Shown one piece after another: positions 1-64,000 of a stretch of 64,000 nucleotides of DNA (position 1 is the first letter of the stretch; every line of letters starts with the position of its first letter). Source of the DNA: a virus. The translations under genes were made by a program, and so were the position numbers. Below the pieces are notes generated by a model. The model ran no database searches, was not told the origin of the DNA, and was given only the letters and a program-made list of their open reading frames with translations. The stretch lies in the IMG/VR virus record IMGVR_UViG_3300010149_005285, positions 7,308 to 71,307 of that record; one strand, written 5' to 3'.

Positions 1-218
1 AAAAAAAAGAATTAGTAAATAAAATAGTAGCAGAAATGCGTAGTACAGGTAGTTGGCCAGGAGCTGGTTATTTAGAAAATGAAGGTGTTATTAAAAAGAA
101 GATCGAAGACATTTTTGCAGATGATGCATCATTAGAATTAAAAGAATTAATATCAAGAGCTGATTCCTCAGTTCTAAACGAAGTTTACAAAGAAATTATA
201 AAAGATACTAAAGCATGA
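1..218 (+). CDS. hypothetical protein, 5'-partial
   Basis: Frame of ORF 36..218 is open back to the window edge; stop overlaps the next ATG (ATGA). Confidence 0.6.
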   Translation, partial: KKELVNKIVAEMRSTGSWPGAGYLENEGVIKKKIEDIFADDASLELKELISRADSSVLNEVYKEIIKDTKA

Positions 219-664
219 CAATTGACAACGATAGTTACACAGTAACAGCCCCAGATTTAATGTTAACCGAACATGGAATTGGAATATTCATTTCTAGTAC
301 CAATGAAATATTGATTACAGAAATAAAAGAATTATTTGAAAAATATATTGCCACAAGTGTAGTATTTTTTGTTCAGAATAAAAAAACTACTTCATCTACT
401 TTACCGTGGGTATGGAATGTAACAAAAACATCAGACTTTATGATTGTTGATGTAGATACATGTGCATGGGAAGATATAATGGCAGCACTTTTAAAATCAA
501 AAGAAACTGAAAATACAGTTCTATTTTATAGTGATAAGTACAAGAGAAGAGAAACTGTAAAATTAATAAATGCTACAGGAACTAACTTAGTTGTACGGTC
601 AGTACAAGATATAAATAATTTTGTAAGGTTACAAATGAATCCAGAGTTTTTCGATGAAATCTAA
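215..664 (+). CDS. hypothetical protein
   Basis: 149 aa ORF coupled to both neighbours. Confidence 0.7.
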   Translation: MTIDNDSYTVTAPDLMLTEHGIGIFISSTNEILITEIKELFEKYIATSVVFFVQNKKTTSSTLPWVWNVTKTSDFMIVDVDTCAWEDIMAALLKSKETENTVLFYSDKYKRRETVKLINATGTNLVVRSVQDINNFVRLQMNPEFFDEI

Positions 665-1871
665 TTTACCACATTGTAATTTCTGTGGTAAAGATACATC
701 TCAGATAAGCAAACTATTAGCAGGTGAAAACAACATACACATATGTAATACATGTGTAGAGTTTTGTTATGGCATAGTAAAAAATGACAAAATTAAAGTT
801 GCAGACGCATTACAAAAATCTAAAAAAACAGTAGTGCCAACACCACGTGCAATACATAAATTTTTAAACGAACATGTTATTAGTCAAGATCATGCAAAGA
901 AAACTTTAAGTGTAGCAGTATATAATCATTATAAAAGAATTACATCTAAAACAAAAACTAAACTACAAAAGAGTAACGTATTGATTGCAGGGCCAACTGG
1001 TACAGGTAAAACATTAATGGCACAAACACTTGCTAAATTGTTGAATGTTCCAATGGTAGTAACTGATGCAACCACTATAACAGAAAGTGGATATGCTGGT
1101 GATGACTCAGAGGTTTTAATACATAAACTATTTCAAGCCGCTGATTACGATATAGAAAAAACTCAGCAAGGTATTATATATGTTGACGAGATAGATAAGA
1201 AAGCTAAACGTAATGACTATGTTAGTTTGAGTAGAGACGTTTCTGGAGAAGGTGTACAACAGAGCCTTTTAAAGCTCATGGAAGGTACAGTAGTAACGGT
1301 TCCGAACAAACCGCAACATAACCCGGAGAAAGTGGATATTGACACCAGTGAGATACTATTTGTAGTAGGTGGTGCCTTTGTTGGTCTACAAGATGTTGTG
1401 GTAAATCGCCTTGGTAAGTCGAAGATAGGATTTAACGACGGTTTAGACGCCTTTATAGATAATTGGGAAACACATTTACAAACACGTGATTTAGTAAAAT
1501 ATGGGCTTATACCTGAATTTGTGGGTAGATTACCGTCTGTAAACGTGCTAAACCCCCTAAATAAGCAAGATCTTGTAAAAATACTAACTGAACCCACAGA
1601 TAGTATAATAGAGCAAATAAAAGAGCTTTTTGAGCTTGACAAAATAAAAATAGAGTTTACAATAAAAGCATTAGAAGAAGTAGCAGATATAGCTATAAAA
1701 GAAGAGATAGGAGCAAGAGGGTTACGTAAGATACTTGATTCATCTTTACTTGAAATACAATATAAGCTACCAGAATTATATGACCAAGGGGTAAGAAAAA
1801 TTATTATTAATGAACAAGTTATTTCTAGAAACGCACAGCCACAATTTATTAAAGGTGAGAATGCAGAATAG
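654..1871 (+). CDS. clpX: ATP-dependent Clp protease ATPase subunit ClpX
   Basis: N-terminal C4 zinc finger (CNFCGK..ICNTC), Walker A GPTGTGKT, Walker B IIYVDEIDK, RDVSGEGVQQ, IGF loop, GARGLR. Confidence 0.97.
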   Translation: MKSNLPHCNFCGKDTSQISKLLAGENNIHICNTCVEFCYGIVKNDKIKVADALQKSKKTVVPTPRAIHKFLNEHVISQDHAKKTLSVAVYNHYKRITSKTKTKLQKSNVLIAGPTGTGKTLMAQTLAKLLNVPMVVTDATTITESGYAGDDSEVLIHKLFQAADYDIEKTQQGIIYVDEIDKKAKRNDYVSLSRDVSGEGVQQSLLKLMEGTVVTVPNKPQHNPEKVDIDTSEILFVVGGAFVGLQDVVVNRLGKSKIGFNDGLDAFIDNWETHLQTRDLVKYGLIPEFVGRLPSVNVLNPLNKQDLVKILTEPTDSIIEQIKELFELDKIKIEFTIKALEEVADIAIKEEIGARGLRKILDSSLLEIQYKLPELYDQGVRKIIINEQVISRNAQPQFIKGENAE

Positions 1872-2382
1872 AAATTTTAAAAAAAGAGACGATAGACCTT
1901 TTGTTATTGCTAATGAAAAGATACGTCATAAAGAAATTAGAGTATCTAAAGAAGACGGTGAAAGCCAGATCATGTTTACTGTAGATGCTTTAAGAGAAGC
2001 ACAAGGCTTGGATTTAGATCTAATTCTAATAGCGGATAAAGCAAATCCGCCTGTATGTAGAATTATGGATCTTAACAAGCATTTGTATTCTTTAAAACAA
2101 AAAGCAAAGCTGGCTAAGAAAAAGCAACGTGAAAGCGTTGTTGAGACCAAAGAAATACGTATGGGACTAAATATTGATACACACGATTTAGAAACCAAAG
2201 CTAAACAAGCTCGTAAGTTTTTGGATAAACACAATAAACTAATGGTTACAGTTATATTGCGAGGTAGAGAACGTGGCAAACAAGATATGGCAAAAGAGTT
2301 GCTAAATACGTTTGCTTATTTGTTAGGAGTAAAGTACGAACAAATAAGTTCACAAAATAATAGAGTAACCGGGAAAATATAA
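1861..2382 (+). CDS. infC: translation initiation factor IF-3
   Basis: NEKIR..EIRV, LDLILI..ANPPVCRIMD, KEIRM..ID.HD..K, RGRE; start placed at ATG 1861 after AAGGTGA. Confidence 0.95.
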   Translation: MQNRNFKKRDDRPFVIANEKIRHKEIRVSKEDGESQIMFTVDALREAQGLDLDLILIADKANPPVCRIMDLNKHLYSLKQKAKLAKKKQRESVVETKEIRMGLNIDTHDLETKAKQARKFLDKHNKLMVTVILRGRERGKQDMAKELLNTFAYLLGVKYEQISSQNNRVTGKI

Positions 2383-2389
2383 AAACATT

Positions 2390-2629
2390 ATGGGAAATAA
2401 TCATAGAGACAGAAAAGGCGGCAACGGTTTAACCGTAGAAGTGCGTAATAATAACGTTGAACAAGCAATTAGAAAACTTAAAAAAATGATTGCTAAAGAT
2501 GGAATTATGCAAGAAGTCCGTGAGCGTAGACACTTTGTAAGTAATACAGAAAAACGACTTAAAGCAGAAGCAGCAGGCCGTGCTAGACATCGTAGACGTA
2601 TTGCTAAAGATAAGTTTACTAACAACTAA
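2390..2629 (+). CDS. rpsU: 30S ribosomal protein bS21
   Basis: VEVRNNNVEQAIRKLKK..GIMQEVRERRHF, basic C-terminus. Confidence 0.92.
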   Translation: MGNNHRDRKGGNGLTVEVRNNNVEQAIRKLKKMIAKDGIMQEVRERRHFVSNTEKRLKAEAAGRARHRRRIAKDKFTNN

Positions 2630-2657
2630 TTTACAGAATTTGTCCACATAATGTGGA

Positions 2658-2663
2658 TAAATA
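2658..2663 (+). promoter_or_regulatory. T4-late-like promoter box (TAAATA)
   Basis: GATAAATA in intergenic space; same box recurs upstream of more than 15 genes in the window. Confidence 0.6.
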
Positions 2664-2667
2664 ATAA

Positions 2668-2753
2668 TGTATACAACAGGACTGATTCCTACCGTATACA
2701 TGGAATGCCGAAAGGGTTCCAAAAATCTTGCTTAACAAAGGAGAACAATTATG
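2668..2753 (+). ncRNA. ROSE-like RNA thermometer in hsp20 5' UTR
   Basis: Three hairpins; the last pairs UCUUGCUU (2726-2733) with SD AAGGAGA (2738-2744) leaving a bulged G; directly upstream of a small HSP. Confidence 0.75.
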
Positions 2754-3176
2754 ACAAGACTAACAACACTAAACCTTCCAGACTTTTATAAAGCTACTAT
2801 TGGCTTCGATAGAATGTTTGATGATATGCAGAATGCATTTACAACAAACGCAACAGGCGGTTATCCACCTTACAATATTGTAAAGGAAAGCGATACTAGC
2901 TACACTATCAGCCTAGCAGTTGCAGGGTTTGATAAGGAAGAACTAACAATAGAACAAGACGGTAACACATTATCAATTTCAGCAGAAAAGAAAGAAGCTG
3001 ATGATAAAGTTGAATACTTGCATAAAGGCATTGGAACTAGAAGCTTTAATAGAGAATTTAGTTTAGCTGATTATGTAGAAGTAACATCGTCTAAATTAGA
3101 TAATGGTATTCTAATCGTTACATTGGAACAAAATATTCCAGACGAAAAGAAACCAAGAACAATTAACATTGATTAA
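2751..3176 (+). CDS. small heat shock protein (Hsp20, IbpA-like)
   Basis: IGFDRMF, YPPYNI, LAVAGF, YLHKGI..R.F.R.F.L, NGIL, C-terminal I-x-I. Confidence 0.96.
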   Translation: MTRLTTLNLPDFYKATIGFDRMFDDMQNAFTTNATGGYPPYNIVKESDTSYTISLAVAGFDKEELTIEQDGNTLSISAEKKEADDKVEYLHKGIGTRSFNREFSLADYVEVTSSKLDNGILIVTLEQNIPDEKKPRTINID

Positions 3177-3188
3177 TAGGTAAAATAA

Positions 3189-3491
3189 ATGGCTCAAGTA
3201 TCACAAGAAGAAGTTGCAGAAATCACTAAATTAAGTTCACCACCAAAGTTTAATGTGATTATACTTAATGACGAAAGCACTCCTCAAGACTTTGTAGTTA
3301 ATATTTTACAAGTTATTTTTAACAAAACTATTGACGATGCACAGTCTGTGATGCTTGAAGTCCATGAAAAGGGCAGAGGAATTGCAGGAACATATAGTTA
3401 TGAGGTAGCTGAACAAAAATGTGTTGAGACTATCACTGACGCAAGACGCAATGGATTTCCATTAGACGTCACTTTAGAAAAGACAGAATAA
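3189..3491 (+). CDS. clpS: Clp protease adaptor ClpS
   Basis: PPKFNVIILNDESTP.DFV..IL..IF, MLEVHEKG.GIAG.Y..EVAE.K, FPL. Confidence 0.94.
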   Translation: MAQVSQEEVAEITKLSSPPKFNVIILNDESTPQDFVVNILQVIFNKTIDDAQSVMLEVHEKGRGIAGTYSYEVAEQKCVETITDARRNGFPLDVTLEKTE

Positions 3492-3499
3492 ATTAATAA

Positions 3500-4069
3500 A
3501 TGAAAATAGCAATCACGCAACGTGTGATTGACTTTCGAAACGGTCCATACGACAGCTTAGACCATGGGTTCTATGATATGTTTTCGGGACACAAATTACG
3601 ACCAATTCCAAATAACTTAGAACATTATCAAACTGATATTATAGTTAAAAGTGATTTAGTTGTGTTTACTGGTGGTAATAGTATGGTGCCTGGAAATTGG
3701 CAATATAATGAAAACCGTTTAAGAGTAGAGAAACACACGTTAGATCTAGCCAAACTTTATAATAAACCAATACTAGGTATTAGTCGAGGATGCCAATTCT
3801 TAAATGTAAGTTTTGGTGGAAAATTACGATTTAGTGATAGACATAAACAAGATCATAGTGTATATTATAAAGGAAGTGAAGTTATAGTTCACAGCCGTCA
3901 TGAAGAAATTCTAAGTACTATACCTGTTGGTGCAACATGTTTAGCAACTGATAAAGAAGGTTTTTGTGAGAGTTGGAAACTAGATAATATTATTACAGTA
4001 TTATGGCATCCAGAACGGATGAGAACACATTGGTTACCATATGAAGCATATGGAATATTAGGCTTATAA
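3500..4069 (+). CDS. class I glutamine amidotransferase / peptidase C26-like, Ser at the catalytic Cys position
   Basis: FTGG, KPILGISRGCQ, WHPE. Confidence 0.8.
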   Translation: MKIAITQRVIDFRNGPYDSLDHGFYDMFSGHKLRPIPNNLEHYQTDIIVKSDLVVFTGGNSMVPGNWQYNENRLRVEKHTLDLAKLYNKPILGISRGCQFLNVSFGGKLRFSDRHKQDHSVYYKGSEVIVHSRHEEILSTIPVGATCLATDKEGFCESWKLDNIITVLWHPERMRTHWLPYEAYGILGL

Positions 4070-4080
4070 GGATTAATGAT

Positions 4081-4497
4081 ATGAAAATAGGATTTACATG
4101 CAGTACTTTTGATTTACTCCATGCTGGACATATTGGCATGTTAAGAGAAGCAAAAGCACATTGCGATTATTTAATTGTAGGATTACAAAGCGATCCAACA
4201 TTAGACAGACCAGATACAAAAAACAAACCAATTCAAACAATGGTAGAACGTTATGCACAACTTAACGCATTAAAGTTAGTTGACGAAATTGTTCCTTACC
4301 AAACAGAACAGGATTTAATTGACATACTAGAGTTATTTCAATTAGATGTTAGATTCTTAGGTGAAGAATATAGAGAAAAAGAATTTACAGGAAAAGATAT
4401 ATGTCGCAAACGTGGCATTGATCTACATTTTAACAAACGAGACCATAGGTTTAGTACAACAGATTTAAGAAAAAGGGTATGTAACAATGAGAATTGA
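4081..4497 (+). CDS. cytidylyltransferase (TagD-like)
   Basis: FDLLHAGH (HxGH), LIVGL.SD, R...STT. Confidence 0.9.
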
Positions 4498-5611
4498 AAA
4501 CGAAGTAAAACTTGATTATAGTGATGTTCTTATTAGACCAAAACGTAGTACGTTACAAAGTCGTAAACAAGTAAGACTTGAACGTAAATTTGAATATAGG
4601 AATAGTAAGGAAACTTACGAAGGTATTCCTATTATGGCAAGTAACATGGATGGTGTTGGTACATTTGAAATGGCAGACAAACTTGCTGAAAATAATATCT
4701 TTACATGTCTAGTTAAAACATATACAGTAGATCAACTTGTAGAATACTTTAATAGTGATAATCCAAAACGTACAGAAAATGTTGCAATGAGTATTGGCAC
4801 AAGTGATGCTGACTTTTTAAAGTTAGTTGATGTACAATCAAAAGTTAAAAGTAATTTGAAATATGTATGTATGGATATTGCAAATGGTTACAGTGATCAC
4901 TTTGCGGCAAGAGTGCGTAAGGTACGTGATCAGTTTTCAAATATTGTAATTATAGCAGGTAACGTAGTTACTGGAGAAATGACAGAGGAGTTAATTTTAA
5001 GTGGAGCTGATATTGTTAAAGTGGGCATTGGTCCCGGGTCTGTTTGCACTACTAGGATTCAAACTGGTGTTGGATATCCGCAGTTATCGGCAGTTATCGA
5101 ATGTGCAGATGCCGCCCATGGACTTGGGGGTCACATTATTGCTGACGGCGGGTGTACTTGCCCTGGAGATGTCGCTAAGGCCTTTGCAGGTGGAGCAGAT
5201 TTTGTTATGCTTGGTGGCATGCTTGCTGGGCACGATCAAGGCGGCGGCAAAGTAATTACTAAATTTTATACAACAAATGAATTAGAATATGAAGTAGGCG
5301 AGCATTTAAATAATCGCAAACAAAAGATAGAAGAAAAACATTTTGTGCAATTCTACGGTATGAGTAGTGATGCGGCAAACACTAAACACTTTGGTGGACT
5401 AAAAGATTATCGTAGTAGTGAAGGACGTGAAGTACTTGTACCATATCGTGGTGAAGTTGCTAATACACTTCAGGATATACTAGGTGGGTTACGCAGTACA
5501 TGCACATATGCAGGTGCATTAAAGTTAAAACAACTTAGTAAGTGTACAACATTTGTAATGGTAAACAATCAATATAATCGTACATACGAAGGCACAACAA
5601 CAAAACTATAG
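4487..5611 (+). CDS. guaC: GMP reductase
   Basis: [58 protein letters not shown]. Confidence 0.96.
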
Positions 5612-5701
5612 TACTGTAAAGGTATGCAACTAACGCAAATCGTATTTGCAAATAGTGCAATACTACTTACTTAATTTTTTTAACCTTCTTAGATAAATAG
5701 A

Positions 5702-5885
5702 GTTGTAATAAAAACGTTACAACAACAAAAGCGACCTCAGCTTAGAAAAAATGAGTGGCACTCGGGAAAGACCAGGGCATAACCCATGCCTTACAAGTTG
5801 GCGCAGTCGAAAGATAGGCGCTGTAGGTGGCAGCCTGGATAGACAGGCAAAAAAAATGGATGCTTTCCCAAAAACATCCACACAT
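5702..5885 (+). ncRNA. putative structured RNA / long 5' leader (unassigned family)
   Basis: GC-rich island after TAAATA (5694-5699); several hairpins; GGGAAAG (5764-5770) is complementary to loop CTTTCCC (5863-5869). Confidence 0.6.
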
Positions 5886-5902
5886 ATAACGGAGAATATA
5901 AA

Positions 5903-6100
5903 ATGACAAAACACTTTTTTAGTGCATGGTCATGGATATTTGGCGGCTCACCGCGAAGTGTGGCCTACGAAAAAAATCTAATGACTTTTGCCAAAACTGA
6001 ATACGGCAAAGACTGGCAATTTGCTTATAACTTTATGCTAGAAAACGATGGCAGAGCTCCATCATACAGAGAGAACAAAAACCTTAAAGGATGGATATAA
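5903..6100 (+). CDS. small hypothetical protein
   Basis: GGAGA SD, 65 aa. Confidence 0.75.
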   Translation: MTKHFFSAWSWIFGGSPRSVAYEKNLMTFAKTEYGKDWQFAYNFMLENDGRAPSYRENKNLKGWI

Positions 6101-6318
6101 TGTCAACATTAACAATTTATAGAACAACATGTAACATTTGTGACGCAATAGCAAATGTAACAAAAAGAGTATTCGCAAGAATGATAGAGATGGGTGAAAC
6201 AGCAGGAAGATCAAAAGCTGCTTCAGAACTTGCTCGTCAAGGATACTATAAAGAAGCACAAGCATTAATGATGGAAATTAAATCTTTACGTAAAGAAATA
6301 GAGGAAGAATCAAAATGA
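6100..6318 (+). CDS. small protein, N-terminus similar to the next gene
   Basis: MSTLT..TTCNICD resembles MTTLTATYCTICE; TAATG coupling places the start at 6100. Confidence 0.7.
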   Translation: MSTLTIYRTTCNICDAIANVTKRVFARMIEMGETAGRSKAASELARQGYYKEAQALMMEIKSLRKEIEEESK

Positions 6319-6530
6319 CAACATTAACAGCAACTTATTGTACTATCTGTGAAAAGGTAAATACTTTTTTCAAAGGGATCAAAGAAGCACATGATAAACG
6401 TCAATCACGTAGATCGACATACAAAGCATTAAGCTCTTTATCAGATGCTGAATTGAATGACATTGGAATCTGCCGTGGTGATATTAATCATATTGCTAAT
6501 GGTGGTGAAGTCTATAGAAGGACTTATTAA
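6315..6530 (+). CDS. DUF1127 (YjiS-like) small protein
   Basis: RRSTYKALSSLSDAELNDIGICRGDI. Confidence 0.88.
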   Translation: MTTLTATYCTICEKVNTFFKGIKEAHDKRQSRRSTYKALSSLSDAELNDIGICRGDINHIANGGEVYRRTY

Positions 6531-6593
6531 ATGTGGCCTTATACAGATGATGAATTGGATTTCATAAATGGTACAACCAAACACAAACTTTAA
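6531..6593 (+). CDS. putative 20-aa micropeptide MWPYTDDELDFINGTTKHKL
   Basis: ATG directly after the DUF1127 stop, AAGGA upstream; below ORF-track cutoff. Confidence 0.45.
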   Translation: MWPYTDDELDFINGTTKHKL

Positions 6594-6756
6594 TCTAAAC
6601 GTAAAAGATTTAGAAACAATCGAAACAGCATTACGTCTTTTACAGACCAATGCTAATGACACTGCTAAGAGCAGAGAAATTATTGACTTACTTGCAAGGC
6701 TATATCATCAAAAAGTATGGTATAGACCTGCAAGTGACACATATGTAGGTGGTTAA
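6568..6756 (+). CDS. hypothetical protein
   Basis: 62 aa ORF in the same operon. Confidence 0.7.
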   Translation: MVQPNTNFNLNVKDLETIETALRLLQTNANDTAKSREIIDLLARLYHQKVWYRPASDTYVGG

Positions 6757-6791
6757 TAATTTAGTATAGTTTTAACGGCATAAATAGTTGT

Positions 6792-7763
6792 ATGAGTAAA
6801 GTACATCTATTATCAAAAATTATAGAAGATCTCAAAGTTTCTCCTACACAGGAATCGAAACTAGAAATTCTACAACAATACAATAAAGAACTTATATTAA
6901 GAAGAATCATAAGTATTTCTTATAATCCATGGCTTGATTTAGGAATGCCTGACTTTAATCCAAAAAGAATGGGTAAAAAGTTTGGAATGGGAATTGCAAA
7001 ATTTACACACATCATAGATGATATTATACAAAAGAAGTATTCTGATAAAGAAAAGTATTTTTCGTGTAATATGGCAATGCAACATATTAATCAATATGAT
7101 GCTCCAATATTTGTAGAAGTAATTAGACAAACATTAGATTTAGGACTTGAAGTAGATACTATTAATAAAGTATGGCCAGGTCTTATAATGAGCTATCCAA
7201 TAAGCATGCCATCAACTAATGATTATAAAACATTTGATAAATTTCCAGCCGCGGTTCAACCTATTAGTAAAGGACTTAGAGTTAATATTATCATTGATGA
7301 GAATAAAGTAACATATAAGGACAAAGTAGGACAAGACATACTAGGTTGGGAAATATATGACGAACAGTTCTTAAATTTAGCTCAAGGTAATAGTACAGTT
7401 TATGATGGGCATGCAGTAGTAGCAAACGGTACTGAGATATCTGAAACAGATAATGAAAAAGTATTAGAAGCAGATCCAGAAAATATTAGATTTATATTAT
7501 GGGATGTAATACGTTATGATGGATTTATTGAAGGTAGAGATACACGTATGGGTTATAACTGGCGTTACAATGGACTAGAACACATGTGTATACTAGCTGT
7601 TGATAAAAACAAGCAACCTTGTTATAGTGTTTCTAAAGCTGAACTAGTTGGTTCTCTTGAACAGTTAGAACTTACAATTAGTAAACTTGGTAAATGTGTT
7701 ATTAAAAGTTTAGAAGGTACATGGAAACACGGTATAGATGATACTCAAATTATTTACGAGTAG
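6792..7763 (+). CDS. T4 gp30-like DNA ligase paralog, catalytically degenerate
   Basis: TINKVWPGLI, FPA.VQ, YDG, FILWD, but KxDGxR is replaced by ISKGLR and there is no OB domain. Confidence 0.7.
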   Translation: MSKVHLLSKIIEDLKVSPTQESKLEILQQYNKELILRRIISISYNPWLDLGMPDFNPKRMGKKFGMGIAKFTHIIDDIIQKKYSDKEKYFSCNMAMQHINQYDAPIFVEVIRQTLDLGLEVDTINKVWPGLIMSYPISMPSTNDYKTFDKFPAAVQPISKGLRVNIIIDENKVTYKDKVGQDILGWEIYDEQFLNLAQGNSTVYDGHAVVANGTEISETDNEKVLEADPENIRFILWDVIRYDGFIEGRDTRMGYNWRYNGLEHMCILAVDKNKQPCYSVSKAELVGSLEQLELTISKLGKCVIKSLEGTWKHGIDDTQIIYE

Positions 7764-8502
7764 TAATTTTTTTAATATAATGAGCACCTAAGTGATCATA
7801 TAAACTATCAAACAATTCAAATTTACTCCAAGCTCTAATTCTTCCTCTTAACTTATCTCCAAGTCTTTGTAACCAGCTCATATCATTTCTAATCTTATTA
7901 GCATATGACATATAGTACAGTTGTCCAATATGACTATAATATCCAAAAGGTGGAACTTGGCATACAATATCATTATTGTTAACAAAACGATATGCTTCTA
8001 TATCATCAAATTGTTTACCCCATTCTCTATTTCCTACTCTAGGGCAACCATATGTATATAATACTTGATCAGCACCTAATGCATGAAATCTACTAGTGCA
8101 TATAGTTGCCATTGCAGCTCCTAAACTATGCCCGGTAATTACAAGTCTTTTAGTTTTTACAGTTTTACCTAACCATTTAATTATATTAGGGTAAAGTTTA
8201 TCTAATTCACCTTTGAATCCAGAATGTACATGTCCAATTGTATCTGCATCTGCTGGCCATGCTTTAATATCAGCAACAATATCGCTGAATTGTGTTGGTT
8301 CTGTTCCTCTAAATGCAATTATAGTATAATCGTGCATTTTGATTCCATATGCTTGTGCATTATCTACTTCAAAGAATTTTAAATCTGTGTGTTTTAGTTT
8401 ACGTTCTTTAAGAAACTCTTTCATCTTTGCTTTATCTTCATATGCATATTCACATATAAAAGCACAAAGTTCTGCTAAGTTCCAATTTATATTATTTTTC
8501 AC
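7750..8502 (-). CDS. lipase class 3 family protein
   Basis: IAFRGTE, VHSGF, GHSLG, YTYG.PRVG, RFVNNNDIV..VP, DH. Confidence 0.92.
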   Translation of the reverse strand: MKNNINWNLAELCAFICEYAYEDKAKMKEFLKERKLKHTDLKFFEVDNAQAYGIKMHDYTIIAFRGTEPTQFSDIVADIKAWPADADTIGHVHSGFKGELDKLYPNIIKWLGKTVKTKRLVITGHSLGAAMATICTSRFHALGADQVLYTYGCPRVGNREWGKQFDDIEAYRFVNNNDIVCQVPPFGYYSHIGQLYYMSYANKIRNDMSWLQRLGDKLRGRIRAWSKFELFDSLYDHLGAHYIKKITTRK

Positions 8503-8803
8503 GAATCAATTTCTCCAGTCTATGTGTAGGTATACGAGTATTATATATGTATCTCCATACTTTTCCTCTACCATTATCTACCTCAAATATTGTTTCTCTA
8601 TAGCCTATGCTAATGATAGTAGCTTTTTCTCCATCAAGAAATACTTCATCTCCTGGCTCAAACCCTGGCTTCATTTTCCATCTAAGACTAGCTACTAAGT
8701 CACCTACAAGATCTTTTATCCAAAGAGCTACTATACCTGTAACAACTAGTCCTATTATAGGTTGTATAAATTGTTGAAAATGTAATACTTCTGATTCTAA
8801 CAT
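8492..8803 (-). CDS. MscS-like small membrane protein
   Basis: TM helix then FEPGDEVFLDGEKATIISIG.RET.F; start placed at ATG 8803. Confidence 0.65.
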   Translation of the reverse strand: MLESEVLHFQQFIQPIIGLVVTGIVALWIKDLVGDLVASLRWKMKPGFEPGDEVFLDGEKATIISIGYRETIFEVDNGRGKVWRYIYNTRIPTHRLEKLIREK

Positions 8804-8838
8804 ACTATAACTATTTATTAAAAAACAAGAAAAAATGC

Positions 8839-8867
8839 TTGACATAATTAAAAAAAACCCATATAAT
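8839..8867 (+). promoter_or_regulatory. sigma70-type promoter
   Basis: TTGACA-17-TATAAT. Confidence 0.8.
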
Positions 8868-8899
8868 CTAACATATTATTGACAACACAGGAGAAAATA

Positions 8900-9433
8900 A
8901 TGACCGAAAATAATACAGTACCGTCAGCTTCATTTAGAGTTAGAGTGCCTGATGAGAATGCTGAATCTAATAACTGTGAAATCGTGCCTTCAACATGGGC
9001 AGATTTAACAACCGAAGAGATTTTTAATAACAAGAAAGTTATTGTGTTTAGTTTGCCAGGCGCATTTACACCTACTTGCTCTACATTTCAACTTCCAGGA
9101 TTTGAACTAGATGCACAAAAGTTTTATGATAAAGGCGTAGATGATATTTACTGTATCAGCGTTAACGATGCCTTTGTAATGAATGCATGGCGTGATGCAC
9201 AAAATCTAAAAAATGTTAAAGTTATTCCAGACGGAAATGGCGATTTTACCAAAGGTATGAATATGGATGTTACATTTAATAATCGTGGATTTGGTATGCG
9301 TAGCTGGCGTTATGCAATGATTGTTGATAACGGAACAATTACAAAAATGTTTGTAGAACCGGGCAAGGCAATGGATTCAGATCCTGATCCTTACGGTGAG
9401 ACTTCACCAGATAACGTATTTGCGTCTTTATAG
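8900..9433 (+). CDS. peroxiredoxin (Prx5/redoxin type)
   Basis: PGAFTPTCS, SVNDAFVMNAW, DGNG.FT, RSWRY; AGGAG before ATG 8900. Confidence 0.95.
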   Translation: MTENNTVPSASFRVRVPDENAESNNCEIVPSTWADLTTEEIFNNKKVIVFSLPGAFTPTCSTFQLPGFELDAQKFYDKGVDDIYCISVNDAFVMNAWRDAQNLKNVKVIPDGNGDFTKGMNMDVTFNNRGFGMRSWRYAMIVDNGTITKMFVEPGKAMDSDPDPYGETSPDNVFASL

Positions 9434-9439
9434 GAGTAC

Positions 9440-9937
9440 TTGTTGAAAGTAATCAGAGATTCAATTGATAACTTTTTTAAATGGGTATCATCTAGCGAAT
9501 TAGTTGAACTAACAAATATTGATGTTTCAGAAGATCCAGTAAGGCCTAATTTGGATCTAGAGTTTAGAACAACTTGGGGCAGACAAATATTTGGACTAAA
9601 GCATAACGATGAAATACATGGAATTATATGTATAGCATATTGTAATGATGTACCCCAAAGCGAAAGAGAACTAAGTCTAATAAGTCAGAATGCTAACTTA
9701 CGTGATAATGCTAGTATAGCGATAGCATACACAGTATGGTCACGTAAGAAAGGCGCTGGCAGAGAAATTGTAGCAAAATTAAAAGATTACTACCAATCAA
9801 ATAGTAAAATTGAAAGATTAATTACATTATCTCCATTAACACCAGTAGCAACACATTTCCATATTAGTAATGGAGCAAAGTTGTTGCAACATAACCATAA
9901 TACACAAAATTTTGAATATACACTAAAAAAAGGTTGA
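9440..9937 (+). CDS. hypothetical protein (possible GNAT-like fold)
   Basis: YTVWS.KKGAGR, TLSP, FH..NGA; TTG start after AGGAG. Confidence 0.6.
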   Translation: MLKVIRDSIDNFFKWVSSSELVELTNIDVSEDPVRPNLDLEFRTTWGRQIFGLKHNDEIHGIICIAYCNDVPQSERELSLISQNANLRDNASIAIAYTVWSRKKGAGREIVAKLKDYYQSNSKIERLITLSPLTPVATHFHISNGAKLLQHNHNTQNFEYTLKKG

Positions 9938-9964
9938 CAGTAACAACCTTAGAGTGTATAAATA
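9934..9964 (+). promoter_or_regulatory. composite sigma70 / late promoter of tmRNA
   Basis: TTGACA-17-TATAAA overlapping TATAAATA. Confidence 0.7.
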
Positions 9965-9967
9965 GTA

Positions 9968-10267
9968 ACTGCAACGTTGAAGCAATTTGACGACTAGCCA
10001 GGACCTCGGGGCAGTACCGAGCAGCTCCACCATATACGTTTCAAGAAAGTGCCCGATCTAAAGGGCGTGAAGTGTAGGAACGTATTTGATGGGGCTGAAC
10101 TAGGATCGACTGATAGGATAGAAAAGTGGAGTTGCCCGGATCTAAGCTCGGTTAACGCGAAGAAAAACTATAATTGCAAACGACAATTATCAGCCAGAAA
10201 TGGCATTAGCGGCTTAGTTAAACTAAGCACGTAGGGGTGGGTACTACCTGGCAACAGAAGTGCCTCC
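9968..10267 (+). ncRNA. ssrA: two-piece (circularly permuted) tmRNA
   Basis: Acceptor piece ends CAGCTCCACCA (10032); intervening hairpin; coding piece starts GGGGCTGAA..GGATCGAC (10091); G3.U70 pair; tag ANDNYQPEMALAA* at 10176-10217; outer ends approximate. Confidence 0.93.
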
Positions 10268-10309
10268 AAATAATAGAATTTGGGATCATTTATAAATTAA
10301 GGAACATTT

Positions 10310-10906
10310 ATGAAAAATACAATCATTACAGCGGCATTGGTCGCCATGATATCATCTGTGAGTTTTGCAGACGATTATGATAACACTTCAGTAACCATAG
10401 CCGCAGAAGGCCCTGCTTACGGTGTTGAGTTATCAACAAACGACACTACTAGAATGGTAAGTGTATATAATACTAATGGTGCATTAGACTTAGGCGTACA
10501 GCTACTAGATAACGGTACGAACAGAGACTATAACGTATCTGTTAGCAAAACCATCGACATGCCAATTGGCTCAGCAGAATCAACAGTAGCTACAGTTTAT
10601 GTATCTGGTGAAGCTGAATATAATTGGGGCGATAGTTTTACTAAAAGCGAATTGCATTTAACACCAAAAGTTGGTGCTAAAACAGCTATTGGTAATTTTA
10701 CTCCATTTGGTGAGTTAGGATATGGTATGAAGTCACTTGAAGGCGACTATACTGATATCGATAGAGATACTCCGTTTGCAGAAGTAGGTTCTTCTTTTAA
10801 GTTGACCGATAACACTTCTCTAAGAGCATCTGTACTACAGTCTATGGACACAGATTGGAATAAAACTGATCGTGAATTAGGCTTAAAGCTGACTGTTCAG
10901 TTTTAA
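10310..10906 (+). CDS. outer-membrane beta-barrel / porin-like protein
   Basis: Signal peptide (..VSFA), amphipathic beta-strand pattern, C-terminal LGLKLTVQF. Confidence 0.7.
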   Translation: MKNTIITAALVAMISSVSFADDYDNTSVTIAAEGPAYGVELSTNDTTRMVSVYNTNGALDLGVQLLDNGTNRDYNVSVSKTIDMPIGSAESTVATVYVSGEAEYNWGDSFTKSELHLTPKVGAKTAIGNFTPFGELGYGMKSLEGDYTDIDRDTPFAEVGSSFKLTDNTSLRASVLQSMDTDWNKTDRELGLKLTVQF

Positions 10907-10917
10907 TTAAACAGGTT

Positions 10918-10949
10918 TTGCGGGTATCCTTAACAAAAACCCGCAATTT
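10918..10949 (+). terminator. probable intrinsic terminator
   Basis: TTGCGGGT..ACCCGCAA stem after the gene. Confidence 0.5.
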
Positions 10950-11000
10950 CACACACTTATAAAAGGTTGACTTTTAGTCTCATTATGTTATTATGTAATT

Positions 11001-11077
11001 GGACCATTAGCTCAGCTGGATAGAGCGCCTGTCTACGGAACAGGAGGCCAGGAGTTCGAATCTCTTATGGTCCGCCA
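11001..11077 (+). tRNA. tRNA-Arg(ACG)
   Basis: Cloverleaf, anticodon arm CCTGT-CTACGGA-ACAGG, TTCGAAT, encoded CCA; upstream TTGACT..TATTAT. Confidence 0.95.
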
Positions 11078-11095
11078 AAATATATAAATATACTT

Positions 11096-11482
11096 GTGAC
11101 ACAGCTCGTACACAAGCACATTATAATTAGAGCGGAAGTGCTTAATCCGCCACGTGACGAACAACACACTAGCAACCAAGTAAAAACTCTGATCGAAGAT
11201 ATAGGTATGAAGATACTTATGGGACCATTCGCAAAATATGTAGATATGGTAGGTAATAGAGGACTTACAGTTGCAACAATAATTGAAACTTCGCATATAG
11301 TAATACATACGTGGGACGAATGTGATCCTGCATTAGTTCAGTTGGATGTTTATACATGTGGACCATTTGATCCAGAAATAGTATTTAATTGGCTTAAACA
11401 ATATGATCCAATTAAAATTGATTACAAATATATTGATAGGGAATTTGGTTTAGAATTCTTGCCAAGGAAACAACTTCTTTAA
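11096..11482 (+). CDS. speD: S-adenosylmethionine decarboxylase proenzyme-like
   Basis: GLT..IIETSHIVIHTW, QLDVYTCG. Confidence 0.85.
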   Translation: MTQLVHKHIIIRAEVLNPPRDEQHTSNQVKTLIEDIGMKILMGPFAKYVDMVGNRGLTVATIIETSHIVIHTWDECDPALVQLDVYTCGPFDPEIVFNWLKQYDPIKIDYKYIDREFGLEFLPRKQLL

Positions 11483-12808
11483 CCAAGGACACTTTGAATT
11501 TTCTTTTATTTCCATAATATCAAATCCTTTGTAAATAATTCTTCCATTATTAAATTTAAAAAATTCTAACATATCTCTTTCGCATTTTAATCTTACGTTT
11601 TGACTATATAACGTAGCATTAAGTTCGTAGTTATATGCATTACTACTATCTATAAAAACTTTTTCATCGGGTTGTAATTTATTAACTGACTCTTCTAAGA
11701 AGTGTTGTACTCTATTAATGTTCATTAAATCTAAACGTTCAAATCTAACATTAAATGATTGTGCTTCTTTTCTCCACCAATCTACAAAAGGCTGTCCTAG
11801 CTCTTTTAAATAGTTGTCAACTTTATGTAATTGTTTAGGACTTGTAAAATACATAGATAAGAAATGATTTTCCATTGCATATTCTTTTACAAATTGCTCC
11901 CAATTAGTTCCATCCCAATTCTTAAACACATGTGTTTGCATATGTAATGCAAGAACATCATTGTCGTAGCAAATTAAATCTCCACCTGGTTTTAAATTTT
12001 GAATATAAGCATTTGCAATAGGACTTAATCCACCACATGTACTATAAACTGCACTAATTTTTTGATCTAAAACTTTTGTATCTAAATCTTCTGTATTAGC
12101 AGAATACCATCTAACAGCCCAAAGCTCTTTGCCAATGTAATTAATCTTTTCATAATAATCATTCATTTCACCATATACATATTCTTTACCTGCTCTTAAA
12201 TTCTTATCCCATACTGCAACTTTTCTATTATCTTTTAGTGCAGAATTTAATAAATTCCAACCAGTACGTTGTCCTTTAGCAGTTACAGTTTCTTCTGTAG
12301 CTTTAATCCAAGTTGGATTATATGTTTGCCAATCGCTTAATGTATCTGTAGATCTTTCAACTTTTGTAGCAGTCCATTCTATATCATCTAATCTTTCACC
12401 AAAGAACGGCTTACCTGCTTTTTCCCACCATACTAAATCTATCCACATACATTGTGGATGTAATTGCCACCATGCTTCTTCTCTATCTAATATGTGTCCT
12501 ACAATTACACAATCTTTATATTGATCTTCCCAATATGGTTGAGTTCTTTCTATAAAATCTTGCATTACTATACCTTGTTTCATTATGAGAATACTGGTAT
12601 AGCCTTTATCTAATCCTAAGTTGCATAGTTCAACAAAATCATATGAAGATACTTGCGGTATTCTTCTATATTTTATACTATAAAAATCTAAACAATTTCT
12701 TGTTGTACCATCTAATGTGATATCTTTTATTTTGTCATTAAGTAACCACCCTATTCCACAATTTTCTGGTAGTTTGTCGGGGGTGTGTTCGAAGCGAAAG
12801 TTTTTCAT
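11450..12808 (-). CDS. hypothetical protein (possible glycosyl/methyltransferase-like)
   Basis: 452 aa ORF with AAGGA SD; fold guess is weak. Confidence 0.6.
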   Translation of the reverse strand: MKNFRFEHTPDKLPENCGIGWLLNDKIKDITLDGTTRNCLDFYSIKYRRIPQVSSYDFVELCNLGLDKGYTSILIMKQGIVMQDFIERTQPYWEDQYKDCVIVGHILDREEAWWQLHPQCMWIDLVWWEKAGKPFFGERLDDIEWTATKVERSTDTLSDWQTYNPTWIKATEETVTAKGQRTGWNLLNSALKDNRKVAVWDKNLRAGKEYVYGEMNDYYEKINYIGKELWAVRWYSANTEDLDTKVLDQKISAVYSTCGGLSPIANAYIQNLKPGGDLICYDNDVLALHMQTHVFKNWDGTNWEQFVKEYAMENHFLSMYFTSPKQLHKVDNYLKELGQPFVDWWRKEAQSFNVRFERLDLMNINRVQHFLEESVNKLQPDEKVFIDSSNAYNYELNATLYSQNVRLKCERDMLEFFKFNNGRIIYKGFDIMEIKENSKCPWLKKLFPWQEF

Positions 12809-12826
12809 TTTTTTCCTTATATGGTG

Positions 12827-12952
12827 TTGACTTTGTTTTTACAGTGTTGTATAATGTAATCATTAACAAAGTATATTACTATTTACCTTCTGTAATAAAG
12901 TAGTAAATAAGATAAAAAAAGAGTTGACATGAAAGTAAATTGATGTTATATT
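12827..12952 (+). promoter_or_regulatory. two tandem sigma70-type promoters
   Basis: TTGACT-17-TATAAT (12827-12855) and TTGACA-17-TATATT (12924-12952). Confidence 0.7.
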
Positions 12953-12980
12953 AATAACATAATTAGAAGGAAGAACGGAT

Positions 12981-13205
12981 ATGATTAGTAGCAGACAAAT
13001 TGTAGAAATCATCAATGATGAGATAAGCAAAGATAAAAACGAATCAGTTCGTAAGGCACTAACAAAAGTTAAGGATAGAATTGAGATTCTTGAAGAAATT
13101 GAATACGTTAATATGTACAAACAACCTGTATACGATGAACAAGAGTCAAAAAAAAGCAAAACTAAGCAAAAGGCAGCAGAAGAATTTGAAAAGTTTTTTA
13201 AATGA
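12981..13205 (+). CDS. hypothetical protein
   Basis: 74 aa with SD. Confidence 0.65.
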   Translation: MISSRQIVEIINDEISKDKNESVRKALTKVKDRIEILEEIEYVNMYKQPVYDEQESKKSKTKQKAAEEFEKFFK

Positions 13206-13381
13206 TTGTAAACTATAGCGAAGTTGTTAACAAAATTGAAGTACTTACGGAAACAGTAGAAGTGATCCGGAGTCGTATACAAGAACACGACACCGGACAC
13301 TTATACACAACAATAAGTACACTAGAAGAATATATAGAAGAACTTAACAAGCAATTAAAAACCCTCGAACCAGCAGAGTAA
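13202..13381 (+). CDS. hypothetical protein (59 aa, MIVNYSEVV...)
   Basis: ATGA overlap; fills the gap exactly; below ORF-track cutoff. Confidence 0.65.
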   Translation: MIVNYSEVVNKIEVLTETVEVIRSRIQEHDTGHLYTTISTLEEYIEELNKQLKTLEPAE

Positions 13382-13383
13382 AC

Positions 13384-13671
13384 ATGAAACTCAAAGATCT
13401 CAAAATGGTGAAAACCAAATTTCCTAATGGCGTACAAGCACTTGTACAATTTGGACCTCACTACGAACTAAGTATCGTTAAGAACGATATATCCTATGGT
13501 GGTAAAATGGGACTGTATGAAGTTGGCGTCTTTTTAGATGACGAGATGATTGCACTACCTACTATCACTGAAACAGGTGACACTGTTAAAGGATACCTCA
13601 CAGAAGAAAACGTGGACAGCATTATTAAGTCCATGACAGACCTTACAAAGAGAGAACCCACACAAACATAA
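13384..13671 (+). CDS. hypothetical phage protein
   Basis: YELSIV..SYGG..GLYEV..DTVKGYLT. Confidence 0.7.
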   Translation: MKLKDLKMVKTKFPNGVQALVQFGPHYELSIVKNDISYGGKMGLYEVGVFLDDEMIALPTITETGDTVKGYLTEENVDSIIKSMTDLTKREPTQT

Positions 13672-13679
13672 ACATTTAT

Positions 13680-13756
13680 CCGCTCTTAGCTCAGCTGGAT
13701 AGAGCAACTGCCTTCTAAGCAGTAGGTCACAGGTTCGAATCCTGTAGAGCGGGCCA
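13680..13756 (+). tRNA. tRNA-Arg(TCT)
   Basis: ACTGC-CTTCTAA-GCAGT, encoded CCA. Confidence 0.95.
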
Positions 13757-13761
13757 ATTCA

Positions 13762-13846
13762 GCCTCCTTGATGGAATAGGTAGACATAACAGACTTAAAA
13801 TCTGTGGCCATATGGCGTCCCGGTTCGAGTCCGGGAGGAGGCACCA
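13762..13846 (+). tRNA. tRNA-Leu(TAA)
   Basis: ACAGA-CTTAAAA-TCTGT, long variable arm, CCA. Confidence 0.95.
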
Positions 13847-13851
13847 AACAT

Positions 13852-13928
13852 ACTCTTGTAGCATAGCGGTCTAATGCCACCCGCTCATAACGGGTCGATC
13901 ACAGGTTCGAATCCTGTCGGGAGTACCA
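13852..13928 (+). tRNA. tRNA with CAT anticodon (Ile2 or elongator Met)
   Basis: ACCCG-CTCATAA-CGGGT, CCA; lacks initiator features. Confidence 0.88.
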
Positions 13929-13938
13929 AAAACATTAA

Positions 13939-14014
13939 GGGCCCTTAGCTCAGTTGGTAGAGCAACTGACTTTTAATCAGTAGGTCGATGGTTCGAACCC
14001 ATCAGGGCTCACCA
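13939..14014 (+). tRNA. tRNA-Lys(TTT)
   Basis: ACTGA-CTTTTAA-TCAGT, CCA. Confidence 0.95.
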
Positions 14015-14044
14015 ACAAAAGTAATATTTAGAAAGGTAATATCA

Positions 14045-14338
14045 ATGAGAGAATTTATTTACAACAGTTGGAATGTAGTTATGGATCACAAAAAGAATCC
14101 ACTAAGCAACATTCCAGATTTTAGTACACGACATATGATTATGCAGGTATTAGCATGGATGTGGTGTATTGTATTCGCTATTATTGTAGGTAGCATGTGG
14201 GCAGGAGTGTTTAGTATGATGCTACATACACTACTGCTTGGTGCAGTCGCAATTACAGTAGCAACATTTGAAACAGCAAAACGCAAGCCGCAATACTTTG
14301 GTAGCTTTGGCCGCGGCTCAGGTGGAGAACATGAATAA
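14045..14338 (+). CDS. membrane protein
   Basis: Start MREFIY after AAAGGT; two hydrophobic segments. Confidence 0.7.
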   Translation: MREFIYNSWNVVMDHKKNPLSNIPDFSTRHMIMQVLAWMWCIVFAIIVGSMWAGVFSMMLHTLLLGAVAITVATFETAKRKPQYFGSFGRGSGGEHE

Positions 14339-14420
14339 ACAGGTTGTGTTAGTACTAGGAATATTAATAGTAACAATTTTTGTAATATATGCTAATTGTT
14401 CGCAGTGTCAATTCTATTAG
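14331..14420 (+). CDS. putative 29-aa membrane peptide with CxxC
   Basis: GGAGA SD; MNKQVVLVLGILIVTIFVIYANCSQCQFY. Confidence 0.45.
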   Translation: MNKQVVLVLGILIVTIFVIYANCSQCQFY

Positions 14421-14474
14421 TAGATAAATAACTATCAAAAAAGATTGCATTAGCAGTTTCAACAATGGAGCGTT

Positions 14475-14618
14475 ATGAAATTATACAAAAATTTTGTAGC
14501 ACACGAAACACAACCAAAAAAAACAAGCATAGGAAACAACCATTCAAGAACTAAATTTAGTTCTATGAACAAAAGTAAAAAACGTTCATATAAGAAGTAC
14601 AAAGGACAAGGCAAGTAA
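14475..14618 (+). CDS. small basic protein (47 aa)
   Basis: GGAG SD, late box 14425; ends KKRSYKKYKGQGK; TAATG-coupled to the next gene. Confidence 0.65.
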   Translation: MKLYKNFVAHETQPKKTSIGNNHSRTKFSSMNKSKKRSYKKYKGQGK

Positions 14619-14830
14619 TGGCTGGATTTAAACCTCAGACTATAACGCCTAAGTCTAATAACTGGAAACGTTACATAGGCGAGCATGAAATTAAACCAAC
14701 AATGTTCTACGGTGCTAAAGGTAAACTACTATGTGGATCAGTAAACGGCGAAATAGTAATGGATGAAAATAATCAACCTATACCTTTTCGTTCTATCAAA
14801 CATACTTCTATTGCTGTTGCTAGTAAATAA
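14618..14830 (+). CDS. hypothetical protein
   Basis: 70 aa. Confidence 0.65.
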   Translation: MAGFKPQTITPKSNNWKRYIGEHEIKPTMFYGAKGKLLCGSVNGEIVMDENNQPIPFRSIKHTSIAVASK

Positions 14831-14897
14831 ATTAGTAATTGTATATAACTGTATTGTCTGTATTGATTCTTATTGGCTATCTGTTGCTGATTAGCAA

Positions 14898-15377
14898 CTA
14901 TATTTTACCAGTTGCATGTAGTCCATAAAATATTCCTACACTAATTAATACTATCACTGTAAATAATACAATAATTGCAACAGTATCTAATATTACTCTT
15001 CTTTTTTCTTCTTGTTTATAAAGCGTAGCTTCTCTTTCAGCTTTTATCTTTCTTCTAAGCTCAATGAGTTCCTTCCAAGTTCCAAACCCGTATCTCCAAT
15101 TTAGCAGAGTTTCAAGTTCTTTTTCTTGCTCTCTAATAGCTTTATCGTGCATTAATAGTTGTAATGCTTCTTCTTCGATGCTACCTGCGGCAAATAATTT
15201 TTTAAATATAGGGGGGTTTTTATTATTTTGTTGACATTTACGTATGTCGCTTACTGCTCCATACCATTTAGACATACTTCCAACTACATTTTCTAGGTCT
15301 TTACCGACGCTGACTGCCGACTTAACAGCCTTAAATGCCATAGTAGCGGCAGAGAATGCGGTTACTGGGTCTATAAT
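14898..15377 (-). CDS. coiled-coil membrane-anchored protein, probable ATT start
   Basis: AAGGAG-8nt-ATT gives (M)IDPVTAFSAATMAF; C-terminal TM helix. Confidence 0.7.
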   Translation of the reverse strand: MIDPVTAFSAATMAFKAVKSAVSVGKDLENVVGSMSKWYGAVSDIRKCQQNNKNPPIFKKLFAAGSIEEEALQLLMHDKAIREQEKELETLLNWRYGFGTWKELIELRRKIKAEREATLYKQEEKRRVILDTVAIIVLFTVIVLISVGIFYGLHATGKI

Positions 15378-15453
15378 TGGGTTGTCTCCTTAACTAACTT
15401 ATTGTATTTAATATGGTTTTTGTGCAATTAACGACATATTTAACCATTTTAGG

Positions 15454-15482
15454 TTGACTTTACATTATTATTGTATTAAACT
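15454..15482 (+). promoter_or_regulatory. sigma70-type promoter
   Basis: TTGACT-17-TAAACT. Confidence 0.6.
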
Positions 15483-15503
15483 AAATACTAATAGTAAAAA
15501 TTT

Positions 15504-15698
15504 ATGGAGGATGAAAGAATGTCATTTAGACACTCAACAGAAGACATAAAGAACAAAGTCAAGGTAATCCTTGACAAATTGGAATTTCTTTCCGAAGCAG
15601 AAGTATTGCCTGAAACAGACAATGGAACTAAACAATACCTAATCGACGACATTAGAGCTTTGGCGAGGGACATTGCTAACGATTCCGAGAATAATTAA
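15504..15698 (+). CDS. hypothetical protein
   Basis: True start probably MSFRH after GGAGG. Confidence 0.6.
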   Translation: MEDERMSFRHSTEDIKNKVKVILDKLEFLSEAEVLPETDNGTKQYLIDDIRALARDIANDSENN

Positions 15699-15729
15699 GT
15701 TAGCAAACTATTATAAAAAGGAGATCATT

Positions 15730-15897
15730 ATGATTGAATGGATTAAAGATAGACTAAGCGAGCGTACATCATGGGATGGCGGAGCATTAATTGCAGTAGG
15801 TGTTATTACACTTTTCTTCAGTGCTCTTATTCCTGTTAATATGCTAGCATGGGCAGCTATAATTTATGGCGCCTGGACACTTCTAAAGAGTGAGTAA
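15730..15897 (+). CDS. small two-TM protein, holin candidate
   Basis: AAGGAG SD; immediately upstream of the endolysin. Confidence 0.55.
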   Translation: MIEWIKDRLSERTSWDGGALIAVGVITLFFSALIPVNMLAWAAIIYGAWTLLKSE

Positions 15898-15903
15898 TTA
15901 TAC

Positions 15904-16731
15904 ATGCAATTTGATTTTAAAGTAGAACATGTAGCAGAGCTCCTTCCACGTGTTGATGCTAGTGAATGGCACAACGCGATGGTTAGAGTCCTGCCAAAAT
16001 GGAACATTGATACCGTAGATAGAGTAGCTGGGTTTATTGCTCAGACAGCTCATGAATCTGCTGGTTACACTGTTTTATCTGAAAATCTTAACTATAGTTC
16101 AGACGCATTAGATAAGATTTTTCCAAAGTACTTTAAGCGAGCTGGAAGAGATGCTCGCGATTACCACAGACAACCTGAAAAAATTGCAAACGTAATTTAT
16201 GCAAATAGAATGGAAAATGGTGATACAGAAAGTGGAGATGGCTGGCGTTTTAGAGGCGGCGGTATTCTTCAACTAACTGGTAGACACAACTATTCTATGT
16301 TTGGTGAAGCTGAAGGTATGACTCCCAATGAAGCAACAGAATTTGTTCGTACACCTATTGGTGCATTAGCAAGTGCTTGTTGGTTTTGGGATAGTAACAA
16401 CATTAATCGTTATTGCGACAATCAAGACATTGTTGGAATGACTAAACGTATTAATGGTGGTACAATTGGACTTGAAGATCGAAAGCATCATTATGCTCAT
16501 GCGTTAGAGGTGCTTGGTGGTCATTATGAACCACGAGAAACATATGAAACTGTACGTAAAGGTAGCAGAGGAAATACTGTAAGAAAATTACAGGAAGCCT
16601 TAGGTACTGGTGCAGATGGCATATTTGGTTCTGGAACGGAAGTAAAGTTAAAGGAATGGCAACAAGCAAACGGTCTGGTAGCAGACGGTATTGCTGGTCC
16701 TAACACTTTAGCAAAACTACTTGGCTCATAA
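15904..16731 (+). CDS. endolysin: GH19 domain plus C-terminal peptidoglycan-binding domain
   Basis: FIAQTAHES, ENLNYS, FRGGGILQLTG, TKRINGG; ADGIFG..T..WQ..GLVADGIAG..T. Confidence 0.93.
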   Translation: MQFDFKVEHVAELLPRVDASEWHNAMVRVLPKWNIDTVDRVAGFIAQTAHESAGYTVLSENLNYSSDALDKIFPKYFKRAGRDARDYHRQPEKIANVIYANRMENGDTESGDGWRFRGGGILQLTGRHNYSMFGEAEGMTPNEATEFVRTPIGALASACWFWDSNNINRYCDNQDIVGMTKRINGGTIGLEDRKHHYAHALEVLGGHYEPRETYETVRKGSRGNTVRKLQEALGTGADGIFGSGTEVKLKEWQQANGLVADGIAGPNTLAKLLGS

Positions 16732-16749
16732 CTTACTACTAAGGGTTTA

Positions 16750-17991
16750 TTGGACGTGAAAGACGATAATGATTTGCAACGAGAACAAGGAATCTATAAA
16801 GAGTATTCTAAAGTAGAACATGGCAAAGCATGGTGTCCTATACCTTTTAACGCTATAAGTTTTCACCCAACAGGTGTATTAACCCGTTGTATGATGAGTG
16901 ATGTACCTATGGGTGAAGACTTTGATAGTGAAGAAATGCAAAAACTTCGTACTGATATGCTTAACGGCATTTGGGATAAAGAAGGTTGCATTAATTGCCT
17001 TAAGAAAGAAGAACAAGGCAACATAAGTCAAAGACAAAAATGGTTACAACGTAACCCACAAGATTTCAAAAACACAGATGGATATATAAATCCAAAAGTA
17101 ACAGGTAATCCTGTTAATCATATGTTTATCAACTACAGTAATATTTGTAATTTTAAATGTAGAATGTGTAGCCCAGGATATAGTAATAGTCTTATTCCAG
17201 AGCATAAACATCTAAATACACTTGGACTAGGTAGAAAAGTTAAACCAGAAATTATCAAAAATAGAAATTTCATTAATACATACTTAAAAGAGAATCCAGA
17301 AAAATTAGATAGTTTGTCAAGTATATGGATTACAGGCGGCGAACCGTTTATGGATGATAATTGTTTTGAGCTTATGGACATATTAAATGAATATGATAAG
17401 TCATTTGATATGGATGTTGTAATTACTACAAATGGATCTAAAGTAGATCTTAATAAATTACAAAAGTTTGAGAATTTAAAATGGTTTGAACTTGATTTAA
17501 GTATTGATGCACCAAGCAAGATGTTTGAATATATGCGTAGTGATGGGTTATGGAAATGGGAACAGATGCGTAGCTTAATAGATGATCTAATGCATTTTAA
17601 AAAACAGAATGACAGTTGGTTCAATATGTGCTATAATTCTAGCATTCAAGCATATAATTTTGACACAGTAGTTGAATTTAACGAATTATGCAAAGAAGCA
17701 GGTGCATTAAACAATACAAGGATGTTAATATTTCCTGAACATTTAAGATTAAATGTACTACCGTTAGATATTCGTATGCAAGAATATGAAAAAATAAAAG
17801 ATTATAAAGTGGTAAATGACCCAAGGTTTCAAAGAACATTTGATGATGTACTTAAAAACTTACAGGCACCGCAAGCAAGAAAAGAAATGGTAGACAAGTT
17901 TAAAATATTTACAAAAGCACAAGATAAATACAGAAACAAAACAATGCTTGATTATCACAAAACATTAGGTAACTTTATATATAATGAATAA
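16750..17991 (+). CDS. radical SAM protein with N-terminal twitch/SPASM-like domain
   Basis: CNFKCRMC, TGGEPF, TTNGS, SID; N-terminal WC..PF..C..CxxC. Confidence 0.9.
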   Translation: MDVKDDNDLQREQGIYKEYSKVEHGKAWCPIPFNAISFHPTGVLTRCMMSDVPMGEDFDSEEMQKLRTDMLNGIWDKEGCINCLKKEEQGNISQRQKWLQRNPQDFKNTDGYINPKVTGNPVNHMFINYSNICNFKCRMCSPGYSNSLIPEHKHLNTLGLGRKVKPEIIKNRNFINTYLKENPEKLDSLSSIWITGGEPFMDDNCFELMDILNEYDKSFDMDVVITTNGSKVDLNKLQKFENLKWFELDLSIDAPSKMFEYMRSDGLWKWEQMRSLIDDLMHFKKQNDSWFNMCYNSSIQAYNFDTVVEFNELCKEAGALNNTRMLIFPEHLRLNVLPLDIRMQEYEKIKDYKVVNDPRFQRTFDDVLKNLQAPQARKEMVDKFKIFTKAQDKYRNKTMLDYHKTLGNFIYNE

Positions 17992-19276
17992 CCCAACAGA
18001 TATAAACAAAGATAAATTTATTATACCTGCAGAAGACATTGTTACTAAAGTAGTAGAAGATGATAACTGGAAAAACCTTCATAGTAAGAGTTGGTGTCCA
18101 GTTCCTTTTAATACTATTAGTTGGCATCCGTCTGGCGTAGTAAGTCGTTGTATGATGAGCGATGACGATATGGGAGAAAGCCACGACAGTAAAGAAATGC
18201 AATCATTACGTCAAAATATGCTTGACGGTAAATGGGATACTTATGGATGTACCAACTGTTTAAATAGAGAAAAGAATGGACAAAAAAGTCAACGTATGAA
18301 TTGGCTTGGAAAAAGTATGATGGATCAGCTAGGAAATCCTGAACCATATCGTACTCCACAATTAAAAGGAAATAAAATAAGTCACTTATTTGTAAACTTC
18401 AGTAACGTATGTAATTTTAAATGTAGAATGTGTAGTCCAAATTATAGTAATAGTTTGATACCTGAAGCTAAACATATGAATAGTAAGTTTCCTAGAGAAT
18501 ACAAAAAGTTTCAATGGGCTAATCCAAAAAACTTTAATAGTATTATTCCTTACTTAGAAAACAATCCAAAAGTATTAAAAGGTATTAGAAGTATTTGGAT
18601 GACAGGTGGTGAGCCATTTATGGATGATAGTCCATACAGATTAATGGAACTTATTGAAGAATTTGGACATCCAGAAAAAATTAAAATGGTTATTACTACT
18701 AATGGATCTAAACTAGATGTAAGTAGATTAGGTGCATTTGAAAAATTAAAAAAACTTACACTTGATATTAGCATCGATGCCGCAGGACCTATGTTTGAAT
18801 ATATGCGTAGTAATAGAGTATTTACATGGAGTCAAATGGAAGAACAATGTGGGAAATTATCTAAGTTCTCACAAGAGAACAAATGGTTTGGAATACAAAT
18901 TAATGCCAGCTATCAAATATTTAATTATGACAATACACTAGACTTTTTAGATTTTGTATATGATCATAAAGCTGATAGTAATTTAAGATTAGTTGTGTTT
19001 CCAAAACATCTAAGAGCAGGTAACTTACCAGATTCGTATAAAAAAGATGCACATAACATTATTAATAAAGCAGAATTAAGATATCACAATAAAGATGTAC
19101 ACAATATTAGAACACTTAATGATATGCGAAGAGCCCTTGATACTAAAGAACATCACTTAACAGTATTTCAAGAGTTAGTACGTGAACAAGATAAATTTAG
19201 AGAAATATATTTACATGAATATCATGAGGTATTAGCAGAAATAATTTACGGACCAAAACAACCATGCCTGTTTTAG
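17984..19276 (+). CDS. radical SAM protein, tandem paralog of the previous gene
   Basis: CNFKCRMC, TGGEPF, TTNGS. Confidence 0.9.
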   Translation: MNNPTDINKDKFIIPAEDIVTKVVEDDNWKNLHSKSWCPVPFNTISWHPSGVVSRCMMSDDDMGESHDSKEMQSLRQNMLDGKWDTYGCTNCLNREKNGQKSQRMNWLGKSMMDQLGNPEPYRTPQLKGNKISHLFVNFSNVCNFKCRMCSPNYSNSLIPEAKHMNSKFPREYKKFQWANPKNFNSIIPYLENNPKVLKGIRSIWMTGGEPFMDDSPYRLMELIEEFGHPEKIKMVITTNGSKLDVSRLGAFEKLKKLTLDISIDAAGPMFEYMRSNRVFTWSQMEEQCGKLSKFSQENKWFGIQINASYQIFNYDNTLDFLDFVYDHKADSNLRLVVFPKHLRAGNLPDSYKKDAHNIINKAELRYHNKDVHNIRTLNDMRRALDTKEHHLTVFQELVREQDKFREIYLHEYHEVLAEIIYGPKQPCLF

Positions 19277-20001
19277 AAAGACCAAAACCAGAAGCTTACT
19301 CATTAATATATCCATCTGGATTACCAGGAGAATTTATTTCATGGCTTATTCAATGTCATGAAGGATTTCCACGTATTCCTGATATGGATTTAAGAAAAGA
19401 TAATCCTACTGGCACAGATGCACTAGGACATCAAGGAAGAAGTTGGCGTCCAGAAACTTTTCATTGTGAAAATAGATTTGGTGATAAATGGACAAATGAA
19501 GCACACCCATTTGATGATCAAATAGAAGCAGCATTAAGACAAGGAATAGGTGATTTTACAAAGATTGTTTTTAAACTTAATCCATATCATTATTTAAATT
19601 ATGCATTATCTAGATTTGATTTAATACATACAGAAGATACAAATATAAAAGCACATATAGTACTTGATTGTGATCAGGAAGATTTAGCAGATATGTTTGC
19701 AGTATGTGTAGGAGTCCGAGATGACTTACCTTATCAAAGGTCAATTGCGCCAGATACATGGCATCTTGCACAACCTTTAAAATTTAAAGACCATTATGAA
19801 GAATATGTACATTATAAGATGGAATTTGAAGCAAAAGGTATAGCGGTACATAAAATTGACGTAGGACAAATATTTAGACAGAAGCCAATGGAATATTACA
19901 GATTATGTGATATTATTGGATCACCGCCATTACCTGATTGGAGAAAAAAGGTACAGATTTATTCAGATATGCTATTTGATGGAATACAAATTCCTGATTG
20001 A
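19264..20001 (+). CDS. hypothetical protein (possible sulfotransferase-like fold)
   Basis: N-terminal YPSGLPGEFISWLI; weak assignment. Confidence 0.55.
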   Translation: MPVLERPKPEAYSLIYPSGLPGEFISWLIQCHEGFPRIPDMDLRKDNPTGTDALGHQGRSWRPETFHCENRFGDKWTNEAHPFDDQIEAALRQGIGDFTKIVFKLNPYHYLNYALSRFDLIHTEDTNIKAHIVLDCDQEDLADMFAVCVGVRDDLPYQRSIAPDTWHLAQPLKFKDHYEEYVHYKMEFEAKGIAVHKIDVGQIFRQKPMEYYRLCDIIGSPPLPDWRKKVQIYSDMLFDGIQIPD

Positions 20002-20026
20002 CAAATAGGTAAATTTACGCTATACT
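19998..20026 (+). promoter_or_regulatory. sigma70-type promoter
   Basis: TTGACA-17-TATACT. Confidence 0.75.
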
Positions 20027-20059
20027 GTAAGAACAATTAATTTACTTTGGAGCGTAAAT

Positions 20060-20500
20060 ATGAGTATGCATCTTGTTGGTCCATATATGACCACAACAAA
20101 TTATAATCGTAAGAAAAAGCAGAAAAAATTATCTGCATCGCAAGAAGAAAAACTAAAAATACAATGGCGACAACATAATAAAGATTGTCGTAAAAGACAT
20201 ATTCATTCAGCACAGTTTGAGAAATTTGAAGACTTTGTTGCGTATGTTAATGGTACATACAAAGCACCAAAACGAGATTACAAACCTACTTCATACGAAC
20301 CACCAAAACTTAATAGAGAAACACCTAACTATCCTAGTCTTAGTAATAATATAGGTGGTTCAACTGCAAAGAAAGAATCTATGAAATACACAGGTGAGCG
20401 TAAACTTGTAGGCATTGCTACAATGCATAAGAGTAACATGGTTCCTATTTTTGAAGATAACAAAGAAGAAGCAATTGAGATTGCTAGAATGAGGCGTTAA
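20060..20500 (+). CDS. hypothetical phage protein
   Basis: YTGE..LVGIATMHKSNMVPIF..AIEIARMRR. Confidence 0.75.
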   Translation: MSMHLVGPYMTTTNYNRKKKQKKLSASQEEKLKIQWRQHNKDCRKRHIHSAQFEKFEDFVAYVNGTYKAPKRDYKPTSYEPPKLNRETPNYPSLSNNIGGSTAKKESMKYTGERKLVGIATMHKSNMVPIFEDNKEEAIEIARMRR

Positions 20501-20808
20501 TGGAACATGTATGGTCAGTAACTATTAAAGGCAAAAATGATTGTGTTGTATTAACTGAATTTGAAGCAATGCAAGTGAAGATGAAGTTTATGCCAGATAT
20601 TGAAATGTTTAATATGACTGAAAGGCATGGATTAAAGCCCGAATTTTTACACAAAGAAGAACGTCAGCAATACTATCCACAAGAACATGAAAATTGGATA
20701 TGGAATGGTCCATTGCCACAACCTCCTTATCAAAAAGGGGTAGGACCAGGACAATTTGGTGGAGCCGCTAAAATGGTATGGAATTTTGACGATTTAATGG
20801 CAATGTAG
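20500..20808 (+). CDS. hypothetical protein
   Basis: TAATG-coupled ORF. Confidence 0.65.
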   Translation: MEHVWSVTIKGKNDCVVLTEFEAMQVKMKFMPDIEMFNMTERHGLKPEFLHKEERQQYYPQEHENWIWNGPLPQPPYQKGVGPGQFGGAAKMVWNFDDLMAM

Positions 20809-20844
20809 TTATAAAATAAATCCACAAAAAAATGCAATTTATGG

Positions 20845-20873
20845 TTGACTTCTTAACCAAGATGTCTTATAAT
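20845..20873 (+). promoter_or_regulatory. sigma70-type promoter with AAGA-NN-TCTT palindrome
   Basis: TTGACT-17-TATAAT; AAGATGTCTT at 20859-20868. Confidence 0.75.
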
Positions 20874-20905
20874 ATATACATAATCAGAAACAAAGTAGAG
20901 ATAGA

Positions 20906-21487
20906 ATGAATAATAAGATAATTTTGACCGATGCAGATGGTGTACTTCTCGATTGGGAAACAGACTTTAATAAATGGATGGCTACACAGGGCTATAGTAA
21001 AAAAGTTGACAATGTATACGAAATGGAAATAGCATACGGAATGAGTAAGTTCCGATGTAAAAAACTTGTAAAACAATTTAATAGTAGTGCTTGGGTACGA
21101 TACTTACAACCTTTTCGAGATGCACGAAGCGGTGTAGCACATTTAGTAGAAGCTGGATATAAGTTTCATTGCATTACATCATTGAGCTTAGATAAAAATG
21201 CCGCTAAACTACGAAAGCGAAATTTAGAAGCTATTTTTGGTAAAGATGTATTTGAAGAAGTTATTTGTTTAGATACAGGTGCTGATAAAGATGATGCACT
21301 TGCAGAATATAAAAATAGTGAATTATATTGGATTGAAGATAAAACAGTTAATGCTAACTTAGGAGCTAAGTTAGGTCTAAAAAGTTTGCTCATTAATCAT
21401 ACTCATAATGAGACACAAGATACGGTAGACGGTGTTGTGCGAGTAGGCAATTGGGCACAGATAGTTGACATTATTGTCAACGATTAA
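20906..21487 (+). CDS. HAD-superfamily phosphatase (T4 30.2-like)
   Basis: LTDADGVLLDW, ITS, WIEDK. Confidence 0.85.
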   Translation: MNNKIILTDADGVLLDWETDFNKWMATQGYSKKVDNVYEMEIAYGMSKFRCKKLVKQFNSSAWVRYLQPFRDARSGVAHLVEAGYKFHCITSLSLDKNAAKLRKRNLEAIFGKDVFEEVICLDTGADKDDALAEYKNSELYWIEDKTVNANLGAKLGLKSLLINHTHNETQDTVDGVVRVGNWAQIVDIIVND

Positions 21488-22231
21488 TTAGTCTTCGTCA
21501 CCGTAAATTGTAAGAACTTCAGTAACAGCAATATGTCTTTCGACGTCTGTTTTTGAGAAACTAACAACGCCAATAATATTACTACCTTTTTGTTCTAGTA
21601 ATTTTACGAAATTTTTAAGACCGTTGTCTTCGAAACCACGGTCATGTTGTGCTAAGTCTCCTGTTACAATAATTTTTGAATTCTCGCCAATACGAGTAAG
21701 TAACATCTTCATTTGAGATGGTGTCGCATTTTGCATTTCGTCTGCTATAATCCAAGAATTCTTAAAAGTTCTACCACGCATATAAGCTAGTGGTGCAATT
21801 TCGATTACATTATCTGCAATCATTCCTTCAATGGTTTGTGGTGACCAGTATTCTTCCATTACGTCGAATATAGGTCTTGTCCAAGGTGCCATTTTTTCTA
21901 CTAAGGTTCCAGGTAAGAAACCGTGTTGTTCATCAACTGATACAGCTGGTCTTGTAATAACAATTTTTTCGCATAAGCCAGTATTGAACGCATCAATGGC
22001 AGCCAGTACACCAAGTAATGTTTTACCTGTACCTGCTGGTCCCATTGCAAAGACAATATTTTTTTTGTTATCGTCTAATAATTCGCAGTAATCTTCTTGT
22101 GCTATATTACGTGGCACAATTGTTACATGCTTTTTACGTTGTCTGTGTGTGTTTACGTGAATTACATTACTGTGATCGTTGTAATGTTGTTGATGTTGTT
22201 GTTTTTTTGTTTTTCGAGCTCGTTTAGCCAT
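21488..22231 (-). CDS. phoH: PhoH family ATPase
   Basis: GPAGTGKT, RPAV, GFLPG, YMRGRT, DEMQN, TRIG, GD..Q.D; start MAKRA after AGGAG. Confidence 0.95.
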   Translation of the reverse strand: MAKRARKTKKQQHQQHYNDHSNVIHVNTHRQRKKHVTIVPRNIAQEDYCELLDDNKKNIVFAMGPAGTGKTLLGVLAAIDAFNTGLCEKIVITRPAVSVDEQHGFLPGTLVEKMAPWTRPIFDVMEEYWSPQTIEGMIADNVIEIAPLAYMRGRTFKNSWIIADEMQNATPSQMKMLLTRIGENSKIIVTGDLAQHDRGFEDNGLKNFVKLLEQKGSNIIGVVSFSKTDVERHIAVTEVLTIYGDED

Positions 22232-22374
22232 TATAACTCCTATTTGGGTAAGAGGCCCATTTGCCTGCTCAAAAGTATTTAACAAAAAGTAGTACATATT
22301 AACGCAGTAGATAACAAACTTGACATGAAGATATATCTGTCATAAATAAGTATAAGACAAAGGAATAATTAATT

Positions 22375-22893
22375 ATGGATCAAAATTATATATTAGATAC
22401 ACTAAAAGCAAACGCTAATAGAGACAGTGCCTTAGAAACTCTTATGGATATGGAACGTGTTATTGACACTTCCAATATATATGCGTATAAAAACTGGATT
22501 GAAGGTGAAATTGTTGAAGGACCTCATATTGATAGATATTGGGCAACAATTACACTAATGTATCCACGTGATATGATGCCAGATCCGTCAGGTGCTGAAA
22601 GATTAATTAAGAATGGCTGCAAAGTGTATTATGCAGAAGACAAATTAATATCAGCGGCAAAAATTAAATCACCAGATGATATTGAACAAACAGATGGTGC
22701 AGATGGTAAAAGACCTGGACAAACACGTGCTAAAAAAGTTATCAAACCAATTTGGCTAGTTACTTTAGTTATTCCAAGAAAACACATGGAAGACATTGAA
22801 TCAAGTAAATTACGTGTTGATGACCAAAATATCAATAGTGATGCAGTAGAACAAGCGGCTGCTGAAGAAAATAATGATGTTCAACCAGAATAA
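22375..22893 (+). CDS. hypothetical phage protein
   Basis: 172 aa; late box 22343, AAGGA SD. Confidence 0.75.
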   Translation: MDQNYILDTLKANANRDSALETLMDMERVIDTSNIYAYKNWIEGEIVEGPHIDRYWATITLMYPRDMMPDPSGAERLIKNGCKVYYAEDKLISAAKIKSPDDIEQTDGADGKRPGQTRAKKVIKPIWLVTLVIPRKHMEDIESSKLRVDDQNINSDAVEQAAAEENNDVQPE

Positions 22894-22914
22894 AAAATTT
22901 ATAAGGAATAGAAA

Positions 22915-23382
22915 ATGAGTATACAAAATAATGATCTTGAAGATTTAGTTTTAACTACGTTTAGCATTGACCAATATAAAAGTAAAGTTGGAAAAGATGA
23001 AAATATTGTAGTTGTTGCTTTTGATGTCAAAGATGCAGACCCTGCAAAAGATCTAAGTCAGTTTATTGAAACAGGACATGAAGCAATTGATGTAGACTCA
23101 TCTACTGGACCTGATAAAAGTGGAAACTATAAAGTGTATGTCGAGCTAGAAAGAAATAGTAAACTGTTTGACGCAGTTGATAAAATTTTAAAAGATATTA
23201 CTAGAGTTGACAATACTGCCAGTAGTTTTAGGTTTATAGCTTATAAAGCTGATACACCAGCAGAGTGGAATAAAGAGAATTTCGAAAAGAGTGTTTATTC
23301 GAGTAGTTACGATTATACACTTGCTACTAATCCAGAAGCACGTCAAATTTCTGAAAGAATGAAATTCTTAAACAAATACTAG
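22915..23382 (+). CDS. hypothetical phage protein
   Basis: 155 aa with SD. Confidence 0.75.
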   Translation: MSIQNNDLEDLVLTTFSIDQYKSKVGKDENIVVVAFDVKDADPAKDLSQFIETGHEAIDVDSSTGPDKSGNYKVYVELERNSKLFDAVDKILKDITRVDNTASSFRFIAYKADTPAEWNKENFEKSVYSSSYDYTLATNPEARQISERMKFLNKY

Positions 23383-23413
23383 AATTGTCAAATTTAAAGG
23401 TATAAGTAATATT

Positions 23414-23890
23414 ATGTTTACAAAATTAAAAGTCTATATTATAATGTTTGCAGCATTCGCAATGTTTGCTGGAATAGCTTATTGGTATTATCAAGATACA
23501 CAAAAAGCCTTAATGCAGTACGCTCAAAATCAAGCTAAACTTGAAACTAGTTTAACTATACAAAAGTCAGCTACAGAAAGTTTACAAAATAGTTTAAAAG
23601 TTATGAGCGAAACAATTACGCAGTTAAACAAAGACTTTGCAGAAAGTAGACAAAAAACAAAAGAGTTAGAAACAATGTTCAACCAAGATAAACAAGGAAA
23701 CAAACGAGACTTTGGAGAACTTACAATAGAAGCACCAGAATATATTGAAGGACAAATTAATAAAGGATCAAATGAAGTGTTTAGATGTGTTGAACTTTTA
23801 AGTGGACAAGAGGCCAAAGAAGGAGAAGCAGATGACAAAGAATATATTGATTGCATTACTAGCGGCAATGGCACTGACAGCATGCAGTAG
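23414..23890 (+). CDS. i-spanin (Rz-like) candidate
   Basis: N-terminal TM, long coiled coil, C-terminal Cys residues; overlaps a lipoprotein gene. Confidence 0.7.
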   Translation: MFTKLKVYIIMFAAFAMFAGIAYWYYQDTQKALMQYAQNQAKLETSLTIQKSATESLQNSLKVMSETITQLNKDFAESRQKTKELETMFNQDKQGNKRDFGELTIEAPEYIEGQINKGSNEVFRCVELLSGQEAKEGEADDKEYIDCITSGNGTDSMQ

Positions 23891-24185
23891 TATACCGCAA
23901 GCTATTAAAATTGACACTGCTCCTGTAGAGAAGCCAAAGTTAATAGTACCTAAAGTTGACAAGTATGTAGCAAGACCAATTGAATGGATAGTTATTACTC
24001 CAGAGAATGTTGATGAAGTATTCAACAAACTTAAAGATAATAAAACTGATCTTGTACTTTATGCAGTAGTTGATGATGGGTATCAAAACCTAACATTAAA
24101 TATGGCTGATATTCTCAAGTTGCTAAAACAACAACAATCTATTATAGCGGCATATCAAAAGTACAACAATGAAGACGTTCAATAA
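23832..24185 (+). CDS. o-spanin (Rz1-like) lipoprotein candidate
   Basis: Lipobox LTAC, Pro-rich start, AAGGAG SD, start inside the 3' end of the upstream gene. Confidence 0.72.
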   Translation: MTKNILIALLAAMALTACSSIPQAIKIDTAPVEKPKLIVPKVDKYVARPIEWIVITPENVDEVFNKLKDNKTDLVLYAVVDDGYQNLTLNMADILKLLKQQQSIIAAYQKYNNEDVQ

Positions 24186-24852
24186 CCCTTGGTTTATTCT
24201 AGGAGTAGAGCCAAACGCTTCTCTTAGAGAAATAAAGCAAGCATACAAAAGGTTAGCATTAAAAAATCATCCAGACAAAGGCGGAACAATTGCTGAATGG
24301 TTAAATATAAGTAAAGCATACGAAACAATCACACAACAAAAACATGTACCAATCATAAAAGCATCAGATACTAAAATGTTTAATATAGCTCTATCTTTAA
24401 AACAACAAATAGAAGGTTTAAATGATTATATTCAAGTTGAAGATGAAGAAGAATTATTCATAAAAGTTAGCATTCCGCCTGGTGCATTAGCTGGTGATAA
24501 GTTTAAAGTTACTAATAAAGGCAAAAAATATATAATAAATGTTAAAGAATTGGCAGATAAGGTCTTTACAAGAAACGGAAATAATATTATAATGTATAAA
24601 ACATTAGATATAATTGACGTATTGAAATGTAACACATTTATTATTTTAACTCCTATGGGCGACTATTGCGAAATAGATATTCCACCAGGAACAGAAACAG
24701 GAAGTATTATCAGTGTCAAAGAGCAAGGATTATATAACCGAAAAACAAAAAAGAGAGGAAGTTTAAGAATTAATATAAAAGTAAATATTCCACATATAAC
24801 TGACTCTAATATTAATGAATTTATAAAAAGGCTTAAAGATGACAGACATTGA
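24169..24852 (+). CDS. DnaJ/CbpA-like co-chaperone
   Basis: ILGV..AS..EIKQAYKRLALKNHPDKGG; C-terminal IPPGT..G..G.L. Confidence 0.9.
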   Translation: MKTFNNPWFILGVEPNASLREIKQAYKRLALKNHPDKGGTIAEWLNISKAYETITQQKHVPIIKASDTKMFNIALSLKQQIEGLNDYIQVEDEEELFIKVSIPPGALAGDKFKVTNKGKKYIINVKELADKVFTRNGNNIIMYKTLDIIDVLKCNTFIILTPMGDYCEIDIPPGTETGSIISVKEQGLYNRKTKKRGSLRINIKVNIPHITDSNINEFIKRLKDDRH

Positions 24853-27100
24853 AAAAATTGTAATAACTGCTATTAACTTGGCTAAAAAGTTTAAACACGA
24901 ATATGTTACTATTGAACATTTGGCAGCGGTTATTTTAGATGATCCACAAGTAATAGCTATGTGTTACGAGATTAATGCAGATGCAGAAAGTTTGCAAATA
25001 GCATTAATTGAATATCTAGAAAAAGAATGTAGTGAATTAGTATCAAATACTAAAGAAGAACCAAACCCTGCTAAAACACAAATGCTTGAACGTGTATTTA
25101 ATAGAGCATTGACACAAGCCTTATTTCAAGGCAAGAAAGCAATTAATCAATTAGACTTAGTGTTAAGTATACTAGGTGAAGAACACAGTGTATCAGCAAA
25201 ATATGCAGAGCAGTTAGGTCTAAACAAAAACAAAGTAATGAGTTGGATGCAAGATACTGCCGCAATGAAAGATGAACAAATTTTTGGTCCTATGGATGGC
25301 TTTGCACCGGGCGTAGGCGGACATGCTCAAAGACAACCTACACCACGTGAAGTATTAGTACAGTATTGTAATAATATGAATGAAGCAAGTCAAGATTATG
25401 ATGATGTTGTTGGTCGTAGATCAGAATTAAAAGATTTAGTACAAACAGTAGCACGTAAGAAAAAGTCTAATGCTATTTTAACAGGTGGCAGTGGCGTTGG
25501 TAAAACAGCTATTGTACAAGGATTAGCAAAACTTATTGTAGAAGGACAAGTTCCAGATTTAATTAAAGACAAAGTAGTATGGGAACTAGATATGACAAAA
25601 CTAGTTGCTGGTACAAAATATAGAGGTGACTTTGAAGAACGTATGAAACAATTAGGTGAGGCGTTAATTAAAGAACCTAATATTATTTTGTTTATTGATG
25701 AAATACATCAAATAATTGGAGCAGGTAGTACAAACGGTACTATGGATGCTGGTAATATGTTAAAACCTGCATTAAGCAGTGGACAGTTAAAAGTCATTGG
25801 TGCTACAACAGATGAAGAATATAGAAAAGTATTTGAAAAAGAAAGTGCGTTAGCACGTAGGTTTACAAAGATTGTAGTTGATGAACCTAATTTACAAGAT
25901 GCAAAAGAAGTATTAAAAAATACACTTATATCATATGAAGATTATCATAATGTAACAATTGATCCATCAGCAGCTGATCTTGCAGTTGATTTAAGTGATC
26001 AATATATTTTTAATAAGAAACTTCCAGATAAAGCATTTGATATCATTGATAGAGCATGTGCTTTTAATAGAATATTACCAGAAACAGATCGTGTAACAAT
26101 TATTGGAGACAATGAAATAAGATCAGAAGTAGCACGGTTAACTGGAATACCAAAAGAGCATTTAGGAACAGCAGAAGATAAAGAAACTGCTACAAAACAT
26201 ACAGAAGTAAAAGCATTTTTAGAAAGTACAGTATTTGGACAACAACAAGCAATTGATCGTGTGGTAGATAGTATTACAGTAAGTATGGCAGGATTAAAAG
26301 ATCCTATCAAGCCTATTGCAAGCTATTTGTTTACAGGACCAACTGGTGTTGGTAAAACTGAACTTGCAAAACGTTTATCACAAACAATGAGTATGAAACT
26401 TGTACGGTATGATATGGCAGAATATCAAGAACGTCATACAGTATCAAAACTTATTGGATCGCCTCCAGGTTATGTAGGACACGGTGATGGTAAAGCAGGT
26501 GATGGATTATTAATTAGTCAATTAGAAGACAATCCAAATTGTGTACTACTACTAGATGAAGTTGAAAAAGCACACCCAGATTTAATGAGTGTACTATTGA
26601 GTCTATTAGACGAAGGTACACTTACAAGTAGTACAGGTAAAGTTGTAAGTGCAAAAAATTCAATTATTATTATGACAAGTAATTTAGGTGCAAAAGATGC
26701 ATCAATTAAAACAATAGGATTTAACGAAGAAACGTTTAATCATAAAGCAGTAGATGATGCAGTTAAGAATTTCTTTGCCCCAGAATTCCGTAACAGGTTA
26801 GACGGCATTGTTAAGTTTAATGCATTAGCAAGAAATGATATGAAACGTATTGTTGTTAAATTCTTAGGCGAACTAGAAACATATGTAGATTCTAGGCATA
26901 TTGTTATTAATTGGGGACCTGAATTATTGGCTATGCTTGAAGATAAAGGATACGACCCTACTATGGGTGCTAGACCTTTAGCACGATTAATTAATGAAGA
27001 AGTAAAACTACCATTAGCAAAATATCTTCTAGATCATGACGGCCAATACACATTGGATATTGACTATAAGAAAGATAAGTTGCTGATTAATGGAAAATAA
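24839..27100 (+). CDS. clpA: ATP-dependent Clp protease ATPase subunit ClpA
   Basis: HEYVTIEHL, two AAA+ modules (GVGKT, KYRGDFE; GPTGVGKT, PPGYVG, DEVEKAH), IGF loop, no ClpB middle domain. Confidence 0.93.
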   Translation: MTDIEKIVITAINLAKKFKHEYVTIEHLAAVILDDPQVIAMCYEINADAESLQIALIEYLEKECSELVSNTKEEPNPAKTQMLERVFNRALTQALFQGKKAINQLDLVLSILGEEHSVSAKYAEQLGLNKNKVMSWMQDTAAMKDEQIFGPMDGFAPGVGGHAQRQPTPREVLVQYCNNMNEASQDYDDVVGRRSELKDLVQTVARKKKSNAILTGGSGVGKTAIVQGLAKLIVEGQVPDLIKDKVVWELDMTKLVAGTKYRGDFEERMKQLGEALIKEPNIILFIDEIHQIIGAGSTNGTMDAGNMLKPALSSGQLKVIGATTDEEYRKVFEKESALARRFTKIVVDEPNLQDAKEVLKNTLISYEDYHNVTIDPSAADLAVDLSDQYIFNKKLPDKAFDIIDRACAFNRILPETDRVTIIGDNEIRSEVARLTGIPKEHLGTAEDKETATKHTEVKAFLESTVFGQQQAIDRVVDSITVSMAGLKDPIKPIASYLFTGPTGVGKTELAKRLSQTMSMKLVRYDMAEYQERHTVSKLIGSPPGYVGHGDGKAGDGLLISQLEDNPNCVLLLDEVEKAHPDLMSVLLSLLDEGTLTSSTGKVVSAKNSIIIMTSNLGAKDASIKTIGFNEETFNHKAVDDAVKNFFAPEFRNRLDGIVKFNALARNDMKRIVVKFLGELETYVDSRHIVINWGPELLAMLEDKGYDPTMGARPLARLINEEVKLPLAKYLLDHDGQYTLDIDYKKDKLLINGK

Positions 27101-27710
27101 TTTACATCCTACACAATCGTTATATTATAGACAATTTGATACATGTATCAGATTTAAAGATCTGCCATCTAATTTTACATTTAATTATAATAGAATGAAT
27201 CAAGATGGATCACAAATATGGCGTGGTGTAAGAAAAACAAACAGACTTTCCAGACAATCTGAAAGAACATATAATTACAATTTATATACATCAGATCAAA
27301 GTTTAGTATCCCAAATAAAAGCTGATTCTTTTTTATCTAATAAAATAGAAAAAATGTTTGTTCCAGTAAGCGAAGCACATCGTAAAATATTATATGAAAA
27401 AGACAGAAGTATTATCTTACGTGAAAAATTATGGTATCATACTTACAAGCATAAATTAGTTACCTGGCCAAAGTTAAGGTTTACAGAAAATTCTAAATCT
27501 GTAGAGTCTACTATTAAATGGATATATGATAATTTTAATATAGATGATAGAAGAATCGTACATAATAGCAGTTGGTTCTTTAGACATGAAAGTGTTCCAA
27601 TTGTGTTTTGTAATAGTGAAGAAACTATGATGTTATACAAGCTAGCATGGAGTAACGATTACGAGATAAGAATTGAGACAGTTATCCCTTATAAAGAATT
27701 GCGAAATTGA
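27090..27710 (+). CDS. hypothetical protein
   Basis: 206 aa overlapping the clpA end. Confidence 0.65.
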   Translation: MENNLHPTQSLYYRQFDTCIRFKDLPSNFTFNYNRMNQDGSQIWRGVRKTNRLSRQSERTYNYNLYTSDQSLVSQIKADSFLSNKIEKMFVPVSEAHRKILYEKDRSIILREKLWYHTYKHKLVTWPKLRFTENSKSVESTIKWIYDNFNIDDRRIVHNSSWFFRHESVPIVFCNSEETMMLYKLAWSNDYEIRIETVIPYKELRN

Positions 27711-27741
27711 TAAATACTTGTAAGATTGAAGGAGAATATAT

Positions 27742-28113
27742 ATGTCTGGATCTATTATAGTTCTAACAAATAAAAACGAACTTGATTACACAAGTGAAAT
27801 GGTTAAAGGCGATGGCTACTATGGCTTTGCTGATGGTCTGCATACTATGAGTTTTCATGTGGTAAACTTTACTGGCAGAATACATCTAGAAGCAACAATT
27901 GTAGAAAACCCTAGTGCTAATGACTGGTTTCCTATTGAGCTAGATACTATTACTCCATATTTACAGTTTACAGCTGAAACAGCTACCAAAGGTACTAGTT
28001 TTGAAGGTAACTTTGTCTATCTACGTGCAAAAGTTGATAGAGCGTATTTAGGGGCTAACGCATATGACCCTGCATTACATGGTGTAGTTGATAAAGTAGT
28101 AATTCTAATTTAA
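27742..28113 (+). CDS. hypothetical, probable virion protein
   Basis: Late box 27711, AAGGAG SD. Confidence 0.7.
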   Translation: MSGSIIVLTNKNELDYTSEMVKGDGYYGFADGLHTMSFHVVNFTGRIHLEATIVENPSANDWFPIELDTITPYLQFTAETATKGTSFEGNFVYLRAKVDRAYLGANAYDPALHGVVDKVVILI

Positions 28114-28125
28114 GGGGAAATTAAC

Positions 28126-30366
28126 TTGGCAATTAAAGCATTTAGTGGAGCAGTATCAACACAACCATTACCAGATTTTAATTTAAATAATATAGCTGAT
28201 GGTGATATATTAATCTATGACGTAACCAGTAAAGCGTTTATTAACAGTAATGGTAGTTTTGCAACCTTAGCAGAAGTTAATCAATTGATTGCTAACATTA
28301 ACAGTGGCGGCAATGTTGATTTAAGCCTATATCATACAATAGCAGATTTTAATACTTCAAAAACAGCAATTGATGCAGCAATAGCACTTAAAGCAGATAA
28401 GACCTATGTAGACGCTCAAATAGCGGGTATAAGCACAGGTAATGTTGATTTAAGCAATTATGTAACCACGACAGCATTAAACGGTGCATTAGCTAATTAT
28501 AGCACTAGTACAGAAACTACAGGCGAAATTAATACAGCCATTGCTAACGCTACATTCTTTGATGGCGACTATAACAATTTACATAATACACCTACTATTC
28601 CAAGTTTAACAGGTTATGCCACTCAGTTATGGGTTCAGCAACAAATTAATGCATTAGGCAATAGTGGAAATGTTGACTTATCAAATTATGTAACTACAAC
28701 AGCATTAAACACAGCATTAGCAAATTTAACTATACCAACTGATGTAAGTGACTTAACTGATACTACTAATTTATTAAGTGGTGCAGGTGGTGGTGGTATT
28801 AGTACAACACAACTAAATGCAGCCATTGCAGTTGAAGAAACTCGTGCATTAACAGCCGAAGCAAATTTACAATCACAAATTAATAATAAAGCAACAGTAG
28901 CATATGTTGATCAACAAATTGCTAACGTTGCAAGTGGAGGTAGTGTTGATTTAAGTAGCTATGTAACTGAAACAGAATTAGCAACAGAATTAGCAAATTA
29001 CCAACCAACAATAGATTTATCAAATTATTATACTAAAACACAAGTTGATGGATTAATTCCAACACCATTTAGTGGTGACTATAATGATTTAACAAATAAA
29101 CCAACTATACCTACAGCGTTTAGTGGTGACTATAATGATTTAACAAATAAACCAACTATACCAGATGTATCTACTTTTATTAGCGAAACAGAAATAGATA
29201 GCAAAATAGCAAGTGCAGTAACAGGCGGAACAGTGGATTTAAGTAACTATGTTACAGATACAGAACTTGCTACAGCAATTAGTAATGCAACACTAGGCGG
29301 CGGTGTAACTACAATAGGTGCATTAACTGATGTTGCAATAGATGGAACTGAAACAACTAACCATGTATTAATGTACAACGCAGTTAATAGTTTATGGGAA
29401 AATGTTGACCTAGATGAAACATTTGCAACAAAACAATATGTAACAGATGAGCTAGTGCAAGCAGTATCTAACGGTACAGTTGACTTAGCAGGCTATGCGT
29501 CAGAAGCATGGGTTACACAAAAATTAGTTGAACGTGGAGATCACTTCAGCGGTAATTATAACGATTTAACAAATACACCTGTATTATTTTCAGGTGATTA
29601 CACTGACTTACTTAATAAACCAGCATCAAATGCAGATTTAAGTTTACAACTTATAGGACAAGACCTACAACTTTTAAACATTGAACCTGATCCAGATACT
29701 GTTATTAGCACAGTAAGTTTATCTTCGTTAGGTGATGCAATTGCGTCAAACATAGATTACGCAGACTTGCAAAATTTACCTAACTTGTTTAGCGGTGATT
29801 ATAATGACTTAGTAAATAGACCGAATCTATTCTCAGGTAATTATAATGATTTAGCTAACAAACCTTATATACCTAGTATAGCAGGATTAGCTACTGAAAC
29901 TTATGTAAATGATAAATGGGCAGAACCAGAAATTACTGGTGACAGATTTTTTACGCATAATGTAAATCAAGTAGCAAAAGTATCTAATGTAGTAGCGGCA
30001 ACGGCAGAGAATTATGTTATGTCTATTATTACTACAGATGCTACACCAACAGAAGCTCTTTTAACTACCGGAAACAGAATTGTTATTGATGATAATAGTA
30101 CTGTTATGTACAAAGTACACATTGTAGGCAGTGATGGAACAGATCATTGCGGGTTTAAATTACAAGGAATTATTAATAAAACTAGTGGAACATTAGCATT
30201 AGTAGGTAGTCCAAGTAAAGAAACACTAGAAGATACTACACAAATATGGACAGGATCTGTTGAAGCAGATATTACAAATAGCAGTTTAAAGGTACTTGTT
30301 ACTGGAGATACTGCAAAAACTGTACAATGGACTATATTTGTTGAACAAAACGCAGTCAAAAGATAA
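28126..30366 (+). CDS. tail fiber / virion appendage protein
   Basis: Repeated VDLSNY and FSGDYNDL.N.P units; T/A/G-rich; TTG start. Confidence 0.75.
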   Translation: MAIKAFSGAVSTQPLPDFNLNNIADGDILIYDVTSKAFINSNGSFATLAEVNQLIANINSGGNVDLSLYHTIADFNTSKTAIDAAIALKADKTYVDAQIAGISTGNVDLSNYVTTTALNGALANYSTSTETTGEINTAIANATFFDGDYNNLHNTPTIPSLTGYATQLWVQQQINALGNSGNVDLSNYVTTTALNTALANLTIPTDVSDLTDTTNLLSGAGGGGISTTQLNAAIAVEETRALTAEANLQSQINNKATVAYVDQQIANVASGGSVDLSSYVTETELATELANYQPTIDLSNYYTKTQVDGLIPTPFSGDYNDLTNKPTIPTAFSGDYNDLTNKPTIPDVSTFISETEIDSKIASAVTGGTVDLSNYVTDTELATAISNATLGGGVTTIGALTDVAIDGTETTNHVLMYNAVNSLWENVDLDETFATKQYVTDELVQAVSNGTVDLAGYASEAWVTQKLVERGDHFSGNYNDLTNTPVLFSGDYTDLLNKPASNADLSLQLIGQDLQLLNIEPDPDTVISTVSLSSLGDAIASNIDYADLQNLPNLFSGDYNDLVNRPNLFSGNYNDLANKPYIPSIAGLATETYVNDKWAEPEITGDRFFTHNVNQVAKVSNVVAATAENYVMSIITTDATPTEALLTTGNRIVIDDNSTVMYKVHIVGSDGTDHCGFKLQGIINKTSGTLALVGSPSKETLEDTTQIWTGSVEADITNSSLKVLVTGDTAKTVQWTIFVEQNAVKR
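29068..29162 (+). repeat. 44-bp exact direct repeat (period 51) in the fiber gene
   Basis: TTTAGTGGTGACTATAATGATTTAACAAATAAACCAACTATACC at 29068 and 29119. Confidence 0.9.
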
Positions 30367-30437
30367 CTTTTTGATAAATAAGTATAGTAGCAAAAGCTAC
30401 AGAACATTAAATTGAACATTTTTTAGGAGAAAATAAA

Positions 30438-30743
30438 ATGGCAACAAGAAATCCAGCAAACGTAATTGAGTTTGGTAAAGTTAACTTCGGTGCTCCAATC
30501 TCAGTATTCGCAGTAGCAGGCGCAACAGGCGTTGACGCTAAAGTAGCTCCAGGTGAAGACCTAGAGAAAGCAATTGAAGCAGCATCTCAAAAAGGTACAG
30601 TAATTGGCCTAGGCGCTGAATCAGGTGGTGCATTTAACCTATACATGGAGAACTCTTCATGGACAGCAGCTGACTTAGAATCAGCAGTACAAGCTGCAGG
30701 TGGTGTATTTGCAGCAGCAACAGTAACAGACGGCGGACTATAA
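30438..30743 (+). CDS. small Ala/Gly-rich protein, probable abundant virion protein
   Basis: Late box 30375, AGGAG SD, own terminator. Confidence 0.7.
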   Translation: MATRNPANVIEFGKVNFGAPISVFAVAGATGVDAKVAPGEDLEKAIEAASQKGTVIGLGAESGGAFNLYMENSSWTAADLESAVQAAGGVFAAATVTDGGL

Positions 30744-30780
30744 GTCTTAAAGTTTTTTACTTAGCTTAGTAAAGAAATCC

Positions 30781-30820
30781 AAAAGCCCAGTATATTTAAT
30801 TATGTACTGGGCTTTTTTTT
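30781..30820 (+). terminator. intrinsic terminator
   Basis: AAAAGCCCAGTA..TACTGGGC followed by a T8 tract. Confidence 0.9.
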
Positions 30821-30874
30821 GGCGAAAAAAATCTATTTTAGCTAGAAAACAATTTTAAGATGATAAATAAATAT

Positions 30875-31020
30875 GTAACAAAGAGTTTTGTTACTTCATC
30901 GATGATGATTACACGTTTATAACTGAGCAGTTATATTATCTAAAGTGTAACTCATTTATTCCCTTTACATAAAAGTGTAATGAATGTTTTATTTTTCAAT
31001 TAGTTCACATAAGTGAACGA
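30875..31020 (+). ncRNA. putative multi-hairpin 5' leader
   Basis: Five consecutive inverted repeats between late box 30864 and the ferritin-like gene. Confidence 0.45.
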
Positions 31021-31043
31021 CAAGTCAATAGGAGAATATTACA

Positions 31044-31745
31044 ATGACTACAGGAAAACAATTCGTAGAACAACTACGTAAAGACAACGAAGCTCTTTTC
31101 ACAGCTTCAAAAATGAACGTTAAAGCATACTTCGAGTCAAAAGACAATTCAATGGAAGCTCTAGTTGAGCATTTCACTGGACGTATGGTTAACGAGAGAA
31201 TGAACATGGTTGAAATCTCTAAAAAAGTAGCTTCAATGCCAGCAGACGCTGATCCAATGGAACTACAAAATCTTTCAAAACAAGCTATGGACGAAGCAAT
31301 TCACTTCAGAATGGTTAAAGAGTGTATTGAAAAGATTACTGGTGAAGAATTAGACGTAGACGCAGCTATGGCAGCTGAAGCGGCTAAACCACAAGCTAAA
31401 GGTGCAGACCTTTTAGAAGCTTATGAAGCATCATCAGACGATGCGGCTCTAGCAGTATACCAAATGGTTGCTGAAGGTCGTGCAGCAGCAGTATGGTCAC
31501 AAATGGCTGAAACAATCGAAGATTCTTTCATTGCTAAATCATACGCTAAAATTGCGAAAGACGAAGGTTTCCACTCAACAATTGGTGAGATGAAACTAGA
31601 AGAAATCGCAACTGACGAAGCAACTCAAGCACGTGTATTAGACATCGTTAACGGTATGAGAAAAGACCTTTTCGAAGTTTCATGTGCAAACACAGTTGAA
31701 GCAGCTGGATCACGTGCTCTTGTAAACGAAGCATACGGTTGGTAA
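31044..31745 (+). CDS. ferritin-like diiron-carboxylate protein
   Basis: E..DEAIH and E..DEGFH paired ExxH motifs in a helical protein. Confidence 0.8.
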   Translation: MTTGKQFVEQLRKDNEALFTASKMNVKAYFESKDNSMEALVEHFTGRMVNERMNMVEISKKVASMPADADPMELQNLSKQAMDEAIHFRMVKECIEKITGEELDVDAAMAAEAAKPQAKGADLLEAYEASSDDAALAVYQMVAEGRAAAVWSQMAETIEDSFIAKSYAKIAKDEGFHSTIGEMKLEEIATDEATQARVLDIVNGMRKDLFEVSCANTVEAAGSRALVNEAYGW

Positions 31746-31756
31746 GCTAAATTGTA

Positions 31757-32311
31757 ATGAATATTGGGTTAACACAACGCATATTCAATCACAATAACTT
31801 TGTGTATGACTGTCTAGAACATGGTTGGCAACAACTACTAGGCGGTCATACGCTCACACCAATAGCTAATAACAAAGAACAAGACTTTGAGCAATTAGTT
31901 AAAAATCTAGACATTATAATTTTTACAGGTGGTGATGCAAGTCCACAAAGACTTGTCACTGAAATACGTTTACTCACAGAATGTTATAAACAAAACAAGC
32001 CTATGATAGGGGTTTGTCATGGCGCTTTTTTTATTAATCAAATGGAAGAAGGAGTAAACGAAGAATGTGAAGGTCATCATAATACCGAACATAATGTTAT
32101 AATGCACGATAAAATATACAAGGTAAATAGTTTCCATACAAACAAAATAACAAGTTTGGGTAAAGGTTACGACATTGTTGCTACAACTGAAGAAGGCGAC
32201 ATAGAAGCATTTAAACACAATACTAGAAATATATGGGGTATTGTGTGGCACCCAGAACGTATGGAAAAGACTGTTCTACCACAAGATGTAGAAAGACTTT
32301 TAAATGTTTAA
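31757..32311 (+). CDS. class I glutamine amidotransferase / peptidase C26-like
   Basis: FTGG, GVCHG, VNSFH, WHPE. Confidence 0.85.
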   Translation: MNIGLTQRIFNHNNFVYDCLEHGWQQLLGGHTLTPIANNKEQDFEQLVKNLDIIIFTGGDASPQRLVTEIRLLTECYKQNKPMIGVCHGAFFINQMEEGVNEECEGHHNTEHNVIMHDKIYKVNSFHTNKITSLGKGYDIVATTEEGDIEAFKHNTRNIWGIVWHPERMEKTVLPQDVERLLNV

Positions 32312-32447
32312 AAAAATATGGGAATGGATCAAAGCAGGTTATAAATGGTTAGTTAAACTAAATTATGATACTTGCGAGTATGGTGCACAATGGGATGCCG
32401 CTAATGAAAGATTCCAAAAGAAAAATAAAAATAAAAATAAACCTTAA
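32304..32447 (+). CDS. small hypothetical protein (47 aa)
   Basis: Fills the gap; MFKKIWEWIK.. Confidence 0.4.
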   Translation: MFKKIWEWIKAGYKWLVKLNYDTCEYGAQWDAANERFQKKNKNKNKP

Positions 32448-32459
32448 GGGAAAATAAAG

Positions 32460-33512
32460 ATGATCAAAAAATTATTAATAGCAATAGCACTAACTATGTC
32501 AACAACATTTGCATATGCAGATGTAACTTTAGTAGTGCCGCAAAAAGTAGGAGCAGGCACAAGTGTATGGGCACAAATTGTGGCAATTGAGTTAGAAAAA
32601 TTCTTGCCAGGAGAACGTGTTATAGTTAAACATATACCAGGAGCAAAAGGATTACCTGGCTTTAATAAATTCCATAATGAATTACAAAACGATGATGAGG
32701 TACTAATGGTATCAAATGGATCTAATGCAGTTAGTTTCTTAACTGAGCAAGTTGATTATAACTATGCTGAGTACGATAGTATTGGACTTATGAATTTAAA
32801 TATTATTACAGGACGTCTAATAGGTGCAGATATGAATGCAATAAAGTTTCACAGTTACGGTGGACGCCAACCAGAAGTTATGGCAATGTCTATGTTAGTT
32901 TGTGGACCTAGTATTGATCCTGTTAAATGCTTTGAAGAAAATATAGAATGGCTTCCAGGTTTTAGTCAAGGAGAAGGTAGACTAGCATTTAAACGTGGTG
33001 AACTAAATGTAACACGTGAGAATCCAGCCGCTTTTATTAAACACATTCAACCTTTTGTTGATAATGGACAAGCAGAAGTATGGTTCACACATGGAATATT
33101 ACAAGCTGATGGTTCACATGCAGATGATCCTAATTATCCAGGAATGCAATTTGAAATACTTTATAAAGAAGTATGGGGTGTAGAACCTAGTGGAAACTTT
33201 TATGATGCTTATAAATTAGCAAAAAGTTTTAGAGATGGGCTACAAAAAGCAATTTGGATCCGTAAAGATAATCCAAACCGAGATAGAATTATAACGGCTA
33301 TGACTAAAATGGCAAATAACCCAGAATCAGTAGCTAACATAAAAGCAAAAGTTGGTAATTATGAATGGTTAATTGGTATAGACGGTGATGCTCATAGAGA
33401 TACATTAATGACATTTATTACTGAAGATGCTCTTAAAACATTGGTTAACTTTACAGCCGAATCACTTAAACTAGAAGCAGAATATAAGCCTAATCTTGTA
33501 AGCAAACAATAG
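32460..33512 (+). CDS. TctC/Bug-like periplasmic substrate-binding protein
   Basis: Signal peptide AYA-D, TLVVPQKVGAGTSVWA, VKHIPGA, A.KRGE. Confidence 0.75.
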   Translation: MIKKLLIAIALTMSTTFAYADVTLVVPQKVGAGTSVWAQIVAIELEKFLPGERVIVKHIPGAKGLPGFNKFHNELQNDDEVLMVSNGSNAVSFLTEQVDYNYAEYDSIGLMNLNIITGRLIGADMNAIKFHSYGGRQPEVMAMSMLVCGPSIDPVKCFEENIEWLPGFSQGEGRLAFKRGELNVTRENPAAFIKHIQPFVDNGQAEVWFTHGILQADGSHADDPNYPGMQFEILYKEVWGVEPSGNFYDAYKLAKSFRDGLQKAIWIRKDNPNRDRIITAMTKMANNPESVANIKAKVGNYEWLIGIDGDAHRDTLMTFITEDALKTLVNFTAESLKLEAEYKPNLVSKQ

Positions 33513-33554
33513 CTCCTTAGATAAATACTATTAGTTTACACAAGGAGACTAATA

Positions 33555-33917
33555 ATGCCAAATAATACAGATTTAAATAATGACGGTAAAATATCATGGA
33601 TGGAAGCATTTCCATACTGGTTTGATAGATTACGTTTATTTCCCAGAGCATTTATCAGTATGTATATTTACTTACTATACCAAGTAACAGAATGGTTTAT
33701 GAAGCTACCAGACCCAAATATGGCACAAGCAGGCTTAGTTAGTGTTGTGGTAGGAGCAGGTGCAGCATGGTTTGGACTTTATGTAAATAGCACCAGTGAA
33801 AACAGTGGTAAAATTGTAGTACAAACTGACACTTCAGCTACTGGAACACGTGGTAGTTATAGTGGAGCAGCAAGCAACAGAGCAGACTATAAAGAACCGA
33901 TAAAGTCAAGATATTAA
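33555..33917 (+). CDS. two-TM membrane protein
   Basis: RLFPR..WFM.LPDP..QAGLVSVVVGAGAAWFGLY. Confidence 0.7.
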   Translation: MPNNTDLNNDGKISWMEAFPYWFDRLRLFPRAFISMYIYLLYQVTEWFMKLPDPNMAQAGLVSVVVGAGAAWFGLYVNSTSENSGKIVVQTDTSATGTRGSYSGAASNRADYKEPIKSRY

Positions 33918-33927
33918 GGAAATACAC

Positions 33928-34479
33928 ATGTATCAGCATCATATAATATTAAAAACACAACACCAATTAGATTCGGAAACAGCAAAAGACTGGTTAGGTA
34001 TTTGCAAACGTTTTTCACCTGATGGCGTTGTTTTTTCATATCAACATGGTGATCATGAAGTAGCTATGGAATACGGTGTAAGCGATGGTGATGATTTACC
34101 ACATGCTTACACTATACCATTAACTAGAGATCTTACCGCAGATGAAGCAGCAATAGTTGTTGCGGCATGGGATTATAAATTTATTCCAGACTTTAATATT
34201 GAAATATCAAATATGTATGATGTAATGCAAGATGTAGAACTTGATATTGATCCGGAAGTAGTAGAAAGTGCTACACTAGATTTAAACAAATGGCATCATA
34301 ATAGATGGCGTGATGAAATGATAAAAGAAGGTTGGCACTACGGTTTATACTTTAGTGAAGCAAACAAATCACATCCAGCATTAAGAGATTGGGATAGCTT
34401 ACCTGAGTCACACAGAAGAAGTCCTATATTTAAAGATACAGAAATTTTAGAATGGCTACGTAAAAACGGCGTCAGATAA
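33928..34479 (+). CDS. RyR-domain protein
   Basis: HNRW...GWHYG....K.HP.L..WDSLPE. Confidence 0.75.
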   Translation: MYQHHIILKTQHQLDSETAKDWLGICKRFSPDGVVFSYQHGDHEVAMEYGVSDGDDLPHAYTIPLTRDLTADEAAIVVAAWDYKFIPDFNIEISNMYDVMQDVELDIDPEVVESATLDLNKWHHNRWRDEMIKEGWHYGLYFSEANKSHPALRDWDSLPESHRRSPIFKDTEILEWLRKNGVR

Positions 34480-35390
34480 TGAACCTACAACACAATAGTT
34501 TTGTTGTGCTAACACACGATAACAAAATTAAATATTCAGAAACAGATTACTTAATTAAAAATAACCTTATAGGTTTTTTAACATGGCATTGCGAAGTTTT
34601 TGATCATACAACAAATATCAATTCACAAAATAAAAAAGTAGGATTTACAGCCTGCAGAAATAAGTCTAGGACTTGTGCTATAACAAATTGTACATGTCCT
34701 ACTGATATTGATTTGCCAAAAGCAAAATCAAAAGAAATACTAGAAAAATTTAGAAACATATTAGCTTCTGATTCTAATTTAGACATCAAAGGTTATAAAC
34801 CAGAAGATGGAGAAATAGTAGCATGTGGATTATATAAATTATTAATTAATGAATCGTTTGTAGTTGATTGGAACTTATTAAGAAGATGTAATTTTAGTTG
34901 TACATATTGTGCCCCTGATATACATGATCTAACAAGTGAATATCCTAGCATGGAACAACTTCAGCAAGAGTTTAATAATATAAAAGTTCCAGAAGGAAGA
35001 TCAGTACATTTTAATTTAAATGGCGGAGAACCAACAATACATCCGAACATACTTGATATAGTAAAAATGTGTCATAGTAGAGGCAGTGTTGAATTATTAT
35101 CAAATGGAACAGCTTCAGTTAAAAAATACAATGAATTACTAGACTATGCAAAGATTAACATAAGTTTACATCACGAACTTATAAATGAGAAACACATGAA
35201 AAAATTCGTAGAAATAGCAAAATTAAATAAAGGACAATTAATATTTAAATATTTTAACACATTTAACGAAGATAAATTTGCACATTACTTACACACTCTT
35301 AACACATATGAACATGTAAATATTATTACAAATAAGCGGTTAATATTACGTAGAACTGGAAATTCCAAAAACAGAATATTTCAGACTTAA
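34479..35390 (+). CDS. radical SAM protein
   Basis: CNFSCTYC, GGEPT, SNGT, ISLH; N-terminal Cys cluster C..CTCPTD. Confidence 0.85.
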   Translation: MNLQHNSFVVLTHDNKIKYSETDYLIKNNLIGFLTWHCEVFDHTTNINSQNKKVGFTACRNKSRTCAITNCTCPTDIDLPKAKSKEILEKFRNILASDSNLDIKGYKPEDGEIVACGLYKLLINESFVVDWNLLRRCNFSCTYCAPDIHDLTSEYPSMEQLQQEFNNIKVPEGRSVHFNLNGGEPTIHPNILDIVKMCHSRGSVELLSNGTASVKKYNELLDYAKINISLHHELINEKHMKKFVEIAKLNKGQLIFKYFNTFNEDKFAHYLHTLNTYEHVNIITNKRLILRRTGNSKNRIFQT

Positions 35391-35397
35391 ATACTGG

Positions 35398-35426
35398 TTG
35401 ACATTGCCATAAAAAGATGGTATAAT
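35398..35426 (+). promoter_or_regulatory. sigma70-type promoter
   Basis: TTGACA-17-TATAAT. Confidence 0.8.
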
Positions 35427-35454
35427 ATAGGCATGTTTATATATAGAGGTCCAT

Positions 35455-36483
35455 ATGTCATTAGGTAAGGTAGGTTTTGCATGCAAATTTTTGCATCATG
35501 ATCAAACACAAAAAAAGAAGTTACTAGAAGAAATCCAGCGGCCTCTAACAGAAAAATGTACAACAGTACGTTGGCTTAATAATCAAGATAAGAATGTAGC
35601 AGAACAAAGGTTGTGGGATATTATGGCTCACAATGCACAAGCAGTTTACAACCTTGTTGAATATGTAGGTAGCTTACCAGAACATCAACGTATGGTTCGT
35701 TTAGGTAGTAATCAACTTCCTTGCTATACACAAGAAGATTGGCGTTACTTTTGGAAACAACAAGACGTTATTGACTATGCGGCTAAATATTATGCAAGAG
35801 CAGGTGAACTTGCAAGGCAACTTGGTGTGCGTCTTAGTATGCATCCAGGTCAGTTTACAGTACTAGCAAGTGATACACCAGAAATAGTAGAACGTAGTAT
35901 AGAGGAGTTTGAATATCATGCGAATATCATCAGGTGGATGGGTTACGGTAAAAATTGGCAAGACTTCAAGTGTAACGTCCACATCTCAGGCAGACAAGGT
36001 CCAGCCGGTATCAAAGCCGTCCTTCCAAGACTGTCTACAGAAGCACGAAACTGTATTACTATCGAAAACGACGAAAACTCGTGGGGCTTAGATGCTTCAT
36101 TAGAACTGGAGAAGGAGGTAGCACTCGTTGTCGACATACACCACCACTGGGTTCATAGTGCCGGAGAATATATTACTCCAAGTGACGATCGCATCAAGCG
36201 GGTTATTGATAGCTGGCGTGGCGTTAGGCCTACTATGCATTATAGTGTTAGCCGTGAAGATCTACTCAAAGATCACCCGGTAGACATTAAACCAGATTAC
36301 AAACAATTACTTGAACAGGGTTATAAAAAAGCTAAACTAAGAGCACACAGTGATTTCATGTGGAACACAGCCGTCAATGAATGGGCAGGTACTTTCCGTA
36401 ATGATTTTGATATTATGGTAGAAGCAAAAATGAAGAACTTAGCAAGTATTCCATTTGAAGAGGCAACACATGAAAATAGTTAA
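35455..36483 (+). CDS. uvsE: UV damage endonuclease
   Basis: GFAC, RLSMHPGQF.VL.S, IEND, DIHHH, HYS, AHSD, DIMVEAK.K. Confidence 0.93.
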   Translation: MSLGKVGFACKFLHHDQTQKKKLLEEIQRPLTEKCTTVRWLNNQDKNVAEQRLWDIMAHNAQAVYNLVEYVGSLPEHQRMVRLGSNQLPCYTQEDWRYFWKQQDVIDYAAKYYARAGELARQLGVRLSMHPGQFTVLASDTPEIVERSIEEFEYHANIIRWMGYGKNWQDFKCNVHISGRQGPAGIKAVLPRLSTEARNCITIENDENSWGLDASLELEKEVALVVDIHHHWVHSAGEYITPSDDRIKRVIDSWRGVRPTMHYSVSREDLLKDHPVDIKPDYKQLLEQGYKKAKLRAHSDFMWNTAVNEWAGTFRNDFDIMVEAKMKNLASIPFEEATHENS

Positions 36484-36742
36484 TTTTTTTAAAGAAAGTT
36501 ATAAAAGAGATAGAACTGCATTCTATGCAGAAATATTAGAAACTACACTTCTTATAGCCGCTAGTGCTATACTTAGTTTTACTATATTAGATCCAGCAAC
36601 AGAAATATTTGTTCCACTATATTTACTAGGTAGTATATTAGCAGTATTCAGTACATATAGACGAGGTAGTAGTGCTATAGTGCTATGTTGTTGGTTTACA
36701 CTAATGAACAGTTGGGCTTTTATACAATTGTTTATATTGTAG
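36470..36742 (+). CDS. small membrane protein
   Basis: Three hydrophobic segments. Confidence 0.7.
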   Translation: MKIVNFFKESYKRDRTAFYAEILETTLLIAASAILSFTILDPATEIFVPLYLLGSILAVFSTYRRGSSAIVLCCWFTLMNSWAFIQLFIL

Positions 36743-36789
36743 TTTAACTTCTGTTATTTGATAAATATAAGTAACAGGAGATTTATAAA

Positions 36790-38247
36790 ATGAGAGTACA
36801 CAACTTATTTACAGAAACACAAGTAGAACAACCAGAACATGGTGACATTGTTGGATTTGAATTTGGTGATATATTAATTGAATCACGTGTTGTAGAACAT
36901 TTAGATGACGGTATTGTTGTTGAAATGGACGAAAAAGGACAACAATATCTAACAGAATTACTTCCATTAATACCAGCAGGAATATGGGCCGCAGGTGCCG
37001 CATGGACTGCTTATGATACATGGAAAGCAGGCAAGCAATATAAAAATGGTGAAATTACTAAAGCAGAACTAGCTACAAGAGTTGGTACTGATGTAGCACT
37101 AAGTATTGCAGGCGGTGCAGTTGCTAAAGGCGCTATTAAAGGTGCTAAGTTTATTTGGAAGGGCGGAAAAAAGATTTTTGCTAAAGGTGCAGACGATGCA
37201 GTTGATGCAGGATCAGATGCCGCTAAGTCAATAGCTAAAAAAGCTGATGCTCCTAAGCCAGATATTAGTTCTAAAGTTGCAAAAGATGCTCCAGTAAAAG
37301 TTAAAACTCCAGATGCACCTAAAACTCCAGATGCACCTAAAAAACCAAATTTAAAAGTTGTGGATCAACCAAAAATAGATCAACCACAAATTAAAGATCT
37401 AATGCCTACAAAAACTAAACCTACGTTTAAGTCTAAACCTAAACTAGCTACAGATAAAGGTAAAGTTGTAAAACCAAAAGATCCTTCAGCAACTAAAGCA
37501 CCAGTTATTGGTAAAATTGATGCACCCGATATGCCTAAAATACCATCGGCTCCAAAGATTGTAAAACCAAAAATTAATAAAGCACCAGCTAACGTGCCAC
37601 CACCTAAAGTTGTTAGCAAACCAAAAATTAATAAAGCACCACCTAAGAGTGTAAGCTCACCACCTAAAGTTGTTAGCAAACCAAAAATTAATAAAGCACC
37701 ACCTCAAGTTAAAGTGGCGCCACCAGTAAAAGCACCACCAGTAAAACCACCTAAGGTTACTAAAACACCACCGGTAAAAACAGCGCCAGTAAAACCACCT
37801 AAGGCTACTAAAACACCACCGGTAAAAACACCAGTGAAAAAAGCACCAGTGAAAAAGAGAAAAGGTTTTAAATTAAGAGGCCTTGGCGGATTAAGCGGTG
37901 ACAGTGGAAGATTTGATACTAACTTTACAGGACTGTTTAACAGTTATGTTCCAGGCGGGCTAGAAGAACTTACTGAAGCGGAATATCAAGGAAGAACAGT
38001 TAAACTTAATAAGCCAACAAGAGGCGATGTTAAGAAGTTTAAAGTATATGTCAAGGACCCTAAGACTGGAAACGTTAAGAAAGTAAACTTTGGCCACGGC
38101 GGAACAAGTGCTAAATCAAAAGGTGAAAAGACTATGAAGATTAAGAAGTCTAACCCAGAACGTAGAAAATCATTTAGAGCAAGACATAACTGTGATAATC
38201 CAGGACCAAAAACAAAAGCACGTTATTGGTCATGTAGAGCATGGTAA
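36790..38247 (+). CDS. modular Pro/Lys-rich protein with basic C-terminal domain (DUF6321-like)
   Basis: N-terminal domain, hydrophobic Ala/Gly segment, PK-rich repeats, AEYQGR..RRKSFRARHNC..KARYWSC. Confidence 0.75.
   Translation: MRVHNLFTETQVEQPEHGDIVGFEFGDILIESRVVEHLDDGIVVEMDEKGQQYLTELLPLIPAGIWAAGAAWTAYDTWKAGKQYKNGEITKAELATRVGTDVALSIAGGAVAKGAIKGAKFIWKGGKKIFAKGADDAVDAGSDAAKSIAKKADAPKPDISSKVAKDAPVKVKTPDAPKTPDAPKKPNLKVVDQPKIDQPQIKDLMPTKTKPTFKSKPKLATDKGKVVKPKDPSATKAPVIGKIDAPDMPKIPSAPKIVKPKINKAPANVPPPKVVSKPKINKAPPKSVSSPPKVVSKPKINKAPPQVKVAPPVKAPPVKPPKVTKTPPVKTAPVKPPKATKTPPVKTPVKKAPVKKRKGFKLRGLGGLSGDSGRFDTNFTGLFNSYVPGGLEELTEAEYQGRTVKLNKPTRGDVKKFKVYVKDPKTGNVKKVNFGHGGTSAKSKGEKTMKIKKSNPERRKSFRARHNCDNPGPKTKARYWSCRAW
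37563..37850 (+). repeat. coding tandem repeats (KPKINKAP x3, PPVK)
   Basis: AAACCAAAAATTAATAAAGCACCA occurs three times. Confidence 0.85.
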
Positions 38248-38248
38248 C

Positions 38249-38467
38249 ATGAATATAAATGAAATTACAAAATTAAAAGTACTTGCCGGTATAATTGATA
38301 AAGAAGGCAATAGAGTTGACGGTGATGATGAAAGTAATATAAGTGTCACTGGTTCTGAAAAAGGACGACTTCAACGTGAAAAGAATATAAAACCTGGAAC
38401 GGAAGAATGGTTCAAACTGTGGTTTTCAAAGCCACATTTAACAGGTGAAAAACCAACTGGAAAATAA
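38249..38467 (+). CDS. hypothetical protein (MNINEI..)
   Basis: IKPGTEEWFKLWFSKP. Confidence 0.7.
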   Translation: MNINEITKLKVLAGIIDKEGNRVDGDDESNISVTGSEKGRLQREKNIKPGTEEWFKLWFSKPHLTGEKPTGK

Positions 38468-38469
38468 CA

Positions 38470-38829
38470 ATGGAATTAGAAACAATAATCTTGTTTGCTT
38501 TATTATGCAAACATGCAGTAGCAGATCTAGCGGTACAATCATTTAGAGTACCATCACAAAAACATTTATATTTTAATAAAGGACTACATTTACATTCGTT
38601 AGATCATAGTGTATTAGCATTTATAACTTTATTAATATTTGTTGATCCTATTACTGCATTAATGTTTTCTTTGCTTGATTATGTATGTCATTGGCATATT
38701 GATTATACAAAGTCTAATATACTTAAAAAATTTAACATATCTAGAGAAGGCCCTGCATTTTGGCGTTTACAAACATTTGATCAAATATTCCATTATGCAA
38801 CATATGCACTAATAGTGTTTTTAATATAA
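38470..38829 (+). CDS. DUF3307-like membrane protein
   Basis: KH..AD..Q, H..DH, HWHIDY.K, DQ..H. Confidence 0.8.
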
Positions 38830-38855
38830 GGTATGCTTTTTGCATAAATAGTTGT

Positions 38856-41800
38856 ATGAGAATATTTGAAGTAGATAGAAAATTATCGCAACAGGAACTG
38901 GATCAAATTGAAATTTTTGCAGATAGATTATTTGCGAAAATAGGTATTGATGTTGAATTTACACGACATTTTTTAGATAGATTAAACGATGAACGTAATG
39001 TAAAACAAATTACGGCAAGTGAGCTAACTCGTTTATTTAAACAAGAATACAAATATTGGGGAAAACAAATTGCCCAACTTGGTCCAGATTCCGAAGCGGT
39101 TCTCAAAGATCTTGCGACAGATGTTAATATACCATTTGCTTTACGTTGGGATAATGCTAATAATGAACTAGATCTTATTGCAAAAACTGTAATGCGTAAA
39201 AAAGATTTTAGAACATCTAATAAAGAATACGCAGTGTCGTCATATAATTATGATTTAGATAATAAACAAAACAAACAAATTTTTGAATCAATTAGGAATC
39301 TTATGGAAGGAATGCCAGCAGTTGATTTAACAAAACTTGATCCTGCACAATTCCAAAGTAAATATGGTGTATCAAAATCTACAATAACACAAGCACAAGG
39401 AAAAGTTATACAACTATTTCCAGAACCTCAAAAATCTAATCCTAGAATAAGAATTAGTGTAGGAAATTACTTAGTAAAAAATCCTGCATTAGCAAATCAA
39501 ATTGCGGCCAATGACAATGTTAAGCCAGGATTTAAATGGAAGGACTTACCAAAATTAGGTATTAAAGCATTACCTAAAATAATTGGTGGTGTTATTGCTG
39601 GAATATTAGCTCCTAGTGAATTAGGAGATGGTACACTTTCTATTGAACAAGAAATAGCATGGAAAATACATCAAGATTATCTAAGACAAAGTCCTTTAGA
39701 TGCTATAAATTATATTAAAGAATGGTATAAAAAAAGTGGTGATCCAAATGGATATAAAAATGATGCTGATTATAAATCAGCCGTAGGATACCATGCAGAT
39801 AATGTGATTAGATCTTTAGAAGGTACAATAGATCCAAAATTACAAGCAGCAGCTGATAAACTTAAAAAAGCTATACAGGCTGCTAAAAGTGCTCAAGAGT
39901 TAGAAGATTTAATTGGTAAAGTAGATCCTGGATTACAAAAAGCAGTAAATGATGCTGCACCGGAAGTACAAAGTGTAGCACCTGATGCTTTAATAAGTCC
40001 AGAAGTTAATCCTGAGGATTTAGGATTATTTAAAAATCCAGAAACAGATGATGGATTACGTGGAGGACTTCCACAGCCTAAACCACTTGAAGAACCAGCA
40101 CCAGAAGATGAACCTAAACCAGCAAATGATCCTTTACCTCCTAGGCCAAAGATCGTGCCTGATTCACCAGTGCAACCAGAAAACCCAAATCCAGATGCTG
40201 ATCCAGATAAGCCAGCACCTGAAGAACCAGCGCCAGAGAGACCAAAAGTTATTCCGTTTCCTGGTCCAGGAAAACCAGATATTGAGCCGGACCCAGACAC
40301 CAAGCCAGCTCCTAAACCAGATTTACCAAAACCTGAAGTAGATCCAACTTCACCAGATCAACCAGAAGAACCTGATGCTGATCCAAAACCAGAAGAACCT
40401 GCTCCGGAAGAACCAGCACCAGAACAACCTGATGCTGAACCAGAGAAGCCGGAACAACCTGATGCTGAACCAGAACCTAAACCCGATACTAAACCAGCAC
40501 CACAGCCAGGTCCAAAACCTGAAGTAGATCCAACTTCACCAGAACAACCACAGCCAGAACCAGATGCTGAACCACAGCCAGATGCTGAGCCACAGCCAGA
40601 GCCAGATGCTGAACCTGAGCCACAGCCAGAACCACAGCCTGAGCCACAGCCAGACCCACAGCCTGAGCCAATGCCACAACCTGAGCCTATGCCTCAGCCA
40701 CAGCCAGAACCTATGCCACAGCCAAATACTGAGCCAGCACCACAACCTGAGCCACAACCTGAGCCACAACCTGAGCCACAAACAGAACCACAACCTGAGC
40801 CTATGCCAGAGCCGCAAACGGAACCACAACCACAACCACAACCACAACCACAACCAAGTCCAGCTCCTGCACCAGCTCCTGCGCCAGCACCGGCTCCTGC
40901 ACCAGCTCCTAAGACACAACCTAAGCCACAGCCTAAACCACAACCTAAACCAAATCCTAGGCTAAGGGTAAATCCAAGACTAAGACCAGGCCGTGTTAGA
41001 CCAAGACGTGATTGGGATTGGGGAGGTAGCAGTGACTTATATAAAACAAATTTATACAAATGGACACAAAAATATGGTACATTTGAAAATGAGAATTTAA
41101 TTAAGAAGTACTTTACATTAAATGAAGGCGGAGCAATGCCTGGTGTAGGTGCTATACATATAGATGAAATAAATCCAACACTAGAACAATTAGAAAAATC
41201 ACTAGACTTAGATTTAAAAAACTTTACATTAGGTAGTGTAGGTAAAAGACAATTTAGTGGCGATATAGATGTTGCATTAAACTTACCTCCAGAAGAGATT
41301 CCAGCATTTATAGAGAAACTTAAAAAGAATCCACTTATTAAAGATATAGCAAAATCAAGTGTTATAATGACAAAAGTACAAATTCAAAACTTTGATAAAA
41401 CAAAAGAAGATGGAAGACCACGTACAGGTTTTGTACAAGTAGATTTTATGCCAGGTGATCCAGGCTGGATGAAAACTTATTATCATAGTCCAGGAGAAGA
41501 TGAATCTAAATATAAAGGTGTATATCGTAACATTATGATTGCATCAATGGCGGCACACTTAGATAGACAAGTTAGTGATGCTAAATTAGAAGATGGTCGT
41601 CCAATGGAAGAATTAAGATATATGTGGAGTCCAACTGAAGGATTAATTAGAGTTAAACGTACACCAGTTAGAAATAAAGCAGATACTGGTTATACAAAAA
41701 AGAATAATAATGAAACTATTGATGGTCCATATAAACAGGCAGACGAGATTGCTAAAATATTAAAATTAGATAGTGCAAAAGATTTGAATAGTTTTGAATC

Positions 41801-41915
41801 ATTGCTTACAGCAATGCAAAAAAACTGGACAAAAGAAGGTCAACAAAATGTTATTCAAGCATTTAAAGACAACAGCGTTGTACAAGATATTGGAGTTCCG
41901 GAGGAGTTACAATAA
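38856..41915 (+). CDS. large modular protein with Pro/Glu/Gln linker and C-terminal Pol-beta-like nucleotidyltransferase domain
   Basis: [15 protein letters not shown] and QVDFM motifs after a roughly 300-aa PEPQ/PA linker. Confidence 0.75.
40070..40960 (+). repeat. low-complexity coding repeats (PEPQ, PQ, PA)
   Basis: CCACAACCTGAG and CCACAA tandem units; [10 protein letters not shown] duplicated. Confidence 0.9.
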
Positions 41916-42178
41916 TGCTAATTAATGAAATAACTGAAGCATCACCTTGGACTAATATGATGAGAAGAATAAAGCCTGTTGTTAGTAGAGATAAGTATAG
42001 GCGTGTTGCAGAAAAATTACACAAGATATTATTACGTAAAGAAAAAGAAAATGGTGGTGTTTTTAGACATGCACTAGGTTGGTATACATATAATATTGGT
42101 AATTCACATAAAGATATAGATCATCATGTACTAAAACAATTCTACTTAGATAATTTCGACCCTGTTATATCAGACTAA
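41915..42178 (+). CDS. hypothetical protein (MLINEITE..)
   Basis: TAATG coupling. Confidence 0.7.
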   Translation: MLINEITEASPWTNMMRRIKPVVSRDKYRRVAEKLHKILLRKEKENGGVFRHALGWYTYNIGNSHKDIDHHVLKQFYLDNFDPVISD

Positions 42179-42184
42179 ATACAT

Positions 42185-42213
42185 TTGACATATGCAAGTA
42201 AACCTTGTATAAT
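42185..42213 (+). promoter_or_regulatory. sigma70-type promoter
   Basis: TTGACA-17-TATAAT. Confidence 0.8.
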
Positions 42214-42233
42214 AGTTCAAATAAAGAGAATTC

Positions 42234-43412
42234 ATGACAGACAAATATTGTATATATACAAATAACTTTACATTCGTTGACAATGACGGGTATGTAGCGT
42301 TATGTTGTAAAAACTTAAAAAACAAACTAGATCAATATCATATTAAAGATTATAAATTAAGTGATATTTGGAACAGTCCAGAAATGCATAGTGTTAGAGC
42401 AGAAATTGCCGACGGCGGTGAACCTATGGGTTGCTTTAAATGCTACGATCCAGAACGTGAAGGAGTACGTAGTTTTAGACAAAAAGCATTAGGAATGATT
42501 AATAAAGGTGTTCCATTTCAAGATGAAAAAATACATGCACTTGATTTAAGACTAGGTAATGTATGTAACTTAGCATGTGTAATGTGCTTTGCAGGTAACA
42601 GTAATAAAATATTACAAAATCATAAAACTATGGCAACACATTTTAATTGGAAAGAAGGCCGTTTAGAAAAAGAAGCAAAAAAATATCACAAAAGCAATTA
42701 CGATTGGAGTGATGATCCAAGAGCGTGGGACAACATTATTAGTAGTGTTGACAAAGATTTAAAACATGTATACCTAGCAGGAGGTGAACCTTTTTATCTT
42801 AAAAACTTTCCAACAACAGTACAACGTTTAGGATCACTTGCACCCAATGCTCGTTTTGTTATTAATACAAATGGTACAAGACTACTAAGAGAAAAAGATT
42901 TAGAAAAGTTTAAAACTGTTGAAAATGTAAATTTAAGATTTAGTATTGACGGTTGGGGCAAAGCAAATGATTGGACTAGACAAGAAGATGTATGGGAAGA
43001 AAAAATTGCAGTTATGGACCAATACTATAAAGAATTTAAATTGCGTATATGGGATATTACAGCCAACAGTTTAAGTGTAAGACATATTCCACAACTAATA
43101 AAATACTTATGGGAACATTACCCAAATGCTAAAGTACAAATAAGACCGGTTATTAACAAAACTGAAGTTCTTATGGAAAACATTCCAGATAGATTTAAAG
43201 CAGAATCATTAAAATTCTTCGAAGACAATAAACAAAAACTAGAAGGTGTTGATCATGTTATAAATGAAATGCGAAGACCTTTTAACAATGATCCAAAACG
43301 TAAAGCAACAGTTAAACAATTTGTTGAATATTACGATACCTACGGAGCAGTTACAATGGAAAGTTTTGATCCAGAGCTAGCTGATTGGATCTATGGCGAT
43401 GCAGAAGAATAG
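42234..43412 (+). CDS. radical SAM protein with N-terminal twitch/SPASM-like domain
   Basis: C..CC..CFKC; CNLACVMC, AGGEPF, NTNG, SIDG. Confidence 0.9.
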   Translation: MTDKYCIYTNNFTFVDNDGYVALCCKNLKNKLDQYHIKDYKLSDIWNSPEMHSVRAEIADGGEPMGCFKCYDPEREGVRSFRQKALGMINKGVPFQDEKIHALDLRLGNVCNLACVMCFAGNSNKILQNHKTMATHFNWKEGRLEKEAKKYHKSNYDWSDDPRAWDNIISSVDKDLKHVYLAGGEPFYLKNFPTTVQRLGSLAPNARFVINTNGTRLLREKDLEKFKTVENVNLRFSIDGWGKANDWTRQEDVWEEKIAVMDQYYKEFKLRIWDITANSLSVRHIPQLIKYLWEHYPNAKVQIRPVINKTEVLMENIPDRFKAESLKFFEDNKQKLEGVDHVINEMRRPFNNDPKRKATVKQFVEYYDTYGAVTMESFDPELADWIYGDAEE

Positions 43413-44607
43413 TTTTTGTTCAATTCCTTGGATACACTCAGCAACTAAAACAAATGGTGCAAGCAGAGTATGTTGTTTAATGAGCAACTACGACACCGGT
43501 AATGGTGGACAAACTGGTCATAATTTTAAAACTCACACAATAGAAGAAATACATAATAGTGAATTTACTCGTAAAATTCGTAAACAATTCTTAGCAGGAG
43601 AAAAACCTGTTGAATGTGCTACATGTTGGACAAAGGAAGCCAATGGCGGTAAAAGTAGACGTACATTTACAAATAATATGTATAAAGATATAATTGATTA
43701 TGATAAAGCAGTTAAGTTAACTACTCCTGATGGCAGTACAACACAAATGCCTATATATTGGGATTTGCGTTTTGGTAATTTATGTAATTTAAAATGTGTA
43801 ATGTGTGGACCACAAAGTAGTAGTATGTGGTATAAAGATTGGGCAAGTGTATATAACACTGACCATTTTTATGATAGTAATACAAAAATAGAAATTAACA
43901 ATAAAGATGATTCTAATTATGATTGGTGGAAAAGTGAACACTTCTGGCAACAATTAGAAAATAATATAGATCAATTACAACATGTATATCTAGTAGGTGG
44001 AGAACCTATGCTTATTGAAAATCATTATGTGTTTTTACAAAAGCTAATAGATAAAGGTGTAAGCAATAATGTTACATTAGAATATGATACAAATATTACA
44101 AATGTACATCAACGTGCTATTGAGCAATGGAAACATTTTAAAAAACTAATGCTTAGAGTAAGTATAGATGATTTTGGAGAACAAAACGATTATATACGTT
44201 TTCCTAGTAAATGGTATAAGCTAGATGAAAATATAAAACGTATTGAGGCGTTATTACCAAACACACAAATAGAAATAAGTATTACATGGCAAGTACTTAA
44301 TGCTTTTACATTTTTAAAATTGTTAGATCATTTTAAAAAGTATCACATTAATATAAGAATATTATCAGCACCACGTATGTTTGATTGTAAACAATTATCT
44401 AAGCAATCAAAGCTAGATTTAATAAATATGTATGAGAATTCAGTACATAGACGTAAAATACAACACTTAATAAACTATCTTAGAATGACTATGGACTATG
44501 AAGGCAATATATACGAATGTGCTGATTTTTTGGAAAGATTAGATGTTTTGAGAAAAACAAGTTGGCAAAATACATTCAAAGACTTGTTTAAATCGATAAA
44601 TACTTAA
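43393..44607 (+). CDS. radical SAM protein with N-terminal twitch/SPASM-like domain
   Basis: FCSIPW..CC..CATC; CNLKCVMC, GGEPM, DTN, SIDD, YIRFPS.W. Confidence 0.9.
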   Translation: MAMQKNSFCSIPWIHSATKTNGASRVCCLMSNYDTGNGGQTGHNFKTHTIEEIHNSEFTRKIRKQFLAGEKPVECATCWTKEANGGKSRRTFTNNMYKDIIDYDKAVKLTTPDGSTTQMPIYWDLRFGNLCNLKCVMCGPQSSSMWYKDWASVYNTDHFYDSNTKIEINNKDDSNYDWWKSEHFWQQLENNIDQLQHVYLVGGEPMLIENHYVFLQKLIDKGVSNNVTLEYDTNITNVHQRAIEQWKHFKKLMLRVSIDDFGEQNDYIRFPSKWYKLDENIKRIEALLPNTQIEISITWQVLNAFTFLKLLDHFKKYHINIRILSAPRMFDCKQLSKQSKLDLINMYENSVHRRKIQHLINYLRMTMDYEGNIYECADFLERLDVLRKTSWQNTFKDLFKSINT

Positions 44608-44620
44608 AAGGATTACTATT

Positions 44621-45145
44621 ATGAAAATAAACGAAATAGATTGTTGGGATGGTTATAAGAAAAAAGGAACTAAACCCGGCACTGGTAAAAACAAAGGAAA
44701 ACGTGTAAATAATTGCGTTAAAGAAGATGGTGTAATAGTTCCTGGTGTTAACACTACAGTAGACGTTAAACCTGGGCAAACTGAAAAAGAAGCAGCTAAA
44801 TTCTTTGGCAAAGGTAAGCCTGCAGAACTACATGCAAAAGCACGTAAAAACAGTACACCGCATAACTTATATAACTTAGGGTTAACTGAATCACAAGTTA
44901 AGTTAATGGAAGCGGTAATTAAACAATCACCAGTTATGGATGTGTTATATAACTTATCATCGAGAAAAGACAATAATCCTTTTCCAGTTAAGTTTTATAA
45001 TGACTTAGTAATTAATGTAAAACCTTTAGAAGCAAAGAAAATAGTAATGCTATATTTAGATTCAGATGAAGAAAAGCAAAAAGAGATTGAACAATACATT
45101 CATACAGTAAATGGATTTAAAGAATTATTACAAAGGATTAGATAA
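44621..45145 (+). CDS. modular hypothetical protein (MKINEI..)
   Basis: Late box 44597; CWDGYK..VNNCVKE module. Confidence 0.7.
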   Translation: MKINEIDCWDGYKKKGTKPGTGKNKGKRVNNCVKEDGVIVPGVNTTVDVKPGQTEKEAAKFFGKGKPAELHAKARKNSTPHNLYNLGLTESQVKLMEAVIKQSPVMDVLYNLSSRKDNNPFPVKFYNDLVINVKPLEAKKIVMLYLDSDEEKQKEIEQYIHTVNGFKELLQRIR

Positions 45146-45324
45146 TGCTAATGACCCCAGAACAATTTGCTCATTATGTTGAAAAAATAAAAGAGCATGA
45201 AAAGAAACGTTTAAGTACAAATGAACGTCTGAAGTACTGGGCAAGATATTTTGGCACTTCTAAAGAAGCACTAGACACTGATGCTGGTTATGATATGAAT
45301 TGGTTTGCAGATGATCATAAATGA
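45145..45324 (+). CDS. hypothetical protein (59 aa)
   Basis: TAATG coupling; MLMTPEQF..DDHK; below ORF-track cutoff. Confidence 0.6.
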   Translation: MLMTPEQFAHYVEKIKEHEKKRLSTNERLKYWARYFGTSKEALDTDAGYDMNWFADDHK

Positions 45325-45880
45325 AATAGTTTCAACTCACCCAGGCCTAAGAGAAGCACTTAATGAAATAGGCAGTACTAGTCAAGTATATGTTGACATG
45401 GACGGTGTTCTTGCAGACTTTTTTGGCGAGTGGCAAAAGTTAATAGGTAGCAACTGGCGTAATGTTAAAAAGATAGAACCTGCATTACAGAAGATCAGAG
45501 ACAAAGATGACTTCTGGCTTACGTTACCTTTACTTCCTCAAGCAAAAAATCTATTAAATATTATTAAAAATGTTAAAGGTAGCTACAGTATTCTTAGTAG
45601 TCCATTACCAAACGATCCTAACTCAGAGCCACATAAGCGTGAATGGATTGAAAAGAATTTAAGTTTCTTTCCACCTGAGAATGTAATTATTACTCACGAT
45701 AAAGCAAAATATGCTACACAACAAGATGGTACTCCAAATATATTAATTGACGATTTTGGACAAAACATTTCAAAATGGGAAGCAGCTGGCGGTGAAGGAT
45801 TTAAACACAAAGATCATAAATTTGAACGTACGGCAAAAGCAATCAAACAATACATGACTACGCCTGCAAAGGAGCAATAA
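45311..45880 (+). CDS. HAD 5'(3')-nucleotidase-like phosphatase
   Basis: YVDMDGVLADF, ILSSP, K..W, ILIDD..NI..W...GG; start MIINEI. Confidence 0.88.
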   Translation: MIINEIVSTHPGLREALNEIGSTSQVYVDMDGVLADFFGEWQKLIGSNWRNVKKIEPALQKIRDKDDFWLTLPLLPQAKNLLNIIKNVKGSYSILSSPLPNDPNSEPHKREWIEKNLSFFPPENVIITHDKAKYATQQDGTPNILIDDFGQNISKWEAAGGEGFKHKDHKFERTAKAIKQYMTTPAKEQ

Positions 45881-45881
45881 A

Positions 45882-47189
45882 ATGCTGATTAATGAAGTCC
45901 TTGTATATGAAGAACGATTAAATGCAACGCCTATTATTAGTCCTGCTATAAAAACCCTTGATAAAGTATTTAAAGACAATAGACACGAAATGCGTATAGT
46001 TGGAGGAGCAGTACGAGATATTGCTTTAGGAAAATCACCAAAAGATATTGATTTTGCTACAGATGCTACTCCAGATGAAATGATGGCTATACTTGATAAA
46101 GCAGGCATAAGACATAAACCTACAGGATTAGAACACGGTACTATTACTGCTATCCTAGATAACGAACCATTTGAAATTACAACACTAAGAGCAGACAAAG
46201 AAACAGACGGCAGACATGCTGAAGTTGAGTTTGTTAAGAGTTGGGAAGAAGATGCTAAACGTAGAGATTTAACATACAATGCCATGAGTATGGATATTGA
46301 TGGAAATGTTTATGACTATTTTGGTGGAATGGATGATTTACAAGATAAAGTCAGTAAGTTTGTAGGTGATGCAGAAAAAAGAATTACTGAAGATTATTTA
46401 AGAATATTACGTTACTTTCGTTTTCAAGGTAGACTATCAAAGCCTACTTGGGACAAAGATACACTAGAAGCAATTACAAAACATGCTAAAGGACTATCCG
46501 GTATTAGTGCCGAGAGAATATGGCAAGAGATGAGCAAAGTACTTTCAGGACAAAATGTTGCAAGTGTAATATCTATGATAGAAAAAACGGGTGTAAGTAA
46601 AGTTATTGGATTATCTACTAACAATGCAAATAGTGTAAAAGATAAGAGCAACCCCGTCTTAGCGTTAGCACAATTGGATAATAGCGTAGATCTTGCTAAA
46701 CGTTGGAAGTTAAGTAACAACGAAACAGAATTATTAAACTTTTTAGTTAAACACAAAAATGATCCACTTGATCAAAAGAAAGTAGAAGATATGATTGCTG
46801 ATGGAGTAAACAAAGACTTAATATCAGCACTAGCAACAATGCAAGGTAAAAGTGTAAACACTGATGCTAAAATACCAAACTTTCCATTAACAGGTGCAGA
46901 CTTAATTGCTAAAGGTATGAAGCCTGGTCCAGAAATGGGTGCAACATTAAACAAATTAAAACAACAATGGAAAGCAAGTAACTTTAAAGCAACTAAACAA
47001 GATTTATTAGGAGAAAACTTTGCAGATGGTAAAGTAAAAGGTAAAAGTAGACCAGGGCGTGTAAAACGTTCAGGTGCTAGTTGTAATGGCAGTGTAACAG
47101 AACTCAGAGCAAAAGCAAAAAAAGCCAGCGGTGAAAAAGCAAAAATGTACCATTGGTGTGCTAATATGAAATCAGGCAAGAAGAAATGA
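45882..47189 (+). CDS. cca: class II CCA tRNA nucleotidyltransferase with appended basic C-terminal module
   Basis: GGAVRD..DIDFAT, EITTLR, RRDLTYNAM, EDYLRILRYFRF, ERI..E; no HD domain. Confidence 0.9.
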   Translation: MLINEVLVYEERLNATPIISPAIKTLDKVFKDNRHEMRIVGGAVRDIALGKSPKDIDFATDATPDEMMAILDKAGIRHKPTGLEHGTITAILDNEPFEITTLRADKETDGRHAEVEFVKSWEEDAKRRDLTYNAMSMDIDGNVYDYFGGMDDLQDKVSKFVGDAEKRITEDYLRILRYFRFQGRLSKPTWDKDTLEAITKHAKGLSGISAERIWQEMSKVLSGQNVASVISMIEKTGVSKVIGLSTNNANSVKDKSNPVLALAQLDNSVDLAKRWKLSNNETELLNFLVKHKNDPLDQKKVEDMIADGVNKDLISALATMQGKSVNTDAKIPNFPLTGADLIAKGMKPGPEMGATLNKLKQQWKASNFKATKQDLLGENFADGKVKGKSRPGRVKRSGASCNGSVTELRAKAKKASGEKAKMYHWCANMKSGKKK

Positions 47190-47193
47190 TTAT

Positions 47194-47487
47194 ATGGAAA
47201 AAATTTATCCAAAATGCGAAAATGCAGAACGTTTGTATGTTACATCAAATAGCCAGATAAGACCTTGTTGTTGGTTAGGTGAAGCAGGTTCAATAAACAA
47301 AAGTCCTAAATGGAATTTAAATACTAATACAATTGAAAATATTCTTGACATTGAATTAAAAAAATATGTAGAGAATTTAAAAAAAGATCCTAAAACATGG
47401 GCACAAAAAGCATGTTGGAAACAATGTAGTAAACCATTTACTTCAGTAAACAGACCAACAGAAAATTGGGTATATGTAAATGAATAA
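47194..47487 (+). CDS. stand-alone SPASM/twitch-like Fe-S protein
   Basis: PKC..IRPCCW..N....I..IL..C...C. Confidence 0.7.
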   Translation: MEKIYPKCENAERLYVTSNSQIRPCCWLGEAGSINKSPKWNLNTNTIENILDIELKKYVENLKKDPKTWAQKACWKQCSKPFTSVNRPTENWVYVNE

Positions 47488-48109
47488 CGGTATGTTACTT
47501 CATCTGGAAATGAGCAAGCGTTGTATACTTGAATGTCCAAAATGTCCTAGAACTATATACAAAGGTAGGTATGAAATAGATGATCTTAATATTGATCATG
47601 CAAAAGAATTAGTAATCAAAACTAAACCACGTGTAGTAAATATGTGTGGTAATTTAGGTGATCCAATATATCATCCTAGATTAATAGAATTTATAACATG
47701 GTTAGAAAAAGAAAATTATCATTGGGATCTACATACAAATGGATCAGGTAAAAAAGAAAGTTGGTGGCAAGAATTATATGATTGTTATGAAACTAAATAC
47801 AATAAGATATGGTTCGGAGTTGATGGCTTAGCTGATACTGCTCACAATTATAGAGTTGGTATAAACTGGCAACAATCATTTGATGCTATGTGCTTAGGAG
47901 TAAAACAAGGAAAAGATATTTATTGGCAATGGATACCTTTTAGCTTTAATGAACATCAAATTGATGAGGCTAAAAAGTTAGCTACTGATAATGGAATTAA
48001 TCTTGTCCTTAGACTAAGTGCTAGATGGGATGAAAACGATCCGTTAAAACCATCGCCAAAATGGCTTCCAACAGAAGGACATGATGGCAATATAAAGGAA
48101 ATATTATGA
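47480..48109 (+). CDS. radical SAM protein (core only)
   Basis: CILECPKC, GNLGDP, HTNG, FGVDG. Confidence 0.85.
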   Translation: MNNGMLLHLEMSKRCILECPKCPRTIYKGRYEIDDLNIDHAKELVIKTKPRVVNMCGNLGDPIYHPRLIEFITWLEKENYHWDLHTNGSGKKESWWQELYDCYETKYNKIWFGVDGLADTAHNYRVGINWQQSFDAMCLGVKQGKDIYWQWIPFSFNEHQIDEAKKLATDNGINLVLRLSARWDENDPLKPSPKWLPTEGHDGNIKEIL

Positions 48110-48297
48110 AGGTAAGTGATATATTAAAACTACCCGACATTAAAATAGGTGACGAATTGTTAGTAGGAAAATTTAAAAACCGTAAAGCAGTTGTAACTGG
48201 TTTTGGAGTAGATGACAATAATCAACCTGTATTAAAAACTAATAAAGGTGACCAAAAATTATTCAAACCTAGAATAGTTAAATTAATGGACAAGTAA
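48106..48297 (+). CDS. hypothetical protein
   Basis: IKIGDELLVGKFKNRK. Confidence 0.7.
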   Translation: MKVSDILKLPDIKIGDELLVGKFKNRKAVVTGFGVDDNNQPVLKTNKGDQKLFKPRIVKLMDK

Positions 48298-48298
48298 A

Positions 48299-48679
48299 AT
48301 GAAAGTGAGTCTAATAAGACTTAAACCTAGAGATGCGATGCAGTTGCGTGGTATTATAGATGAAGATACTGCAATAAAGTGTTATTTGCAATGGCCCTTT
48401 ACAAAAAAGGTTGCATTTTCTTTCATTTCACATTATAATACATGGGGTATATGGATTAATAATGGTATACTTGCAGGTGCAGTAGAAGTTAAAGAAGATT
48501 TTGAAACTGCATATTTTGTTGCTAAAAAGTATAGAAATCTAGGTATTGCTACTGAAGCAGTAATACAATGTAAAGATCGTTTTGCAAATAAACAATTACA
48601 TTGTATTATCAATCCAGATAATAAAGCAAGTTTAAGGGTAGCTAACAAAGCAAATTTAAGAGTAAATTTCTTTAGCTAA
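48299..48679 (+). CDS. GNAT (RimJ-like) acetyltransferase
   Basis: YRNLGIATEA, I.PDN.AS.RV..K. Confidence 0.8.
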   Translation: MKVSLIRLKPRDAMQLRGIIDEDTAIKCYLQWPFTKKVAFSFISHYNTWGIWINNGILAGAVEVKEDFETAYFVAKKYRNLGIATEAVIQCKDRFANKQLHCIINPDNKASLRVANKANLRVNFFS

Positions 48680-48688
48680 TAAAGTGTT

Positions 48689-48922
48689 ATGTCAAACAAA
48701 AAAATTAAAAAAGACGATATTAAAGAAACACATGGACCAATGAATAGTGTAGCAAAAGAAGATGCATTAGTTTGGGCAGGTGCTCCAGATGTAAAACACT
48801 TGAGCAAATTAGAACCACACAAACGCAGAGAAGTTATTGCTAAAAAGAATAAAGCTAAACTTAGTAGTAAAAAACACGATAGAAATATAAGTAAAAGTAT
48901 ACTTAGAAATATAGAGGAGTAA
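48689..48922 (+). CDS. small basic hypothetical protein
   Basis: 77 aa. Confidence 0.6.
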   Translation: MSNKKIKKDDIKETHGPMNSVAKEDALVWAGAPDVKHLSKLEPHKRREVIAKKNKAKLSSKKHDRNISKSILRNIEE

Positions 48923-48923
48923 T

Positions 48924-49682
48924 ATGGATTATTCAAAAGTAGATAAAGACGGCAAAGAACTTAATACAGTTCCAAAAGCCAATCAAGCTAAACAAGCTGG
49001 TTATCACGAGAAGTGGTTAAATAACCCAGAAGAATGGGAACCAACAGCAGAAGATATTAAATGTGAACTTCAACTACAAGCATTAAGTGCAGTTGAGCCT
49101 TTAAAGTGGGAAATTGATTTAGGTTGGTTTAAAAAACAAATTAAAGAATATGAAGATAAATGGGTACCTTATCTTAGACGTGAAGGCGTAGTAAACAACA
49201 GAGAAGGGTTATGCTTAGTAGGATTACCAGGCGATGAACCTTGGGATAGTTTAAGCATGCCAGAAGCACGTAGACGTACAGGTCGTAAACTTAGCGAATT
49301 AGACTTTAATCAACCTACACAGTTATATAAAGATTTATCTAGTTTACATCCATTATTAGATTATTGGAAACCTTTAGGACGTACAATGATAGTTAATAGT
49401 GGAGCAGGAGGATGGTTCCCACCACACAAAGATCAGCCTATGTTAACAAGAGATACATTTAGAGTATGTGCATTTATATCAAATAATGTAACACATGATG
49501 CTTATGAGTGGGAAATGGATGGACACAGATGGCCCATTAAAGCTGGTGGTGTATACTACATAGACACACGTAAAACGCACAGAACACACAGTTGGAAGGA
49601 TAATAGTATGCATTTAGTAATGAATATTCCTAAAACATGGGAAAATGTTGTTAAGTTAATAAGTGCAACCCTTAATTATTAA
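48924..49682 (+). CDS. 2OG-Fe(II) oxygenase (Asp/Asn beta-hydroxylase-like)
   Basis: GGWFPPHKD..G.VY..DTRKTH..HLV. Confidence 0.75.
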   Translation: MDYSKVDKDGKELNTVPKANQAKQAGYHEKWLNNPEEWEPTAEDIKCELQLQALSAVEPLKWEIDLGWFKKQIKEYEDKWVPYLRREGVVNNREGLCLVGLPGDEPWDSLSMPEARRRTGRKLSELDFNQPTQLYKDLSSLHPLLDYWKPLGRTMIVNSGAGGWFPPHKDQPMLTRDTFRVCAFISNNVTHDAYEWEMDGHRWPIKAGGVYYIDTRKTHRTHSWKDNSMHLVMNIPKTWENVVKLISATLNY

Positions 49683-49713
49683 ACCTTTTGGTATTAATTA
49701 GATAAATACTTGT

Positions 49714-49920
49714 ATGAAAATATGTGATATCATAACTGAAGATGCTGATGTAGGAAGTACAATGGCAGGCAATATTGCCAGCGTTTCGTTTCCTATGACG
49801 CCTGGAACTAAGAAAAAGGATGCTCGTAAAGCAGTTGATCCTAAAGGATACCTAGGTGACGGTAAACGTAAAAAGCAGAGTGTAGGTTATACAGAAGAAG
49901 TAAAGGTTATTAGAAGATGA
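49714..49920 (+). CDS. hypothetical protein (MKICDIITE..)
   Basis: Late box 5 nt upstream of ATG. Confidence 0.7.
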   Translation: MKICDIITEDADVGSTMAGNIASVSFPMTPGTKKKDARKAVDPKGYLGDGKRKKQSVGYTEEVKVIRR

Positions 49921-50231
49921 GATTTTCGCAGTTAGATAATGCTAGTATAGAAGAAGAAATATACGACCGTAATCAAGAAGATCCAATGAATCCTGAAGTA
50001 TTAATTCAAGGATACGGAAGACTTAATCTAAAAACTTTAGAAACTAAAGTAGAACGTATGTTTGCTGAATTAGCAGATATGGCAAAAGATGGTAACTGGA
50101 GTAATGTTGAATATAATCTTAATAAAGGTTTAGTACAATCATTTATTAAAGCTATCAATACCACATATGAACAACTAGAAGAAATCAGAAAACGCGGCGG
50201 TAAGAACAGTCGTGGCATTGAAAAAAGGTAA
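49917..50231 (+). CDS. hypothetical protein
   Basis: ATGA overlap. Confidence 0.7.
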   Translation: MRFSQLDNASIEEEIYDRNQEDPMNPEVLIQGYGRLNLKTLETKVERMFAELADMAKDGNWSNVEYNLNKGLVQSFIKAINTTYEQLEEIRKRGGKNSRGIEKR

Positions 50232-50236
50232 CGACT

Positions 50237-51175
50237 ATGAACGAACAAAAAATTGATAACACATTTAATAGAGTCATGGAAGAAATTAACAGACTCCAAA
50301 AGGCTTTCCAGCCCGGAAAAAATTTAGAAAAAGCTATTGCAGAAGTAGGTGGCGATATTGCATGGCTTAAAGATATTAACGAATCATTTGATAAACTATA
50401 TGAAGCTCTTGAAGAAGGACACTATGGTGCAATTGCACATTTAGATATGAAAGAAGAGCTAAGTAAGAAGAAAAAAATTACACCAAGCACTCCAACAAAT
50501 ATGGTAGCAGAAGGCGTGTTAGACGCTGATGACGATGACGGGTTTATGGCTCGTTCACAATTATATTTCTTAGCACGTGATGCAATTACATTACACAGCC
50601 AAATCAACGATCAAGATGATTTAGAGCCGTGGGTACAAAGTAAAATAGCTCAGTCAAGCAAAGACATTGATGCAGTTCGTCGTTACACTGAATACAATGC
50701 CATGAAAGCACAAGTTGAGCCAAGTGCAGAATTACCGCAAGAAGTACCAGGCGCTGGAGAAGAAATGCAAGTTCCAATGGAAGCAATTCCTTCAATAGAC
50801 GAAAGTGGAGTAAAAAGACAATTAGAAGATGACGCTGAAAATTTAAGCAGAGATGAATTTATTGAAAAGCATGGAGATGCAGACTTTTACGATAGTTACA
50901 ATGGAGTAGAAGAAGCAATTGGTGCTACAACAGATAAAGAAAGATCAGAGCGTGATCACGATGCATTAGTAGTTACTGATGCTGACAAGGATATGAACAC
51001 ACCAGCTTGGCAAAGATATAAAGCAGGTGATAACAGATATATCTACAAAACAAGAAAAGATTCTGAAATTACTGAAGGCATGAATTTTGATGAAAAGAGA
51101 AGCGACGAACTAAAAGTAGTTGCTAATGATTTATTTAAAAATGCGTTAAGTAAAGCAAAAGCAAAGGCGAAATAA
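50237..51175 (+). CDS. modular acidic protein, probable internal head protein
   Basis: MARSQL..LEPWVQSKI module; several (I/V)xE junctions. Confidence 0.65.
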   Translation: MNEQKIDNTFNRVMEEINRLQKAFQPGKNLEKAIAEVGGDIAWLKDINESFDKLYEALEEGHYGAIAHLDMKEELSKKKKITPSTPTNMVAEGVLDADDDDGFMARSQLYFLARDAITLHSQINDQDDLEPWVQSKIAQSSKDIDAVRRYTEYNAMKAQVEPSAELPQEVPGAGEEMQVPMEAIPSIDESGVKRQLEDDAENLSRDEFIEKHGDADFYDSYNGVEEAIGATTDKERSERDHDALVVTDADKDMNTPAWQRYKAGDNRYIYKTRKDSEITEGMNFDEKRSDELKVVANDLFKNALSKAKAKAK

Positions 51176-51177
51176 TT

Positions 51178-52206
51178 ATGTTTACAAAAGCTCAATTTCT
51201 AGATAATGAAGATAACAATTATCACACTGAAAATGGTATTGCGTTAGCAAACGAATTTGGTACTGAAGAAGAAAAAGAATTAATGGCACAAATTCAAAAA
51301 GATCATTATGATCGTGGACATATTAATCCAGATGAAATTGAAGCACGTAACGCTATTGTTAAAAAATACTATCCAATGTTAGAAGACAATTCAGTAATTG
51401 AAGGTACTGAAATGGGATCAATTGGTGATGTTGATGTAAAGCAATTTGCAAGTAAAGATGGAACAGCAATACAACTTACTGGCTCTAATGGTTATGTTCA
51501 GCTTTCTAGAGAAGAAGCAGCACAATTAGCAGCACGTCTAGCAAAATGGGCAGGATCTAAAGACATGGCGTATCCAGGTGAGTATGACGAATCTGATACA
51601 AATGAACATGATGCAACTGGTCTTAGAAAAATTTTATCTAAAACTCCATATATTGGTCATAAAATACATGGGCATGATCATATGCCAGCACCAGCAAAGA
51701 AAAAGCCAACTAAACAAAATAGGCCTACAGGACCACAAAAAGAAAGTACAATTAACGAATTAGATTTGCTTGCTCCTAACACAGATTATGTTAGAGCACC
51801 AAATGGTGAATACTTTAAAGTAAACTACAGAAACACAGGCACTGTAACAGGTGGTGGACATAAAAGAGGCGATAAAGCAGCTTTTACAAATGTAGAAAAA
51901 GCAACACCAAGAGAAGTTGAATTATTAGATTTAGATAGTAGATTAGATTACGACTACAGAGATGATAGCGGATATAAATCTAAAAAATCTAATACAATTC
52001 ATACTGGACATGATCATCAAGGCGGAACTCCATTTAGCGATAAAGACATAAGCGTTTATGCTATGGATACTGAAGAATATGAAACTGGTATACCAACTGG
52101 AGTTAAAACAGCATTGTTGAAACACATGACCCAAGAACAAGACAAAGTCACAAACGAAAATAGAAAAAGAGCTATTGCAGAGTGGCGTAAAAAATATAAA
52201 AAATAA
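51178..52206 (+). CDS. modular hypothetical protein, probable internal head protein
   Basis: 342 aa; VIE and INE junctions. Confidence 0.65.
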   Translation: MFTKAQFLDNEDNNYHTENGIALANEFGTEEEKELMAQIQKDHYDRGHINPDEIEARNAIVKKYYPMLEDNSVIEGTEMGSIGDVDVKQFASKDGTAIQLTGSNGYVQLSREEAAQLAARLAKWAGSKDMAYPGEYDESDTNEHDATGLRKILSKTPYIGHKIHGHDHMPAPAKKKPTKQNRPTGPQKESTINELDLLAPNTDYVRAPNGEYFKVNYRNTGTVTGGGHKRGDKAAFTNVEKATPREVELLDLDSRLDYDYRDDSGYKSKKSNTIHTGHDHQGGTPFSDKDISVYAMDTEEYETGIPTGVKTALLKHMTQEQDKVTNENRKRAIAEWRKKYKK

Positions 52207-52217
52207 AAGGAAATACT

Positions 52218-52469
52218 ATGTTAAAATGGATTAAAAGCATTTTTGCTAAAGACGAACCATTAGTACTAACTAATGAAGTTAAAGAAGATGTAAAGAAAAC
52301 AAAAACAAAACCACTAGTAGTAAAACCGTCATTTAAATCAAAAAAAGAATTATCATCAATGACAAAAGCTAAACTTGAAGAAGTTGGTAGAGTATATGGC
52401 ATTGAGTTAGATAAGAGACTTACCAAAGATAAATTAGTTACACAACTTTGGAAATCGATTAAAAAGTAG
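52218..52469 (+). CDS. protein with Rho-N/HeH-like C-terminal motif
   Basis: L..MTKAKLEEVGR..GIELDKRLTKDKLV. Confidence 0.65.
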   Translation: MLKWIKSIFAKDEPLVLTNEVKEDVKKTKTKPLVVKPSFKSKKELSSMTKAKLEEVGRVYGIELDKRLTKDKLVTQLWKSIKK

Positions 52470-52566
52470 ACGAAAGTAAACTAGTAAATGGGAACTAAAG
52501 AACTTTTAAGAATATTTCTAGTCGCAAACACACAACATCAGTTGAAGCTGGCGAAACTATAACCCT

Positions 52567-52773
52567 ATGCAATTCACAAGGAAAACTGCAGAACACAATA
52601 ACGGCTCTTGCCAGAACTGTGGTCGACCAAGTCATTGTGGAAGTGGACGTTGGGAAGAAGTACAAGACTATGTTGTAGACGGAGGAGAATTACGTATGAT
52701 AAAAGTATGTGATTCTTGCAGATGTCACAATTGCACTGGAAAAAACCATGAACGAACCAAAAAACGCAGATAG
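52567..52773 (+). CDS. small Cys-rich zinc-binding protein
   Basis: CQNCG..SHC..VCDSCRCHNC. Confidence 0.6.
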   Translation: MQFTRKTAEHNNGSCQNCGRPSHCGSGRWEEVQDYVVDGGELRMIKVCDSCRCHNCTGKNHERTKKRR

Positions 52774-53392
52774 TTGGCAGGCTTATCCTGCTCTAAGATG
52801 GGTTTACAATAAACTAGATCTAAGTACAAAACTAGGATATAATTGTGGACCAGACACTGTTCCTGTACCAAGTACAGGAAAGTATGTTGAAAGACCTATT
52901 ATGAATTTAAGTAATATGGGAGTTTCGGCAAAGATAGTACAACTTAATGAAGGCGATACTATTAATACACCAGGACATTTTTGGTGTGAATATTTTGAAG
53001 GTGATTTAGTTAGTGTGGATTATACCTTTCGTAAAGGAGAAATATATCCACAACAAGCAATGAAAGGCACACATCATTCAAGAAGTCTTTCAACGTTTAA
53101 TAAATGGGAAAAAGTAGAACCTTTTCCAGATTATGAGCTACCAGGCTTTGTTGATAAATTAAGTTCAGCTAAACATATCAACATTGATTTTAAGGGCGGT
53201 AAAATAATAGAAGTTCATTTAAGGCATAATATAGGTTATCCTAAATGGGCTAAAGAAGTAATACCTATATGGGCACACGAAGATCCACAAATGTTCGTTG
53301 AATATGAACAAATGGGCTATATATTTAAAAGTTCAGAAGATGATGCTAATGGAAATTTAGATAGCGGTCAAATTGGGTTTTATTATAAATAG
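52748..53392 (+). CDS. hypothetical phage protein (possible ATP-grasp-like)
   Basis: YNKL, Y..RP..N..G, CEYFEG..SVD, IEVHLR. Confidence 0.6.
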   Translation: MNEPKNADSWQAYPALRWVYNKLDLSTKLGYNCGPDTVPVPSTGKYVERPIMNLSNMGVSAKIVQLNEGDTINTPGHFWCEYFEGDLVSVDYTFRKGEIYPQQAMKGTHHSRSLSTFNKWEKVEPFPDYELPGFVDKLSSAKHINIDFKGGKIIEVHLRHNIGYPKWAKEVIPIWAHEDPQMFVEYEQMGYIFKSSEDDANGNLDSGQIGFYYK

Positions 53393-53414
53393 TAGTATAT
53401 AAAAGGAAAACAAT

Positions 53415-54485
53415 ATGAGATTAAGACATTTATTTGAATATGACGATTTAGACAAAGAAAAAGAAATCATTGTATCTAAAATTGCTGGCTTACGTGCAGA
53501 TAATGAAGAAGACGCTGCTCTACTAGACAGAATTTATAAACTACTTAATAGTGGTCAAATTGGTGACAATATTTCAAAGGGCTTTGCGGCACCATTAGCA
53601 GATGAACCACTAAGTGATAAAGAAAAAACTTTAGTTATGCAAGACTTAACTAAAATTATTGCATCAGCTGACAGTGATTATAAATCAATGAATGAAATGA
53701 TTTCTCAGTTAGAAAAAGGTGGAGTAGTTGACGTAGCAAAACTTAACTCACCATTAGTTTCTTTTTCAGCAATATTTACACACCCGGCTGCTGTTAAGGT
53801 TTTTCATGAACTTAAAAATTATGGAACAGGTAAAAAACAAAAAGGACCAGGTGAATATGCACTCGCATGTTTAAGTAATAAAGTTAGACTAGCAACAGGC
53901 GAAGGCGACTTGGAAGTAGAAGGCATTGGTAAAGTAGAATTAAAATCAGCAGTATCAAGCACAGGTGGACGTATTGGATACGGTGGCGGGTCGCAAAAAG
54001 CCAAACGTGCAGTACTAGACAAGTATGCAGATAGAATTCCAACAGTTATGGCATCTATTGGCGGCAAGGGCGGCAGTTTGGGATTAGGTAAATTCATTCC
54101 AGCTCTGGCACAAGATTTACCTTTGAACCAACCAGACAGTGTAAAAATTAGAACAGCAATTATGACAGAATTATTAAAAATGGATCTAGAAAGTTTTGCA
54201 CAGCCAATTATACAAGCATTTGCTAAAACAGATAATCCAATTGAAATTGAAGATGCATACTTAAAAGCAAACTTCTTATGGTACAAAAATAGAGATGACT
54301 TTGATGCATTATTACTATGTAGTTTCCCTAATGAAAAATTTGCAATGATTAAAAATGAAAATGACTTAATTGCATTTAGAAGAGGTGGACATGCTCAATC
54401 GACTAGTATTAGTATTATTCCAACACAAGCTGGTGCAGGTAGAGAACAATGGGCACAGTTAACACTTAACAAGGCAAACGCTTAA
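53415..54485 (+). CDS. PD-(D/E)xK nuclease-like protein (MRLRHLFE..)
   Basis: GPGEYAL..GD....VELK; TATAAATA at 53384. Confidence 0.55.
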   Translation: MRLRHLFEYDDLDKEKEIIVSKIAGLRADNEEDAALLDRIYKLLNSGQIGDNISKGFAAPLADEPLSDKEKTLVMQDLTKIIASADSDYKSMNEMISQLEKGGVVDVAKLNSPLVSFSAIFTHPAAVKVFHELKNYGTGKKQKGPGEYALACLSNKVRLATGEGDLEVEGIGKVELKSAVSSTGGRIGYGGGSQKAKRAVLDKYADRIPTVMASIGGKGGSLGLGKFIPALAQDLPLNQPDSVKIRTAIMTELLKMDLESFAQPIIQAFAKTDNPIEIEDAYLKANFLWYKNRDDFDALLLCSFPNEKFAMIKNENDLIAFRRGGHAQSTSISIIPTQAGAGREQWAQLTLNKANA

Positions 54486-54486
54486 T

Positions 54487-54768
54487 ATGTGGGACATAAT
54501 TGTACAAATGGTTACAGATAGATTGTGGATTTATACTGCAATAGTAGGTAGTATATTTGGTGCATTATTTGTTTATTGGATTAAAGATACATACATTGCA
54601 TTTTGGGCAATAAACAAATGGGAATCATTATTAGACTTCCTAGTTAATCGTTGGGGTTGGACATGGTTCAAACATAACCCAGATGCATGGAAAGCAGCCA
54701 ATCCAAAACTTACAAAAAAAATTGAAGAATTAGAAAAACGTATTAAGTTCCTTGAAGGCAAACGTTAA
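54487..54768 (+). CDS. small membrane protein
   Basis: TM helix plus C-terminal coiled coil. Confidence 0.7.
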   Translation: MWDIIVQMVTDRLWIYTAIVGSIFGALFVYWIKDTYIAFWAINKWESLLDFLVNRWGWTWFKHNPDAWKAANPKLTKKIEELEKRIKFLEGKR

Positions 54769-54783
54769 AAGAAGATAACCAAT

Positions 54784-55635
54784 ATGATATACTTAGTATG
54801 CACCCGTAGTGCAATTTGTGCTAGTGCCTTAACTTATATAATTAATCAAAGTCCAAAGTGTTACAATTTAGTACACAATAATCTATATTTTACAGAAAAA
54901 GGAAAGGCATTTAATGATGCCGTTACAATTAATGATTGGTGGAATATACCTGATACTTACTCGTCCGTTTATAATATTGATATAAGAAATAATGAAAGAA
55001 TGGATCCTGAATCATTAAAAAAATTACTTGCTGGTTGGGCAAAATTAGACACAGGAAAAAGTATAGCCTTGTTTACTCATGCTACTAATACTGCAGAACT
55101 TATTGAATATAAAAACACACATAAACTTCCTATAACAATTATTACAACAATAATGGGTGCTAATAGCTATCTTTATTTAGATTTATTTTTAAAACGTGAA
55201 TACAGTGATGAAATGAATCCATTTACTACTATTGACGATACATGGAAATATTTATATAATCAATATATAAATCAAGATACTAAATGGGCAGAACATGCAG
55301 ACATAGTATTAGAAATGGACGAATGGCTAGGAGACCCTACTAATACATATAATAAATTAAAAATATTTCATAACAACAATATCAAGCCTTGGGTACAAGA
55401 ATACCTACAACGTAACTCATATAACGAATGGGATATTGGCGTAAACGACACAACAAATAAGTTAAAAGCAGTCAGCTACTTATTCCAACATAACCAACAT
55501 AAACTTCCAACCATACAAAGTAAAAAGCTACTAGCATTAGCATCATTAGAGTCAGTAAGACATCATGCTTCTACAGTAGATGAGGTTATTGAAAGAGCCT
55601 CAAATATACTCAGATATCAATTGACAACTTCATAA
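54784..55635 (+). CDS. hypothetical protein (possible sulfotransferase-like fold)
   Basis: CTRSA..SAL...INQSP start; weak assignment. Confidence 0.55.
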   Translation: MIYLVCTRSAICASALTYIINQSPKCYNLVHNNLYFTEKGKAFNDAVTINDWWNIPDTYSSVYNIDIRNNERMDPESLKKLLAGWAKLDTGKSIALFTHATNTAELIEYKNTHKLPITIITTIMGANSYLYLDLFLKREYSDEMNPFTTIDDTWKYLYNQYINQDTKWAEHADIVLEMDEWLGDPTNTYNKLKIFHNNNIKPWVQEYLQRNSYNEWDIGVNDTTNKLKAVSYLFQHNQHKLPTIQSKKLLALASLESVRHHASTVDEVIERASNILRYQLTTS

Positions 55636-55649
55636 TTTGAGTGTATTAT
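55621..55649 (+). promoter_or_regulatory. sigma70-type promoter
   Basis: TTGACA-17-TATTAT. Confidence 0.7.
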
Positions 55650-55677
55650 ATACGTTAAACAACACAGGAGAATATCT

Positions 55678-55935
55678 ATGAGCATTACATTTGGAACAGA
55701 AGACGTTGCCAAACTAAAAAACCTTATGCAAGAAGGCGTACAAGTTATGACTGAAGTTGAGACATTAAATGAAGGTCTTAAAGATACAGTAAAGCATATT
55801 GCAGAAGAAATGGGCATCAAACCAGCAGTACTAAACAAAGCAATTAAAATTGCACATAAAGCAGAGTTTCATAAACATAGAGATGATTTTGATACTCTTG
55901 AAACAATACTTGAGAGTGTCGGCAGAGCTGATTAG
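55678..55935 (+). CDS. T4 DsbA/GapR-like dsDNA-binding protein
   Basis: LKNL..E....E.LNE.LKD....AEE.GI....LNK.I...HK. Confidence 0.7.
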   Translation: MSITFGTEDVAKLKNLMQEGVQVMTEVETLNEGLKDTVKHIAEEMGIKPAVLNKAIKIAHKAEFHKHRDDFDTLETILESVGRAD

Positions 55936-57047
55936 TGTTAGAAACAATTTATCAATTCTGGGGTATTAAACAAGAGCATATCTTTGACGATGTGTTTACA
56001 GGTTATGAAGACCTGTACCCAGAATTTGATAAGCATACGAAAGAGACATATGAAGCAAATCCTGAAAGAACTATTGATACTGTTTTTAATCTCTATCGTA
56101 ATCGTGGGATTGTCCCTATTGTATATTACACCGAAAAAGGACTCAGAAATGAAATCAAAGGGTTTCGTTCCAAGTCATATAACGGTGTGCAAGCTGGAAC
56201 CATTGGACTCGGAAACAACGCCGGCCAAACTATTAATAGATTCCTCTTTACCAACATGCAAACAGCTGAACCAAAAGGTAGAGGATCAAATTCATTAAAG
56301 GATAGATTTTACGATGATGCTAAATTACGCAGGGCTATCAGAATATGCTTTGAGTTTCGCGATGGGAATCGCCTTGTATATCCTACTGCATTGCGCCGTT
56401 CATTGGAACTTGTCACAGGAGAAAACGTACAAAACTTTAAACCTCAACACGCAAGAGCTTTGGCAGAACGCTTATGTCCGGTATTGTGGGGTCGCATTTA
56501 TGATTACTCTTGTGGTTATGGCGGGCGTCTCTTGGGTATTAGTAGTAGCAACCTAAACTATAAATACATAGGCACGGATCCAAACACAGAAACAATTAAA
56601 TATTTAAACTATTTAAATGAACTATTAGGAGCCGATGCTGAATTAATATGTTCTGGTTCTGAAGATTATCAGTGTGAAGATATTGATCTAGCATTTAGCA
56701 GTCCACCATATTTTAATTTGGAGAAATACAGTGACGAAGAAACACAATGCATGGTCAAGTATACAACACTTGATGAATGGTTTGAAGGCTATGTCGGACC
56801 TACTATCGAGAATATCCATAGAGGATTACGAAGCGATGGAACGTTTGCAACGAACATCGCAGACTACAAAAGCTACGGCAACAAGGAATACTACGTTGTG
56901 GACAGGTGGATTGAAACTGCTGAAAAAATTGGGTTCAAACACAAAGAAACTATTAAGATGATGCTTAACACTAGACCCGGAGTAGGCAACGATAAAAAAG
57001 AAGGCAGAGAAAAATTCGAAGGAGTATACGTTTTTGAAAAACGATAA
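55935..57047 (+). CDS. DNA amino-methyltransferase (N6A/N4C type)
   Basis: DYSCGYGGRL (SAM binding), FSSPPYF (catalytic); GTG start. Confidence 0.85.
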   Translation: MLETIYQFWGIKQEHIFDDVFTGYEDLYPEFDKHTKETYEANPERTIDTVFNLYRNRGIVPIVYYTEKGLRNEIKGFRSKSYNGVQAGTIGLGNNAGQTINRFLFTNMQTAEPKGRGSNSLKDRFYDDAKLRRAIRICFEFRDGNRLVYPTALRRSLELVTGENVQNFKPQHARALAERLCPVLWGRIYDYSCGYGGRLLGISSSNLNYKYIGTDPNTETIKYLNYLNELLGADAELICSGSEDYQCEDIDLAFSSPPYFNLEKYSDEETQCMVKYTTLDEWFEGYVGPTIENIHRGLRSDGTFATNIADYKSYGNKEYYVVDRWIETAEKIGFKHKETIKMMLNTRPGVGNDKKEGREKFEGVYVFEKR

Positions 57048-58329
57048 AAGAACTATAATGCAAAGTTACAAAGATGTTCCTGAGGATTCTCTGGTTCATT
57101 GGAAAGCTGATCTTAATAACACTTATTGTGTTGCTCCACATAACGAAGTTCATGTAGATCATTTTGGTGATTATGGTTTTTGTTGTCAATACAGAAAAGG
57201 CTTATTTGGAAATATTAAAACAAAACATGCAAAAGATTTCTTTTGGAATCCTGATTCTGCAGAAGTAAGAGCTAATACAAAAGAAAATGTATGGCCAGAT
57301 GGTTGTGGACGTTGTCAAAAATCAGAGAACAAATCAGGATGGAGTCATCGTTTTGGTTCACAACATGAATGGAATGACCCTGCAAATCCAAGACACGAAT
57401 CAAACATTAATAAATTTTCAATAGATTTTAGCAATGCATGTAATCTTAGATGTACTATGTGTAGTCCAAAACGTAGTACTGGTTGGTATAAAGATGTTAA
57501 CTATTTGTTAGAAAACATGGATAGTATCCAAGAAGTTGATAGAGCAGTAGCAGGAACAAGAATGAAACAACAACAGTATATTATTCCTGCTCGTGTTGTT
57601 GATGAAAATTTAGAAGTATTTTTAGGATGTAAATTAATCGAGTGTAGCGGTGGTGAACCTTTTTATCAACCTCAGTTTTGGCATATGGTAGATAAGTTAA
57701 TTGAACATAACTATACTGGAGATCTAAAGATTGTAACAAACTTGACTTTACTAGACAAAGAAAGAACTGAAAAACTAAAAAAACTTAATACTAGACTTGT
57801 AGTAAGTTTAGATGCAATTGAAGAATTATATGAATACGTAAGACCAGCAGTTGGTACGATTGGAAAATACAAAGGCGAAATGATTCAACAAAGAATTCTT
57901 GATTGTAGTAAGTTATTTCATGTAGGTTTATCTTATACTCCACAGTTACTTAACATGTATAATATTAAGCCTTATATTGAATGGCTTTGGAAACATGAGT
58001 TTTATGGAAAGAGTAAGTTAAATGATCTTACTGGTTTTAATGCGGCTCTTGTTGCCCCACAGTATCTTTGTTTACAAGTACACCCAGACATTGAATATAG
58101 AAAATACTTAGCAGATTGGATTGAAAATGAATGTTTTACTCGTTGGGATAATCCAAAAGAACATGTGTTAAGAGGTGTAGTAAATTTACTTAGAAAACCA
58201 TACGAAGAAGAAGATGAAGATAATTGGAAATTCTTCTGTAAAACAACAGAACTACTTGACAAACACAGAAAAACAAGTATACTTAAATATATTCCGCAAC
58301 TAGAAAAATATTGGATAAGCCCTGAATAA
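57034..58329 (+). CDS. radical SAM protein with N-terminal twitch/SPASM-like domain
   Basis: YCVAP..CC..CGRC; CNLRCTMC, SGGEPF, VTN, SLD; start may be ATG 57058. Confidence 0.9.
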   Translation: MKNDKRTIMQSYKDVPEDSLVHWKADLNNTYCVAPHNEVHVDHFGDYGFCCQYRKGLFGNIKTKHAKDFFWNPDSAEVRANTKENVWPDGCGRCQKSENKSGWSHRFGSQHEWNDPANPRHESNINKFSIDFSNACNLRCTMCSPKRSTGWYKDVNYLLENMDSIQEVDRAVAGTRMKQQQYIIPARVVDENLEVFLGCKLIECSGGEPFYQPQFWHMVDKLIEHNYTGDLKIVTNLTLLDKERTEKLKKLNTRLVVSLDAIEELYEYVRPAVGTIGKYKGEMIQQRILDCSKLFHVGLSYTPQLLNMYNIKPYIEWLWKHEFYGKSKLNDLTGFNAALVAPQYLCLQVHPDIEYRKYLADWIENECFTRWDNPKEHVLRGVVNLLRKPYEEEDEDNWKFFCKTTELLDKHRKTSILKYIPQLEKYWISPE

Positions 58330-61022
58330 TGAGTTATGTAGATGCATTTCACGACAGAGAAAGAGATGTTGTACACGTAGTAGAACGTGTCAACGGTAAA
58401 AGAGAATTCAAAGAAATTCCTGCCAAGTACACATTCTATTATAAAGACCCACGTGGCAAGTACACAAGTATCTTTGGTGAAAAATTAGAACGTGTTGTAT
58501 GCAACACAAGTAAAAAATTTAATACTGAAAAGAAAATACACGGTCATAAAGGATTGTATGAAAGTGATGTAAATGTTATTTTTAAATCATTTGCAGAAAA
58601 TTATGACCCTAGCGAAACACCAGATCTAAATATTTGCTTTTTTGATATTGAGACAGACTTTAATAAAGAACAAGGATTTGCTGATCCTAGTGATCCATTT
58701 AACGCAGTAACCGCAATCAGTATGCACAACAATTGGATGAATGCTACTATTTGCCTTGCAATTGGTCCTAAATCTATGACATTTGATCAAGCAGAAGCAG
58801 TTACTAATAAGTTTGAAAACACTATGTTGTTTAAAACAGAACGTGAAATGCTTGAAGCTTTTTTAGACTTGATTGATGATGCAGATATTTTGTCAGGATG
58901 GAATAGTGAAGGATTTGATATTCCTTATCTAGTTAATCGAGTTTCACGTGTATTAAGTAAAAGCCATACACGAAAGTTTTGTTTATGGGAAAAACTTCCT
59001 AAACAACGTGAGTTTGAGCGTTTTGGTGCAACACAAGAAACGTTTGATACAATTGGTAGAGTACATATGGATTACATGCAATTGTACAGAAAGTATACAT
59101 ATCATGAGATGCATTCGTACAGTCTAGATGCTATTGGTGAATATGAACTAGGTGAACGTAAAGTAGACTACGAAGGAACACTAGATCAATTATACAATAA
59201 TGACTTTGAAAAGTTTATTGCATATTCTAGACAAGACGTAGACTTGCTTGTAAAATTAGATAAGAAACTACAGTTTATTGATTTAGCAAACGTACTAGCA
59301 CATTCTAACACAGTGTTGCTACAAACAACAATGGGTGCGGTTGCACAAACAGATCAAGCTATTATCAATGAAGCACACTCGCAAGGACTTATTGTTCCTG
59401 ACAAACGTTATGATAAAGATACTACACAAGCCGCAGGTGCTTATGTTGCTACGCCTAAAAAAGGTTTGCATAAGTGGGTTGGAAGTATTGACTTAAACAG
59501 TCTATATCCTAGTATTATTCGTAGTTGTAATATGAGTACTGAAACTATTATTGGTCAAGTACGTCATACTTACACAAAAGAAATGATTGAGAATGCAAAA
59601 ACAGTAGCTGAAGCATGGGAAGGTCGTTTCGCAACACACGAATATGAACTTGTTATGAAAAAAGATATTGAAGAAATATTACATTTAGATTTTGAGGATG
59701 GAACTAGTTTTGAAGCCACTGGCGCAGAGATATATGAAATTGTGTTTAACAGTGGACAACCTTGGATTATTAGTGCTAATGGCACAATATTTACGTATGA
59801 GAAAAAAGGTATTATTCCTGGATTGCTAGAACGTTGGTATGCAGAACGTAAAGAGCTACAAGCTAAAGCACGTGAAGCACGTGAAGAAGGTGGCGATAAA
59901 TTTGCATATTGGGATAAGCGACAGTTGGTTAAAAAGATTAACTTGAACAGTTTGTATGGTGCGTTACTTAATCCTGGAAGTAGATTCTTTGATAGTAGAC
60001 TAGGACAAAGTACAACACTAACAGGTCGTTGTATTGCAAAACATATGGCCGCAGAGCTTAATAAGATTATTGCAGGTGAATATGATCATCAAGGTAAAGC
60101 AATTGTTTATGGTGATACAGATTCCACATACTTTAGTTCATATCCTATGTTAAAAGACCAAATTAAGAACAATGAAATTAATTGGGACCGAGATAATATT
60201 ATTCAATACTATGATGCAATATGTGAAGAAGTAAACAAAACTTTTCCTGGCTTTATGAGCAGAACATTTCATACTACATTAGAACTAGGCCAAATTATTG
60301 CAGCTGGTAGAGAAATGGTAGGAAGTAGTGGATTGTTTATTACAAAGAAACGTTATGCAATGTTGGTGTTTGATAACGAAGGCAAACGTGAAGATGTAGA
60401 TGGTAAAGCTGGTTATATTAAAGCTATGGGTTTAGACTTGAAACGTAGTGATACTCCACCATGGATGCAAGACTTTTTAAAAGACGTATTGCTTGAAGTT
60501 TTAACCGATGCCGAAGAACAAGACATACTTGAGAAGATTATTGAATTTCGTAAAGAATATAGAGAAAAGCCAAGTTGGCAAAAGGGTAGTCCTAAACGTG
60601 TTAATAACTTAACCGCTTATAGAGGTAAGATGGCTAAGTATGATAAAGATCGTAAAAATGCACACGCCAATGGTAAGAGTGTAAAAGATATTAAAAAACC
60701 AGCAATGCCTGGACATGTTACAGCCGCATTGAATTGGAATAAGCTAAGACAAATTAACAGTGACAATTATGCAGTAGAAATTACAGACGGCATGAAAACT
60801 ATTGTTTGTAGATTAAAAGATAACCCTATGGGATTCACAAGTGTAGGATATCCTACAGATGAAACAAGGCTTCCTGAATGGTTTAAAGATCTTCCTTTTG
60901 ATGATGATCATATGGAAGAAGTAGTAGTTACTAAAAAGTTAGAAAACTTACTTGGTGTATTGGATTGGGGTTTAGACAAAGCCGCGGCTAAAAACACGTT
61001 TAATAGCTTGTTTGAGTGGTAA
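58329..61022 (+). CDS. family B DNA polymerase (T4 gp43-like)
   Basis: FFDIE, GWNSEGFDIPY, DLNSLYPS, KKINLNSLYG, YGDTDS, KKRYA. Confidence 0.97.
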   Translation: MSYVDAFHDRERDVVHVVERVNGKREFKEIPAKYTFYYKDPRGKYTSIFGEKLERVVCNTSKKFNTEKKIHGHKGLYESDVNVIFKSFAENYDPSETPDLNICFFDIETDFNKEQGFADPSDPFNAVTAISMHNNWMNATICLAIGPKSMTFDQAEAVTNKFENTMLFKTEREMLEAFLDLIDDADILSGWNSEGFDIPYLVNRVSRVLSKSHTRKFCLWEKLPKQREFERFGATQETFDTIGRVHMDYMQLYRKYTYHEMHSYSLDAIGEYELGERKVDYEGTLDQLYNNDFEKFIAYSRQDVDLLVKLDKKLQFIDLANVLAHSNTVLLQTTMGAVAQTDQAIINEAHSQGLIVPDKRYDKDTTQAAGAYVATPKKGLHKWVGSIDLNSLYPSIIRSCNMSTETIIGQVRHTYTKEMIENAKTVAEAWEGRFATHEYELVMKKDIEEILHLDFEDGTSFEATGAEIYEIVFNSGQPWIISANGTIFTYEKKGIIPGLLERWYAERKELQAKAREAREEGGDKFAYWDKRQLVKKINLNSLYGALLNPGSRFFDSRLGQSTTLTGRCIAKHMAAELNKIIAGEYDHQGKAIVYGDTDSTYFSSYPMLKDQIKNNEINWDRDNIIQYYDAICEEVNKTFPGFMSRTFHTTLELGQIIAAGREMVGSSGLFITKKRYAMLVFDNEGKREDVDGKAGYIKAMGLDLKRSDTPPWMQDFLKDVLLEVLTDAEEQDILEKIIEFRKEYREKPSWQKGSPKRVNNLTAYRGKMAKYDKDRKNAHANGKSVKDIKKPAMPGHVTAALNWNKLRQINSDNYAVEITDGMKTIVCRLKDNPMGFTSVGYPTDETRLPEWFKDLPFDDDHMEEVVVTKKLENLLGVLDWGLDKAAAKNTFNSLFEW

Positions 61023-61089
61023 AAACCTAGCATTTACTGGGTTTATACACTGTAGACATTTTAGCTATTTTATAGTATAATATAACTAT

Positions 61090-61659
61090 ATGTTTACAAA
61101 AGTTAAATACTTAGTGATTAAAGTATTATTAGCAATAGCATTGTTGTTTACACAAACAGCCAATGCGGCAGAAATAACTAATAAAGACTTTGCATATAAG
61201 ATCAAACATTGTGTTGAATCAATATATGCCAATAAATCAACATATCCAAAATCAAAACAAATTCCATTAGAGCTAATAATAGCACAAGCCGCACATGAAA
61301 GTGCTTGGGGTAAAAGTAGATTTGCCGTAGAAGGTAATGCATTGTTTGGTGTTAGAACTTGGAATCCAAACGAACCTCAACTAAAAGCAAAAGGTGCACC
61401 AGATGCACCATGGGGTGTTAGAAGTTATAATAACTGGTGTGAAAGTATAGAACATTATTTCTTTATATTAGAAACACATCCTGCTTATGAACAATTTAGA
61501 AATGAATTGGAATTTCAAAACACAATCTCTAAACAACCAGATCCAATTAATCTTATACTATATCTTTCACCATGGAGTGAACAAGGACCTAAGTATGTTA
61601 GGTTGTTACAAGACATTTTAGCATGTCTTTATAAAAAATCATTTTTTAAAAATCTATAA
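61090..61659 (+). CDS. GH73 glucosaminidase (Bax/FlgJ-like), secreted
   Basis: Signal peptide, AQAAHESAWGKSRFA.EGNALFG. Confidence 0.85.
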   Translation: MFTKVKYLVIKVLLAIALLFTQTANAAEITNKDFAYKIKHCVESIYANKSTYPKSKQIPLELIIAQAAHESAWGKSRFAVEGNALFGVRTWNPNEPQLKAKGAPDAPWGVRSYNNWCESIEHYFFILETHPAYEQFRNELEFQNTISKQPDPINLILYLSPWSEQGPKYVRLLQDILACLYKKSFFKNL

Positions 61660-61667
61660 TTAAAAGG

Positions 61668-61697
61668 TTGACAAGTAAGACTTCTTAGTGTTAAACT
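61668..61697 (+). promoter_or_regulatory. sigma70-type promoter with palindromic spacer
   Basis: TTGACA-AGTAAGACTTCTTAGT-GT-TAAACT. Confidence 0.7.
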
Positions 61698-61732
61698 ATA
61701 GTTGTTGGCTAAATAATTATAGGAGATATTAA

Positions 61733-62317
61733 ATGGCTACTACAGATAATGCAATTCAATACGACATTCTGTTTGTAAAAGAATTGCTTCCATATATGAA
61801 TTTAAAAAAATCACAAGAGAAACATCTAATTGAATTTACAAAAATGGGCATCATGCAACGTGAAACTATTGCAGAAATGGCTATGGCAACAGTAGGTAAT
61901 TTTGAAGGTGATAGTACACAAGGGCGTGATTTTTGCGATGGCTCAGATGCTAAGACTGTAACAAGTAACTCTCGCAATAATAATAAAGCAAAAGGCTCTT
62001 GGATGAACAGTTTTGAAGTTCGAAATGTTAATACAAAAACTGGAGATCTTCGTGTAATTGCATATAATAAATTACTTAAAAAGTTTCATTATTTTTATAT
62101 TCCAAATTATGCATTTGCACATTTGCGTTCAGCACTTACAATTGTTATTGAGCAAGCAACATGTCATATTGGTGAGCCTAACTTTACAGGTGTTCCAGAT
62201 AGAAATCGTAAGTTTTGGGAATACGAATGTAGTAGTTTTGAAGAAATGTGCAATATGCAACCAGTTAACTTAGACAAATGGGAGATAAAGAAGTATGGTA
62301 ACGCAACTAGGAATTGA
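61733..62317 (+). CDS. hypothetical protein (possible PD-(D/E)xK-like)
   Basis: AGGAG SD; E..D.....DAKT; weak assignment. Confidence 0.6.
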   Translation: MATTDNAIQYDILFVKELLPYMNLKKSQEKHLIEFTKMGIMQRETIAEMAMATVGNFEGDSTQGRDFCDGSDAKTVTSNSRNNNKAKGSWMNSFEVRNVNTKTGDLRVIAYNKLLKKFHYFYIPNYAFAHLRSALTIVIEQATCHIGEPNFTGVPDRNRKFWEYECSSFEEMCNMQPVNLDKWEIKKYGNATRN

Positions 62318-62552
62318 CATTAATAAAGCAATATCAGAAGTAGATATGCTTAGTAGACGACATGGTGGTCCATTTGATAGAGGTGGTGCAGATAGTTATT
62401 ATAGGAGAGGTTATAATCCTCACTATTATACAGCCGACTCTATACAAAGTGATCGTGTAGAACAAGAAGATATGACAGATATTGAAATTGAAGAATATCG
62501 TAAAGGATATCAGGAAAACGAAGACGACGGCAATTTCAAAGATTGGGGTTAA
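62295..62552 (+). CDS. hypothetical phage protein
   Basis: HGGPFDRGGADSYYRR..PHY..Y..GY. Confidence 0.7.
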   Translation: MVTQLGIDINKAISEVDMLSRRHGGPFDRGGADSYYRRGYNPHYYTADSIQSDRVEQEDMTDIEIEEYRKGYQENEDDGNFKDWG

Positions 62553-62557
62553 TAATT

Positions 62558-63517
62558 ATGGACGCACTCACACTATGGATGGCAATAGGATTTCTATTTG
62601 CCGGCTATTCAGTAATAGCAAATGATTCAGTTCAAACACTTGGAACATGGATCGCATCAAACAACGAAAAAGTTAATTGGAAAATTATGTGGGTAGCGGC
62701 TTCAGCAGTTCTCCTTTATACTTTGTGGTATGGGTGGACAGTAAACGGTGGTGACATCAGTTACGGACGACTTAACAGAATTCCATTTCAAGAGATACAA
62801 TGGTACCATGCTATGGCACCAGGACTACTACTAATACTTACAAGAATAGGTGTGCCAGTTAGTACAAGTTTCTTAGTACTAAGTGCATTTGCAAGCACAT
62901 TTGTATTAGAAAAAATGCTTATGAAAAGCATGATGGGTTATGCAGTTGCGGCAGTTGCGGCATACATTATTTGGATAGGAGTTACTAAACTACTAGACGA
63001 AGCAAAGCCTGTTAAAGAAGAACACAAATTATATTGGCGTGTAGCACAATGGATAACCACAGGATTCCTATGGTTTACTTGGTTAAGTCATGACATGGCC
63101 AATATTGCAGTATTCTTACCAAGAGAGATTCCATGGGATCTAATGGTATTGATTAGTATTGTATTTGTTGTAGGACTTGGATATATGTTCCGTGAAGGCG
63201 GAGGTAAAATCCAAAAAATTGTTATTGAGAAACACAATACTCGTTATGTAAGATCTGCTACAATTATTGATGCAGTATATTGGTTAATCTTGTTCTTCTT
63301 TAAAGAACTAAATGATATTCCAATGTCAACAACATGGGTATTTGTTGGATTACTTTGTGGACGTGAACTAGCTATGGCAACTATGACTGGCAAAGAAAAG
63401 TTTAGAACAGTGTTTCCACTAGTTACTAAAGACTTCTTAAAAATGATGATTGGATTAGGTGCATCAGTAGGTGTAGTTCTAGCAATTCATTACATTATTG
63501 TTCCAAACGGACTATAA
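62558..63517 (+). CDS. multi-pass membrane protein, PiT phosphate-permease-like
   Basis: IANDSVQ, PVSTS, HDMAN, PMSTT resemble the duplicated PiT signatures. Confidence 0.6.
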   Translation: MDALTLWMAIGFLFAGYSVIANDSVQTLGTWIASNNEKVNWKIMWVAASAVLLYTLWYGWTVNGGDISYGRLNRIPFQEIQWYHAMAPGLLLILTRIGVPVSTSFLVLSAFASTFVLEKMLMKSMMGYAVAAVAAYIIWIGVTKLLDEAKPVKEEHKLYWRVAQWITTGFLWFTWLSHDMANIAVFLPREIPWDLMVLISIVFVVGLGYMFREGGGKIQKIVIEKHNTRYVRSATIIDAVYWLILFFFKELNDIPMSTTWVFVGLLCGRELAMATMTGKEKFRTVFPLVTKDFLKMMIGLGASVGVVLAIHYIIVPNGL

Positions 63518-63533
63518 AAAATCAAATTAATTT

Positions 63534-63562
63534 AAAAACCCTTGTTTTATAAGGGTTTTTTT
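63534..63562 (+). terminator. intrinsic terminator
   Basis: AAAAACCCTT..AAGGG followed by a T7 tract. Confidence 0.85.
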
Positions 63563-63585
63563 ATGACTTTTTTTGGCTTATCTGG

Positions 63586-63614
63586 TTGACAAGTAAGATA
63601 TCTTACTGTATACT
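63586..63614 (+). promoter_or_regulatory. sigma70-type promoter with perfect 16-bp palindrome
   Basis: TTGACA-AGTAAGATATCTTACT-G-TATACT. Confidence 0.8.
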
Positions 63615-63647
63615 GTATATATAAAGTTAGAAATTAGGAGATATAAT

Positions 63648-63995
63648 ATGTGGGTATGTAAACATTTAGAACCAGCAGTAGATGCTTTAAATGCTTTGAT
63701 TCCAGCGGATGGTCCTTGTGTCAATCCTGTTAAGAATCGTAAACTAGATCAGTTCCGTAAAGCACAGAACGTTGTACATGATATCTTTAATAATGGATTA
63801 GGTAATCGTGGTAAAAGTTTAAAATGTATGGGATTACAGAAACATGATCTAATGTTGCCGTTTAGTCAAGGTGATTATCATCACCCAGGTGACTTTGATC
63901 AAATTGAACGTGTAATTACTCCTATTATGGAACAGAAAATTTATGATGCATGTGCAGAACAAAACATTACTTTAAAGGTAAAGGAGACTGTATAA
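63648..63995 (+). CDS. hypothetical protein
   Basis: AGGAG SD; 115 aa. Confidence 0.7.
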   Translation: MWVCKHLEPAVDALNALIPADGPCVNPVKNRKLDQFRKAQNVVHDIFNNGLGNRGKSLKCMGLQKHDLMLPFSQGDYHHPGDFDQIERVITPIMEQKIYDACAEQNITLKVKETV

Positions 63996-64000
63996 TGAAA

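Follow-up and report, generated by a model that had tools for sequence, protein, structure and literature searches.

The DUF1127 family of bacterial proteins is very large, its members are tiny, and how they act is debated; RNA binding has reportedly been found in Rhodobacter and protein-protein contacts in Agrobacterium. Gene 32 of phage T4 is said to be under autogenous translational control through a 5' pseudoknot leader. Leaders and sponge RNAs of the CsrA/Rsm type carry repeated GGA motifs, both at the SD and in the loops of their hairpins.

A connection between DUF1127 proteins and small RNAs (sRNAs) in alphaproteobacteria, taken as established in the preliminary description of this DNA, is in print (PMC8034643). 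The arginine-rich DUF1127 protein CcaF1 binds sRNAs that are transcribed together with its gene and influences how they mature (PMC8034643). The CcsR 'cuckoo' RNAs, with Rhodobacter and Sinorhizobium CIN1 loci (Rfam ar14, NfeR), are located in the 5' or 3' UTR of DUF1127 genes, expose C-rich anti-SD loops on two hairpins, and are processed by RNase E and bound by CcaF1 (PMC8034643). A DUF1127 gene of S. meliloti is controlled by its leader through uORF-dependent transcription attenuation (PMC12218461). RNA binding does not extend to every DUF1127 protein: for one of them, action on a sensor kinase by protein-protein contacts was reported (PMC12501420). For viruses, a survey of IMG/VR yielded 8,495 novel csRNAs averaging 67 nt, and the same paper mentions the leader control of T4 gene 32 (PMC10690425). 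The term DUF1127 has no occurrence in the main text of that paper, and none of the listed titles and abstract openings of DUF1127 literature touching on phage, riboswitch or Melnitz describes the RNA presented here.

The DNA analysed in this study (the window) is a 64-kb part of an IMG/VR virus contig that is 71 kb long and is estimated to be 19% complete. In its DNA polymerase the phage is 47.5% identical to Sinorhizobium phage Phosso and 47.7% identical to Agrobacterium phage Atu_ph07; these relatives are both jumbo phages, which fits the low completeness estimate. A permuted, two-piece alpha_tmRNA was detected at 9930-10270 on the plus strand (Rfam, 103 bits), and this RNA, the DUF1127 gene and the polymerase relatives together indicate an alphaproteobacterial host. 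To our knowledge, post-transcriptional control of late genes is almost unexplored in jumbo phages related to Atu_ph07.

The leader RNA lies between a late-promoter box and the SD of three coupled small genes. Its GC-rich region lies between the stop codon of a gene of the GMP-reductase/IMPDH family (4487-5611) and the 65-aa ORF (5903-6100); the former gene belongs to a stretch of metabolic genes (3500-5611) that also encodes a class-I glutamine amidotransferase/peptidase C26 and a cytidylyltransferase-like protein. GC content was 0.55 at 5750-5849, compared with ~0.27-0.40 in the flanks (window composition). The 3' end of the leader is located ~10 nt ahead of the SD, and both SD and start codon lie at most 25 nt 3' of the RNA. 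The features of the locus are listed below.

5692-5699, plus strand: T4-type late-promoter-like box GATAAATA, matching a TATAAATA-like late box
5702-5880, plus strand: leader RNA, a GC-rich, strongly folding island of ~185 nt
5702-5723, plus strand: 5'-terminal hairpin, GUUGUAA (5702-5708) with UUACAAC (5717-5723); folds alone at -7.4 kcal/mol, z -5.49
5729-5755, plus strand: H-type pseudoknot module, seen through covariation over 72 elements
5729-5732 and 5740-5743, plus strand: pseudoknot helix P1, AAGC with GCUU, P1 loop GACCUCA
5744-5751, plus strand: A-rich linker of the pseudoknot
5736-5739 and 5752-5755, plus strand: pseudoknot helix S2, CUCA with UGAG
5762-5775, plus strand: hairpin Ha, UCGG-GAAAGA-CCAG, loop at 5766-5771, with a C5763.A5774 mismatch in the window
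5776-5790, plus strand: hairpin Hb, GGCAU-AACCC-AUGCC (GGCAT 5776-5780, ATGCC 5786-5790), the most conserved hairpin
5791-5797, plus strand: conserved unpaired junction UUACAAG
5800-5822, plus strand: variable hairpin Hc, GGCGC (5800-5804) with GCGCU (5818-5822), inner part GUC-GAAA-GAU; -10.2 kcal/mol, z -2.86
5823-5832, plus strand: second junction GUAGGUGGCA, conserved in sequence
5833-5848, plus strand: hairpin Hd, GCCUG (5833-5837) with CAGGC (5844-5848), loop GAUAGA; -9.5 kcal/mol, z -5.16
5857-5880, plus strand: hairpin He, UGGAUG (5857-5862) with CAUCCA (5875-5880), C-rich loop CUUUCCCAAAAA at 5863-5874
5881-5905, plus strand: CA-rich spacer ACACAUAUAAC, SD GGAG (5891-5894) and start codon ATG (5903-5905), read from the sequence
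5903-6530, plus strand: three translationally coupled small genes, from the ORF list
5903-6100, plus strand: 65-aa ORF, first gene of the operon
6100-6318, plus strand: 72-aa ORF, second gene, TAATG overlap with the first
6315-6530, plus strand: DUF1127 gene of 71 aa, third gene, ATGA overlap; Pfam PF06568, E 5.4e-11

The leader had been placed ahead of a DUF1127 micro-operon. A small-gene operon that includes DUF1127 does follow, but DUF1127 is its third gene and not its first. The 65-aa protein had no match in Pfam, PHROG or NCBIfam and none by tblastn against cultured phages; a Protein Atlas search returned viral hypothetical clusters only, all under threshold. For the 72-aa protein, nothing was found in NCBIfam or PHROGs. 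The 72-aa and DUF1127 proteins share, by eye, an N-terminal motif T-L-T..Y..C-x-I-C (CNIC, CTIC), which suggests that they share a small domain joined to differing C-termini. Of 145 elements scored with home-made regular expressions, 136 had at least one of the three gene families within 1 kb downstream of the leader and 105 had a DUF1127 motif there; the first gene after the leader varied among the three families between loci. ACACAUA-like spacers followed by GGAG were found again in relatives. At several loci that carry the pseudoknot without Ha and have DUF1127 as first gene (L041, L048, L062, L039, L074 and others), inspection by eye places the start codon within the loop of a short hairpin, and in its stem the non-coding strand changes together with codons 2-3 (GCAG..CUGC, GUAG..CUAC, GAAG..CUUC).

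With the CcsR/CcaF1 system the locus has in common a structured RNA with a DUF1127 gene and C-rich anti-SD-like loops, the protein partner there being an arginine-rich RNA binder. The leader adjoins the DUF1127 gene in the same coupled operon, much as CcsR RNAs lie in UTRs of such genes, and would be co-transcribed with it. In contrast to the tandem two-hairpin CcsR sRNAs, the phage leader is one long multi-helix RNA with purine-rich loops and a pseudoknot, and it stands in a late operon with two further small-protein families. The CcsR motif CCUCCUCCC is absent from 5700-5900, the sole window match (at most one mismatch) being at 13833-13841 on the minus strand. The preliminary description had not recognised a known riboswitch, and the Rfam search agreed: no Rfam 15 family matched 5702-5885 at gathering score. 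With permissive filters, 5550-5950 gave only two minus-strand matches (E 1.5 and 7.8), so that no family, ar14/CcsR among them if Rfam contains it, matched on the plus strand even at E<=10, and ten loci of divergent relatives (56 kb) gave 0 matches. The S. meliloti attenuator likewise combines a DUF1127 gene with a 5' leader, whose control of the operon would be presumptive here; it needs a translated uORF and premature termination (PMC12218461), whereas the ORF in the phage leader is unconserved and no plus-strand terminator was found. The mRNA of gene 32 and the present one, both of T4-type phages, have an H-type pseudoknot near the 5' end, and in both the product could bind the leader; sequence, architecture and downstream genes differ, and autoregulation here is presumptive. 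Like CsrA/Rsm-type leaders, the phage leader repeats GGA in purine loops (G-GANAGA) and has an AGGAG SD, but its GGA sits at the border of stem and loop instead of the loop centre, and the AAAAGA loops (A-U closed) are without GGA. Finally, the leader shares data source and putative class, cis-regulatory RNA directly upstream of phage genes, with the candidates of the IMG/VR survey, which may already contain parts of it unnamed (PMC10690425).

The 5702-5885 region was initially drawn with seven stems and a complementary loop, all of which are in the sequence at the positions given. The plus strand folded at -56.0 kcal/mol compared with -39.8 +/- 3.8 for shuffled sequences (z -4.26; 0/200 as good), and the individual hairpins, each taken alone, folded as drawn. 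Six of the seven stems matched helices that are conserved in relatives. The seventh, CTTACA (5790-5795) with TGTAGG (5822-5827), overlaps two better-supported helices and is unsupported as drawn because it shrinks in relatives to an invariant 3-bp UAC/GUG or UAC/GUA. Other candidates were discarded as well: GCGACCUCAGC with GCUGUAGGUGGC, which closes the minimum-energy fold as a long stem, is missing in the closest relatives, and loop-loop pairings between Hd and He, Ha and Hb, and He and the SD hold, by eye, in subsets only.

Homologs were collected from viral and metagenome collections; since these overlap, distinct sequences and not loci were counted. Upstream DNA anchored on the encoded proteins (6 loci for the 65-aa protein, 31 for the DUF1127 protein) contained the leader in 9 loci by nhmmer. 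A degenerate pattern of Hb occurred in 45 viral contigs and at least 119 metagenome contigs, with 0 matches in species genomes, and yielded 97 distinct sequences out of 153 loci with sufficient flank. Two 18-mers for Hd were present in at least 120 and in 22 viral contigs, most of which lack the Hb pattern and therefore give an unbiased view of the Hb hairpin. Parsing for an Hd-like hairpin together with a perfect 5-bp Hb that is followed by a junction motif returned 178 distinct elements and dropped 30 Hd-like sites without such an Hb. In 185,579 species genomes, the Hd 18-mer gave 25 matches, about the chance expectation, of which only L348 was real by the covariance model. L348 (PAND01000020.1, 293-416) is a full leader copy (E 3.9e-34) with an operon containing two DUF1127 genes, on a 20-kb contig of a marine MAG binned as Flavobacteriales; this may be a mis-binned phage contig. 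The family occurred only in phage or environmental contigs in the collections searched. Neither blastn of the leader against cultured phages nor an exact 22-mer of the window in viral contigs gave a match.

In the MAFFT alignment, Ha and the 5' strand of He fell out of register from one variant to another, so loop-anchored counts and a model-based alignment were used. The covariance model was built from 14 sequences that contain Ha and lack the pseudoknot, and thus without the window's subtype. Across 93 sources it gave 84 matches at E<=0.01, some of them in relatives that share the window's subtype, and in the 64 kb it gave a single match, at 5749-5873 on the plus strand (E 0.0031); the window was also matched (E 1.1e-6) by an nhmmer profile built on 63 sequences from the other subtype. 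In the model alignment of 80 distinct sequences, 97.0% of cells paired compared with 79.2% after shuffling and 32-43% in slid controls, 22 of the 26 pairs of the five hairpins showed changes on both sides, and the covariation score was 0.335 against 0.082 shuffled (0/500 shuffles reached the observed values). Being fitted to the model, this alignment favours the structure; the model-free counts are in agreement.

Those counts cover each helix. In the pseudoknot, whose S2 is the CTCA/TGAG stem of the preliminary description, one P1 pair and one S2 pair switched cleanly in 72 of the 72 elements with the module: the first P1 pair was G-C in 61 and A-U in 11 and never mixed, and the S2 pair was C-G (CCUC...GAG) in 37 and U-A (CUUC...GAA) in 35, three of the latter after a 3-nt insertion. 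A local hairpin, GAGU (5753-5756) with ACUC (5760-5763), competes with S2 in the window. For Ha, 142 of 178 elements had a G[AG]NAGA loop beside Hb, the stem occurring in 17 variants, and 551 of 568 loop-anchored cells were canonical, a level reached by 0/500 shuffles (shuffle mean 0.683); in the window itself the stem of Ha, containing two G-C pairs and the C.A mismatch, is weak. Hb had 14 stem variants among the 81 elements not picked by its pattern, pair types such as GC37/CG19/GU5/AU2, CG47/GC10 and AU52/GC5/GU3 (63 sequences, MAFFT), and both-side changes in 4/5 pairs of the model alignment. The adjoining UUACAAG junction recurred in 47 of 81 elements not selected by it, with variants including UUAAAAG, UCACAAG and UAAAAAA. 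Double changes in Hc are exemplified by a CG19/GC18/UA13 pair (MAFFT, 63 sequences); within the window's subtype three Hc pairs changed on both sides in 5-7 of 17 sequences, and family-wide 7/8 did so in the model alignment. Among 103 elements not picked by the Hd pattern, seven Hd stem variants were counted by a parser demanding at least four pairs, pair 2 being GC70/AU32/UA1. In 176 of 178 elements Hd was followed by a hairpin having 4 bp or more and a CC in the loop, compared with 41 of 178 with shuffled tails; this hairpin, He, had 41 stem-and-loop variants and both-side changes in 5/5 pairs (model alignment). A search for covariation among homologs had been proposed, its absence to count against a structured RNA, and compensatory change proved ample. 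The leader is a real, conserved, structured RNA with covarying helices.

The elements share a 5'-to-3' order of late box, variable 5' hairpin, pseudoknot, Ha, Hb, UACAAG, Hc, junction, Hd, He, CA-rich spacer, SD and start. Among the first 97 sequences, 35, including the window, combined pseudoknot and Ha, 25 had the pseudoknot without the GGGAAAG hairpin (Ha), 36 had Ha only and one had neither module. Hc is absent from some relatives, one locus (L002) is reduced to a long 5' hairpin, Hd and He, and another (L014) lacks a structured leader. Whole modules (pseudoknot, Ha, Hb, Hc) are thus dispensable in some members, while the operon stays. At the 5' end, relatives have unrelated hairpins, by eye, in place of the 5'-terminal one, a module that varies in sequence. 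The second junction reads GUGGUAGC in most relatives of subtypes A and B. Loops vary within limits, being GAGAGA, GGAAGUU, AAAAGA or GAUAGA in Hd and CUUUCCC, UCCUC, ACCUC or AACCA in He. By these comparisons, the window's RNA is one member of a large modular RNA family of uncultured marine phages. A well-supported new family of structured RNA is thereby added to marine phages, including a jumbo phage related to Atu_ph07.

Strand and coding potential were assessed at the same sites. The preliminary description had the RNA follow a late box; GATAAATA, which we take on the model of T4 to be a late promoter, is present at that place, and an upstream box is conserved in relatives. Of 171 elements with enough flank, 162 had NATAAATA upstream on the same strand and 5 had it on the opposite strand, and the window has 16 copies of [GT]ATAAATA on the plus and one on the minus strand. 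These counts support GATAAATA well as a T4-type late-promoter box, shortly downstream of which the transcript would start. It is highly improbable that the signal instead reflects an antisense sRNA on the minus strand, ending at the hairpin 5881-5856 and its T-run, or a 51-aa ORF on the plus strand (5751-5906). A terminator-like site of 11 pairs followed by T7 does lie on the minus strand, which itself folds with z -3.22, and the ORF, situated inside the leader, is open in the window. However, promoter box, SD and genes are all on the plus strand, where no terminator-like site was found between 5500 and 6700. The helices of the 80-row alignment contain about 75 G.U cells, one Hc pair being G.U in 43 of 80 sequences, and all of these would become C.A on the other strand. 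Moreover, the A8 run behind the minus-strand T-run is found in the window only and not in relatives, and of 34 elements in the window's subtype, 26 have no ATG for the ORF, whose length ranges from 21 to 53 aa in the rest. The plus strand and a non-coding nature of the leader are thus well supported by sequence comparison.

A long-range pseudoknot between GGGAAAG (5764-5770) and CUUUCCC (5863-5869) had been proposed at the outset. The complementarity exists and is invariant in the window's subtype, with 7/7 positions in all 32 scored elements, and RNAalifold prefers this pairing there; family-wide covariation was not found. Mean complementarity over 31 distinct combinations was 5.42/7, compared with 5.44/7 when partners were exchanged (618/1000 shuffles as good), the commonest other Ha:He combinations have a central mismatch, and the subtype with the pseudoknot only lacks Ha and hence one partner. 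Given that exchange changes nothing, mismatches are central and Ha is absent from one subtype, the pairing lacks support as a trait of the family; it shows no variation within the window's subtype and is possible in this phage. In the Ha-only subtype, RNAalifold predicted another long-range helix, of (G)UGAU, CGAU or GCAAU with AUCA, AUUG or AUUGC just 5' of He. One of its pairs was U-A in 23, C-G in 8 and U-G in 2 of 34 sequences, and all five pairs were canonical in 88 of 103 parsed elements, with no C.A combination with AUCAU; one element breaks the helix (GCGAU with AUAAU, 3/5 pairs). It has few sequence states and shared ancestry may explain the correlation, so this helix is a candidate only, and it is absent from the window's subtype.

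The long-range helix also bears on the idea of a new riboswitch, a metabolite or ion sensor for translation of the operon. The junctions UACAAG, UGAUUGAC, UGCAC or GUGGUAGC would then form the pocket, and the (G)UGAU/AUCA-AUUG helix of the other subtype would close a three-way junction and compete with He as expression platform. The unpaired junction nucleotides are highly conserved, in one variant the 3' helix strand and the 5' strand of He overlap, and the window's upstream neighbour is a GMP reductase gene. Against this, the helix has the few sequence states, the exception and the subtype limit given above, and the downstream genes encode tiny proteins and no enzymes or transporters. The SD had an unpaired probability of 0.448 in the partition function compared with 0.428 for shuffled leaders, which gives no hint of a platform that sequesters the SD, and no terminator-like site was found on the plus strand between 5500 and 6700. 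That whole hairpins are gained and lost, which is unusual for one aptamer, counts somewhat against a single-ligand aptamer, and we consider a riboswitch quite unlikely.

The same SD value, neither more nor less open than controls, would suit a constitutive element without sensing, whose 5' hairpins protect the late mRNA from 5'-end-dependent decay and whose SD-like purine loops and CA-rich spacer serve as ribosome standby or enhancer sites. A 5'-terminal hairpin directly follows the promoter and could act as a 5'-end stabiliser, the G-GAGAGA loops contain GGAG, and ACACAUA stretches precede the SD in nearly all members. Yet five ordered helices, invariant junctions and specific loops are rarely kept by simple stabilisers over such divergence, and the operon type occurs without the element both at L014 and in the cultured Methylophilales phage Melnitz, which makes this reading distinctly doubtful. 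In Melnitz (L335, MZ577097.1, 30890-31624), genes 44-46, with DUF1127 last, stand behind a late-promoter box and an unrelated leader of ~100 nt with its own closing stem GAAUAAC/GUUAUUC; only the DUF1127 gene of this similar three-gene operon was matched by search, genes 44 and 45 being likened by eye to those of the window, and the covariance model had no match on this phage. Because the Melnitz leader is unrelated and L014 has no structured leader, the operon does not need the leader RNA.

The C-rich loops raise a further alternative, that a trans-acting sRNA is derived from the 5' UTR, cut from the mRNA and then bound and helped to mature by the DUF1127 protein, as a phage counterpart of CcsR and CcaF1. 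Its loops (CUUUCCC, UCCUC and ACCUC in He, NAYCC in Hb) would pair with SD regions of host or phage mRNAs. Such an sRNA would account for the CC-loop hairpin in 176 of 178 elements, the Hb loops that end in CC in most elements, the DUF1127 gene downstream in 105 of 145 and the parallels with CcsR (C-rich anti-SD loops, DUF1127 UTRs, RNase E, CcaF1 binding; PMC8034643). It does not account for the missing CCUCCUCCC motif, the lack of an Rfam match even at E<=10, or an RNA that ends ~10 nt before the SD with no terminator or recognisable processing site, and we judge it unlikely.

We tentatively prefer, as plausible but by no means assured, a cis-regulatory leader bound by protein, or an RNA that joins the small RNA-binding proteins of the operon in an RNP. 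Transcription would start a few bases past the late box at 5692-5699, and the leader folds into the 5' hairpin, the H-type pseudoknot and the five consecutive hairpins Ha, Hb, Hc, Hd and He. Its purine-rich, SD-like G-GANAGA loops (Ha, Hd, sometimes Hc) would be bound by an arginine-rich small protein from the same mRNA, DUF1127 being the prime candidate, and the C-rich anti-SD-like loop of He adjoins the true SD. Binding would set the translation or stability of the operon (autoregulation) or assemble an RNP. This protein-platform reading is favoured because of the repeated purine loops, the modularity, the tie to an operon with an arginine-rich DUF1127 protein and the precedent of CcaF1; the G[AG]NAGA loop is repeated in Ha and Hd, with AAAAGA in some Hc. 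The conserved unpaired UACAAG, UGAUUGAC and UGCAC speak against it, being more typical of a ligand pocket or tertiary core than of plain protein-binding hairpins. So do the predicted SD accessibility, which equals that of shuffled leaders, the operons of Melnitz and L014 that lack this RNA, and the DUF1127 protein reported to act through protein-protein contacts.

In a bolder form, unlikely though not far-fetched, structured leader and cognate DUF1127-type protein from one late transcript would constitute a phage RNA-protein module that acts as a switch or a trans-acting decoy, its SD-like and anti-SD-like loops competing with real ribosome-binding sites; a variant would be a new, widespread class of phage riboswitch. 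If so, the phage would reprogram translation late in infection, and the GGGAAAG:CUUUCCC pairing of the window's subtype would be the anti-anti-SD state of the switch. The many natural RNA variants and the three proteins of 65-72 aa offer a compact, testable system for asking what DUF1127 and the two other small-protein families bind, and in what way.

Other genes were also noted in the 64 kb. Five tRNA genes lie on the plus strand, at 11001-11074 and, four of them tightly clustered, at 13680-14011, and a tRNA nucleotidyltransferase gene lies at 45882-47189. Four radical-SAM-domain proteins (16750-19276, 42234-43412, 57034-58329) and a Lon-like ATP-dependent protease (24839-27100) are encoded as well.
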